DNA of 63,932 nt, counting the filler, from Octopus bimaculoides (Eukaryota): assembly GCF_001194135.2 (NCBI RefSeq). It is 4 parts of 4 records of this genome, joined end to end, with 100 filler letters (N's around TTAATTAATTAA, not from the genome) between each part and the next. Parts side by side here need not be neighbours in the genome. Positions count along the whole stretch, not along the records: positions 23,042 to 51,984 come from NC_068992.1; 3 more parts are not named here. One strand, written 5' to 3'. Shown piece by piece: positions 1 to 63,932 of this stretch. The translations under genes and the position numbers were made by a program. A model generated the notes under the pieces. The model did no database searches, was not told where the DNA came from, and saw nothing but the letters and a program-made list of their open reading frames with translations. The stretch's first letter is position 1. Every line of letters starts with the position of its first letter.

Positions 1-297
1 GGACCATGTACTGCAATAGCTTGGGATACAAGGGCACACAGCTATTTAACTCCTTGTCAAAACATCTGAGGGCTCTCCATGGCGTGGGAGTAGATGTTTT
101 CAAGAAACAACTTGACCTCTTACTATCCAAGATCCCAGATGAACTTATATCAAGGCAGGAAACTCAGAAGAGGGCAGCGATATCAAATTCCCGTCTTCAC
201 CAGAAGCCAAACGCATAGAACTGGCCAATTAAAAGGTGATTACAATGGCGGTGTCCCAGCATGGCCACAGCCTCAAGGCTGAAACATATAAAAGAAT
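1..297 (+). mobile_element. 3' end of a CR1/L2-group (Crack/Daphne-like) LINE: RT C-terminus plus 3' tail
   Basis: ORF 6..218 reads G-TQLFNSLSKHLRALHGVGVDVFKKQLDLLLSKIPDE, matching the GPxLFNxLP...FKxxLDxxLxxxPDE terminal motif of CR1-group ORF2. The tail ggcggtgtcccagcatggccacag...ctgaaac...aaaaga follows. Confidence 0.75.
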
Positions 298-348
298 ATA
301 TATGTGTGCGTGTGTGTATATTTATATATGTCCTATATGTTTCTCTTG

Positions 349-481
349 TGTGTTCACATATTTTTCACTCGTTGGTGATGTCCTGTACACAATGTGTATG
401 CTTTTGGTGTTTTGACGTGTACTTATCTCATGTGTTTACATACTTTTCACTCGTTGGCGATGTCCTGTACACAAAGTGTAT
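349..481. repeat. Direct repeat of about 50 bp with 82-bp period (ttttcactcgttggYgatgtcctgtacaca)
   Basis: Copies at 349-399 and 431-481. The related gatgtcctgtac motif recurs at about 6535-6555 inside the Penelope fragment. Confidence 0.7.
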
Positions 482-680
482 TTTTAATTTTATTTATTCA
501 TAACCGAACGCCACACAGCCTTGTCCACAGTAAGTTCTTACTTTTATATATATATATATATATATGTATATATACCGGAGTAAGCACATGAAATGTGCAA
601 CAAGGTGGAAAAAAGAGTACTCAAATACCAGAGGTAGAGTAATATGCTTTATTTAAAACCAGCAGAAATATAACAAAAAA

Positions 681-720
681 ACCGTTACTCTGAGTTTCAC
701 GTTCCCGTTCATCGGACAGT
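681..720 (-). ncRNA. Minimal type-I hammerhead ribozyme motif (copy 1)
   Basis: Minus strand reads ACUGU-CCGAUGA-ACG/GGAA/CGU-GAAA-CUC/A/GAG-UA^ACGGU. Stems I, II and III all pair; the core has a U4C change. Confidence 0.7.
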
Positions 721-726
721 TTTGTT

Positions 727-766
727 ACTGTCCGATGAACGGGAACGTGAAACTCAGAGTAACGGT
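727..766 (+). ncRNA. Minimal type-I hammerhead ribozyme motif (copy 2)
   Basis: actgt ccgatga acg ggaa cgt gaaa ctc a gag ta acggt. Predicted GUA cleavage after 761. Confidence 0.7.
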
Positions 767-1573
767 TTTTTTGTTATATTTCTGCTGCTTTTAAANNNNN
801 NNNNNNNNNNNNNNNNNNNNNNNNNNNNNNNNNNNNNNNNNNNNNNNNNNNNNNNNNNNNNNNNNNNNNNNNNNNNNNNNNNNNNNNNNNNNNNNNNNNN
901 NNNNNNNNNNNNNNNNNNNNNNNNNNNNNNNNNNNNNNNNNNNNNNNNNNNNNNNNNNNNNNNNNNNNNNNNNNNNNNNNNNNNNNNNNNNNNNNNNNNN
1001 NNNNNNNNNNNNNNNNNNNNNNNNNNNNNNNNNNNNNNNNNNNNNNNNNNNNNNNNNNNNNNNNNNNNNNNNNNNNNNNNNNNNNNNNNNNNNNNNNNNN
1101 NNNNNNNNNNNNNNNNNNNNNNNNNNNNNNNNNNNNNNNNNNNNNNNNNNNNNNNNNNNNNNNNNNNNNNNNNNNNNNNNNNNNNNNNNNNNNNNNNNNN
1201 NNNNNNNNNNNNNNNNNNNNNNNNNNNNNNNNNNNNNNNNNNNNNNNNNNNNNNNNNNNNNNNNNNNNNNNNNNNNNNNNNNNNNNNNNNNNNNNNNNNN
1301 NNNNNNNNNNNNNNNNNNNNNNNNNNNNNNNNNNNNNNNNNNNNNNNNNNNNNNNNNNNNNNNNNNNNNNNTATTGCACTTCACCTATTGCAATTTATTA
1401 TTTAAGCTTACATCGATTTCTCCATGGTATTGTTTTGCATTCGTAATAAAATAAATATATACAATTTATAAAACTAATTTTAAAAAAATATACAGTACGA
1501 TACTGTTTCTACTTCATGGATTTTCACCTATCACAGGGGCTTTTGGAACACAACACCTGCGATAGCCAAGGGA

Positions 1574-1620
<47 letters not shown>

Positions 1621-2065
1621 ATATATATATGTATATAGATAGATTGCAAATGGCATTATGAACAGAGTGAATATTCAATAGTCCAAGCAAAGTAAATATT
1701 TATTATAATATTGTAAGTTGACTACTTATTCATTACTTCAAGTTTGTGTTGAACTGTTATCATCTGATGGAATATCTAACATTAGATATAGCATTGACTT
1801 CCAAACTTTTTTTAATCCACAGCACACATGCAAGGTGCTAGAAGTGTTATGGTACATCATCAGCTTTGCAAAGTTTTATTTGAAATATATAAATAAAACA
1901 AGTATTATAATTATTTTAAAACTGAGATGGACATACACATTACATTTTACTACAATGAAATATATATGTATGAGCATGGTGTATTAGAAATGCTCAGTAT
2001 TTTTCAATTCTCCTAAAAACTCACAGCAACATCTGCAGATCGTTTGTTATATACACATAGTGCCA

Positions 2066-2611
2066 CACCCTAACAGTTGAGGGAACCCGTGGAAGAGGTA
2101 GGCCCAGGAAGACCTGGGCTGAGGTGGTGAGGCAAGACCTTCGTACATTGGGCCTCACCGAGGCGATGACTACGGACCGAGACCTTTGGAAATGGGCTGT
2201 GCGTGAGAAGACCCGGCAAGCCAAGTAAGATCGTTGCCAGTGCCCCTGGACTGGTTCTTGTGCGGGTGGCACATGAGATGCACCATTTTGAGCGTGGCCG
2301 TTGCCAGTACCGCCTGACTGGCTCCTGTAGGATTTTCGAGCGAGATCGTTGCCAGTGCCCCTGGACTGGCTTGTGCGGGTGGCACATAAAAGACACCATT
2401 TCGAGCGTGGCCGTTTTCGTGCGGGTGACACGTAAAAGCACCCACTACACTCTCGGAGTGGTTGGCGTTAGGAAGGGCATCCAGCTGTAGAAACTCTGCC
2501 AAATCAGACTGGAGCCTGGTGTTGCCATCCGGTTTCACCAGTCCTCAGTCAAATCGTCCAACCCATGCTAGCATGGAAAGCGGACGTTAAACGATGATGA
2601 TGATGATGATG
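2066..2611 (+). mobile_element. 5'-truncated RTE-clade LINE 3' end with long 3' UTR and (GAT)n tail
   Basis: Translates TLTVEGTRGRGRPRKTWAEVVRQDLRTLGLTEAMTTDRDLWKWAVREKTRQAK*. The 3' UTR has internal repeats of about 60 bp and ends cgttaaacgatgatgatgatg. Confidence 0.85.
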
Positions 2612-5443
2612 ACATACAGAGGTCGAAAACATCTGAGATTATATCTTAGTTGATATGCCATTTAATGATTGCCATCCAGAATGAAACTGTAAGTAATGAA
2701 AAAATTATAATATAATGTACACACACATGTACACAAGCATATACTGACATTGACAAATGCCAGAGATATTCACCACTACCACCACTGTCACATCTTTAAA
2801 CAATTTCCAACACTACTTGCATTGCTGCTACCACCTCTACCACCCAAATAACCACTATATACCAAACAAACAAGGCTTCTGTTTAGAAAATGAAAAGAAA
2901 CCTTGTAGATATATATCCTTTCATTGCATTGCAGATTTTTATCAACCAAACCTCAAAACATAAAATATAATATCTACAAACAAAATGCAAATACAAAAAT
3001 GAAGGGAAAAAAATGATCTTATTTAAAAACTCAATCTTAGTGATGAATCTTATCTCACATTACCCTACCACAAACACTCACCTCTGGTCTCTCTGCATCA
3101 CTCTCTACCTTGTGTGGACACTTATGAATAAACAAAGCCTAAAGTCACTTGTTTCCATATGTGGTGGTTATTTTGTTTGTTGTTTTTGAAATGAATACAT
3201 AGAACAACTATTTGTTATAACTTTATTACTCATAGTAGTAGTATCAGAAAGGGAAGATTTGACATAAATGGTAGCAGCCTGGTCAGAATGAATGCTTCAC
3301 AGTGTGTACTACATCCCTTCACATTCTAAGTTCAAATACTTCTAGGATCTATTGACTTTGCTTTTTGACAATTCCCACACCCACTAACAGATTTGTCCTT
3401 TTATGCCAATCATCATTATTAGATTTAGGATTTTAAAATATTCTGGGTGTTTACCTTCAACAATGAGTTAGTGTTGCTTAAGCCTCAAGTCAACTCTATC
3501 AAGCAGACTTATGATCAGAAGTATTCCATTTATTACTCACAGCCCATTTCTTTTAGGCTCAACATATCTAGGAGTACATTATCCAATGAAGTCCTCCTAT
3601 AAGACAGTCGAGGTGATCTAAGTGAGATATGGCAACTAAGCAGCAAACTGAGTGACTGCATAATGATTTAAATTAAGGGGAAAGTAGAGAACCAAACCAA
3701 ATGCCTTATTCAGTGTTCAACTGTATTCAACTTATGTTAGTGCTAATTTTACTATTCATTCGTCTGCAGGTAGTTAGTCTGTTTCACTGAAAACAAACCA
3801 TTGTAATATACAGTTAACTACTGTATCCAATCCATCTATATGCAAACAAGTCCCATTGCTCACCCTGATCCAAGGGAGATGAGCTTATATCACATGCATA
3901 TAAAAAGTGACATAGATTTTTAAGTGGCATGCAATAGATATAGAAAAAAATCTCCCTGCAATATCATGCCACAAAAAAAAAAAAACTTATATAATAAGTG
4001 TTTTCCTAAAACTGAAGTGACCCACCAATAACATGCTTAACAAGGCAAATAAAATTTCAACAAGCTCAAGTAAAAAATAGTTCACCATCACTACCTTTGT
4101 CTAGCTGTAAAAAGCTACCACTGGAATATCATCAGTATACCCAGTTGAACTGCAAACAAAGGTAGAGTTAACTATGGTCCTGCTTATAGCTAGCTGCTAC
4201 ATAAGTGAACTGAACTAATGAAAATGAAATGTTTTGGCCATGGACACAATACAATAACTATAACAGAATATAACAAATGTCCCATTGGATATTAGTCTGG
4301 TATCTTATTGACAGAGTAGCCATCATATAATTCTCTAATGAATGAACTGCTAAGATTTCTATGTAAAATCATATTAGACATTATAAGCACTGAGATACAA
4401 AAGAATATGAACTCAATATGAACTACAAAATGAGTAAGAGAGAAGAATCAGAGGCTTTGATAATCTTTTCTATGTCAATTAGTAGTTATAATGTGTAATA
4501 TTTTAAATAAAATATTTAACTAAAAGTCAAATAGAAAAATAAATACCATATTTATGTGTCATTCATGTGTTATTATTCTAACTTTTTGACAAATTCTTTC
4601 TTGGGGATACATATAATAGTATAATAGTTGAACTCCAAACTGATTGTGGTCCACTAGAATCGGCTGTTTCAACAATGGAGCTATAATCATGAATGATGAC
4701 AATGATGTCAACAATGATAATAATGTAGATGATAATATTGTGGATAAAACTAATGATGGTAATAATCCTTTCTACTATATGCACAAAGGAGGAGGTTAGT
4801 TGATTACATTAATCAACTAACTGGTACTTATTTCATCGACTTTGAAAAGATGAAAGGTGAAATCAACTTCCGCAGAATTTGAACTCACAAATGATAATAA
4901 TAATGACTGCATACAATGAATACATGACCATACTATAGAATTCAATAGGGAGCAGAAATTAATAACTTTAGACATCTTAACAATTTGTTTAACTACAAAA
5001 TATGAAGAGAAAAATATTCTAATAAAAAATAAAAATTAGAACAAAGAAAAGTATTCATAGAAAATTCTAGATGAGAGAGAAAATTCTTGTACCATAGTTA
5101 CTTTTAATAACTGAAATACTGAAGTTAAAAAACAAAAAAGGTTAAGGAAATCTTGAAGATAATTTTATATGAAGGAATTAATTTTTATGAATAATTTTAT
5201 ATGAAGGAAAAAAACTGCAGAATTATTCATGAAGTCTTGAATGAAAGTAACAAATTTGACACAGTAGTAGGAAAAGATAAATACCAACAAATACTAAATA
5301 ATAATGAACTAGATATAATCAATAAGATTAGTTTGAATTGCATAGGATATAGAACTTAGGTATACTTAGGTATTTATCTGGATGCTGATTTTTACTTCTG
5401 TCCTCTTATTCATCAAAACTAGGATGAGCTAACAAAAAGGAGT

Positions 5444-5504
5444 CTAAAGATGATTGAGTGATTTGTTAGAAATAGCAATGAAATTTCCATCATATCTAAC
5501 ATTA
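5444..5504 (-). CDS. Candidate terminal coding exon of the signal-peptide gene
   Basis: Strong acceptor tttcttgtgtttgtttctag; phase-2 reading (D)NVRYDGNFIAISNKSLNHL*. No homology recognised. Confidence 0.2.
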
Positions 5505-5995
5505 CTAGAAACAAACACAAGAAAGTCACTGTTAAAATGTCCTTGATCATATGTCTACCATATGAGAACCTCAAGTGTGTGTTAAACAGCATGTTTAAGC
5601 ACAATCGCAGCATGTTAAAGCACAATCGCAGCATGTTAAATTATTTTACTCAGGGTATGAATTTTGACTACAACAGAAATCTACATACACTGACTTTTCA
5701 ATCCCTGCCTTATCTTTTCTTGAGTCGCTCTTCATACACTTACGCTATAACCACAAGTCAATCTACCACACCAGTTCACTTCTGCCTCTACCATGTACAG
5801 ACCAAGTTTACTTCCATGTCTCTGCTGCCAATTTCACCACAAGAATTTACCACTGGATTTTACTACACCATCTTGGAACTCTTCTTTCACATAATGTTTT
5901 ATTTTGTCAATAATGCATTTTAAAAAATAAAACTTTGCTTTCACCTTTCACACATGCAACAAACAATTTGCAGTAATCCTGTAACCTTCACTTAC

Positions 5996-6059
5996 TCTTG
6001 ACTTGTGCTTCTTTTCTTCTTATTTGAATTATATTTCTTTCTTTCATTGTTCATTTTTC
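5996..6059 (-). CDS. Candidate internal exon of the signal-peptide gene (basic, KKKR)
   Basis: Acceptor ...tactagtccatcag and donor AGA|gtaagt. Phase-1 reading (G)KMNNERKKYNSNKKKRSTSQ is open across all 64 nt. Confidence 0.3.
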
Positions 6060-6100
6060 CTGATGGACTAGTAACCAAAACATAAAATTACATACATACA

Positions 6101-6320
6101 GGCATGGCTTCCTTCCCAAAAGAGTGAGGATATAGTAGAAGACAGTGGCACCTTCAGCATGTGTCTTCTACTATAGCCTCAAGCTGAAAAAAGCCTGGTA
6201 AGTGGATTTGGTTGATGAAATCTGAAAGCCCATCATATATATGTGTCTGTGTGATTTTGTTTTTCCCCACCATTGACAAATGGTGTTGGTATCTTTATGT
6301 CTCCATAACTTAGCATTGTA
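6101..6320 (+). mobile_element. Degraded tRNA-derived SINE (family B)
   Basis: Shares gtggcacctt...gtgtcttctactatagcctc...gagtggatttgg...ggtgttggtatctttatgtctccataacttagc with the fuller copies at 8365 and 9058. Confidence 0.65.
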
Positions 6321-6339
6321 GGCTGTTACCTACTTAACA

Positions 6340-6579
6340 GTCTCCAGGAACAATTCCCTAACATCTCTGGGGATCTGTTCGCTATCCAAAATTCTAGCAA
6401 CTGGAAAATCAAACAGATTAGAAAAAAAGATTAAGAATTTTTTTTTAAATGTCGGCCTTAGCATATACTTCTGTAACGACCTTAAAACCACTAATTTCTT
6501 AGGCGTAACTCTGGACCTACAAAACATATTTCATGTTGTTGATGTCCTGTACCCATATATGCATGTGTGTGTGTGTGTG

Positions 6580-6653
<74 letters not shown>

Positions 6654-6910
6654 TATATACGCATAAGCCCAATGATAGACTTAGTTATATCATTTAGTTA
6701 AAAACATTAGTAAAAGAATATCTAGCCTCTCCTCTAATAGGGACATTTTTAAAAGCATCGCTCCAGTATATAATAAGGCTCTAAAAGATAGTGGTTTTAA
6801 CAAGGAAATAACCTATACACCTGCCACCAGCCCAGTAATAAAGAAAAGAAAGCATAGGAATAGGAAAACTATCTGGTTCACACACCCCTACTCACCCGAA
6901 GTGACCTTTA
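6340..6910 (+). mobile_element. Penelope-like element RT fragment interrupted by a microsatellite-bearing insert
   Basis: Frames read [41 protein letters not shown] and ISKRISSLSSNRDIFKSIAPVYNKALKDSGFNKEITY...RNRKTIWFTHPYS, matching the PLE NFLDVTL and IWFNPPYS motifs. Confidence 0.8.
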
Positions 6911-7010
6911 ATATTTTTCTGAATCTTCCTGATTCTTTTAATGTGCTGGTTTCCTGGTATTAAATTGATATTAATTAATATCCAATTTTTTACCCTATTC
7001 TTTAATTATA

Positions 7011-7048
<38 letters not shown>

Positions 7049-7476
7049 NNNNNNNNNNNNNNNNNNNNNNNNNNNNNNNNNNNNNNNNNNNNNNNNNNNN
7101 NNNNNNNNNNNNNNNNNNNNNNNNNNNNNNNNNNNNNNNNNNNNNNNNNNNNNNNNNNNNNNNNNNNNNNNNNNNNNNNNNNNNNNNNNNNNNNNNNNNN
7201 NNNNNNNNNNNNNNNNNNNNNNNNNNNNNNNNNNNNNNNNNNNNNNNNNNNNNNNNNNNNNNNNNNNNNNNNNNNNNNNNNNNNNNNNNNNNNNNNNNNN
7301 NNNNNNNNNNNNNNNNNNNNNNNNNNNNNNNNNNNNNNNNNNNNNNNNNNNNNNNNNNNNNNNNNNNNNNNNNNNNNNNNNNNNNNNNNNNNNNNNNNNN
7401 NNNNNNNNNNNNNNNNNNNNNNNNNNNNNNNNNNNNNNNNNNNNNNNNNNNNNNNNNNNNNNNNNNNNNNNNNNNN

Positions 7477-8264
7477 GATGCTGGGCACAGGTGCCATTGA
7501 CAGTTTCGCTTTCGCTTGCCCCAATAGGTCTTCGCAAGCCGAGTTTCGTTTCCAATGAAGGAGACAACGTTGGCATGCATGCCAGTCGTCGAATAATATA
7601 TATATATAGAATAAAAAGTTTTGGATGGTACAACAATGCACTATAATACAAAAAATGGACTATATACTTGTTGTAATTTAGTTATCTATGGTTCGATGAT
7701 ATTTCGGAATACAATTCCTTCTTCAGATCTTCTTAGATGGAGTCTCTGCTATAAACTGTTTACTAACAGCTTTTCTTTTTTTTTTCTGGAAGTGTCTCAG
7801 TAGTGGTCTCACGAAGCTCCTTCCAGAATTCCTCATGAGAAGTGCGTGAGGTCGGCTATGTTTCAATCTCGTGTGTGTTGGAATATCTGTAGCGCTGCTT
7901 CTAATTTATGTGTTATACGTGCAAGCTAAATAATATATTGATTACCAATCTCCAGCCTATTGTTGATTCGGGGTCCTAGTCTGTGTATGAGCAATGCTTC
8001 CTTAATTCTTAAATTACACAAATTTCTTTCATTGTCCTCAATTGTGACTGTTATGCTTTTGTCAGTGTTCCGGCATCTGTCTAGATGTTCTTTGATGCGG
8101 ACGTGTAACAGTCTTGTTGTGCTACCCACATAGAACCTGTTGCATTTGTTACATTGTATTTTATACACAGCATTTACCTGTGGGCATAAATCTGTGTCAC
8201 GGATGGGACAATTTGCGTCCAGTAACACAATATCTGTATCACGTCCTCGCGTTGTTGTTTCTTG
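7477..8264 (-). mobile_element. Penelope-like element 3' end: GIY-YIG endonuclease plus downstream pseudo-LTR
   Basis: 7926-8260 minus reads NAVYKIQCNKCNRFYVGSTTRLLHVRIKEH...LRIKEALLIHRLGPRIN, a PLE GIY-YIG domain. A hammerhead motif lies downstream at 7695-7729. Confidence 0.85.
7695..7729 (-). ncRNA. Minimal type-I hammerhead ribozyme motif with canonical core
   Basis: Minus strand reads GAU-CUGAAGA-A-GGAAU/UGU/AUUCC-GAAA-UAUC^AUC. Stem II is 5 bp, stem III is the palindromic AUAU, stem I is only 3 bp. Confidence 0.7.
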
Positions 8265-8364
8265 NNNNNNNNNNNNNNNNNNNNNNNNNNNNNNNNNNNN
8301 NNNNNNNNNNNNNNNNNNNNNNNNNNNNNNNNNNNNNNNNNNNNNNNNNNNNNNNNNNNNNNNN

Positions 8365-8481
8365 TCAGTCCCACTGTGTGGCACCTTGGGCAAGTGTCTT
8401 CTGCTATAGCCTCAATCTGACCAATGCTGAGTGAATTTGGTTGACGGAAACTGAAAGAAACCCATCGCATGTATATATGTA

Positions 8482-8519
<38 letters not shown>

Positions 8520-8725
8520 TGTGTATGTCTCTGTGTTTGTCCCCCCACCATCGCTTAACAACCGATGCTGGTATGTTTATGCCCGCTGTAATTTATCAGT
8601 TAGACATAAGTGACCGATAGAATAAGTACTAGGCTTACAAAGAATAAGTTATGGGTTTGATTCGTTCGACTAAAGGCTGTGTTCCAGCATGGCCGCAGTT
8701 AAATGACTGAAACAAGAATAAAACA
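8365..8725 (+). mobile_element. tRNA-derived SINE (family B), head lost in the gap
   Basis: cagtcccactgtgtggcaccttgggcaagtgtcttc, an internal (TG)n, and the tail ttccagcatggccgcagttaaatgactgaaacaag. Confidence 0.85.
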
Positions 8726-8732
8726 GTGTGTG

Positions 8733-8766
<34 letters not shown>

Positions 8767-8767
<1 letters not shown>

Positions 8768-8911
8768 GAAGAATTCACAAAAAAACAAAGGACGAAGACA
8801 GGTGGTGTAGAAAACAAACAGATGTATTAGTATAACGCTCGGGAAGTGAAAAAATCTTTAACGTTTCGAGCCTACGCTCTTCCACAGAAAGGAACACATA
8901 AAGAAACACAA
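8767..8911 (-). mobile_element. Short hammerhead-bearing element inserted between two (TA)n tracts
   Basis: About 145-bp non-microsatellite island flanked by (TA)n on both sides; contains the motif at 8856-8891. Confidence 0.6.
8856..8891 (-). ncRNA. Variant minimal hammerhead ribozyme motif
   Basis: Minus strand reads CUUU-CUGUGGA-A-GAGC/GUAG/GCUC-GAAA-CGUU^AAAG. All stems pair; the core has A6U and a GUU triplet. Confidence 0.55.
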
Positions 8912-8932
8912 TATATATATGTATATATATAC

Positions 8933-9475
<543 letters not shown>

Positions 9476-9964
9476 TATCGTACCTTTATGTGTGTGTGTG
9501 TGTGTGCGCGCCCCACTGGAGAGAAATATGAGGAACGAAGTGTATAAATGTTAAAGAAAATAATTGTTGTTGCTCTTATAGAGAGAAAGGTAATTTCTAC
9601 TTGCAGATACTGGTATTGCTTACGTTTAAGGATTACTTGTGGTGGTTGACCAGACAACAAATTACACTGGGATCAAGTCCACTCTGGGGAAGTAATTATA
9701 GTATTTGTTTTTGCATCTCCTTTTTTTGTTTTTATTGATTATGAAGCTACGTAGAGAACAGAAAAAGAATGTATGGATAGATACTTATGTGTGCGGTTAT
9801 CTATAATCAGGGTTGATTTTGAACTAACTTTATATTTTGTGTACTCACTGATGCTTTTATTTAAGGTTATGCGAGTGAGTACCTGGTGAAAAATTTGCAT
9901 TTGCAAGTGTATCAAATATTAACATAATACACACGCATTCATATATATAAAGTATATAAAACAC

Positions 9965-10000
9965 CTGAATTTGTATAATAACCAATAGTTTCTTCGGTAC
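9965..10000 (-). CDS. Candidate 36-nt phase-1/1 exon 2 of the signal-peptide gene
   Basis: Acceptor ttttttctgatgtag and donor CAG|gtgttt. Reads (G)TEETIGYYTNS(G), in phase with exon 1. Confidence 0.4.
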
Positions 10001-10750
10001 CTACATCAGAAAAAACCTCCATGTATACATTCTCAAACCACTCTCCCCCATCCGCATATATATATATATATATATATACGATGCCACTATAAAGGCAGAA
10101 GTGAGGGGAAAATAAGAGCAGTAGTAGAAGATGGAGGTATGTCATTTAGTATTTTCTTCTGAGGTAGTAGGGTTCTGGTGATTTGTGTTTAGTGTAATTA
10201 TATGTAAACTTGATGGCTTTTTGTAAGGTTATATCGGTCGTAGTGTAGTTACTGTTTGGGGTAAAGGTAGTAAATGAAGTGAATGACAACGGTTAAAGAT
10301 GATTATGATGAGAACGTTGTGATAGTGATCAATATAGCATGGTGAAATGGGGGCAGCAGTATCAACAATAATGGTTTCTGATTCAGACACAAAGCCAGCA
10401 ATATTGAGGAGAGGGTCTTAGTTGAAATCATCGACCCCTGTACTTGACTGATGCTTTATTTTATCGAACCCGAAAGGAAGAAAGATAAAAGTTGACCTCA
10501 GTGGAATTTGAACTCAGATCAAAAAGACCTCATTGACAACAATAATGGAAAGGATATAATGCTTAATGATGGTAGTGGAAGTAGTTGTACTGGTTGTGAT
10601 GATGAATGAAGTAGTCATGATCGCGCGGACGAACGCAAAGACAAGCGAATGGCGAATCAACTGAATATATTAGTTATGAATGTGTTGGACACTTGTATGT
10701 TTGTATTAGTATAATAAATATGTGAGTGTACTTGGTTTGTATTACCTTAC

Positions 10751-10823
10751 CTTGAACAGTGTGTCCTATGAGTGACAGGCACAATACACATGGTAACAAG
10801 AGCCAGTAACGGTACTTCCACAT
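10751..10823 (-). CDS. First coding exon of an unidentified secreted or membrane protein (signal peptide)
   Basis: gccATG context; encodes MWKYRYWLLLPCVLCLSLIGHTVQ-G (basic n-region, hydrophobic h-region, small-residue c-region). Ends at a strong phase-1 donor AAG|gtaagg. A non-repetitive leader lies upstream (10824 to about 11050). Confidence 0.6.
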
Positions 10824-11489
10824 GGCATCAGTAGATGTCGGGTGGCCTCAGCTGCCAACTGCAGCTTCTTTTAGCCACGGTTGGGGAGCTGACACACCAC
10901 AATAAGAGAGTGATATAATAGGATGAACAAAACAGACTGACTGACTGATGTTACGTTGGAAATCCTAAATCGAAGCGTGTCGTGTGTGAGTGCTGTCGAG
11001 TATGACGAGTGCTGTCGAGTTTAGTGTGAGTGATGCTGAGTTTTGTGTGTATGTGGTGAATACTCATGTGTGTATGTATATGTGCATAGACTGACTAGAG
11101 GGATGCTGAGCACGAGATGAAGGAGGGAAAAGACTACAACGATGGTGATGGGGATGATGCTGGTAGTAGCGGAAGCGAAAATGATGTTTGTTGGTGGGAG
11201 GAGTAGGAAGAGGTTGAGGACATGTTGTAGGAGGAAACAAGAGAAGGGAAAGATGGTGAGGAAATTTATTATATTGAAATACCAGCAGCAAGTTGAGTTG
11301 AGTAGGACTGTGAGGAGGAGAGTATAAAGAATAAAAATAGCAGTACTGGTGGAGGTAGCTAGGTGGGGGAGATTAAAATGGTAGGTGCTGGAAGAAATTC
11401 TAGCCAGCTCGCCAGACTAGCATTAGAGGTAGTAAACATAATATTATTGAGTGTTATTACTAGTATTAGTAGTAGAGCAGTACATAGCC

Positions 11490-11800
11490 AAATCAGCAGA
11501 CAAAAATACATTGTGATGTTTTTAGTTACGCTCTGAGTTCATCTCTTACTAAAGTTGACTGCCTTTCTTCTTTCTGGGGTTCGATAAGTAGCAGTCAAAT
11601 ACTAGGGTAATCTCATCAATTATTTCCCTCCCTCACCAAAAAAATGTATGCTATTTCGCTCACATCAGAAATCGTTATTTGAATTAGTGACGAATTGTGC
11701 TTTGTGATATTTAGTTACGTCCCTTTATGTTCTCAGTTCAAGTCTCTCTCAGCGTCGAATTTATTTTTGCATCCTTTGTGGATTCATAGGAGAAACTAGT
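11490..11800 (+). mobile_element. Two degraded tRNA-derived SINEs (family D)
   Basis: acgctctgagttca...gttgactgcctttc...ggggttcgataag and atgttctcagttcaag...gtcgaatttatttttgcatcctttg resemble the copies at 43200 and 54355. Confidence 0.55.
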
Positions 11801-12193
11801 TCCTTTCTTCCATCACAATTTTTGGTCTTGCACTACAGTTATTATTGAACAACAAATGAAATGTTTTGCTATATTCAATCCCCTCCCTTTACACTCGCTC
11901 TATTCAAATCCCAACGAGGTTATTTTCCCCTTTCATCCTTCCAAAGTAAATAAAATAAAGTGTTAGGCAAGCACTGAGGTTGTTTTAATTGACAGTTCCC
12001 TCTCCAATCAAACCTGTGGCCTTGAGCATATGTTAGGCTGTTGTTGCTAGCACCATAATAATAACTGCAGCAGCAGCTACAATGGTACATAGTAGTAGGA
12101 ATAAATGGATACAGGCAATATCAATAACAGCAGTCATCCCAATACGTTCGCAAGCTTTATAGTTCATAACGTAAGAATGGTGTTGAATTGCAC

Positions 12194-12280
<87 letters not shown>

Positions 12281-12825
12281 GGTATATATATTTTTTCATC
12301 ACACACAACACACATGTTGGTCTAGCGGCAACATTAATATTTAATTAGGAAAAACTCGATACAGATAATTAATTTCGAGCATTTTATATTTTATTGTGCG
12401 TGGAGTAAAAAGATATGGGAGACCGATTAGATAGACGAGAAACTAGCTCCGATTAACGCATTTAAGACTGCATTTTACGGTATAAACATAAACAGTGTGA
12501 CAATTGGAGCTACATAAAGATTCTTTCGACACTATGTACACATAACATAGGTATTGTAATTTATTGTGTATGCTAAAATAGGTTATTACAATAAAAGAGC
12601 TGCCGTGTGCACGCATGAGCGTAAATGTTATGTTCGACTGAGTTGTTTCTGATGTTGATGGCCACAAATTTAATAGGGAAGTGGAATGAGGAAATGTGGA
12701 GTTTGGTCCTTTTTCAAAGGAAGTAACCAATTCAATGGATTTTGAAAAAAATCAGCCAAACTGAACAGGATGGGATTAGGACTTAGAGAGACCTTAAGAA
12801 CTTACAAGAATTCAGTGCGTGTGTG

Positions 12826-12856
<31 letters not shown>

Positions 12857-13014
12857 TTACGTGTGTGTACACGCGTGCTTGCGTGAGTGTGTGTGTGTGT
12901 GTACGAGCGCGCAGAGAATATGTAAATAATAACCCATAAAATATAATTTTACTTTTCGAAAGGAAATAAAATTGATAGAAAGTGTTTATTTATACTGCAA
13001 CTTTATATTTGAAA

Positions 13015-15300
13015 AGTTTTCTCCTGCTTTTTTAATTTCTAAGTCTTTGATCTGATCCTCAAAACTAATTTTACATAACATATCTGCTTTCTATATTTAG
13101 GAGAGATAAGGTATCCAGCCTGTCTTGTTGCGGAGTTATTCTGCTGGGGATTTTAATACGACTGAAGAAATGAACGATCAACTGAGCAATTTAGTAACCC
13201 TCAGGGTTTGAAATAAACGAAAGCCAATGTCTATATTTGGGAAGACACAATAATGTCTTATATAATTACTTTATGGAAGACAATATTACTTTTATAAAGT
13301 TCAGCATGACTGAATCTTGCTTTCACATTTTTTGTTGCCCGTGTGAATGAAGCTCTGCTATGTCTTTGTATATTTCTTATTTCAGTTTCAATTTAGTCCA
13401 ACAATTGTTGTGAAAAGAGACGATTCAAAATATATTTCTTGACATCCAAATATACTTCTGGAATTTCTGATTCATTTCCATCATTGAGTGCCTTCTTTCT
13501 GATGTTGTTGTGAGATTGAGGAGCCTTGTAATCAACATCTGCTAGCATTTCTATTCTGCTTCATTTTTGTTGTGTTTTTTTTCCAATTCAGCACATGAAG
13601 TGCACTCTCTTTCAATTAATAATCCGTATAAATCTGCATATGTTTTTATTTTGTAGAACCTAGTTCACTCTCTGGAAATTTAGCAAAATCTTGACCAAAG
13701 AAAATTCAATATAAAATCAAATTCTACTTCTTGCAATCTTAATTATAGTATTATTTGCTTCTCTGAGTACTTTTCTTTGTTACTTGTCCTCAGTTATACA
13801 TTCTAACACTTCCAAAATTGAAAGTAAACATCTCAAAACATTTGCTTTTTCTATCAAATACCATCCATCTGGTATCAGAGAGAGAATTTTAAGACATTTT
13901 CATTTTCAATGCAACCTTTAATAATTTTTCACTGTCTGGGTGAGGCTGCAAAGAAATTGCACTGTAGAAAAGAAATTACCAGCTTCTTGATAGCTATCAA
14001 CAGTACTTTGACCAACTATATTTATTGAATGGGCTGCACAGGGCACATATATGACAAAATTATTTTGTTTCTAAAATTTTTGCTGCATCTTCTTATAATA
14101 TCCAGACTTCTTAATAGCATTGTTGTAAGAATGACTGCTACATTTTGAAAAGTTTACCTTACAAATTTCACATAAGTACTATAACATTTGATTTGCCATT
14201 TTCTCACCAGTACACCTTTTCATTTCCAAACAGGTTCATTCGGTTCTCCATTAAAAACTTAAGTACAGTAATTAACTGATTGACATGTGGCCTGGTGTTA
14301 AATTAACTGACAAAATAACCAAATTTCACTTTGTCAACAATGAGCCCATAGACTTTTGAGCTATTAATTGAATGAATTCCTCACAGGTAGTTTTGGACAG
14401 GTAAAAAGGACATCCTCTACCAGAATTTCCACATTATGAAATATGACGTGCAAAAATGAATCAATCTAGCTTATGATCTAGAGCAGCAATAATCCAAATC
14501 CTACTTCTGCAATAATCTAAATGTTTCTTCTATTCTTCAAAAAGACAAGCCACATTCAGCGAACAGCTATGAGATACCACAAGACATGTTACTAGCAATG
14601 GCACACTTCCTAAATTTATTTCCTAACTATTGCCCCAACCCTACACTTTATCCATCAGTAAATTATTTAAGTATAGAATGTCTTTATTCACCACAACCAA
14701 TTACAATAGCGTTTCACTACTCACTGAACCCTTCTCTTTAAAATGTGAGAGCAGATAGTTTACAAGAAAAACAGTAAGCTAACCCTGTTGATACTGAATA
14801 CAATAAGCACTCTTTTTTGTATTTCTCACCATTGGCTTTTGTCTAAAGGAAAATTTTTATGAACAATATCAGACTGGTTTGCCACTACTGGTAAGACTCG
14901 TCAAATAGTCTATTTTGATGTTAACAGTCAGTAGATTCACAAGCAATTCAATGAGCTCCATCACCAGCAGAGAATTCAAGTTACAACCCTGGACCTTTTG
15001 CTATATTCATTTGTAGGCTGAATCATTTCACCACCATCACCATGGTCCACTAAACTTTCATTGTCAACAATTATTTCAACCCCAGAATGTCTTGTAAAGT
15101 AACTTGAATCGACATTTGCAGTAGAGGTACCAAGAGACTACAGGCAAGTGAGATAAGTAGTAAGACATGTGCTACATGAACCTTCATGTGACACCTTAGT
15201 AATTCCATTATCATCATGTTTTGATTCTGAAATGCTCAAAGTGTTATTTGTGTCCACTTCTGATGATGGAAATTAGTTTCCATCCAGGGTCTTATCAATG
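13015..15300 (-). mobile_element. Decayed hAT transposase (Tip100/ZMYM1-like)
   Basis: Minus frames give CLLYSVSTGLAYCF, VPCAAHSINIVGQSTVD (about 14000-14047) and the dimerisation motif FPNIDIGFRLFQTLRVT / NCSVDRSF (about 13170-13245). Many stops and frameshifts. Confidence 0.85.
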
Positions 15301-15399
15301 ATGGTCCAGTTGATGTTTTGGGTCATTCCTGAGGTTGCAAAGTCTCCAGAAGAAACAAGACCAAGAGGTGGAATTTTCTCTATCCCTGCATCTAAGCAG

Positions 15400-17200
15400 G
15401 TGCATATGCTACATGTACCTTCCCTTGAAGTTGTTAGCTGTCATATCTGTGTAGTGCCTTGTGATGCCAGTGGATGTTGAGAAGGTGGCTCTGTAGACTA
15501 CAGCCCTTGGGAGGCAGGATCCTCCTAGAGGACAGCTGGCAGAGTTTTGATAGTTACAGGTTGGTGTTGGAGGTTGTGCAGATGAATATTTACATCTGTT
15601 GTAGTGTGCAATGTTAGAGGCAATGTTACTTAAGTAAGAACAGCTCACCTTGATGTTATGCAGGTTGAAAAGCTTATAATACTTGTGACCCATAGGGAAG
15701 TGCTTCTTAATCAATGACAAAAAGCTCCTAGCTACATTAATGGAAACTTCTAGGTTAAATGGGAGGGGCAGATTATCTTTCTCTTTCTTCTCCTCTTTAA
15801 ATGTTTGGGTGGACAAACATGTGGCATCTGCCATGTATGCCAACTTCTCAAAAAATACACTTCTTGCCAATGCATCATTGCAGTAGGAGAGGGTTGTTGA
15901 AGCTCTCCTATCAACTGAAAGTTTACGTATTCTGCTAACACACGGAACTAGGTTTCTAATAACAATGGTGGAAAGAAAATGATTCAGGTTTCTCTGGATG
16001 TATACAGTTTCATCATTGAGCTTCCTGTAAGGACAGTAATTGTCTGGACAGGCTGAATTCTTGAAATACTTTTATCAGGTCCTGCCTAAATTTGTCCATG
16101 GCATGGTCATTCATATGGCATGAGATTGCCAGGCTCTCATTCATGTAAAGAGCCAAGCTGTGAGGGTGTATGCATTTCTTGAGGGTGTCCAATATAAATA
16201 ACTTGATGAGATCAGCAATCTCAGCACTGTTGTCGCTCCCCATAGAAACGTCAAACAGTGGATTGCCTTCTTTCTTCACCCAGAAGGAATTGTCACAAAC
16301 CAAGATTGACTTTCTGGTGTTCATGATGATTCTGACACCAAAATCACTTATACTAGTGAATTGCCTAGTGAAATCCAAGGACTTCAGGAAAAGAGGTTTT
16401 GATAGAAGTCCATGATGTCAAGCTGTGAATCTGCGTGCTGAATTATTCTCAATACTGTGGAACCAGTCAATCACAACTGCACTGGAATCTCATTGTGTCA
16501 ATCCTATGACCCTTCTAACATCAGAGTTCATGGTATCCAGAATACACTTACTGACACTTTTTGAGGAGTTGATGAGCCTGCATTTGGGATTGGAGAGAAA
16601 ATTAGATTTATGACACTTAAGTGTAATATGGGGTGGGAGTGGCATAGCAACGCAGTCTACATGATCTGCTCTATTAAGAAGGATGGCTAACTCCTTCACT
16701 TATGAATTTATGTCATTGTATGTAGAGGTGCTAGTTTTCTTGTATGTCTTGGCGATCATGTGTGAGGAGTCTTGTATCTGTTGGGATACTTGTTTTATAA
16801 ATGTTCTTTGTTTTGCCTACAAGGATAAGTACATTAGGCAATTGGTTAATTTTTGCCATGTAGTCATATAAAGATTTGGAGAAGGGGTTAGGATGGTGCT
16901 GAAAGTGTACCTTCTTTATAATGTTCCATAAGTCAGCTTTGAAACTCTCAAGGTCCTTTATCTAGGGAGGGTACTTTGGGAATTTAAAACTTATCCATGA
17001 GGTGTAACAGTGGATGGATTCTTGATGACACTTTCAGTCTTCTCCATGAGCCACATCAAATAAATTTTCCTTGGTGATATCTGGATATTTTTCAATGAGT
17101 ATAGCAGCAGTTGTCTCACCATTGCAAACTGTTTAGCAGGCATTTGTGGATGGAGCTCAACAGGGTCTGGAGCATTTGTACAAGTGAGTGGACAAAGGAA
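15400..17200 (-). mobile_element. Decayed Penelope-like element (RT + GIY-YIG)
   Basis: ORFs 16490-16699, 16013-16378 (LFDVSMGSDNSAEIADLI...LALYMNESLAI, a degenerate RT) and 15409-15870 (CPLGGSCLPRAVVYRAT...HYTDMTANNFKGRY, GIY-YIG). Confidence 0.9.
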
Positions 17201-17242
17201 AGAAAGAGTCACTCAACACATTTAGTATAAGTTACATATGTT

Positions 17243-17998
17243 ATATTTAAAACAGTTTGATTCAGCCCTATACAACTTAAACTTTTGTAGGCTCCTTACA
17301 ATCATTGATATGCACATACACCCATACATGCATCCTTAAAATGTACATGCACACATTCATATACAACAAGCACTAATGCATACATATTCATAAACATGCA
17401 TGTACACAAATGAGCATGTGCACACACACACACACATGCTCAAACAACTGATACACACACAGTTGATGCATAGACCCACGTNNNNNNNNNNGATACACAC
17501 ACAGTTGATGCATAGACCCACGTATTCATTGTGCATGAGTACTCATACATGACTGATATGCACCTGCAAGCATACATACACCATAGCTAACAGACACATA
17601 CATACCAATGAGCTGATGTCATCAGCTCTCATCCACACACCATTTTACACACACACCCTCCACTCTCATACATTTGGTATACACACATCTTTGCCAACCA
17701 TGTTTTTGTTGGCCTGCAAGTCTCTCCAAAGATCAGCCAGACACCAAGGCACTACTGGCTTCTTGCCCAGCCATTTTGGTCCAAGTAATTTTCTTTTCTA
17801 ATGCATCTGGTGTTGCTGATATGTTGAGCTCACTTCTAACAATATCATGTGATCTACCTTGACCAATAGCAGCCCAGTTTCTGGTAGCCATCTTGGACTC
17901 CCTGTGTCTTTCCATTTGGTTAACTGAGCCTGAAAGAGCTTGTAAGAAGCCTATGAAACATTAAGCAGCATGGGGCTGAATCAAACTGTTTCAAATAA
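17243..17998. mobile_element. TIR-bounded composite element (AAACAGTTTGATTCAG termini)
   Basis: tttaaaacagtttgattcagccc (17246-17268) is inverted relative to gggctgaatcaaactgtttcaaa (17973-17995). Looser pairing continues inward (gtaggctccttacaa / ttgtaagaagcctat). Confidence 0.55.
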
Positions 17999-18549
17999 TA
18001 TTTATAGTATTTTTACACTTATTGTCAGGAACCTTATTTTTTGACCCTGCTTCAGCTGCACCATTTGCACCATGTGGTTCATGGTAAAAGTAGCAATAAA
18101 AGATTTCTGTAAAGCTCCACCCACTTCCCTTGATGCCCTAAGCACATGTTTATTTTAATACCGATTAATCCAAACCTGAAACTGAAGAGCATTATGTATT
18201 GTGATGAGGATCTAACATGATGATTTAATGGAAGCCAGGTGGTCAAAAGGTTGTAGCAGTGATGGGTGATATTTCTAGCTACATTTTTATATAATAAGCC
18301 AATGTCATTGTCAATGTGTGCCAACATACATTATGTTTGCATAATTTATTCCATATGCAAATAAACCCCATCATTTTTGACAAGTGCTAAGCTTTTTAAC
18401 ATTTACTTCATTACTGCAATACTCTTCTCAAAATACTTGAATGTGAATGTTGGAGAACATGTAAGATGTTGCCTAGAAGAAAATCATTTCAGCCTCTATT
18501 CGTTTTCTGCATACTCTAAAACTTCATTCATAGTCATCTATCAACTATA

Positions 18550-19130
18550 ATATGCAGTTGATGATACTGGTGTATTTCATCAATCAGACAGTCCATAAAG
18601 AATCTCAAAATTCAGCTTATCAGAGTCAGACACTTGTTGAGCACTCACAAGAGTCTTAGACTACAACCACCTATTTGTATAACCATCCATCTTTCAACAG
18701 TATTTCTAAAAGTCAAATCTTGGACCACTTTGTGTATCTTGGAAAAATCATTTCTAGCAACACAGCATTGATCGAGAAATGTAATAACAGAATCAAACCA
18801 GATGCCTTTTTTTGTGTGGATGTGCCTTCTCAAACCAGAACCTTAGCCTTTTTTTTTTACAAAAAACACTAGTGACCAAACTGTTTGTATTTTAACTCAA
18901 TTATGTATTTCAAAATGTGGAAGCAAATCAGAACACTGGAAGCCATTCACATTTACTGTCTTGGAATCACTTGGAAGAACAAAATTCCTCATAGTGAAAT
19001 TCTTAGGCATGGTCAATTAATCAGGAGTGTTCGTGAAGTGCATTCTCCATTAGGTTGGGCTTGTAATCTATAAAGAGGAATACCAACTGCCAACTTACCA
19101 TTCTGTGGTGAGCTAACTGGGAACTCTCTT
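18550..19130 (+). mobile_element. Highly decayed RTE LINE RT fragment
   Basis: QILDHFVYLGKIISSNTALIEKCNNRIK matches the RTE F-x-YLG-S motif; downstream LEAIHIYCLGITWKNKIPHSEIL. Confidence 0.7.
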
Positions 19131-20008
19131 CAATGTGATAGTCATATATCTATGTTTATATATAAGTGTGTGCTATGGTATGGCTATTTTTATTGTTATT
19201 TAGCCCAGGTCAGCATGATTGAGCACCTCTAATCAAAGGCATTCCTGCTATGACTATATTGTTTTTCATTCAAACAATGTAACAGAATTATTATCCAATG
19301 TGCCTTTACATTTTTTTTAAAGACATGAGGGGGTAATTCTAAGGAGATTTGGCAGTTCTTTCTACCAGTGACCTCATTGAAACTCTTCCACCAGATCCTG
19401 TGGTGTTACATAGTATGTTGTGATAGTTTGTATGTGTGTGGATGGATGTGTGTGTATGTATGTAAAGGTGTACATTACCAATTTCTGAAACTTTAGGACA
19501 TATTTCACTATGTACATGTTTGTATGCATTATCCATCTAGCTTCTTTTTAACCCTGACCCTATAATAGGACTAAGAGTTCATGTGTTCAAATCTGCTAAT
19601 AGCATTGCATTTGGATTATAGATAGAAAACTTCATTGTACAGTCTAACTGTTGAGAATAACTACAATATCATCTGGAAATGTTATCTGTCTGTCTGTCTA
19701 GGAAAAACAACAAAAGTCAAAAGACATACACAGTACCTATATTAGATTGACGCTGAAAGAAAATAAGATCAAAATAGAGGTGGGGGTGATGTTTCAAGCA
19801 ATGGCACGTTGTCAGAAAGAGGAAAGAGTAAAAAGCCCAAAATATCAGATGTCATTATACACCACTGGTCACAGTGTGCTTCTTTGTATTGTTGTAGCCT
19901 TCAAATGATGCCACCCCTCTGGCTAGGCAGGCAGGCCCACATCTTCATTGAACAGGATGCCAGTTCATCACAGAGTTACCCATTATTCCAGACTGGACTG
20001 GAATAATG

Positions 20009-20076
<68 letters not shown>

Positions 20077-20249
20077 CATATATAGAATAAAGAATATGAG
20101 GGGTTTAGTTCACTGGTGATCTAAACAAATAGGTATACTGAGTAAGTGCTATAACTGGTCATCTGTTAAGTTCCAAGTTCCATAGTTATATATGAGTGAA
20201 TAGACAAATGAAAGAAGGGCACTCAACGCATTTATTGTGAGTTACATAT

Positions 20250-20405
20250 ATAGATCAAAACAGTTTGATTCAGACTCCTTGGCACTCTGAATTTCAAGCA
20301 TATGGCTGATCTTTGGCCATTGAGATCAGACCCCAATGGCTGAAGACTAGCCATATGCTTGAAACTTAGAGTATGAAGGAGTCTGAATCAAACTATTTAG
20401 ATCTG
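20250..20405. repeat. Foldback hairpin (MITE-like) with arms of about 72 bp and an 11-nt loop
   Basis: 20250-20322 pairs with 20334-20405, e.g. agtttgattcagactcctt / aaggagtctgaatcaaact and tttcaagcatatggct / agccatatgcttgaaa. Confidence 0.85.
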
Positions 20406-20489
20406 TATTATACATACATACATTTCAAATTTTTTACATATATATGTGTGTGTATGCGCGCGCGCGTGTGTATGTGTATATATATATAA

Positions 20490-21505
20490 CTTAACAAAGA
20501 CTAAAGTCCCAGCAAGCAAGAAAACTGACAGAACCCTACCTTACTCAGGTAGGTGGCCCTGTTTGATTTTTAGGAAAGGTGTAGGCAGGAACTCCAATAT
20601 GGTATACCCAGAGGTGAAATGGATTAATAGGAAAGTTATCAGAAAAGATAGTTTTCATATGTGGAAGATGCACAGGATCCATAAAAATTTTAGAGACTCA
20701 GGAAATTGATTCTCTCAAATGCCTTGGTGACTCATTAGAGGTAGTAGCTAATTTCTGCTACCTAGGGGACCAAATTAGTGGGGGAGAATGCATGGAGAGT
20801 GTGATAGCTAGAATAAGAATAGGATGGAGGAAATTCAAAGAGTTGCTACCTCTGTTGGCCACGAAAGGTTTCTCTCTCCAAGTAAAAGGAAGACTGTATG
20901 ATGCATGTATACAGACAGCAATTCTACATGGTAGTGAGACATGGACTCTGAATGCTGAGGACATGCGAAGGTTAGAAAGTAATGAGGCCAGTATGCTCCG
21001 CTGGATGTGTAATATAAGTGTACATTGAGTGCTAGTGTTTTGAGAAAGGAGTTAGGCATGAGGAATTAGTTGCTGTGTGCAAGAGAGAAGACTGCACTGG
21101 TTTGGTCATGTGATGCAGATGGATGCTGACTGCTCCATAAAGAAGTGCTAATCTCTCAAAGTAGATGGAAGACATGGAAGTGGGAGACCCAGGAAGATAG
21201 GGATGAAGTACTGAAGAATGATCTCAGGACACTGAACCTTGCAGGCAAGATGTCAAAGGACCAAGTTGCCTGGTGCCTTGTTGTAGTCATGGTAGTGTCA
21301 CATTAAAGCACCCATGTGGCATCACATAAAAACACCCATGTAGTACCACATAAAAGCACCTAGCACACTCTGTATAGTGGTTAGCATTAGGAAGGGCATT
21401 CAGCTGTAGAAACCATGCTAAACCTGACTCGCCAGCTTGCCAGCTGTGGTCAAACCATCCAAACCATGCCAGCATGGGCAGTGAAGACAGTGATGATGAT
21501 GATGT
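20490..21505 (+). mobile_element. RTE LINE 3' portion (RT C-half + 3' UTR + (GAT)n)
   Basis: ORF 20792-21028 reads ARIRIGWRKFKELLPLLATKGFSLQVKGRLYDACIQTAILHGSETW. Same 3' UTR as 2066-2611. Confidence 0.85.
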
Positions 21506-21524
21506 GTGTGTGTGCAACAGAGTA

Positions 21525-22020
21525 TTAGTGTATTGAGAGAGAGAAGTTAAGCATAAAGAAGAATTAGATGCAGTGTGCAAGAGAGGAGACTATGCTAGTT
21601 TGATCATGTGATGTGGATGGATGAGGACAGTTACATAAAGAAGTGCTAATCACCTAAAGTGGAGGGAAGTTGTGAAAGAGGGAGACCCAGGAAGACATGG
21701 GATGAAATATTGAAAGCTGATTTCAAAATATTGAATGTTACAAAGGAGATGACAAAGGACCGAGATATGTGGCACATTGCTGTACTCAAGAAGACTTGCC
21801 CACCACAAAAGAATTGAGACCCTAAAGACAAGGTGATATGTAAAAAGCATTGGTGTGGGTGCTGGTGCCATGTAAAAAGCACCCAGCACTCTGTGTGGAG
21901 TGGTTGGCATTAGGAAGGACATTAAGCTGTAGAAACCAAGCTAAAACAGACTATGGAACCTGGTGAAGCTCCTGGGCTAGCCAGTTCCTGTCACGCTATC
22001 CAATTCATGCAAGCATGATG
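21525..22020 (+). mobile_element. Second RTE LINE 3' fragment, same family
   Basis: Translates GRPRKTWDEILKADFKILNVTKEMTKDRDMW, followed by the family 3' UTR. Confidence 0.8.
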
Positions 22021-22471
22021 ATAATACATTTTATATATAGTGAAGGCAAAAAGACAACACACGAGGGACCAACCAGAGTCTCAATGTTTCAGATACTAAT
22101 TCTTCAACTGAGGAAAAGTAAAAAATTCAAAAGATGAAAAATGGTTGAGAAGAGAAAAAGAAAGCAACCAAAGGGTTAAGGGTTAAGTGGGAATGCAATT
22201 CTATAGGGAGAGTTCAGGAGGGAAGAAAGGAACAGAGATGTATGTGTGTGAGTGTTAGTGTGTGTGTATGCACGCATAGGAGTGTATTCATGCTTCGAAA
22301 TGAACATAAGGGTAGGGGCTTGTGTAAGTGGTTTTGTGGTGTATGTATGTGTGCAAGTACAAAAGTATAGTGGGTTAATTGGGTTAGTGTGTGAGATAAA
22401 AGGGGTAGTGAGAGGAACGTAGGTGGGAGTAATAGAACTGTATTCAGTGGTATGGGTGTGTGTGTGTGTTT

Positions 22472-22573
22472 ATACTTTATTTAAAAGCAGCAGAAATATA
22501 AATAAAGCATATCATTACTCTACCTCTGGTATTTAAGTACTCTTTTTTCCACCTTGTTCCACATTTATGTGCT
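22472..22573. mobile_element. Centre-deleted copy of the 576-795 hammerhead palindrome element
   Basis: tttatttaaaagcagcagaaatata (as at about 647-670) abuts aataaagcatatcattactctacctctggtatt...ccaccttgtt (reverse complement of about 585-655). Both ribozyme motifs are absent. Confidence 0.7.
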
Positions 22574-22574
22574 C

Positions 22575-22941
22575 GGCAGATGTTCAGGTGCAATAAACAC
22601 TGTAAACAAACAGGAAATAACTTCTATATCATTCCAGGGAGAAAAACTAGAGGTAGTCGATAGCTTCCGCTATCTGGGTGACCAAGTTAGTAGTGGGGGT
22701 GGGTGTGCTGAAAGTGTAACTGCTAGAATAAGAATAGCCTGGGCCAAGTTTAGAGAGCTCTTACCTCTGCAGGCGACAAAGGGACTGTCACTCAGAGTAA
22801 AAGGCAGACTGTATGACGCATGTGTACGAACAGCCATGCTACATGGCAGTGAAACATGGGCTGTGACTGCTGAGGACATGCGTAAGCTCGCAAGGAATGA
22901 AGCCAGTATGCTCCGCTAGATGTGTAATGTAAATGTGCATA
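22575..22941 (+). mobile_element. Third RTE LINE RT fragment, same family
   Basis: ORF 22554-22919 reads LEVVDSFRYLGDQVSSGGGCAESVTARIRIAWAKFRELLPL...LHGSETWAV. Confidence 0.9.
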
Positions 22942-23041
22942 NNNNNNNNNNNNNNNNNNNNNNNNNNNNNNNNNNNNNNNNNNNNTTAATTAATTAANNN
23001 NNNNNNNNNNNNNNNNNNNNNNNNNNNNNNNNNNNNNNNNN

Positions 23042-23086
<45 letters not shown>

Positions 23087-23589
23087 TTACCATTATCACC
23101 AGCTTCATCATCTTCATTGTCATCACCAACATTATCATCATCATCATCAGTGGTGATGTTGCTATACTTATCAGAAATATGGATTTTCAAACTGAGGCAC
23201 ACAAGGACACATATTTCAAAGGAATTGGAATCAGGTAGGGAAATGGTGATTGCTTTCACCTGGATGCTTTGTTCTGTTGATCCTCGTCACAAGCAGGACA
23301 GAAAGTAAATTTCACTTTAGTAGGATCTGAATAATAATATCATTAACGATAATGGCAATGTTGATGATAATGAACATAATGAGTATTTTAGTTTCATAAT
23401 AAAGAATTTTTTAGTTTGTTTTTATTTTCAATCAATGCAAATCAAAGGAAATCAATAATAATGATTTCTTACATTGACACAAGGTACTAAACGTGTAAAG
23501 AAGGGTTGTGATCAACATTAGAGAAAAGGGATCTCATTACAAGATATTTAGCCTGAAATTCTATTATATCTGCCAAGAACAACAACAAA

Positions 23590-24050
23590 GGAGTTTCTAC
23601 ATAGTCACTCAGCCAGCTAGAAATAGCAGCCAAATCGCTTTGATATCACACTCTATTGTCTTTAAAAGTTGAAGGACAAACTGCATAACGCAGTCTTAGA
23701 TACGACATTATGTCTGAAGAGATAAAAGATGAGATGGTCATATCGGGAATGCCTTAAATCATGAGAGTATTCGTTTCAGGCTGGCTTGGCACTAAACAAC
23801 ACCACCACCATAATGACAACAATACCAACAATCACACCCAGAGCTATGCCATCATGTAGTCACTGGAATTTCTAGAAACAGCAGCCAACTCTCCCTCAAA
23901 ATTACTCTCTATCATCTTAAAACTAAGACAAGTATTCAAGGATATGGTTGAAACAAAACAAAGATAGAATAGTTACATCCAAAGTGCCTTTGAAAATAGG
24001 AGACCTGCTGGCTCAAGGCTAACCAGAGGCTAAATGACCACAATAATGAC
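23590..24050 (-). mobile_element. Two degraded copies of a SINE-like repeat (family E)
   Basis: ctagaaatagcagccaaatc...gtcttagatac...gagatggtca...gaatgcct. Related copies at about 3470-3660, 19195-19400, 38860-38950 and 49400-49830. Confidence 0.55.
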
Positions 24051-24400
24051 AACAATAACACAATGACGGCAATAAGACCTACACTATGAACAAAACACGG
24101 TGAACAATAAAATGCTCATATTCATTTGTTTGGTTTCAAATCTATTTTCCATGTTGGCATGGTTCAAGCAAAATTATTTTCAGACATTTTCTACAGCTGG
24201 ATGCTCTTTTTGTCACCAACCCTTACTTGTTTTCAAGTAAGGTTCTTTTTATATATATTTTATTATAACTCACACATTGAAAGCTGAAACTACAGAACTT
24301 TGCTTACTGGACATTGCAAACAAGGATAAAGCTTTTTTGCTCAGACAACGTTAATAAGGGTAAGTGGATCAACATTGATACACACATAGATATATAGAGA

Positions 24401-24735
24401 CAGGCATGGTTATGTGGTTAGGAAGTTTGCTTCTCAATCACATGGTTTCAGTTCAATCCCACTGTGTGCAAACTTGGGTAAGTATCTTCTACTTTAGCTC
24501 CAGACTGGCCAAAAGTCTTCTAAGTGAATTTGGTAGATGGAAAATAAAAGAAGCCCATTGTGTATATATGTATGTATGTATATTTATGTCATTGTGGTGG
24601 CTGATGCCAGTACCGCCTGACTGGTCCTCATGCCGGTGGCACATAAAAAGCACCCACTACACTCTCAGAACAGCTGGCATTAGGAAGGGCATCCAGCTGT
24701 AGAAACCTTGCCAGATCAGATCAAGGTGCCATGTG
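24401..24735 (+). mobile_element. SINE family B head joined to an RTE 3' UTR fragment
   Basis: 24401-24590 matches the SINE B head. 24595-24735 matches the RTE UTR (aaaagcacccactacactctc...aggaagggcatccagctgtagaaac). Confidence 0.7.
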
Positions 24736-24806
24736 GTGGGACAGAACCCAAAACCACATGATTTCAAAGCAAACTCCATATCCACACAGCCATGACTGCA
24801 CTTATA

Positions 24807-24867
<61 letters not shown>

Positions 24868-25705
24868 TGTTATTATTTATTTAACAGAAATTTTGGGTGA
24901 CTGTGACTTCGAGGTATTTTTTTCAGTAATGGCTCAGCAGACTCTCACATCACACACGCCTGTATGCATATATACTTTCTTTCATTTACTGGATGCAATC
25001 ATCAACCTATGATCATGTTGAGGTGGTCATCTTCAAAAGTTTCGGGGAACCTCAAAACTTCAGTTTTTATTTCAATTAGGTTGATCAATTTCTATCAAAT
25101 GAAATTAGCTTTACCATCTTATGATACTGGTTTTAGTAGACATAAAAACAGACTGGTGCACACAAAGACACATTCACACACACACCACACACAAATATTT
25201 ATCAATGGAAGACGGCTGAATTGTCACAAATTGTATTTTCCAGCATACAAGTTGATACAATATTTTAGTGTAAACATTCAAGTGGCATCAATATCTTTCC
25301 AAATCCTACAGCATTTCACATGAAATTTTCAGTCCTCCAAAGTGATTTTGGCTGTAAATTTTGGCCTAAAAAGTTTGAACTGTATGTCAGAAAATATAGT
25401 AACTAAACTTCACATTTTACTAACTTTCAAGCAATAAAAGAAATCAATCATCTGCTCTTATATTTTTATATGATAAAAAAAAAAACAAAATAAAGAAACA
25501 TTGAATACGAGATGCTGATTAACAATAAAAAATGTTCATACTTGTTTGAAGCATGTTCTTGTGTGATACAAGGCTTTTCCATGTTCACCCCCTTGGCATT
25601 TTGAAATATTTCAAAAAAGATGTCAGTTTACGATGACAGAAATATTAATATGAGATGCACATTATGAAAAGAAAACTTCTTGGTTTGTTTGGAGCAACTA
25701 GGCAA

Positions 25706-26222
25706 TCAATCGTTTTGAGTCTCAGAGTTTGTCACTCATGACTTGTCGTTCTTTCACTAGTTTCCGTGGAAAGTTTATATTTAATTACTTTTGACGTGTC
25801 TGTCGAAGTGAAAGAGGAAGCTAAAGTCTGTATGTGTGTGTGAGTATTTTTGTGCATGTATGTGTATGCAGCTGGGGTTTGTTCTTACCTGCTTCATTTG
25901 TGTACGTAAAATTGGTAAATTTCCAAGAAGAAAATAAGATCAACATTGAAAAAGTCAAGTTCGTTATGATAGTCTATGTATTTACAGTTGACAAACGTGT
26001 TGTCACACACAAAATCCTGTTTTCTGACTGGGTAAAAATGATCAAAATTTAAACCTCTATCAATAAATTTTTTTGGACATTCTTTTATCAGAAGCAGCAA
26101 AGTTGTTAAGACCATGTGGTCTTGTTCGTTAATTTCCATATATATATAAATAAAAACTTTCCATAGAAACTAACAAACAAACGACAAGTCGCGAGTGACA
26201 ACTCTAAGACTGAAAACGATTG
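25706..26222. repeat. Imperfect inverted repeat (about 80 bp per arm) flanking about 360 bp of unique sequence
   Basis: 25706-25784 versus the reverse complement of 26146-26222: tcaatcgtttt-agtct-agagtt-gtcactc-gacttgtcgtt...tagtttc-tggaaagttt-tattta. No target-site duplication seen. Confidence 0.8.
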
Positions 26223-26629
26223 AAGGAATATTTAGGATAGATTCTCATAAGAAAACATTCCGCAAGTATCATGCATTATTATCCCCCCATCCCGTGTTCC
26301 TAACGTTATCACCTGATATTTAGAGAAGCAAGCTGGGAAAAAATCTTCTCGGCTGAGTGCTCAACAAATTGGTAAATGGCTGTCAAGAAACTCCCAATTT
26401 GTTTCCACACACCAAGGGCATAGAAGGAGTCTATTTACATTCTCTTCCCTTCAACTGCAGCCAATCTTTACATCATTTATTTCAGCTGTTCTGATTCACG
26501 TGTTGTGATGTGACGTGACATACATACATACATACATACATGATGGTTGCCTCCTCGTTATTAAGTACAGCCATTGCACGAGGCTTAACTTAATGGTATT
26601 GTGATCAAACGTGACTTTTAAGCCCAGCT

Positions 26630-28150
26630 AAAAATCTACAATGTCTTGTACCTTTACCGGCAATAGCCGGCTATAGTTGTAACTGGGCTTCATGTACCTT
26701 TGCATGTTGTTTAAGTCCTCCTTCCATATTACGCTCCCTTCCACATGCCTGACAGATATGATTAGTATGGTGTGTAAAACCACCATCACCAGCCTGGTTG
26801 TCAATCGTCGGTCTCGCTTTATGACTACGAAGACGACTCTTGAGTCCAGCTTTACTGAGGCAGGGTCTTGCACAGACACAGCATGTCAGCCAATCTTCTC
26901 CAATATCTGCAACATTCATTTCCTCTCGTAAAGTTCTCTTCACGCCATTACAACAAAGACAAGCAACATTCAGTCTTTTAGGCAGGGTAATACCTGCAGC
27001 CCGGAGTTTACGTTTTGTGATGAATTTCACTTTTGCACGTACTAGGTGGTGGTCAGTCCAACACAGCCCCATGAAGAACACGAACACACTGCACATCTCG
27101 TCTGTTACACACCCTAACAAGGATGTAATCCAATGTGGTCTTATATCTATTTTGTTGAAACGTGGTATTGGTAACACACAGAAGCATACCATGGCTATTA
27201 CACTTTCTCACCCCACACTTTCCAATTATAGTCTATATGTTAAAATCCCTACCCACTCTAACATTAAAATCACCCAGTACAATAACTTTGTCTGCCCTAG
27301 GGATGTTTCTTATAATGCCCTTCAAAGCATGGTAGAAAGAAACTTTTTCGTCATCAGTAGAGCACATGTCACCAAGGTCACATAATTTCCTTTAACCAAA
27401 GGAATTCCTATGGACATAAGACACTCGTTAATCCCAACTTATCCACAATAGTCGTCTTAACAGCAAATGCCACTCCAGCCTCCCCTCTGAACTCTTCATC
27501 TCTCCCGTTCCAAAAGAATGTATATTTTCTACAAGATTCTGTAAGATGACCATCTCTAGCTAATCTCGTCTCAGATAAAGCAACAATGTCAAGATCATAG
27601 CGTCAAAGCTCCTTTGCAGCAAGAGCAGTCCTTCGTTCAGGACATTCTGAGGACTCACGGTCAAGCAGCGTTTGTACATTCCAACAGCCAATATTCAATA
27701 TTTTATTTGGTTCTATCACAGTAGCATGATGACGGCCGGGTTCAGACTGTGATGCTCTGGGGCCCCTGCTGAGCTAGACTCGTTCATCTGATGTGGTTCC
27801 AGAGTCCTTACTGCCATTTATTTTGGTACATCATTGATTGTTTGCTTTTAAGGCGACAGCCAGCCATTCAGTTGAGGCACACAGCACTATCCAACAATCA
27901 TCAATTAGTAAGTTAATCAATCAATCAATGTTGCTATCATGCAATGCCTGTGCAAGAAGCTTTTTTTTTAAAGGGATGAAAGGCTGTGCAGAATCAATCC
28001 CACTCACTAAGCTACAACAGCTACAACCCGAAAAGAACAAGTCAACATCATCGGTAACCACTGAGCCGCAGGTTTTATGTCGGAGTTATTCCAGTTGCCT
28101 GAGTTGCCTTCTTCTAGAAGGATGCCCTAACAAGGGCTAGGGGTCCTTCC
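26630..28150 (-). mobile_element. Internally deleted RTE LINE: 5' UTR + APE endonuclease fused to a C-terminus with C2H2-like motifs
   Basis: Minus frames give LNIGCWNVQTLLD...PERRTALAAKEL.RYDLDIVALSETRL and WTDHHLVRAKVK (APE), then directly CCVCARPCLSKAGLKSRLRSH and CQACGRERNMEGGLKQHAKVH. No RT lies between them. Confidence 0.85.
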
Positions 28151-28304
28151 CTCCCAATGGTTTAACCGCGCAATCGGGTATTCAGTCCGATTATTTCTAT
28201 GTCGCCACGCATGATACAGCCATACGCTGGATAAAATAGATACAAAGGGGAAAAAAACATGTACGATATAAATTTTTTAAATATTGATATACAACATATA
28301 CATA

Positions 28305-28437
28305 GGCGTAGGAGTGACTGTGTGGTAAGTAGCTTGCTTATGAACCAAATGGTTCCGGGTTCAGTGTCACTGCGTGGCACCTTGGGCAAGTGTCTTCTAC
28401 TATAGCCTCGGGCCGACCAAAGCCTTGTGAGTGGACC
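28305..28437 (+). mobile_element. SINE family B head
   Basis: ggcgtaggagtgactgtgtggtaagtagcttgct...ggttccgggttcagt...ggcaccttgggcaagtgtcttc. Confidence 0.85.
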
Positions 28438-28767
28438 ATTCACAAATTGCGATCCATATTAAGTGTGAAATACGTGAGTCTAAGGGAGATAATTCAGAGT
28501 CACAGGGGTTGCTAAATTATATGCAAATCCTTGCTCTGAGATCACTACTTTCCAGTCACCTCTTTGTTGTATAAAGTTTCCTTTTGTTTTTATCAAGTAT
28601 ACGCCAACATTCTCGATTCGATTTTTCCTTTCTAGCTACACGTGAAATCTGTGTACTTCAACTCGATTTAAATAGGTTTAGATTGTTCACTGCCAGACTG
28701 GCTTTGTCAATAATATCTTATATGATGCCAGTGTACTTGCATTACATGATAAACATACCTTGATATA

Positions 28768-29011
28768 TTGTTGTTGGCACTCCGTCGCTTACGACGTCGA
28801 GGGTTCCAGTTGATCCGATCAACGGAACAACCTGCTCGTGAAATTAACGTGCAAGTAGCTAAGCACTCCACAGACAGGTGTACCCTTAACGTAGTTCTCG
28901 GGGATATTCAGTGTGATACAGTGTGACAAGGCTGACCCTTTGAATTACAGGTACAACAGAAACAGGAAGAAAGAGTGAGAGAAATTTGTGGTGAAAGAAT
29001 ACAGCAGGGTT
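28768..29011 (-). mobile_element. 3' part of a SINE/LINE-like repeat with two terminal hairpins and a (CAA)n tail
   Basis: Hairpins cgtcg-ctta-cgacg and gttcc-agttgatc-c-gatcaac-ggaac; ttgttgttgg on plus is a (CAA)n tail on minus. A diverged opposite-strand copy lies at about 54495-54600. Confidence 0.6.
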
Positions 29012-29675
29012 NNNNNNNNNNNNNNNNNNNNNNNNNNNNNNNNNNNNNNNNNNNNNNNNNNNNNNNNNNNNNNNNNNNNNNNNNNNNNNNNNNNNNNNNN
29101 NNNNNNNNNNNNNNNNNNNNNNNNNNNNNNNNNNNNNNNNNNNNNNNNNNNNNNNNNNNNNNNNNNNNNNNNNNNNNNNNNNNNNNNNNNNNNNNNNNNN
29201 NNNNNNNNNNNNNNNNNNNNNNNNNNNNNNNNNNNNNNNNNNNNNNNNNNNNNNNNNNNNNNNNNNNNNNNNNNNNNNNNNNNNNNNNNNNNNNNNNNNN
29301 NNNNNNNNNNNNNNNNNNNNNNNNNNNNNNNNNNNNNNNNNNNNNNNNNNNNNNNNNNNNNNNNNNNNNNNNNNNNNNNNNNNNNNNNNNNNNNNNNNNN
29401 NNNNNNNNNNNNNNNNNNNNNNNNNNNNNNNNNNNNNNNNNNNNNNNNNNNNNNNNNNNNNNNNNNNNNNNNNNNNNNNNNNNNNNNNNNNNNNNNNNNN
29501 NNNNNNNNNNNNNNNNNNNNNNNNNNNNNNNNNNNNNNNNNNNNNNNNNNNNNNNNNNNNNNNNNNNNNNNNNNNNNNNNNNNNNNNNNNNNNNNNNNNN
29601 NNNNNNNNNNNNNNNNNNNNNNNNNNNNNNNNNNNNNNNNNNNNNNNNNNNNNNNNNNNNNNNNNNNNNNNNNNN

Positions 29676-29720
<45 letters not shown>

Positions 29721-29924
29721 TACAACTTTAATATAAACAGTTTGCAATGTTACACCAAAAAGGAGAATTACAAATGTCACTAAACGTGACCAGGGTGTTA
29801 AGAATCACCTACATTGCTAGAAATAAGAGCTAAACCACTCTAATGCTGTAGTTAATGCACATGAATGAAAGCATATACACCAACAGGGACCATAATTGTC
29901 CAAAAAGTGAGAGGCTTTCATACA

Positions 29925-30025
29925 CTTCCTCTCTACCAAATTCACTTGCAAGGCACTGGTTGGCCTGGGGTTAAAGTAGCAGACACTTGCCCAAGGTGCC
30001 ACCACACAGTAGGACTAAACTTGAA
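29925..30025 (-). mobile_element. SINE family B fragment
   Basis: ctaccaaattcacttgcaaggc...gacacttgcccaaggtgccacc is the reverse complement of the SINE B core. Confidence 0.7.
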
Positions 30026-31282
30026 ACTGAATTTTTTTTTTCTTAAGTATCAAGAACCATTTTATTTTTCCCTTTCAGTCTTGTGGACCTTCAGTCACCA
30101 TACTGCTAAAAATTGGGCAAAGCTTCCCAATATAGCATATTCAAATCATTTCAATTAATTAAAGTTTTGGTGGTGGTGGTTCTGGCAGCAATGCAGTGAT
30201 TCTTTATCTCTTTTTTTTTTTTTGCATCAGAATTAGTCATTTAAAGATTTTTCTCATCATTACAAGTTTAGTAAAATTTTCTTGATTTATTTACATCAAA
30301 TATATTAGTATCCTGCTTTACTACTAAGTTTCATGCAGTTTAACAACACTGAGTGGCCAATTGCCATGAGTTGGTTTAATTTACAATACTTAGTTTAAAA
30401 CTTCAGAAATTACTACATAAAAACCTTAATAAATTCATTTATATGGGTAGTATTTGACTATAACAATAAGTTGTTGTTGCTTAATACCTTATAATGCATA
30501 CAGTTCAAGACTTGTATGAAAGGGCATATGTATCATTGTAAGATTAAAGTGTCATATTTGATGATATTATTGAAACAATGGCGTATCATCAAATGTATTG
30601 TAGTTAAGTTTCCATGTAAAGGGTAGTGACTCCCAATGTAACACACTTTACCACAACTGCTACAAATAGTAGTCAAATCTCTCTCAAACCACTCTCAGCT
30701 ATCTTAAGAGTGGACGTGCTTAGTGTAGTCCCTGTTTTTATGGACATAGAAAAAAGAAGGTGGAATAGTTTGATCACAGGCTTGCTCAGTCAAGCTTTAC
30801 CCGATGCTCCACAACAGTAACTTATCAGTTTTAAACTCTGTTGTGGCATTTGTATATATCACTTTCTTGCCTCAACCTGAGAAGACCCTTGCTCAAAGCA
30901 CCATACTGAAATTGAACCTTTTTATAATTGGATACATTTTTTACTAGGCTACGCTTTCAAATGTTTCTGTAAATCATACACTGAATCAAACGGTTAGTTT
31001 TCAAAATAACTTTCCAAGGGTATCTAAGAACATATCCCAATGTATCATTATTTAATCATTTTAGAAAATATATGACTCCACGCTTTTCGTGCCAGACTTC
31101 CCCAGAAAAGCTGCGGTCGTTATCACTGAAGAACCGATGAGAAAGTATTAAAATGATGTACAATATTATACTCATAGAGTGAAATGTTAATAACTCCAGA
31201 GTTATCTCCCGTACATCCATGAAGTTATTACAATTAGTGTCATCTCCGAGTGATCTAATTTTAAATATAATGATTTTTTTAA

Positions 31283-31520
31283 GTGGAGACGAGTGGTTTA
31301 GTGGTTACTGGGTGTTGGGCTCATGATTGTAAGATTACGATTTCAATTCCTGGTTCGGACGACGCATTGTGCTCTTGAATGAAACACTTCATTTCACGTT
31401 GCTCCGATCCACTCAGCTGGCATAAATGAGTAATCCTGTGACGAACCGGCCTCCCGTCCACGTGAGGAATGTATTCGCCACAGAAACTGGGGAAACCAGC
31501 CCTAGGCGTCTCTATGATAT
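31283..31520 (+). mobile_element. tRNA-derived SINE (family C; CORE/V-domain-like body)
   Basis: A-box-like gtggtttagtggtta, B-box-like gatttcaattcc, then acacttcatttcacgttgctccgatccactcagctgg and tcctgtgacgaaccggcctcccgtcca. Confidence 0.65.
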
Positions 31521-31694
31521 GGGAAGGATCGTTATCATATATTTTCAAAGCCTGATCAATGTACAGTGTACAAAAAAAAAAAACGCGGGTAAAAATTTAT
31601 TCACTACCGAAATTGAGTCTGGTGTGAAACTATAAATTTTGGGGGCAGAAAAAAGTAAGAATTATTTTAGAGAATAGTACGAAATATGTATATA

Positions 31695-32085
31695 CAGACT
31701 GTCCTCATTTAACGACCGAGTTACGTTCCAACAGCCCCGTCGTTAAACGAATATTCACAGGGTACATATAAAAACAGAATACCGTACTGTATAAAGTATA
31801 TGCAGTACAGGGCCAAGAATCACTAACATAAATTGTTGAAAAATGAATAAGTAACAGTAAGATTATCACAAGGAAAACCTTAAAGTTAGGATATGGATAC
31901 TGTATACTTCCGATGCCGGAGCGTGAGGCTGGGTGCTCGGGATGTGCTGCCGTCACGACGGCAGTTCTCGTACAGCGCACAATACGACAGTCAAAGTTTT
32001 TAAGTTTTTATATTTTGTAAAATATGTAATGACGGCTCGTAAAGTTCGTCGTAACTCCGAGTGGTCGTTAAATGAGGACAGTCTG
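31695..32085. mobile_element. Tc1/mariner (Tigger/pogo-like) MITE, 391 bp
   Basis: Perfect 23-bp TIR cagactgtcctcatttaacgacc / ggtcgttaaatgaggacagtctg with TA on both sides. Confidence 0.9.
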
Positions 32086-32633
32086 TATATGTAGCCAAGA
32101 AACAAGGTTAGTAATGTTGCGAGTTAGATGGTTTGAATGAATGAAGCAATTAAAAACAAGAGAAATTCTTAGCTTAGCTGTGCATCTTTTCGAGTGTCAT
32201 CAAACGGCCAAACACATAGAATAAACTGACGACAGTCTGAAAGGTGGGGAACAGGTATGGAAATGGACGAAGATGGCAGCTTTCAGCCTAGGGAGAAGGA
32301 GAAATAACAGTAATTAGCCATTGCAACCAGGAACACGAGAAAGAAATTATTTTAGAGAACGGTACGATACATATGTAGTCAAGAAACAAGGAAAGGATTA
32401 TTTTAGAGGGAGAGATTACAATTTGGAAGTTATTTGCTGAATTAATATAAATGTTTACAGTTTACGAAAGCAACCACAAACAAGAGCGAGGCATTTTAGG
32501 GAGCTCAAACAAGGCAAAATTATTTTAGAGAACGGTACGAAATATGTATCTACATGTAGCCAAGGAACAAGGTTAAACATTTTAGAAGGCAGAATAAACA
32601 AAAAATAATTATTTTAAACAGTAGGACTAAATA

Positions 32634-32718
<85 letters not shown>

Positions 32719-33523
32719 GCACACACCAAGAAACAAGTTTAGCAATGTTGCGAATATATATACATACATACATATACCGGGGTTTTCCGAAAATTCGCCG
32801 AGGGCTGTTGAACGGAAAATTCTATTTTACAAATCTATTTTGGGGGCTTAAATAACCGCCCACCTATAACAAGTACTCATGGGCGGTAATATGGAAGTAA
32901 AATATTTCAGCTAGGAAAAACAAAGATATTCTCAGAAACTATATTTATTTTATACAAATCCACTGAACTTCTATCGTTTCAGTTATCAGATATATAGACA
33001 TAAAGAAACTGAATTAGCCTTAAAAGAAGTAGCATATTAAAAAATATTCTGAAGTTAACAATGGATTAGGAAATATTGAAAATTAAATTGTTGAAAACAT
33101 GAATAGAAGCCTCGTATGAACAAGTAAAGTCCTTGGGCATTTATGGTAGAATAATAACCGAATAGTTTCAAGTTAAATATCATGAATTTCTTAGTTATTT
33201 TGCCATCATTCACATAAAAGCAAATTTCACTTACTTGAATATCTTCTTCGGATCTTTTCAATCTCACCGACAGATTTTCTAATTAATTTTTCTTAACTGA
33301 ACACTTTCAAACTTTGGATACTAGTAGAATGTGTCACATAGAACAATGTTTACTCTTAGTGTTGTTGATACCATTTTGTATTTTAGTAGTTATTCGTGTT
33401 AAAGTTGTCATATTTTGGGTAATTTCAACCAATCAATGACGTGTATTCAGCTGAAGAAAATTACTGCTGTTGTTTGTCAAAAACAACATCCGGTGGTATA
33501 TATTTCGTTTGCCATTATTATTT

Positions 33524-33850
33524 ACTAGCAGGGATACCCGGCGTTGCCAGTGCTACATGCAATTAACGGATGAGACTCTCTTATATTTTCTGTAAGGAAC
33601 TTGAATACATATGATTCGAATTTCATCAAAATTCCACATGACTGTCCTTTCCCTCTTTACACACCCTAAAAAAATTTTAATCATGAGACATGTATCCCAT
33701 ACTATTGATATTTATGCACATATTCCAAAATTTCGAGCCCACAGCAATATCATATCTCCTCTGCTATTTCAGTATTACGTGTCAAAAGTGAAACAATAAC
33801 ATCACTCTACTGTAATGTCAGATACTTTCACTTTAACACTGAAACTATTC
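33524..33850 (-). mobile_element. Non-autonomous Helitron-like element 3' end
   Basis: tactagcagggatacccggcgttgcc is the reverse complement of a hairpin + CTAG terminus of the same type as 63866-63898. Confidence 0.5.
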
Positions 33851-34055
33851 CACTATTTCAGTACACTAAAACCCATTTTCCTTTACCAGATAATACAGGC
33901 ACACTACATAAGAGAGCACGCATTGGCAGAAAATCTTCTGCAGTAGCAGCACTGGAAGGCTAAGGAAACTGAGAACCAGAGGTCCTGTAGACTATTGAAA
34001 ATAACCTACCACTGCTAGAGCTGCAACTACTCCAGAGCAGTGTGAAACCTATCGA

Positions 34056-35610
34056 GTGCATGCTGCTGATGCAAGGGACGCAGAAACCTCACAAAAGAGT
34101 GCTATCCATCAGGCATGGAACGCTGCATCCACTTCTGCCGTGAGGTTGGCAGATGACGATAACCATTGGATGATGAGACTGCAGCCTAATGTTCACCGGA
34201 AGGCTCTTGCCCATGGCTATTGGAAGCCATCAAGTAGTCGATGGGCATCAAAGGCACTCAACTATGATCCTGCCAAGGATTACACCACTCATCGAAAGAC
34301 TGTTACGGGGAATATATCAGTAATATGTCCATTTTGCAAGGCCCTCAAGTGGTTTGGAGAATCCAGTGGCCTATGTTGCTCAAGCGGAAAAGTTCATTTG
34401 CCTGACCTGCAAAACACTCGTCAGCCTTTGCTCTCCTTACTCCTTGGTCAACACCCTGATTCACAGCAATTTACACAGAAAATTCTTATAACTGCCTTCC
34501 AAATGGCAAGTTTCGGTCACAAACCTATTCATAAAGACTCCTATATGCCGACGTTCAAAATTCAGGGCCAAACCTATCATCGGATAGGCTCTATTTTTCC
34601 TGTCAACAACACTGAACACCGATTCCTTCAAATTTACTTCATGGGAGATACCACTGAGCAAACGGCCTGTCCAGCTTAGGTGGTACCTGGGAAAAAAATG
34701 CCTTCTTTTGAATGAACTTCAGGAAATGCTCCACACCACCAACCGATATGTGAGGAACTTCATAACTGCTATACAATGCCGACATACAGATGAGCCCAAC
34801 TTCAAAGTTATGAGGAGTGACTGAATGCCTATCAGAGAGCACTAAGTATGCTTTAACTAGCCCCAAAATGATGAAATTGCAGTTCTGCTCTGCCATCCTG
34901 ATGAAGCCACACCGTCGACTACATGGCTGCCTCCTTCACCAATACATCAACATGCTTTTTCATATCAACTCTTTTAGCAGACGTGGGACGGCATAGGATG
35001 GTCCACAAGATTTTACATCCTCGTGGTGTGGACTGGGCAACATTCTGACTTTGGTCTGAATAGCTAAAAACTCGAATGCAATGCAATCATTCTCCAATTT
35101 CCATTGTGCGTTACAAGCGGACATGATCCTTTTCAAGCCTTCATGATAGCTCATTAATGACTCATTATATGCAGGGGGACAACTCTCTGCTCACGATAAG
35201 ACTAATGCTGGTTATTTTCAGCACGTATATACATGTATCCTGCTCACTTTTATGTCATTACAACTTACCAGTCTACTTTTCAATGCGACATCTTTTCACT
35301 GCGAACTGCTAAAGATTCAAAGCAGTATTCATGAACTGAAGTCAAACTCATGTCTTCATTTTTCGTTACCTGAAGTCAATTTCAGAATGGTCGTACACTG
35401 TAAGTATGTAGTAAATACATTCCTTTGACTCTACTTTTTCAAGTAGGTATTATATTGCCATTTTTGAACATACCAATCATACTTCTCCCTGAAAAAATGG
35501 CTCCCTTCGCTGTTGAATAAAATAAACTCACAGAAGNNNNNNNNNNCAATCATACTTCTCCCTGAAAAAATGGCTCCCTTCGCTGTTGAATAAAATAAAC
35601 TCACAGAAGG
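34056..35610 (+). mobile_element. Decayed Helitron Rep/helicase fragment
   Basis: ORF 34056-34679 reads ICPFCKALKWFGESSGLCCSSGKVHLP...FQMASFG...MPTFKIQGQTYHRIGS...FLQIYFMGD (Helitron N-terminal domain). Downstream sequence is frameshifted. Confidence 0.9.
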
Positions 35611-35970
35611 GAAGTTTCAATGTCTTCCTTCAATTTCATTATACCATTTATGTAGCTCTTTCTGACAAGAAATTTCCCCTTTCATGTAAAACAACTATAT
35701 TTTGTAGTCATTATCCGTAATCTACTCCCAAAACACTTCAGTAGCTCTACTTTGCTACGCTTGCAAACTTATATGTTCTTTGATCATTAAAGTGCAACGA
35801 CCGCCACAATAACCAGCCTTCAATTTCATTTTGTGTTCCTAGGTGAATCAGAAACATAGATTGCCATGTTACTTGTAAACCTTCTTGGTAGTTCAATTAT
35901 TTGGTGGAAAAAAATGCCACCAAAGCAATTTAAACCGTCTAAAGGACAGGTGCGTTTGCTAGTATATATA

Positions 35971-36007
<37 letters not shown>

Positions 36008-36239
36008 TTTGTTCACTGCAATGTGCATCACAAGGTCACAACTTGAATTATAACTCCATCTATACACTACGTATATTTACATATATTCGTGTGCTCATAT
36101 ATACATAGATATGTCTCTCTCCTCATGACATCATATTATAGTTGTGATAATGACACCTTAAATATTCAAGTGTTTTCCTATTATCGCAGGCAGATTATTT
36201 TAATAGACTTGATATTCCGAAAGTATTTATCTTTTACCA

Positions 36240-36548
36240 ATTTCAGTCATTGGACTGCAACCATGCTGAGGCACCATTTCGAAGGGTTCAGTTGAACAGA
36301 TCAACCCCAGTACTCTTTCCTCTAACTGCTAAGTTACAGACATATAAACAAACCAACACTGGTTGTCAAGTAGTGGTGGGGGGACAGACACACAAGCTGC
36401 TTTCAATTTCTGTGCACCAAATCCACTGACAAAAATTTGGTTGACCTGGAGTTATAGAAGACACTTGTCCAAGATACCATACATTGGGACTGAATTCAAA
36501 ACCACATGGTAGGAAAGCAAGCTTGCCAACACAGCCACATCTGTGCCA
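36240..36548 (-). mobile_element. SINE family B copy just downstream of the SUB1 poly(A) signal
   Basis: Reverse complement has the head ggcacagatgtggctgtgttggcaagcttgct and the tail ggtgcctcagcatggttgcagtcca. Confidence 0.7.
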
Positions 36549-36614
36549 ATGAATGTTAAATTTTTTTTATCAAGTTCACAAACACAAAAATAAAATTATC
36601 AAAAAGGAAAATAG

Positions 36615-36620
36615 TTTATT
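36615..36620 (-). terminator. Candidate SUB1 polyadenylation signal AATAAA
   Basis: First AATAAA on the minus strand, about 95 nt after the SUB1 stop. Confidence 0.4.
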
Positions 36621-36715
36621 AAATGATAGCATACATGAAGAAATGTTAAGAGATTCACATAAATTTTTCTTTCAAGTACAAGTTCTGAGCCCCATACTAA
36701 CAATGACTTGTCCAT

Positions 36716-36795
36716 TTAGAACGCTTCAATTGCCTCATCAATGGAATCAATGTGATTTTTCAAGCATTTCCACTGCTCCAAGTTTAAACTGATTC
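36716..36795 (-). CDS. SUB1: PC4/SUB1 last coding exon
   Basis: Acceptor ttttcctttttgtag; phase-1 reading (G)ISLNLEQWKCLKNHIDSIDEAIEAF*, matching human [23 protein letters not shown]. Confidence 0.95.
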
Positions 36796-37120
36796 CTACA
36801 AAAAGGAAAATCAATGAAAATTATTGTCCCAAGGCCAGAACAACTTGTTAGTAATATTAAAGACAGTAAACAAAATAAATTTTTAACTTTGAAAATAATC
36901 GAGTTGGAAGAATTTAGTAAAACAGCTCTTTCATATAATTGTAACATGTGACAATANNNNNNNNNNNNNNNNNNNNNNNNNNNNNNNNNNNNNNNNNNNN
37001 NNNNNNNNNNNNNNNNNNNNNNNNNNNNNNNNNNNNNNNNNNNNNNNNNNNNNNNNNNNNNNNNNNNNNNNNNNNNNNNNNNNNNNNNNNNNNNNNNNNN
37101 NNNNNNNNNNNNNNNNNNNN

Positions 37121-37320
37121 CGTGGCCGTTTTCGTGCGGGTGACACGTAAAAGCACCCACTACACTCTCTGAGTAGTTGGCGTTAGGAAGGGCATCCAGC
37201 TGTAGAAACTCTGCCAAATTAGATTGGAGCCTGGTGTTGCCATCCGGTTTCACCAGTCCTCAGTCAAATCGTCCAACCCATGCTAGCATGGAAGGCGGAC
37301 GTTAAACGATGATGATGACT
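37121..37320 (+). mobile_element. RTE 3' UTR copy in a SUB1 intron
   Basis: Nearly identical to 2406-2605; ends cgttaaacgatgatgatgac. Confidence 0.9.
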
Positions 37321-37334
37321 ATGGTGTGCATGTA

Positions 37335-37485
37335 GTCATCATCTTTGTTTTACATCCATTGTTCATAGATCTGCATACCTAGAAGGTTCAGTGGGCCTCA
37401 TCTTGCTGGTGTTTTATTTTGGCTTGGTTTCTATCCCTGCATGCCCTTTCTAACATCAACCACTTCAGAGTGTACTGGTTACAAT
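37335..37485 (-). mobile_element. Diverged RTE 3' UTR copy, inverted relative to 37121-37320
   Basis: Reverse complement reads cagtacactctgaagtggttgatgttagaaagggcatgcagggatagaaaccaagccaaa...gatgatga. Confidence 0.65.
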
Positions 37486-38406
37486 TCTATGCTACTAGAA
37501 AGGTATTGTGTCCTCAACAAGACTGAAGAGTCCTTACAACCTTATGTCTTTCCCTACTTATCCCTCTCTCAACATTACTGTTCAAGCTTCTCACATTCCA
37601 AAAAGGTGGATATGAAATAAATTTATCTCATTTTGTAGTCTACAGTATGTGTATCTGTTTTATACACACTCAAGTTCAACTGTAAATTCAATTGTATGCG
37701 CAATTCTTCTTAATCACATTTTCTGGTATACAAGCAAACCTACAAACATCATTGTTTTGCCAAATCTTGCAGCATTCCACATGGAAGTTTTGGTCTCCAA
37801 AGTTGTCTTGGTGTACAAGTTGACTTACCATTTTTGGCTGTAAAATTAAGTTGAAAAATTCAACTTGTATGCCAGGAAATACAATAATGTATTCTGTTAT
37901 TCATCCCAGATGAATAACCTATTTTACATGAGGATATTTAAACAAGATTTAGATGAATTACCATTTCACTATTTTTAGAGCAGTTTGGACATTGGTCATC
38001 ATGGTCCAAGCCAGTTCTTTTGGAGTTGTTATGTCTTGCTTACATATTTCGTTTTTCGGTATGATCACTAGGGCTGAATGCCAATCCTAACATAACAAAA
38101 TGAACCAACAAGGGAACTTCTTTGTCACTTGACCTTCTAGAAATGGCAACCAAACCACTTACTCAGACTGTTTCAAAAGAATATGTTGATTCATGTAACC
38201 CCAAGTTCACTGCACACAGGAACGGCTTTGATCAGAGCTGATGTGAGGCTAACAAGATTAACATCAATATATAAAAAATGTTACAGCTGTTTTACAATGC
38301 AGAGCCTAAGTTCAAAATTATTTTAGAAATCACTTAAAACAGCAATCTAGTTAGAAATGCAGTAACATACAATAACAAGAGTTTTAAAAAAAATGTGTTT
38401 CTATAC

Positions 38407-38512
38407 CTTTTTTGCTAGGTCTTAATTCACCATCAGCTTCATAATATTCACGAATTCCAACCATCACTTTGCCTCGAAATTCACTGACAGTTGCATATCT
38501 CATCTTTGATAA
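38407..38512 (-). CDS. SUB1: PC4/SUB1 third coding exon (ssDNA-binding domain)
   Basis: cttttag acceptor and G|gtatag donor. Reads [36 protein letters not shown], matching human [37 protein letters not shown]. Confidence 0.95.
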
Positions 38513-38655
38513 CTAAAAGGATGGGAAATTAAGATGTTATACACACACACACAAACAAAATTGGATTTTAGGTAGCAAAAGTAATTTAAATATGAAATTT
38601 AAAAAAAAGGAAACTATAAAATACAAGAGAAAATGGGAACAGACTTTACACACAC

Positions 38656-38751
38656 CTGGAACATGTTTTCATCTCCATCACCAGAAGATTTGGCTTTCTT
38701 TTCAGGCTTTTTTTCAGGTTTCTTTTCTGGCTTCTTTTTCTTGCTTACCGG
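38656..38751 (-). CDS. SUB1: PC4/SUB1 second coding exon (Lys-rich)
   Basis: tttatttgtag acceptor and CAG|gtgtgt donor; 96 nt, reading PVSKKKKPEKKPEKKPEKKAKSSGDGDENMFQ (human ...DDNMFQ). Confidence 0.95.
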
Positions 38752-40220
38752 CTACAAATAAACNNNNNNNNNNACAAAACTCAAACAGAAAAAAAAAAAT
38801 GTACACAGACCATTCTTGTAAAGAACAAGCTTTTCAGAACACCTTGTAAACAATCTGTCATTGTTTAGTCCCAGGTCAGCCCTAATCACATCATCTTTTC
38901 TTCAGGCACAGCATAAACAGGGCAATATCATCTAATGCATTAAGACATGGGCAAGATTTAATATTTAACCCCCACCTAAATGTGGATGTTCTATTAGAAC
39001 TTTATTATGGTAGTTACGATGAGAGAAACACCCACACTGGCTTTTTGGTGCAAAATACACTATATTGCTAGCAGGGAGATAAATCTCTGCTACCTCTAGT
39101 GCCAACATCACCAGATTGTGTGATTTCGACCTTGTTTGGTCTTATCAATGATGGACACTTGATAGTAAGATCTCATTGAGACCTGGCTGCTACTTTAACA
39201 GCTACATAGGGACATTTTCTTGTAGGGCTCATTGCAACATGCTACTAAATATAAAAACTCCTGGCCTTTCTAAGTGTACTGAACAAATAAAGGCCTCCAA
39301 CAAAACTCTACGTGGTTGCTCTACCTGACAGGAATTGCAGCCAATCCCTTCTCAAATCTTAACCCTTAAGCATTCAGATTATGTTGTCAAATGTAATGTT
39401 TATTTATTCATGTTGTATTGAATTAATCATGCATTATTTCATAGCTTCAAGTTTTCAATTATAGTTATTTTTTGAATGACATTGTAGGGTTGGTATGTGT
39501 TAGAAGCCAGATCTGTCTGGTTTGAACAGAAAACAGGAAGAATATTTTGGCTGCTTCAAATGCTACATTATTAATAAAAGGACAAGACACAAAAAATCTG
39601 CCTCAATAACTTCCGTCCAACCCATGCATGCATGGAACAGTGGACATGAAAATGACAATGTTCACAGCCTTCAACCAACCAAATTCTATTCACATGGTAT
39701 CAGTCAACCCCAAGCTACAGAACAAGACATTTGCTCAAGATGCTGCACAGTGAGATCAAACCCAGAACCTCTGTTTCTGAGAAAGAGTTTAATCAGTTAT
39801 GTTTGTATCTATAAACATGAAATTATATATGTAAATATACAAAATATCTTAAGTGAATATGTTTCACTGGATGTGTAACAGTGTAGTCTGCATAAACAAC
39901 AGAACACAGAGTGTCTCAAGAAAAAAAAAATGGTTTTAGAGCTATATCAGTTTTGTCATGCAAGAGTGTGATGGTATGACTAGCAAACCAGGAAAATGGA
40001 ATAAGCCTGCAGAAGAGGAAGAATGAAGACCTGGGATCAAACTTCACAAGAATTAGTGAAGTTTGATCATAAGATGCTGGACATCATTATGATGATTAAG
40101 AAATAAGTCAAGTGATGAAATAATCTGCCAACTTATAACAACATAGAAAAGAAGACATCAAAATAGTGATACACATTACGCACACATATATATAGAGAGA
40201 GAGGGATAAAGCTATCTTAC

Positions 40221-40283
40221 CGTTCTATCATCAGGACCACTATCACTGTCACTGGAGTCTGAAAGAGTCTTGTGCTTTGGCAT
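40221..40283 (-). CDS. SUB1: PC4/SUB1 first coding exon (the exon spans 40221-40294 with 11 nt of UTR)
   Basis: tttgcag acceptor, ATG at 40283, MPKHKTLSDSSDSDSGPDDRT, donor ACG|gtaaga. The four exons join in phase to give 114 aa; a non-coding exon must lie upstream. Confidence 0.95.
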
Positions 40284-41376
40284 ATTTTCTAAATCTGCAA
40301 ATGATGAAAGAGAAAGAATTACAACCAGTTTTACAATTCATTTTCCCTTGAAAATAAAACAAGTTTCCTTTTTATATTTATAAATGGATGATGATAAAAC
40401 AACCAAAAGACACCTGAACATCGATAACAAAGCTGTTCATTGTATACTGAGCCAAAGATTAAAAAAACTGATTTTAACTGACGATGCTGGTATCAGAAAT
40501 ATTCTTTTGCAGATATCTTCTGCTGCTGCGGGTTTCAGTCATTGTAGTGTGGTCATGTTGGAGCACCAAGTCCAATGGTGAGGGTTGCTAATATCAATTA
40601 TCTCAGTACTAATTTTATTCATCTCCACTTACTGAATGACTTTTAGCTCTTGGCCAGAAGGGATACAATATGGTGCATTTTTTTTTTTTTTGCACTGCTA
40701 CACACCAACATACAAGTAAATGATGCTTCTTCACAGCTTCTGTCTACCAAACTTCATATGGTACCTCACAATACCTTCAACTCTGGTTAAAACTAACACA
40801 CTGGTACAGCGTGATTGAAACCAGCAAGTTAATTCACACATACATCAACACATATGAAAGTGTCTTTATAGATAATACTGGTGTTGCTAATAAAGTACTC
40901 CTATTTGGTTTTGTTATAAAAATTATCAAAATACAATTTTAGTGTAAAACTTGTGTATATGGCTAGTAATCCCAAGCATAAATGTATTAAAAAAAAAAGC
41001 AATTATCTGAAAAGCCTCAGTATACAAATGGGTGGAGTTTATGTTTTAAACTGAAGCAAGTTACTGTCTAAGAAATAATCAGTTACAGTGTGGTACAGAA
41101 AAAATGCAAAAGGATGAAAAAAGAGAAATACAAATATGGAAATTAAGCCACAAATACCATATTTACTGGTAAACAAGATGCATCCCTATTGTACACTTAT
41201 TTGGGGGGGGGGGGATTTAGTACGTTTCATAATACATTTATTGAAATTACTTTAACCCTTTAGCATTCAGATTACTCTTTCAAATGCAATATTTTCTTTC
41301 TTTCTTTGTTTTGAATTAATCATGCATTATATCTCATAGCTTTTGAGATTTTGATGATGTGAATGTTTGTCATGCA

Positions 41377-41500
41377 GGTGACACGTAAAAAGCGCCCACT
41401 ACACTCTCGGAGTGGTTGGCGTTAGGAAGGGCATCCAGCTGTAGAAACCAAGCTGAATCAGACTGGATCCTGGTGCAGCCTCCTGGCTTGCCAATACTAA
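41377..41500 (+). mobile_element. RTE 3' UTR fragment
   Basis: ggtgacacgtaaaaagcgcccactacactctcggagtggttggcgttaggaagggcatccagctgtagaaac. Confidence 0.85.
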
Positions 41501-41534
41501 ATTTCTTAAATTTTCACTTTATTTAAAAAAAATT

Positions 41535-42122
41535 TTTTGGCGAAATACGTAGAAAAATACGGAGACTAGGATTCTGAAATAAAAAAATTCTGTAAAATTT
41601 CGATTTTTCAAAAACAAAAAGAATAAAATAAACCCCCGTCCCCTCCGCCCTATGACAAGAAGTGAAATTAAAGTGTTTTCTCTACTAATGATTCATGACG
41701 AACGTAATCCAATATGTTGTGGTTGAGGGTCTTTTGGAATTAAGCGAGGTATATAAACATTAGTTTTATACACACAAACAAAATGACATTAAAAAATTTT
41801 TTTTCTCTTTCGGTAATTCGTGTTTACAAAGTTGATCCTCGGTTTGGCTGTTGTTTCTAGCTTGTCAGATTTTCCGTTGGGGCGGATTTAAATTTTGAAA
41901 TTTTTTCTTCTTTGCTAACTAGTTTTAAAATTTTGAAAACGCGTTTCTAGCATGTCAGGTTTTCTGTTTAGATACTTTTTGCGTCTGCTGTTTTATAATT
42001 CTATGCAGGCGTGAAACATTTTAATTTCATTTCTTGTTATAGAGCGGAGGGGTTTAATTTTTTGGAAAATTTGAAATTTTACAAAAAATTTTTTTTTCCA
42101 GAATCATAACCTCCGTATTTCG
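41535..42122. repeat. Long imperfect inverted repeat (MITE-like)
   Basis: aaatacggagactaggattctg...cccctccgccctatgacaagaagtgaaattaaa (41535-41675) mirrors tttaatttcatttcttgttatagagcggagggg...cagaatcataacctccgtattt (42010-42122). Confidence 0.65.
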
Positions 42123-43199
42123 CTTTAAAAATCTTTTTTAAAAAGTGAAAATTTAATAGGGAGGGGGGCTTAAATTTTGAAATGCAGATTCGGAATCTCA
42201 GCCCTCGATATAATGTGTTCATGCAAAAAATAAAACCCAAAAAAAATCTGAAAGGGGGTGCGATCCATGATCTTTACCTCCGCCAAGAGATATTACCGGT
42301 CTCTGGAACATTGGGGGCGAAAAAAACCCAAAAAAAACTGCCGGTACGCCACATCAGATAGTTTGAGAAGCACTACGTTAAACGATTATGATGATGACAC
42401 ACGTAGAAAAAGATTTGAAAAAAATTCGATCGTTGTCATTATAGAGTTATGTCCCTTATAGTTACCCTAATCACAAAACCACATATTTTAGTGGTCTATT
42501 TACCTCAGTAATTAACTCCTAATTATATCAATCGTAAACAAACTACAATACTTTTTAATAGTACTACGTAATATTATACACAGAATAATACTACGGTATT
42601 ATATATATATATATATACAATAATATAGCATTTATTGCATACAAAACACCACATTTTAGGGATATACCTCACAGTTAACTACTAATCATTATATCCCTTC
42701 TACTATAGGTACAAGACCTGAAATTTTGGGGAAGATGGTTAATCGTTTAAACCAGCTCCATCCGAAAGGATGAAAGGTTAACAAATATCACAACGTAATC
42801 TTCCCAACACTACCGATTTTGGCAAAAATAATAATTTAATAAAAACAATAAACGATCCACGTTTCGAAAATAAAATTATGAGGCAAAGCTATCTGTCTTC
42901 AACAATTTTAAACTTCCTTAAGAAACAATAATTGTATAAGATGCTAAATGTTTTTCTCCTTAGAAACTCCGTGTTTGTATTTAGATTTACTTCCGCCTGT
43001 TACTTCTATGAAATATATAAATGGCAATTGCTGTAATGCTAGTTATAAAAATAAATTAATAGGAACAAATTGTAAGAAAACATTCTATAATTTTATCCCA
43101 CTCTAATAATGTAATAGTAAGTTACGGTTAATATCTAGATCCACACCCCTAGATATTAACCAGTGTCCAGTAATGACAAAGTGAAATTTATTTTAAAAT

Positions 43200-43425
43200 G
43201 AAACAAAGAAATTAAGCTTCGATAGTAAAATGCGTAAAAGACAGCATCGCCTTTAAACACTGATGTGCATACATTTTAAAAGTAAAACACGAAATCGAGT
43301 ACGTCTTTCGTCCTTTCGGGGTTGATTAAATAAGTACCGGTCGAGGACGGGTCGATGTAATCGATTAGCCCACTCCTCCAAAATTGCAGACTTTGTGCCT
43401 ACTGTAGAAAGGATTTTAAAATATC
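43200..43425 (+). mobile_element. SINE family D
   Basis: cgtctttcgtcctttcggggttgattaaataagtaccggtcgaggacgggtcgatgtaatcgatta; an opposite-strand copy lies at 54355-54490. Confidence 0.65.
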
Positions 43426-46074
43426 CCACAGCCTTCAGTCACACCAAACGTTCCCAGCATACTAACGTGATAATTTAATAATTTTCGAAGTAAAGAATTC
43501 ATTATATATCTGGAAGAAAATACTCAATAGCCATCCATTCGATGCTGATGATTTCGCCGTGCCATACTTCAGACAAGACAAAATAAACATACACTTCGCA
43601 TTTAAGCTCTTCCCCCCATCTCACCCCGACAGCATATTACAAACAAAAATGAAACCTCGTTCATTTCGAACGTCAGAAATAATACGAAGAAACCAAGCAT
43701 TTGCAAAAAAAACCCTGGAGGTACTTTTAAGCAGAAATAAAATTTATCAGCACGATTAATTAATGAATGGTGGAGTCCACAGAAGTAGTCATTCGGGCTG
43801 TAAGGGGTTGAAATACATAACGACAGAGTTGTTTAGTGTTTTTCTATATTTTATTAATTGCATAATTCAAATAAACACGCTTTAACTATGAAGACTAGAA
43901 CTAGCTGGTCCTATGACAAAAAATTTAAGTAGATAATGCTTATGAAAGGATAAGAGAGGGGAGAATAAGTGATCGACAGATTTTCTTTTACCGCCAAAAT
44001 AAGTGCTTGGTGCCGCCACATTCCAAACAGAAACAGTAGAATCTTTTTTTATAATCGTTAATCTTACAACATTGAAAGCGTCAATCCGCCTACATAAGTT
44101 ACAAATAAAATTCACGTAATAATTCCGTTAAAATAATCACGAGTGATGGAATTAAATATACGAAAGAAAGAAAAACAAGCCCAGGTAATGGGCGATTTTT
44201 AAAAAATACATATTTAGTATTTTCAAAATGAATTCTCCAGTCTTATGCTAAATACATATTTTCCACTTATCACTTATGTTTCTTCTGGTGGTGTTAACTA
44301 GATGTGCAAAAGCAGCAGCAACACACAGAGAGAAGAATATTAATTAAGTCTGTGTTGGATTTATTTCATCCTCTATTGAAACAATTAGAGGACTAAAAAA
44401 TTAAATTAAAATCTATTTAAAAAAAAAAATTCTCAATTTAAATAATTATAAACATTAAAAGACGTACATTAACTTCAAAAAAATTAGTCTTGTTAATATT
44501 TTTATGGTGGTTTATGGAGATAAATATATTTAAAGTGTTAATTGATTCAAGAGGAAGATGTATGTTACTTACATTGTAACTTCAGCAAAAGGTGAAACTG
44601 ACACTGCACATGCGCACATTTATTATATATTCGCTTATGTCCCCTTGTCTTAACGCAGTCATGGGCTGATTGCGGCCCGCTTCTAGAAAAAGGTTGCCCG
44701 TGAATAAAAGCAAATTCTTCTAATTTGTTTTTATAAATTGACAGAATCAGAGATTTGTAATGAAAGACGTTCCATCTATGACAATTCCGCCTTTTACTCA
44801 TTGTTGTGATAGTTGCTCAACTTGATTTTTCAGACATTCCAGTTGTTATAATTTGTCTTTTAGTTATCGTTCACCAAATATTCCAATAATTACCATTCCG
44901 TCTTTTAGTTACTGTATGATAATAGATTAGACGGTAAAACTTTAGATTCATGCCCCACCGTCTCAGTTTCTTCATAACTTTCTAAAAAGTCCATATTTCT
45001 TTATAAAATTTTCTACAGATATGTTTCAGATAGTGCTAAATTGCTAAATTACGGTTATAACAGAACTTGTGAACTTTTTTTTTTTTTTCGTAGAAAAAGG
45101 GGTTTCAGATAATTCCTATACCACGACTGTGTTTCCTCATAACTTTCTGAAAAATAGATATTTTGAAATAAAACTTTGTACTATTGCGCTTCAAGTGATA
45201 AAGGTTATGATTACGTCGGAATTTAATGTGTAAANNNNNNNNNNNNNNNNNNNNNNNNNNNNNNNNNNNNNNNNNNNNNNNNNNNNNNNNNNNNNNNNNN
45301 NNNNNNNNNNNNNNNNNNNNNNNNNNNNNNNNNNNNNNNNNNNNNNNNNNNNNNNNNNNNNNNNNNNNNNNNNNNNNNNNNNNNNNNNNNNNNNNNNNNN
45401 NNNNNNNNNNNNNNNNNNNNNNNNNNNNNNNNNNNNNNNNNNNNNNNNNNNNNNNNNNNNNNNNNNNNNNNNNNNNNNNNNNNNNNNNNNNNNNNNNNNN
45501 NNNNNNNNNNNNNNNNNNNNNNNNNNNNNNNNNNNNNNNNNNNNNNNNNNNNNNNNNNNNNNNNNNNNNNNNNNNNNNNNNNNNNNNNNNNNNNNNNNNN
45601 NNNNNNNNNNNNNNNNNNNNNNNNNNNNNNNNNNNNNNNNNNNNNNNNNNNNNNNNNNNNNNNNNNNNNNNNNNNNNNNNNNNNNNNNNNNNNNNNNNNN
45701 NNNNNNNNNNNNNNNNNNNNNNNNNNNNNNNNNNNNNNNNNNNNNNNNNNNNNNNNNNNNNNNNNNNNNNNNNNNNNNNNNNNNNNNNNNNNNNNNNNNN
45801 NNNNNNNNNNNNNNNNNNNNNNNNNNNNNNNNNNNNNNNNNNNNNNNNNNNNNNNNNNNNNNNNNNNNNNNNNNNNNNNNNNNNNNNNNNNNNNNNNNNN
45901 NNNNNNNNNNNNNNNNNNNNNNNNNNNNNNNNNNNNNNNNNNNNNNNNNNNNNNNNNNNNNNNNNNNNNNNNNNNNNNNNNNNNNNNNNNNNNNNNNNNN
46001 NNNNNNNNNNNNNNNNNNNNNNNNNNNNNNNNNNNNNNNNNNNNNNNNNNNNNNNNNNNNNNNNNNNNNNNNNN

Positions 46075-46600
46075 GAAATATTATGCCTGGTCTTGTGCTA
46101 AAAATGCATGCAAACCACTCTCTGAAAAAGCTCTTTGAACCCAAATCAGAGATAAATTTTCAGAGTGATACACAAATAAAGGATTTAAATTTATATCAGA
46201 AAGGCATCAACACTGGCAGATTCACCTGTCATTTTTTATTTTGGGCTAATTCAAGAATTTCTTAAACCTTTCAAACTATCTTTTTACTAGCAGAAAACGT
46301 TTTTTTTTTCCTCTCCAAGTCTGATCCTCAATTCAAGCACCCAAGAGCTGCCTCTTTTCAAGTATCATAATAGATCTATGGAAAAAAAAAAAAAGATCCA
46401 AGCAATTAATGGAGTAATTTCTTCAGTATTTGACTTAATTTTTTGTCATGCGTTGTTCTCATTAACTGTGTTGAGCTTTTGTTTAGGCAATGTGGGAGAT
46501 CTTTGTCTCTCCTGCATTAAGCTCTTTTAAAACATCAAGTTTAATATCCAGTGTAATCTCTTTACAGTTCGTTTTCATACTACCTACCTTAAGTTCTACT
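46075..46600 (-). mobile_element. Decayed Tigger/pogo transposase N-terminal fragment
   Basis: Minus frames give KEITLDIKLDVLKELNAGE (CENP-B-type HTH), IEDQ, and ERFKKF...KMTGESASVDA (the GE-x-ASAD motif). Confidence 0.75.
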
Positions 46601-47491
46601 TGACAGTTTCCTTTCAGACAGCTTCAATTGTAGAGAAATCCAACAGTGGTGGCGATCAACAGTCATCCATGACAAATTATGTATTAAACAAAAACAGTAG
46701 TACCAGGGAAAGCAAAAAATTGCTATCTTATTTCAATGAAAGTAAGAATGGATATGAGAAGGTGAAAGGGGAGAAAGAATAATTTGGGAGGAAGTTCTGT
46801 ATGATTACTGTTAGTTGAAAGGTTAACAAGGTCATAGGTGCTTAGCCCATTGCACCTCTGACTTGAACTACAAAAAAGAACTCTACACACTAAGCATGGG
46901 CAACCATTTCCAAGAAGTGGGTTACATCGAATGTAGATCATCAAGCTGGCTGAACAACTAAAACAGAAGGAAATTCAATGTAATGTTATTCAGTTAAGTT
47001 CTGCCAACAGAGTTTACCCATGACTGTTACATATACACAATAAACAGCAACATCGCCTAAATTTATACTACACTTTAACAAATTCTGAACGATGATACTA
47101 TCATACCCAACCCTGAAGCATTTAATCAGTCACAGTGACTGATTAGATGCTGTTTTAAACCTTATTTTACCATGCAAAATAAGTTTTTAATCCATTAGTG
47201 CTTAAACCCAAATATTTTAACTGTTTTATGCTCAAAATAGCCAGGTCAGAACTCTCATACCCAACTTAAATATCATTCTAAAAATGACAATCACACCATA
47301 GAAATCTCAAAGCTACAAGATAATACAGGATTAAAATGAAAGTAAAAAATAATTATAAATTAAAAAAATACAAAAACTAAGTCACTTGACTTTAATGTTC
47401 TTTATTTTTCCTGTTTTAAAATGATATGGTTATGACCATGTTGGAGCAGAACAGCCATCTTTGAGGGCTTTATGTTGTTCGTTTTACTCAG

Positions 47492-47673
47492 TATTCCGGT
47501 TGAAACCGTGCCTCTCCCTTTGATATTGAGAAAGAAGTGTGTCTTTCGATTGCTATCTCAATGAATGAATTAAATAAATAAATAGATGCTGACGGGGGAG
47601 TACTAATCCTGCTTCTCTTGGTTGGACAATTAATCCACTGTAGCGTTCTCCAGGGGCAACAGGGTCCAATACA
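47492..47673 (+). other. Candidate non-coding exon (possible 5' UTR exon of UBIAD1)
   Basis: Acceptor gttgttcgttttactcag and donor ACA|gtaagt flank 182 nt of unique sequence with stops in all three frames. Confidence 0.25.
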
Positions 47674-48354
47674 GTAAGTTAAAAAAATATATAGAAAATT
47701 TAACCTGAAAAATAAATGAAAGAAAATAAGTAAGGCAGTACACACAAGAGGCAACCACTAGGTGGTCATTCAAACTTCGAGAAATAACAGCCAGAAACCC
47801 TCAAATCGCAGAATATCGACTTTACAAATGGACATATATACTGATAATGCAATAGGTAGCATCATTTTTCTGAAAGGCCAATGTCTTTTTTTAATCCTGC
47901 CAATGGCCAACTTGTTTATTTTATGCTTGAATATTTTTGCATTGTTTCTCTCTCTCTCTCTCTGTCTCACACAAACGCATGGCAGTCCTACACGTGTGCA
48001 CATCCACTGACTCATAAGATCGAGAAAAGTGGATGTTTTTTAATGAAATTTTCTACAAATATGCTTCAGATAGTGCAGATTCCAATTATATAGGAATATG
48101 TGGTGAACAAAAACGAGAGTGTAGGGAGGAGTTTCGGAAAATTTCTTTTTTTATTCTTAGTGAACTGCGTACGGGTGTACTTGTCCAAATTTACCTCTTA
48201 AATGGAATTAAAGTTGGGAAAATTAGAGTAATTTTAGCCAATCAACAGACAGCGAGGTATTAACATCTTGTTACCATGACACCCGCATGTTGTATTGTGC
48301 TGATTCTTCAAACCATAACATTTACTTCACCTGCGTATTTTGTTTTAATAAAAA

Positions 48355-48518
48355 TTTATGCCCCCCCCCCTCCCAACATCGCTTGACAACCGATGCCGGT
48401 GTGTTTACATCCCTGTAACTTAGCGGTTCGGCAAAAGTAACTGATAGAATAAGTACTAGTCTTACAAAGAATAAGTCCAGGGGTCGATTTGCTCGACTAA
48501 AGGCAGTACTCCAGCATG
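48355..48518 (+). mobile_element. SINE family B 3' half
   Basis: caacatcgcttgacaaccgatgccggtgtgtttacatccctgtaacttagcggttcggc...gctcgactaaaggcagtactccagcatgg. Confidence 0.85.
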
Positions 48519-48644
48519 GGTTTTAGGGTTAGGGGGATGAGTATTTTTGCCAAATTTGGTGAAAAATTTGTGGCGGTGTATTGAACAGATTTTCACCAAA
48601 TTCGGCAAAAATACTCATAACCCGAACCCTCTAAAGCTAAAACC
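48519..48644. repeat. Foldback element of about 125 bp with TTAGGG-like ends
   Basis: atgagtatttttgccaaatttggtgaaaa pairs with ttttcaccaaattcggcaaaaatactcat; the termini are ggttttag / ctaaaacc. Confidence 0.8.
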
Positions 48645-49919
48645 AGTACAAACGCACGAACGATGTCATAAATAACAGTACTGACGATAGTTGTTGACAA
48701 ACAACGGCAGTAATTTTATTNNNNNNNNNNNNNNNNNNNNNNNNNNNNNNNNNNNNNNNNNNNNNNNNNNNNNNNNNNNNNNNNNNNNNNNNNNNNNNNN
48801 NNNNNNNNNNNNNNNNNNNNNNNNNNNNNNNNNNNNNNNNNNNNNNNNNNNNNNNNNNNNNNNNNNNNNNNNNNNNNNNNNNNNNNNNNNNNNNNNNNNN
48901 NNNNNNNNNNNNNNNNNNNNNNNNNNNNNNNNNNNNNNNNNNNNNNNNNNNNNNNNNNNNNNNNNNNNNNNNNNNNNNNNNNNNNNNNNNNNNNNNNNNN
49001 NNNNNNNNNNNNNNNNNNNNNNNNNNNNNNNNNNNNNNNNNNNNNNNNNNNNNNNNNNNNNNNNNNNNNNNNNNNNNNNNNNNNNNNNNNNNNNNNNNNN
49101 NNNNNNNNNNNNNNNNNNNNNNNNNNNNNNNNNNNNNNNNNNNNNNNNNNNNNNNNNNNNNNNNNNNNNNNNNNNNNNNNNNNNNNNNNNNNNNNNNNNN
49201 NNNNNNNNNNNNGTAAATATAAACAACTGAATACTTGTCAGTGATTGGTTGAAATTATCGAAATAAGACAATTTTTTACATGAAATAAATTCGAATACAA
49301 AAATATTTTTCTGTTCTATAACACAAAATAGATAAGTATACGAAGTTTGAAAGTCTTTCGGTACCAAAAATACTACGTAAAACATTAATGAAAAATGTGG
49401 CCCCCGTTTTAAAAAAGATCCAGTGTTTCGTTAGAAAACAAACGGTGTCCGCCAAATCTCCCTCAAATGAGACCCTGCAGTCTTAAATAGAGAAAAGGAA
49501 TCGTTGGACAGTCCATGATATATAAAAGGCGAAAGAGTTACGGATGGTACACTAACCTTATTGCCAAGCAAAGTACAACAGCAGAGTTACAAATTGACCA
49601 ATATCAGACATGTCTTGTTATTGTTATTTAGCACAGCTCAAATATGATCAGTCATCTAAAAAGCTTTCCAGTCTTTTGTACAGACATTGTATATGTGTAT
49701 TTAAATAACCATGTTATCCAGTGTATTTTCGGATATCAGCTGAAGACGGTAGGGTGGAATTAAAAGATTTGGCTGCTATTTCTAGCTAGTCGAGCAACTG
49801 CGTATGGGCGCCTTTGTTGGCTCGTTTTCTGATTTATTTCATGATTAAAGAAGCCATATGCAACTAATTTGTTATCAACGCTTCCATACAGAAACTGTAA
49901 GACTTCACATTCCACTGAA

Positions 49920-50005
49920 ACACGTGTGGGGGGAGAGAGAGAGAGAGGAGGTGGGTGGGTGAATTGATCTGCGCATGCAGATTTGATATATTCAAATCTG
50001 AATGT
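49920..50005. promoter_or_regulatory. Candidate promoter motifs upstream of UBIAD1
   Basis: E-box cacgtg, a GA-repeat, an NRF1-like near-palindrome atctgcgcatgcagat, and the hairpin cagatttga-tatat-tcaaatctg, about 450-520 bp upstream of the ATG. Confidence 0.3.
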
Positions 50006-50441
50006 CTGAGTATGTGTGTGAAGCCAATAAAATTAAGACACGAACTGGATTTTATTTAGCAGAGAAAAAAAAATACTGAACTTCAAGGTTGAACAGTTTT
50101 CTTAAGAATTTACGTTTTCCTGATCTACTATTTATAAACCCTGCATATCTTCCTGCCAAAACTTCTTTTATAATTGCTTAATACCACCATTTGGCCTATC
50201 TAAAATACCCGCGGCATTTATCTAACATACAGTTTTTGGTTTTTAAAAAAAGATAGCTAAAATAGAAAAGACTATACTTTAATACATTACTGTCGCTGCC
50301 AAAACGAAAACAACTTTTTTATAAGAACACATTTCAAAAAATACCTTGAGAGAATTATATACGAATACTTTATTAACAAAATCACACACGTTGCTGTAAT
50401 TCAAGCGCGAGAACTACTAGAGCATTTCCATTTGGAGAATT

Positions 50442-51323
50442 ATGGCGATTTTGAAAGAGCTTTTGCTGTCAGTCCGACCTTGGTCTTTTTCGGCATCTAT
50501 CGTCCCTAGTATTATTGGGATAATCCTAGTGAGAACTAACCCCGACCACAATCCGACTATGTGCCTTATTTGTAGTACATTATTCACTGTACTTTTAATT
50601 CATGCTGCTGGTAACCTGAACAACACCTTCTGCGATTTCATAAATGGGGTCGATCAGAAAGATTCCACACACGACCCGACCCTGACCGATGCCAAACTGA
50701 CCAAAGACCAGCTGTTATTATTGCGAAATGTTTGCTATATCGCTTCTCTCTTTTCACTCACTTTCACCGTTGTCTATTCCCCGGCTTCACATCTATCCTT
50801 GATTGTTCTGTACAGTCTGGGAGTTGTTAGCAGTTTGATCTACACCGGTTGGATAGCCCTCAAATACAGGGCACTAGGCGATTTCCTGATCTTCTTAACT
50901 TTTGGACCTTTAGTAACAGAGTTTTCTTACCTAAGCTGCAGCGGTTTCTTGTCCGGAAGGGCAGCAGTCCTAGTGCTGCCCATGGCAACCAATGCGGTCG
51001 CTATACTCCACGCTAACAACATGAGGGACGAAGTAGCCGATAGGAAAGCAGGAATTCTCACTCTACCCATGGTACTTGGAAAGCACATTTCTCGTCAGCT
51101 GATGATAGTGCTGCTCTTTTCGTCTTACATATTTCTTCTACTCATAATCGCTTTCACATGTAACCTGCTCTTTGTTTTGCCCGCATTAACTGCATTTGCT
51201 CTGGTTCCGCTTTACAAACGCGTACAGGAATTTGACATGATCGGACTTCCCGAGACACTGGCCAAACTTAATTTAGTACAAGGTTTGCTCTACTGTTTCA
51301 CGCTTCTTTTCTCAAATATTTAA
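50442..51323 (+). CDS. UBIAD1: UbiA prenyltransferase domain-containing protein 1-like (heixuedian/MenA family), 293 aa, single coding exon
   Basis: Intact multi-TM ORF with RPWSFSAS, HAAGNLNNTFCDF..G.D, LKYRALGD..IFLTFGPL, AILHANNMRDEVADRKAGILTL and LPETLAKLNL, all collinear with UBIAD1. Confidence 0.93.
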   Translation: MAILKELLLSVRPWSFSASIVPSIIGIILVRTNPDHNPTMCLICSTLFTVLLIHAAGNLNNTFCDFINGVDQKDSTHDPTLTDAKLTKDQLLLLRNVCYIASLFSLTFTVVYSPASHLSLIVLYSLGVVSSLIYTGWIALKYRALGDFLIFLTFGPLVTEFSYLSCSGFLSGRAAVLVLPMATNAVAILHANNMRDEVADRKAGILTLPMVLGKHISRQLMIVLLFSSYIFLLLIIAFTCNLLFVLPALTAFALVPLYKRVQEFDMIGLPETLAKLNLVQGLLYCFTLLFSNI

Positions 51324-52084
51324 ACAATTTAACTTAGGAAACCGAAATCATATCAGAGAAGCCTACCTTTATGTTGACTAAAAGCAAAACAAAAATGAAT
51401 AATAGTTAAGAGAAAAAAAAAAAAGCTCAACTTCATCCGATAATCGTTAAGTGTCCAGAAAAAAAGTCACTATTTTAGCAAGGAAAACTTAAAATACCTC
51501 GCATTGTATTGTGGCATTACAAGCATATTCAATATTTGGCGATCTTTTTAATGTTGATGACTAAAAAGAATATTCCAGCCTATATCACGAAGAAGTCAGT
51601 TTTTCCAGGTTCATAGCTAACAATTTGCCTTATTTAACAAATCAAAGACATTAACCATATAAAACACACCTTAAAATATTGTCCGCTTTAAACACAAACG
51701 GAGCTAAAACCGTCAATTACAAAAGAGTGAGCTTAGGTAATGTTTCATGTTCACTGCACATTGACACAAGTAAAAAAGGGGGGGGGGGAATCCAAAATTC
51801 ACCCGACAATATGCTAAAAGTACTTAGGACTTTATAAAACACATACAAACCTACAAGGCAAGTGTTTCTTAACGTCATTTCCTGCATTTTCTCCCATCCA
51901 GACTACACACACAAGAAAAGGCTGTTTTGTATACAATTTATTGCATGATATTAGCAGCTTTATTATAATTTAACATTAAAAAAANNNNNNNNNNNNNNNN
52001 NNNNNNNNNNNNNNNNNNNNNNNNNNNNTTAATTAATTAANNNNNNNNNNNNNNNNNNNNNNNNNNNNNNNNNNNNNNNNNNNN

Positions 52085-53600
52085 TGGGAGGGGAAAGGTA
52101 TTGGGGTCTATTTTTGTGTGTGTTGATTTTGTTGTTGGTGGTGTTGGTGCTGTTTCGTGACAGTTGGGATGTGGTGTTTGGGTTTTTTGGGGTGGGGTGT
52201 GAGTCTTTTTCGTGTTCCCTTCTTCTTGTGGGGTTGTTGTTGTTGTTGTTGGTGGTGATGGTACTGATTCTGTTCTTGGTGGTACTGGTGGTGTTGTTGT
52301 TTGGTTTGGCTGGCTTGCTGGTTGCTGGTTGCTGGTTGCTGGCGTTTCTCCATTTCTTTGTACAGCTGCTTGACCAGTTGTGCATATGGCGGTGTGGGTA
52401 GTAATGCTGTTTTTTCTTCTGTTTCTGGTTTTCTTGTGGTTGTTGTTGTTGTCTTTCCTGGTCTTGTTGTTGACGTTGTTGTTGCCTTTGCTCCTGGGCT
52501 ACTGGGCATGTGCTTCGTAGATGAGTTTTGCTGCTACAAACGTAGCAACTTGGCCTTCTGCCTTCGACGGCAACATGGAAATTCGAATCCTCTGTTAATT
52601 GGATTCTGTGAGGAATCTTCTAGTAATTGGCTGGATCAACTTCTACCAGGAGTTGAATTTCCTGGCCAATCCAGTTTTCATGGTACACGGCAGTAACTTC
52701 TAAAATATTTACTTCCTCCTCTCTGTCGAGACATATGGCTGATACGAGCCATTTTTCCTCAATTTCAGGAGGCACATTTGATATTTTTATCTTTGTAACC
52801 CTACGACCAAGGTACGTAGGGATCATGAGCAGGTTCTCATGTTGCAATGGCTTTGTGGGGAGGTCCTTGGCTTGCTGCTCGCTGTCGAATCTCACCTCGA
52901 TTGTTGCGAACTTGGTTCCTCTTGTAATATAGGTTTTATTAGCCCATATGGGCCTTAGACATCTCTCAAACCTTTTCCTAACTAAATTTTTCCGGAGTCT
53001 TCGTTTTTGTGTTTATGGTTTTGTAGATAATGGTTTTTTGCTATGTTTTTTTAAGGTCTGCGGGTGTCTGTAGATGGACTGTTATGTCCTTTTTGCTTAG
53101 CATACTTTTGCATGCGAGTAATTCTTCTTTCGAGAAATTCAATATTTTTTCTGGGCTTCAAAGCCTCGGCAAAGTTCGTGTTTGTTGTGGTGGTGGCGGC
53201 GGCGGTGGTTGTGGTAGCAGTGGTGAAGACAGTGGTTGCATTAGCAAGGACATTTGTGTCGTTGTTGTTGCTGTTGTTGTCACTGGTGGTGGTGGCAGGC
53301 GAGACTGCTGTAGCAGCAGAGTTTTTGGACGTGATGGTGGTGGTGGTGGTGGTTGAGGCAGCAGCAGTAGACTCAGAGGCATTGCTTTTCTCCACCACCT
53401 GTCTGCGTTCATGCGGAACGGCATTCGGTTCTTTCGCCTCTGGCATTGGGGGCGGGAAATCGGCCTCGTTGATTACCTTAGCCATATTTGTTTTACAGAA
53501 TATGGCAAGGATCGAGGAAAAGTTTTTGAACATTTGGAAATAAGGCTCTAAATAGAGCTACTTCCGATTCGAAAAATATAACGTCGCAAAGTATTTTGTG
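52085..53600 (-). mobile_element. Tx1/L1-type non-LTR retrotransposon ORF1 (gag-like), disrupted
   Basis: Minus frames give TYLGRRVTKIKISNVPPEI (RRM-like) and EGRRPSCYVCSSKTHLRSTC (CX2CX4HX4C knuckle, about 52500-52560), a T/A-rich N-terminus and Q-rich C-terminus. Stops and frameshifts near 53000-53050. Confidence 0.8.
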
Positions 53601-53725
53601 TTATACACAACTTGTACAAAATTAAAAAACAAAATAGGACTTTTTACAGGCAACTTACATGGGAGCCGATGTGTCTAACGTCCGTCCATGTGGAGGTTGT
53701 ATAATTGTGTATTTTTGTATGTAGA

Positions 53726-53727
53726 TT

Positions 53728-53766
<39 letters not shown>

Positions 53767-53799
53767 GGATGGATGGATGGATGGATGGATGGATGGATG

Positions 53800-53842
<43 letters not shown>
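53726..53842. repeat. Compound (GATA)n-(GGAT)n-(GATA)n microsatellite
   Basis: Read directly from the sequence. Confidence 0.95.
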
Positions 53843-53843
<1 letters not shown>

Positions 53844-54354
53844 CTGCGAGTGATTATATAACGGAGTAATGATATCTCTAAAATGTAATTAAAAATGTAT
53901 GTGTTTCTAATTAAAAATGCTAATTTACTAAAATGGTAGAAACCAAAACCAATTAACTTCATTCTATCTTTTTCCCAGAATTTGAAAAGACTTGAGTTAT
54001 TTTTGGAACATATTCTCTAATCTTTAACTAAATCTTTTATTTTATTTAAGCAACCATTAAAGTTAAAACAGATTTTCGTTTCTTTAATTTTCTCGCATAT
54101 AAATTATTTAAAATTTGACATTTAATGAATGTGTGACTGTGTGTGCATATGCACCTATGTATGTAAATATCAATGTATACACACACACATACACACACAC
54201 AGAGAAACACACACACATAGAGACATGCACACATACACACATAGATAGATAGATGCCTTGCTATTAGACGGATCAAAATGAAGAAATCTATATAGCGCTT
54301 AAAGAATTGTAAAGTAATCTATTTTCAATTCCAAGTTCAAATTTAGGCAAAAGA

Positions 54355-54600
54355 ACAACAATGTTGAGAGGAAGGCGCTTCTAAATTAGATCGCACCTAG
54401 TATTTAACTGGTAATTTATTTTATCAATCCTAAAAGAACGACAGGCAAATTTGGCCTCGGCTGAATTTAAAATCAGAACGTTAAAGGTATGCGTGTCTGT
54501 GGAGCATTCAGCCACTTTCACGTTAATTTCACGAGCAGGCAGTTGCGTTGATCGAATCAACTGCAGCACCCATCGACGTAACCGACGGAAACCCAGGCCA
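54355..54600. mobile_element. SINE family D (minus strand) abutting a plus-strand copy of the 28768 repeat tail
   Basis: ttaactggtaatttattttatcaatcctaaaagaacgacaggcaaatttggcctcggctgaattt, then gtctgtggagcattcagccactttcacgttaatttcacgagcagg. Confidence 0.6.
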
Positions 54601-56764
54601 GACACACAGACTTGATGTTACATTATATAATAGTAACAGTTACATAACAAAAAATACTAACAGTTACAGTGTGTTCGTTGAGTTTGATAGTTTTAACAAC
54701 AACCAAACCATTAAATGTGTAATATAAGCTTCCATTATCCGTAAATGCTGAGGTGATTTCATGATTTTGTCATTATATGATTTACTTTGGAGAACGTCGT
54801 TTCAACAAGTTATGAAATGAGGGAGAAGAAAAGCAACTGTTCAACTTTTTGTCATCGAATTTGAATGTATGGTAGTAATGCTCTTGTTTAGCTACATGAC
54901 ACTGTTTGCATGCCATTTTGGATTCAGCGTCACGTCACGTGTGAATGTCCGTCCCATGATCCACATAATAATCATTTTGTACATTTAGGCACAAGTCCTG
55001 AAATTTTAGCCTAGACATTAATAAGGAAGCGATCAAAGGTTCAGTTAAGCACATCTATTTTAATGATGTCCACAAATCGTGACTCTTAGTGAAGTGAAAT
55101 ACACAAAATGATTCATCTACAACACGAGTCAAGTGTGGAAGATAAAGCAAACCTTTACGTAAGATATAACGACGAGAGACTAGCAGTTTCTCATTTGAAA
55201 AATTCATATGTTTAGTTTCAGTAACGAGTCAGTTGCCTTTGGAAAGCCATTGTACTTCTGTCTATAGAAGAAATTTGTCAAATTCTTGTCTTGTTTACAG
55301 TAAGTAGATGTTGAAAACATTTGACCTTATTTTATTATCTTCATTGCAATCATGAGTGATTAATGTCGATATGGGATGAGGTGTTTTACAATGAAATGTT
55401 GCTGAAACTTTTTTTTTTTTAAATATATCGATTAACCTTAGTGGGTGTTCTATCGGTTACACAAGAAATGTATCAATAAGAACTTTGTTGTTAGTGAAAA
55501 AAGCAAACACATGGAGACAAAGATCAGCTCATTCTTTGCATCAATCTCCCGTTTTTCAGAAGAAAATCTATTTCCTCTTGAAATTCACCATATTCTAAAA
55601 CTTTGTTATATACCATTAACAATGCATCACTAGAACCAGAAATGGGTTCATTTAGCTGTATGGAAAATACTTGTTCACACAGTTTTGAATTATCGGAGCT
55701 TTTACATTACTCGCTTTTTCATCGATCCGACTTTTGATGGTTTTTGACGTTTAAAGGAATAAGATTCAGAACATCCCACTTTTTATTATCATATTTAACA
55801 AAGCCTCACTCATGGAAAGTTTTACTAACTTGACACAGTCTACGGTTCGTTGCTTTTGGCCATCATAGCTGATAGGAAGTGTGTAACGCTTTTAAACTAT
55901 TAAGATTAGATCGATTTCTGGAAGCAAACAACGCCAAATTGTGTTTCTAACCCCAAGTTATTCATTAAAGAGCACAGGATGTTCAAACAGCTTCATTTTA
56001 TTTTTGTCACTATTTTGTTTAAATGGCCATACAGTATTTATGGCTTCGTAGACACATTTGAGAAGGTCAAAATTAGGAGACGATGGTCCGTCTGTGACTG
56101 AACAACTCCCCAAAAAGATAATCGAAATAAAATCGATGATACACTTTTTCAGACATTACAGGGAAATATTACAAAAATAGTACATATTCGTTAATTGACA
56201 GTTTCGTAGAATCAAGCAAAATTGATATGAGAGTGAGTAAATTTCTTTCAATTCTAGTTCTCTTACTGCCGTTATGTTATATTACAACTTGAATTTTGCT
56301 AAACAAGTCTAAAACAGGGGAAAGCGTACCGAATAATTCTGTCTTGTTTTCCATAGACACGACCTGTCCCACAAGCTAATACTAGTGCTGCATACGAAAT
56401 TATTGAGGTTTGTTTTACTATACTTATATAGTGAAACAGTCAATTAGTACTGATGGTTTCATGACTAGGTCCTACTACTACAAAAATTGTGTCAGAACAA
56501 ACCACCACTATAATCGCACTTTCACAGGTGTTAGCTTACAGATTACCAAGCACAGATTATGATAATTATTTGTGCGTGTATATTCCATTGTATTTATGTA
56601 TATATATATATATATATGTATTTATATAGATACACACACAGACACCTATGTATGTATTTATGTATGTATGTATCATCTGATGGAAACAGTTTTTTACGAT
56701 GATATAATGTACTTATTCATTTAATGTACTCAAAATGCGTTGGAAACAGCTGTAATGGACTTAC

Positions 56765-56900
56765 ATAATCTGTGGCTGTTTGGTAAGAAGCTTGCTTCCC
56801 AACCACATGGTTCCGGGTTCAGTCTCATTCTGTACCACCTTGGGCAAGTGTCTTCTGCAATAGTCTCATGTCGACCAAAGCCTTGTGACTGGATTTGGTA
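56765..56900 (+). mobile_element. SINE family B head
   Basis: gtggctgtttggtaagaagcttgcttcccaaccacatggttccgggttcagt...accttgggcaagtgtcttc. Confidence 0.85.
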
Positions 56901-56979
56901 ACAAAAGCAAAGTTTGAAGGGAATATTACGCGTTTTTCATACTTTCTAGGCGTGTTCAAGCGTGGCCCGTCAAGCTGAG

Positions 56980-57039
<60 letters not shown>

Positions 57040-57105
57040 CAGTTTTAAAAAGGATGTTTTAATGTATGCCATCTCAAGGAAACCAAAAGATTTTTCTTAT
57101 ATGGA

Positions 57106-57138
<33 letters not shown>

Positions 57139-57166
57139 TGGATGGATAGATAGATAGATAGATAGG

Positions 57167-57208
<42 letters not shown>

Positions 57209-58059
57209 TAATAGCTCCCTACAGGTGCAGCGCCACAACAAAGCGTCCGTAAAAATGTAAACACGTGGACTGCAATACCTCTAAACCAAAACTGCGAAAC
57301 TGAATAAACTTTTAATCACATATGCAACATATCTCTACAAATCCTCTGTACATATGCACATTGCTGCTTCTCGGTTTCTCGCTTATACAACAATAATAAT
57401 TATAATGCTTATACAACCCACACAGGGATGTACATATAACAAACACCGAACGCACGATATTTGAATATCTTTAACCAAAGATGCAACAAGCCTCATTCCT
57501 CTGATGTAGAAAGGAACAACTATGACCAACGTTCAGAATAAAGGAGAAACTAATAGTAGTTAACTTCGTTCAGTGAGCCTCGGGTAATCACTATACTAAA
57601 GAGGCGGTGTTTTGTCAAAACGTTAACGCTGTAAAGACGGGCCCATCTCTTAACGTCACTGCCTAAACGAATAACAAAGCCAAAAAAGAGCGATGGACTA
57701 CAATGAAGTGATATACGCACACTACAATGCAACACTCCCCCCAAACATACAAGAATAAATTTATACACTAAATACCCAGTAAAATGATTATCCCCACAAC
57801 ATGTACCATAGAAGCCCGGTACCCAACAGAAGAACACAACCTACACAAACAAACAACATGACACACAATACAAACACTCATAGATTGGAATATTCGAACT
57901 AAATCACATAACAAAACATATTGATGCAATGCAATACTCCTCAAACTAAATAAAATTCCGTACACACCTCACCAGCACTAAAGTGCAATAAAACGGTACT
58001 TGAAACTACCAATTGTTGAATAATAATAGTAGTGATGATGATAGTGACGAACATTACCG

Positions 58060-59070
58060 TACTCCAATTTATGAGAGACAAAAACTTGCCTAGAAACTCT
58101 GGTTGTAACAGCGAAATTTAAGCCTCTCGCTCGGCAGTGGTTCAGTACAGATGCAGAATGACCACAACTGCTATCCTAAGACAGTATCAGCAGATAATGG
58201 AGTAAGGAGATGGAAACAGTATAGTGATGCAGTGCTACTTAGAAAGTGAACCTAAAAGAAAGGGTTATAGAAATCGGATGTTAATACTGTGTAGAGAAGA
58301 ATATGGTTAAAGTGACTGGGTAGAGACTAGTACAACAAGCTAATACTATTAGAAGAAAGTGGATGACAGATTTGGAGTAGCAAGAGATCACAAGAGAACT
58401 GGAAAAGAAAAGCCAGTGAGTTTAAAAAAAACAACAACATAAGCGATACAGGTCAAACAAATGAAGAACCTAAAGAAAAAAATAATAATAGCATTATCGA
58501 TCAGAAAGGGACAAATGGCACCAGTGGCTTAAGCGATTTAATTGAGGAAGATTTTTGATGAGTTGCAGGAAGAAAGAACATGATTACAGAAAGAAGTAAG
58601 AACAAGATTAAAAGGTAGCAACGGAAAGAAGCTGCTAAATATGACTAGGCAAATATTTTTTTATCAGTAGGATAAATACTAAAAATATAGGTGACACTAA
58701 CTTAGTGATCTATGCAGGAGGGGTAGTTGTAACTAGAAGATTAGATATACCTCAAGAAAAGATTAAAAGAATAAACAAATGTGGAAAAGGAGATTACAAA
58801 AAAAGTGAAGATTTAAAACTATATCATTAGAAAAGAAACCTGTTAGGAAACAATATCTAAATCTTATCTTGAGAAAACATACGTAGTCAAAGAGAAAGGA
58901 TTTGAGATAGTCATGGAAGAGTTGAAACAGCGTATCATAGCATTAATATCACAAAAGAATAAATTTGTATCAACAGAATAGATTATTTGAGACAGATCAG
59001 AGGAGATTTTATAGCCACATAAATATTGGAGAAGAAAGTCCTGAAGATGAGAAACCTAATTCAGGATCTC
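58060..59070 (+). mobile_element. Decayed Dong/R4-like LINE, N-terminal ORF region
   Basis: Frames give VMQCYLESEPKRKGYRNRML, QQANTIRRKWMTDLE, TNLVIYAGGVVVTRRL, IVMEELKQRIIA and TDQRRFYSHIN. These match the pre-RT region of Dong/R4-type elements as I recall it; the clade call needs a profile search. Confidence 0.65.
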
Positions 59071-61700
59071 CCCTATCCAGTACTCGAGCAAACATGCTGA
59101 CGTACCACGCTGATGAGTTTGTCTAGGCAGCCGAACTTTCCCATGAGCTCCCAAAGCCCTTAACGGCTGGTGGTATCAAAGGTCTTGGTTAAGTCTACAA
59201 ACGTCGCAAGTTGATCCGTTCTGTTCCTGACACTTCTGAAGTTGGTGTGGCGCAAAAATCATGTCGACTGTCCCACGACCCTCTGAAGTCACACTCACTC
59301 TCTGGAAGATGCCCTTCTTTCATATTCTGAGTGAGGTGCTTAAGGATGACTCCTGAAACTATCATTCCAGCGACGGCAAGGAAGGAAACTCCTCCTCGGT
59401 GATTGCACAAGATTACCTATTTTTGTTTCTTTTATAGAGCTGGACAATAGAAACATCCTTGAGCTCCTGAGGAACATTGGCGAGCTTCTGCGCCAAAACT
59501 GATTCTCTTGTCTTGAATATTTCGGCTGGGATGGAGTCAGAGCCTGATGCCTTGCCATTTGATAGAAGTTTAAATGCTTTCTGGGCCTCTGCTATTCTTG
59601 GAGGGATTGTCAGAGAAGTGTTGATGTCAACTTGTTGCATGCGAGCAATGACCTCAGCGTTAGTAGAAGGCCTGCACAGGACATTGTTGAAGTGTTCTGC
59701 CCACCTTTCCAGCATAGCGTTTTTGTCACTGAGTAGAATGTGTTCCTGTAGCACGGAGCAGGAGTGAAGACAGTGGCCCATAGATAGCTTTCAGGGCATC
59801 GTAGAAGCGCTTGGAGTTATTGTTGTCAGCATACTTTTGTACTTCATCCACCTTGTTGCTGAACCAGAAATCCTTCATCTCTCTGAGCTTTACCCGCACC
59901 TTGCTTTCATGCAAGGCAGTGTGCTGTCTCGCCGAGAGACTGTAGGATTCATGTTTCTCGTCGAGAAACCTCTGACTTTCCTCATAGTTTCGGTCGAACT
60001 TGTGTTGGTATCTACACGTGATATGGTCCAGAGGAATGAGTGCAGTGCTGTATACCACGTCTCTGAACACCACATAATCCTCTTCTACTCACTCTGTAGC
60101 ATCGTCGAGTTGACTCAAATTGCTGTCCAGGTCCTCGTTGAGGTTCTGTTTCACATTGTTCTGTTCCAATTCACTGATGCTTTGTCGGTTATTTGCCGGC
60201 TTCCCTTTTAGTCACCACCTGGGCCGGATGTGCATGTTGAGTTTTGCGAGTATGACTTTGTGATCTGCCTGGCATTATGTACATTCCGCCTGTCCCATCT
60301 CCTGACTATGGCAACCAAATAGATGCCAATGTTTTCTGCATGAATGCATCCAGGACGCCTTTTTATGGTGGTTGCGGAGGCGAAACATTGTTGGTGAGCA
60401 GCAACTCATGCACTGCATAGGTCTTCAGTAGATGTCCATGGCTGTTGCTCTTGCCAACTCCGAGTCTCCCAATGACTCCCTCCTACCTGTGTCTGGGATT
60501 CAGCACCAACTCTGGCGTTTAAGTCGCCGAGAACGACGAGCTTGTCTTCTTTAAGTACAGATACTATGATGGCTTCCAAGTCTTCATAAAACTTGTCTTT
60601 GACCTCCTCAAGGTTAGTCATGGTGGAGGCGTAGTTACTGATGATGGCACAGCGCATTCGTCCGAGAGTGAACTGTAGACACATCAGTCGATCATTCACT
60701 CCTTTAGGAATGCTGGTTAATTTGCTAATCAGACTATATCTGATGGCAAAACCCACTTCTGCTTCACGACGTTCCTCGTTATTGCGGCCACATCAGATGG
60801 TGTAACCGGATTTGACCTCAATCATCTGACTTTGCCTGCAAAACTGATCTCGTTCAGAGCTACAATGTGGATGTTGTACCTGGCCTGCTGAGTTCTCTTG
60901 CGACAAGTGCTGTCCGTCTCTCAGATCTGTTTGCTTTGAAGCTGTCCATGTGCCAATGGTCAATGATGTCACCGATGTTTTCGTCTTGATGTTTCGACCG
61001 CGTAGTTGTGATCCAAGCCAAAGTGAGTTGAAGAAGGTTGTGTTTAGAGCAGATTTTCTAGCCCCTTCCTCAGGCCATTGAGGTGAGCAGAGCAATTCTA
61101 GAGAAGGCTGCTCAGACAACCATGGAACTGCCGAACTCCACTGTTGCATTTGCCAATGGGAAGCGCTCCTATGCCCTGAACCACCCACACGTGTGTAGGT
61201 TTGTGATGACAGCTTCTAATGCACCCATACCTGCTGCTTTGACATTTGCTCATCACCACACGACTGAAAGGTGAGTTTTGGATGGTGTGATGTCTTGATT
61301 TGCACTTTAATAAGTGAAAGAGGGTTGCGCAATGCTATCTGCTTACACTCCCGTTCTTCCTATCCGATTCCAGTGGCAGGATGAAGTCAGAACGACTAGA
61401 GACAGGTCGGGAATGCAGTGGATGGCCACAGTGTCCTTCGTATCTTACTGTGCCCAGTTTACGCTCCACAACACTTGCTGGTCCCCCTACCCGCCCATTG
61501 AACCAATCTAGCGGTTTCCTCTGCGCAGTCTTCACATGCATAGGTAGACAACCCAAGCTTACAGTTGGTGCAAAGCTATAGGCTACTCTCACCTGTAGAA
61601 GCCGTTGCTGGAGTGTGGTCGCTCCTTCTTGCAGACAGCTTAGCGGAGCCATGGGTCAAAGAAGGGTGTGAGGTGAGGACTAAAGTGGACGAACTACTCC
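59070..61700 (-). mobile_element. RTE (BovB-like) LINE: 5' UTR, APE endonuclease and first half of RT; 3'-truncated
   Basis: Minus frames give GFAIRYSLISKLTSIPKGVNDRLMCLQ...NYASTMTN...DKFYEDL...VLGDLNARVG, MLERWAEHFNNVL, GKASGSDSIPAEIFK, ESECDFR, and FVDLTKTFD...KFGCLDKL. Many frameshifts. Confidence 0.9.
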
Positions 61701-62344
61701 ACAGAGCACCAGATGTTCTCTTTTCAGAGGTACGACCTCACCCATACACACCATGCACCTCTAACACGTTTTTTTCACCCTTCGTTCTGATTTTGCATTT
61801 GTTCCTTTCTCGTTTCCAGTGCTATAGAACATTTTCCATTTTCGTTTGCGTTACCTTATGTTCGTCTAGTCTTAGAGTCGTACGGCCTTATTTTGTTTGT
61901 ATAATGTATAATTATTTCACCTTTGTATATCCACATTTTTTGTGCTTGTTTTCGTCACTGTCCCGTACGTTCGTGAGCTATTCTAAGCGGCTTTGCGCCG
62001 CTAATGCCACCAAAAGTGAAGGATACTATTAAAGGCGTGAAATTGCAATAATCTTTTGGACGATAACTGATGAGGAATTAACAACATCCTATGTGTGAAT
62101 TTAGGATGCGTTTCTATTTAGGCTTTGAAACACGCACAAACACACAAACACACACACACATTCACGTATATATTATCGATACAGAGGTGAAGACTTATAC
62201 AGAGGACTTTAAGTTTCTGTATCAAACATTCGATAATCGTTTCACGTCTTCAGCTGTGGAAGTCCGGTTGACACCATGGATTGTAAAAATATAGCCCCCT
62301 ATTTTCAACGAAATTTAGGAGTGCATATATTTTTGTATGTAAAA

Positions 62345-62628
62345 GGAAGATGGATTTAGTACCAATCCTTATTCAGCACGACTATCGTTTGGCCCATCCT
62401 GCATCTGTTCCACGGGGGTAAGATATTGTGCATCTAGATGTGTTTCATTAATCAGTGCAAACTGTGTAAATTGAGGTGCTTGGTGCAGAAAGAAATATCC
62501 CACTAGATATACAGAGTTCTCCTTGGCATGTTGTTCTTGCTAGCTGTACATTGATACCAATGTACAGATGCCGGATGGGTCGAAACGATCGTGTTGCTGA
62601 ATAAAGATTCGTACTAAATCTATCTTCC
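62345..62628. repeat. Inverted repeat with arms of about 64 bp (MITE-like or PLE pLTR-like)
   Basis: ggaagatggatttagtaccaatccttattcagca...cccatcctgcatctgt mirrors acagatgccggatggg...tgctgaataaagattcgtactaaatctatcttcc. Confidence 0.75.
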
Positions 62629-62989
62629 GTTTCCTTCATTAATTGCTAACAAAACAAACAGTGCGGATTTCCTGACGCACGGTTCAGTGAAAATTATATC
62701 GTTACTGTGGACGACATTAGGTAGCCCAAACGGTGAATGCGCTTTAATCGAAATACTAATAGACATATACCCAAAATCTAAGTAATTGCATATTCGAATA
62801 TATATATATATATATATATATATANNNNNNNNNNNNNNNNNNNNNNNNNNNNNNNNNNNNNNNNNNNNTTAATTAATTAANNNNNNNNNNNNNNNNNNNN
62901 NNNNNNNNNNNNNNNNNNNNNNNNATATATATACATATATATATATATACATACATATATATGCATATATACATATCTACTACATATGT

Positions 62990-63898
62990 GGAAATTTGTG
63001 GGTGTGTTTGTTTGTAGCGTTGTTATCTAACTCCTCCTACATCGTTTTATTGATTTTGATGAAACTTGACACATGAGTAGAACTCATGACTGGAAAACTC
63101 GAGACATACTTAGAGTGTTGAAAAAATCTATAATAGGGCCCCTGAAAGGAATTATGATATCTACTACATATAACTAATATATTATTTTTAAACATCCAAG
63201 AGAAATGACCCATTCGTTCCTGAAAGGGATCCTAATATATATAGCCAAGGGAAATAACCTATTCATGTTCGTAAATTATTTCGTATAAATCAAATTGAGT
63301 ATGTTTATTTCTTAGTATTTGAACTATTTGAGTTATTTTCGCAATTTATCCAGTACAACGCTTAAACAAGTAAATAGTATTTTCCTAAACAATAGATCCA
63401 CTTATTTCGGTTAGTGACTTATTCACAAATATACTAACACAAGCGCCGCTGAGGGTTAATATTCTCTGCCAATGCACAAGAGCTTTTTTCAGAGTTATTT
63501 ACTTTGAATTATTATTTCATATCTGATTAGCCTGTTATTACGTAACATGTTTCACGATTTTAGTATATATACCTTATTAGTATTTCCTCCTAAGTTCTAT
63601 ATAGTCTGGGAACATATTGAAGCCTTTTCGGGGCTACTTTATTTGAATTTTTACTATCGGGTAATTAATTTCATGTTATTACATAACTGACTTCGCAATC
63701 TGGGTATTCATAACTTATTGGGATTTCTTAAAAATAAGATCCTGTGTAAGACTGTTCGGAATTCTCGATAGATGCACAAAAATAGTTTTAAGGGCTACAT
63801 ACTTTGTATTGTTATTACTGGATTAGCGAAATAATTATTAGAACGGAACCAAAGGATAAGCCCCGCTTTCCCGGGAATTACTGGGTATGTCAGCTAGT
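62990..63898 (+). mobile_element. Non-autonomous Helitron-like element
   Basis: Ends in the hairpin cccgg-gaatta-ctggg then tatgtcagCTAG|T. The 5' part has gtttgtttg...gattttgatgaaacttgacacatg next to a microsatellite. Confidence 0.55.
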
Positions 63899-63932
63899 AT
63901 ATACATATATATACATATATATATATATATAT

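What the first reader, a model, noticed from the sequence alone, without database searches (positions are those of the whole stretch)
38414..38416. PC4 Ser codon that one A-to-I edit would convert to the conserved Gly
Seen: exon 3 ends CCT AGC AAA AAA G, giving P-S-K-K-G-ISL; the A (38416, minus strand) is in a U-A-G context. Established: human PC4 has PGRKGISL and this Gly is, to my knowledge, broadly conserved; UAG is the preferred ADAR triplet; coleoids recode extensively. Inference: AGC>GGC editing could restore or tune the ssDNA-binding domain of a general transcription coactivator.
Basis: partly seen in the sequence, partly recalled or inferred. Interest (0 to 1): 0.7.

Follow-up and report, generated by a model that had tools for sequence, protein, structure and literature searches.

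The report
Octopus PC4 gene: serine at conserved glycine
The octopus gene for the transcription cofactor PC4 really does carry a serine codon where most animals have glycine, but serine is the normal residue there in nematodes and nothing in the sequence points to RNA editing, so this is most likely an ordinary substitution.

Summary
The window is Octopus bimaculoides (GCA_001194135.2, chromosome CM046612.1). It holds an intact four-exon PC4/SUB1 gene of 114 aa on the minus strand. Coding exon 3 ends CCT AGC AAA AAA G. Ser86 (38416-38414) aligns with human Gly99, a residue that contacts ssDNA.

The glycine is common at this position but not invariant:
- In 469 PC4 domain instances the column reads G 411, T 36, S 19.
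- Among 158 single-domain proteins of at most 200 aa it reads G 148, S 7, T 2, C 1.
- Nematode orthologues carry serine natively. Cooperia and Teladorsagia have the identical [10 protein letters not shown].
- 35% of orthologues deviate at one or more of the 17 columns that are at least 90% conserved.

A cephalopod-like relative has GGC, so one G-to-A transition explains the codon. The U-A-G context is weak evidence. The 3' G is forced by any GGN-to-AGN change, and the 5' U is a synonymous proline position.

I found no double-stranded RNA around the site. The fold z-score is -0.13, the only local pairing is a 7-bp hairpin, and no complementary partner beats shuffled controls. The published base rate is 2.26% of potential restorative sites edited in this species, mostly at low level.

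Editing could not be tested because no octopus RNA or read data were reachable. Most likely this is a tolerated germline substitution; an SNP or assembly error is the next most likely. Interest is low.

The parts
40221..40283 (-). PC4 coding exon 1: ATG at 40283, MPKHKTLSDSSDSDSGPDDRT, the Ser/Asp-rich acidic N-terminus. The donor is GTAAGA at 40220.
   Evidence: tblastn with mollusc orthologues; sequence; spliced translation
38656..38751 (-). PC4 coding exon 2: the Lys-rich region PVSKKKKPEKKPEKKPEKKAKSSGDGDENMFQ. The acceptor lies 12 nt from a 10-N assembly gap at 38764-38773.
38407..38512 (-). PC4 coding exon 3: [35 protein letters not shown] + G (phase 1). This is the core of the ssDNA-binding domain.
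   Evidence: Pfam PF02229 covers residues 52-103 with E = 1.4e-23
38414..38416 (-). Ser86 codon AGC, aligned with human Gly99. The A at 38416 is flanked by U (38417) and G (38415). This base is CM046612.1:7,473,572.
   Evidence: The relative L001 has GGC at the same codon.
38414..38437 (-). The only predicted local pairing of the site: a 7-bp hairpin with a 2-nt bulge (GCUG..GGU/ACC.UAGC), in which A38416 pairs with U38435. It is far shorter than a typical ADAR substrate.
   Evidence: Pairing probability is 0.06-0.57 in pre-mRNA windows and 0.97 in the mature mRNA
36716..36795 (-). PC4 coding exon 4: (G)ISLNLEQWKCLKNHIDSIDEAIEAF plus the TAA stop.
36615..36620 (-). AATAAA, a likely polyadenylation signal about 95 nt after the stop codon.
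   Evidence: read directly from the sequence
44573..44801 (-). Upstream ORF exon that, spliced in phase 1 to the acceptor before 40294, reproduces the 194-aa length of the annotated gene model. It is probably a spurious N-terminal extension.
   Evidence: The annotated gene ends at 44801 with a 194-aa product. The sequence has a GTAAGT donor at 44572. There is no Pfam hit. The reconstruction was not confirmed by exact look-up.

Best explanation
This is the intact, single-domain PC4/SUB1 orthologue of Octopus bimaculoides. On the lineage leading to this octopus, one G-to-A transition changed the ancestral GGC (Gly) to AGC (Ser) at the position equivalent to human Gly99. That residue lies on the ssDNA-binding face, next to the basic pair K87-K88 (human R100-K101). 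The serine is a germline-encoded, tolerated variant, and the protein works as a serine protein without needing RNA editing. What is shown: the gene model, the codon, the Gly state in relatives, and the natural occurrence of Ser and Thr at this column. What is inferred: that the substitution is fixed rather than polymorphic, and that it is functionally near-neutral.
For: The gene is intact, with canonical splice sites and a 114-aa product. It hits PF02229 at E = 1.4e-23 and human PC4 in the PDB at E = 4.6e-20. Every other column that is at least 90% conserved is kept, and S86 is the only deviation. The cephalopod-like contig L001 has CCA GGC AGA where the octopus has CCT AGC AAA, so one transition accounts for the Ser. 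Serine recurs naturally at this column. The census is G 411, T 36, S 19 over 469 domains, and G 148, S 7, T 2, C 1 in single-domain proteins. Five nematode orthologues carry Ser, and two of them have the identical [10 protein letters not shown]. Pomacea has Thr. One deviation at a conserved column is seen in 21% of orthologues. There is no dsRNA at the site.
Against: Gly is still the state in about 94% of single-domain PC4 proteins and in every other mollusc sampled except Pomacea. The human residue contacts DNA (PMC4350104), so the change may not be neutral. I could not see any other Octopus species at this codon: the O. sinensis locus L009 stops about 6 kb short. I could not see reads either, so fixation is unproven. 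Coleoids do edit thousands of such sites.
Confidence: 0.7

Rival explanations
1. Heterozygous SNP or base error in the reference individual or assembly. The species' usual allele is GGC (Gly), and the AGC is a rare, possibly mildly deleterious allele or a miscall.
For: This is the single deviation in an otherwise fully conserved domain. The assembly around it is fragmented by N gaps, including a 10-N gap 350 nt away. No independent sequence of this exon from the same genus was found.
Against: Substitution errors are rare in short-read consensus sequence, and the flanking bases read cleanly. The same Ser is a normal state in other phyla, so no error is needed to explain it.
Confidence: 0.18
2. 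Restorative A-to-I editing. ADAR deaminates A38416 in a useful fraction of transcripts, so part of the protein pool regains Gly. This would be either harm-permitting in the sense of Jiang and Zhang 2019, or tuned by tissue or temperature.
For: The organism is a coleoid. The site meets the published definition of a potential restorative site, because A-to-G gives the ancestral amino acid. U-A-G is the favoured neighbour context. Restorative sites are edited more often than synonymous ones in this species: 2.26% against 1.41%.
Against: The base rate is only 2.26% for any detectable editing, with median levels of a few percent. About 90% of restorative sites lie below a 20% editing level; that row is for O. 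vulgaris. No duplex was found. The 321-nt pre-mRNA fold has z = -0.13. The pairing probability of the site is unstable, at 0.06-0.57. The best long-range partner in 3.8 kb of pre-mRNA (-26.0 kcal/mol) is no better than shuffled queries (-27.8 +/- 2.7). No inverted repeat covers the site. The triplet context is largely forced by the codon change. TCP4, SUB1 and PC4 are absent from the editing tables held as text, but those files are truncated, so this is a weak negative. Ser works natively in nematodes, so there is no need for repair.
Confidence: 0.07
3. The serine is a gained regulatory site. R-P-S-K-K resembles a basophilic kinase motif, and phosphorylation on the DNA-binding face would switch off ssDNA binding.
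For: This rests only on the sequence: a basic residue at -2 and at +1/+2, and the same motif kept in strongylid nematodes. PC4 is known to be regulated by phosphorylation, though at its N-terminus; that is my own knowledge, not a tool result.
Against: No test was made and no phosphoproteomic data are available. Thr and Ser at this column occur in many different flanking contexts, which fits simple tolerance better.
Confidence: 0.03

Closest known systems
Human PC4 / SUB1 (PDB 1PCF, 2C62, 6YCS) and fungal Sub1 (MoSub1, PDB 4AGH)
   Same: The architecture is the same: an acidic Ser-rich N-terminus, a Lys-rich stretch, and a C-terminal four-strand-plus-helix ssDNA-binding domain. The DNA-contact residues R58, F65, R74, Y77, P85, K87 and K88 match human R70, F77, R86, W89, P98, R100 and K101.
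   Different: Ser86 replaces human Gly99. Tyr stands at the W89 position, as in MoSub1 and most molluscs. Lys replaces R100.
Nematode PC4 orthologues (Cooperia oncophora, Teladorsagia circumcincta, Caenorhabditis remanei, C. tropicalis, C. nigoni)
   Same: They carry Ser at exactly this column. Cooperia and Teladorsagia have the identical decapeptide [10 protein letters not shown].
   Different: These are distant lineages, so the Ser arose independently. The other molluscs and the two cephalopod-like sequences have Gly.
Potential restorative A-to-I editing sites of coleoids (Jiang and Zhang 2019, PMC6881472)
   Same: It is a genomic A in a coleoid coding sequence whose change to G would give the ancestral amino acid. 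That is exactly the paper's definition of a potential site.
   Different: Only 2.26% of such sites are actually edited in this species. Editing here is untested, and no dsRNA supports it.

Membership tests
PC4/Sub1 transcriptional coactivator family (Pfam PF02229) | A match to the PC4 domain profile above Pfam's gathering score | tested here: met
   82.6 bits against a cut-off of 25, E = 1.4e-23, residues 52-103 covering the whole 52-position profile
PC4/Sub1 transcriptional coactivator family (Pfam PF02229) | Conserved ssDNA-contact residues (human R70, F77, R86, W/Y89, R/K100, K101) | tested here: met
   R58, F65, R74, Y77, K87 and K88 are present in the alignment to 1PCF/6YCS. The contact residues are as listed in PMC4350104. 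Only the G99 equivalent differs (Ser86).
PC4/Sub1 transcriptional coactivator family (Pfam PF02229) | A fold of four beta-strands followed by a helix | tested here: met
   The AlphaFold2 model has strands 29-34, 37-44, 47-58 and 61-72, then helices 73-81 and 83-92 (93-aa numbering). Block-mean pLDDT is 94-98 over the domain. This is a prediction, not a solved structure.
PC4/Sub1 transcriptional coactivator family (Pfam PF02229) | ssDNA binding and coactivator activity | not testable with these tools
   This needs biochemistry.
ADAR A-to-I recoding site | A in genomic DNA but G (inosine) in a fraction of cDNA reads from the same animal | not testable with these tools
   No reads or Octopus transcripts were reachable. 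Exact look-ups of the S and G forms were both absent, and the DNA pattern scans were empty.
ADAR A-to-I recoding site | Favoured neighbours: 5' U or A (not G), and 3' G | tested here: met
   The context is U-A-G, and the preference is as described in PMC9989829. It is one of 3 such triplets among 132 A's of the CDS, but the 3' G is forced by the GGC-to-AGC change.
ADAR A-to-I recoding site | The site is embedded in a stable double-stranded RNA | tested here: not met
   The fold z-score is -0.13. There is only a 7-bp hairpin, and the pairing probability is unstable. No complementary partner beats shuffled controls, and no inverted repeat lies over the site. Caveat: N gaps hide part of the introns, and structure prediction is imperfect.
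Restorative editing site (Jiang and Zhang 2019) | The post-editing amino acid equals an ancestral state | tested here: met
   Gly is found in L001 (GGC), in P0009 and in nearly all molluscs.
Restorative editing site (Jiang and Zhang 2019) | The site is actually edited in the focal species | not testable with these tools
   The base rate is 0.0226 in this species. The gene is not found in the truncated source tables.

The most novel reading that the evidence does not exclude
A38416 is edited at a high and regulated level, dependent on tissue or temperature. Octopus cells would then make both Ser86 and Gly86 forms of a general transcription and DNA-repair cofactor, differing in ssDNA affinity. 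That would be a restorative recoding event on the DNA-binding surface of a core nuclear factor rather than in a neuronal channel or motor protein.
Probability: 0.02. Interest if true: 0.45.

Novelty: already known. Interest (0 to 1): 0.12.

Why it matters
If the site were edited, it would add one more entry to the roughly 2,000 restorative sites already catalogued in this species, this time in a general transcription cofactor. It would be a convenient case for testing the harm-permitting view against the adaptive view of coleoid editing, because the Ser and Gly proteins are small and easy to assay. As it stands, this is a routine lineage-specific substitution in a well-known gene. Its main use is cautionary. 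A Gly-to-Ser(AGY) change always produces an 'editable' A followed by G, so this pattern alone is not evidence of editing.

Tried and rejected
**Transcript-derived PC4 from Octopus**
- Two homologue searches returned no Octopus-genus protein.
- Exact look-ups of the 114-aa, 39-aa exon-ORF and 194-aa forms, each with S or G, were all absent.

**The O. sinensis orthologous codon**
- I fetched the O. sinensis locus through the neighbouring UBIAD1 gene (L009).
- It aligns only to window 44422-51984 and stops about 6 kb short of exon 3.

**DNA pattern scans and literature**
- Two scans of metagenome contigs for the exon, one exact with R at the site and one degenerate, found nothing.
- The supplements held as text of Shoshan 2021, Jiang and Zhang 2019 and Zhang 2023 contain no TCP4, SUB1 or PC4 entry, but the files are truncated.
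- Liscovitch-Brauer 2017 and Birk 2023 are not held.

**Pseudogene or diverged paralogue**
- I considered this and rejected it.
- The reading frame and splice sites are intact, and all other conserved columns are kept.

**An intronic editing-complementary sequence**
- I considered this as well.
- None was found.

Full report
**1. What is in the sequence**

The minus strand of 38512-38407 is an exon flanked by ttttag and gtatag. It translates to [35 protein letters not shown] plus the first base of a Gly codon. A tblastn with human PC4 and with mollusc orthologues found the other coding exons. Reading the sequence fixed their borders:
- coding exon 1: 40283-40221
- coding exon 2: 38751-38656
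- coding exon 3: 38512-38407
- coding exon 4: 36795-36716, including the stop

Spliced together they give 345 nt and 114 aa: [114 protein letters not shown].

The protein hits Pfam PC4 (PF02229) at 82.6 bits, E = 1.4e-23. It hits human PC4 chains in the PDB at E = 4.6e-20 to 2.5e-18. An AlphaFold2 model shows the expected four strands and a helix, with block-mean pLDDT of 94-98 in the domain.

**2. Whose genome this is**

The intronless UbiA-family ORF at 50442-51323 is an exact product of GCA_001194135.2, chromosome CM046612.1. Its 90%-identity cluster contains the Octopus sinensis UBIAD1 homologue XP_029643673.1. The locus fetched from that assembly is base-for-base identical to window 40442-51984. 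The window is therefore Octopus bimaculoides, a coleoid, and the site is CM046612.1:7,473,572.

**3. How conserved the glycine is**

In 56 mostly molluscan homologues the column is at least 90% Gly. I then took the 150 best representatives from a search of 1.84 billion proteins, added all earlier hits, and extracted every PC4 domain with a profile.
- Over 469 residues at this column the census is G 411, T 36, S 19, and V, K, C one each.
- In single-domain proteins of at most 200 aa it is G 148, S 7, T 2, C 1.

The serines are not noise. Five named nematode orthologues have Ser. Cooperia and Teladorsagia have [10 protein letters not shown], the same ten residues as the octopus. Three Caenorhabditis species have PSRKG or PSKKG. 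The snail Pomacea has Thr.

Human Gly99 does matter structurally. Together with W89, R100 and K101 it contacts nucleotide dT5 in the PC4-ssDNA complexes (PMC4350104).

**4. Is the deviation unusual?**

Among 133 single-domain orthologues, 17 columns are at least 90% conserved. Of these orthologues, 46 (35%) deviate at one or more of the columns and 28 (21%) deviate at exactly one. The octopus protein deviates only at this column. One such deviation is ordinary.

**5. The ancestral state**

Logan contigs L001-L008 carry exons 1-3 of a PC4 gene. They were found through a read-through ORF, P0055, and came from eight sequencing runs. The N-terminus of that gene (MPKTKDLSDSDSDSGPEDR) resembles the octopus protein and the Tara Oceans transcript P0009 more than it resembles other molluscs.

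I infer that they come from another cephalopod, but the species could not be named. They are not from the genus Octopus, because their introns do not align to the window. O. sinensis non-coding DNA, by contrast, aligns at 84-90%.

Their exon 3 is 88.9% identical at the nucleotide level. It reads CCA GGC AGA AAA G where the octopus reads CCT AGC AAA AAA G. One G-to-A transition therefore made the serine. By the definition of Jiang and Zhang, this is a potential restorative editing site.

**6. Evidence bearing on editing**

(a) Neighbour context. A 5' U or A and a 3' G are favoured across metazoans, in a study whose text names O. bimaculoides (PMC9989829). U-A-G occurs at 3 of the 132 A's in this CDS. 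However, any GGN-to-AGN change has G as its 3' neighbour by construction. The 5' U is a synonymous third position of proline (CCA in L001). The triplet therefore adds little.

(b) Double-stranded RNA.
- The 321-nt pre-mRNA around the site folds no better than shuffles (z = -0.13).
- The site's pairing probability swings between 0.06 and 0.57 with window size.
- The only recurring partner is U38435, in a 7-bp bulged hairpin.
- The best duplex between a 51-nt window on the site and 3.8 kb of pre-mRNA is -26.0 kcal/mol. Shuffled queries give -27.8 +/- 2.7.
- No inverted repeat covers the site.
- N gaps hide some intron sequence, so this is not an absolute negative.

(c) Base rate.
- In O. bimaculoides, 2.26% of potential restorative sites are edited at any detectable level, against 1.41% of synonymous sites (source data of PMC6881472).
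- Per-tissue frequencies are below 1%, and median levels in neural tissues are mostly 2-4%, up to 8.1% in the optic lobe.
- In O. vulgaris about 90% of restorative sites are below a 20% editing level.

(d) Direct look-ups. The gene is not in the editing tables held as text, but those files are truncated. The two key papers with full tables are not held.

**7. Direct evidence that could not be obtained**

No Octopus-genus PC4 protein, transcript or exon ORF exists in the searchable collections, in either the Ser or the Gly form. The O. sinensis locus reachable through the neighbouring gene stops about 6 kb short of exon 3. I therefore cannot say whether the Ser is shared within the genus, whether it is heterozygous in the reference animal, or whether the RNA differs from the DNA.

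**8. Verdict**

The premises are largely right. The editing inference is untested and has a low prior. My estimates are:
- tolerated germline Gly-to-Ser substitution in an otherwise strongly conserved, functional PC4 gene, of the kind nematodes carry: about 0.7
- SNP or assembly error: about 0.18
- detectable restorative editing: about 0.07 (this can coexist with a fixed substitution)
- editing at a level that matters functionally: about 0.01-0.02

Both the kind of gene and the kind of site are already known, so interest is low.

Noticed in passing
window 44573-44801 (-) and 40284-40294: The assembly's annotated gene here ends at 44801 and has a 194-aa product with no Pfam hit on record. Splicing the ORF that starts at ATG 44801 (donor GTAAGT at 44572, phase 1) to the acceptor just upstream of the PC4 ATG gives 76 + Y + LEN + 114 = exactly 194 aa. 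The annotated model is probably PC4 with a spurious 80-aa N-terminal extension. The true start is likely ATG 40283, because the named mollusc orthologues begin MPKSKE. The exact look-up of my reconstruction failed, so this is unconfirmed.
   Followed up: partly
window 50442-51323 (+); L010 19374-20318 (-): There is an intronless UBIAD1-like gene (293 aa, PF01040) 10 kb upstream of PC4. A second UbiA-family gene (314 aa) lies on the opposite strand about 8.5 kb further on, outside the piece. This looks like a local duplication. The O. sinensis orthologue is 291 aa and falls in the same 90%-identity cluster.
   Followed up: partly
window 28300-28435, 37141-37318, 41379-41493, 48365-48519: Copies of a dispersed repeat of about 120-180 bp, probably SINE-like, also occur several times in the O. 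sinensis locus L009. One copy lies in PC4 intron 3, beside a 50-nt imperfect inverted repeat (37172-37221 / 37415-37464, 76% complementary). That repeat could form intronic dsRNA, but it is about 1 kb from the site.
   Followed up: no
window 38764-38773; 29012-29675; 36957-37120; 45235-46074; 48721-49212: Assembly gaps (runs of N) interrupt the locus. A 10-N gap sits 12 nt upstream of the exon-2 acceptor, and a 164-N gap lies in intron 3. At least the 29012-29675 gap is flanked by a TA dinucleotide repeat, and TA/CA microsatellites occur elsewhere in the piece.
   Followed up: no
window 34056-34679 (+) and 26671-27192 (-): Two long ORFs (207 aa and 173 aa, the latter with Cys/His-rich motifs) have no Pfam hit. 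They look like transposon remnants rather than host genes.
   Followed up: partly
proteins P0124-P0155: The strongest matches to a mollusc PC4 in the 1.84-billion-protein library are proteins of about 300-500 aa with three to four tandem PC4 domains, from unnamed organisms. In these and the other multi-domain or long proteins, Thr or Ser replaces the Gly in 46 of 311 domains.
   Followed up: partly
collections: No Octopus-genus PC4 protein appears in the collection of 5.8 billion clusters, although the neighbouring O. sinensis UBIAD1 protein is present. PC4 may be unannotated or mis-modelled in the octopus annotations.
   Followed up: partly
window 38411-38413 (codon 87, AAA): The next codon is Lys, where human, Gigantopelta, L001 and P0009 have Arg (AGA). 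An A-to-G change at its second base would also 'restore' Arg. However, most molluscs have Lys here, which shows how easily such restorable sites arise.
   Followed up: partly
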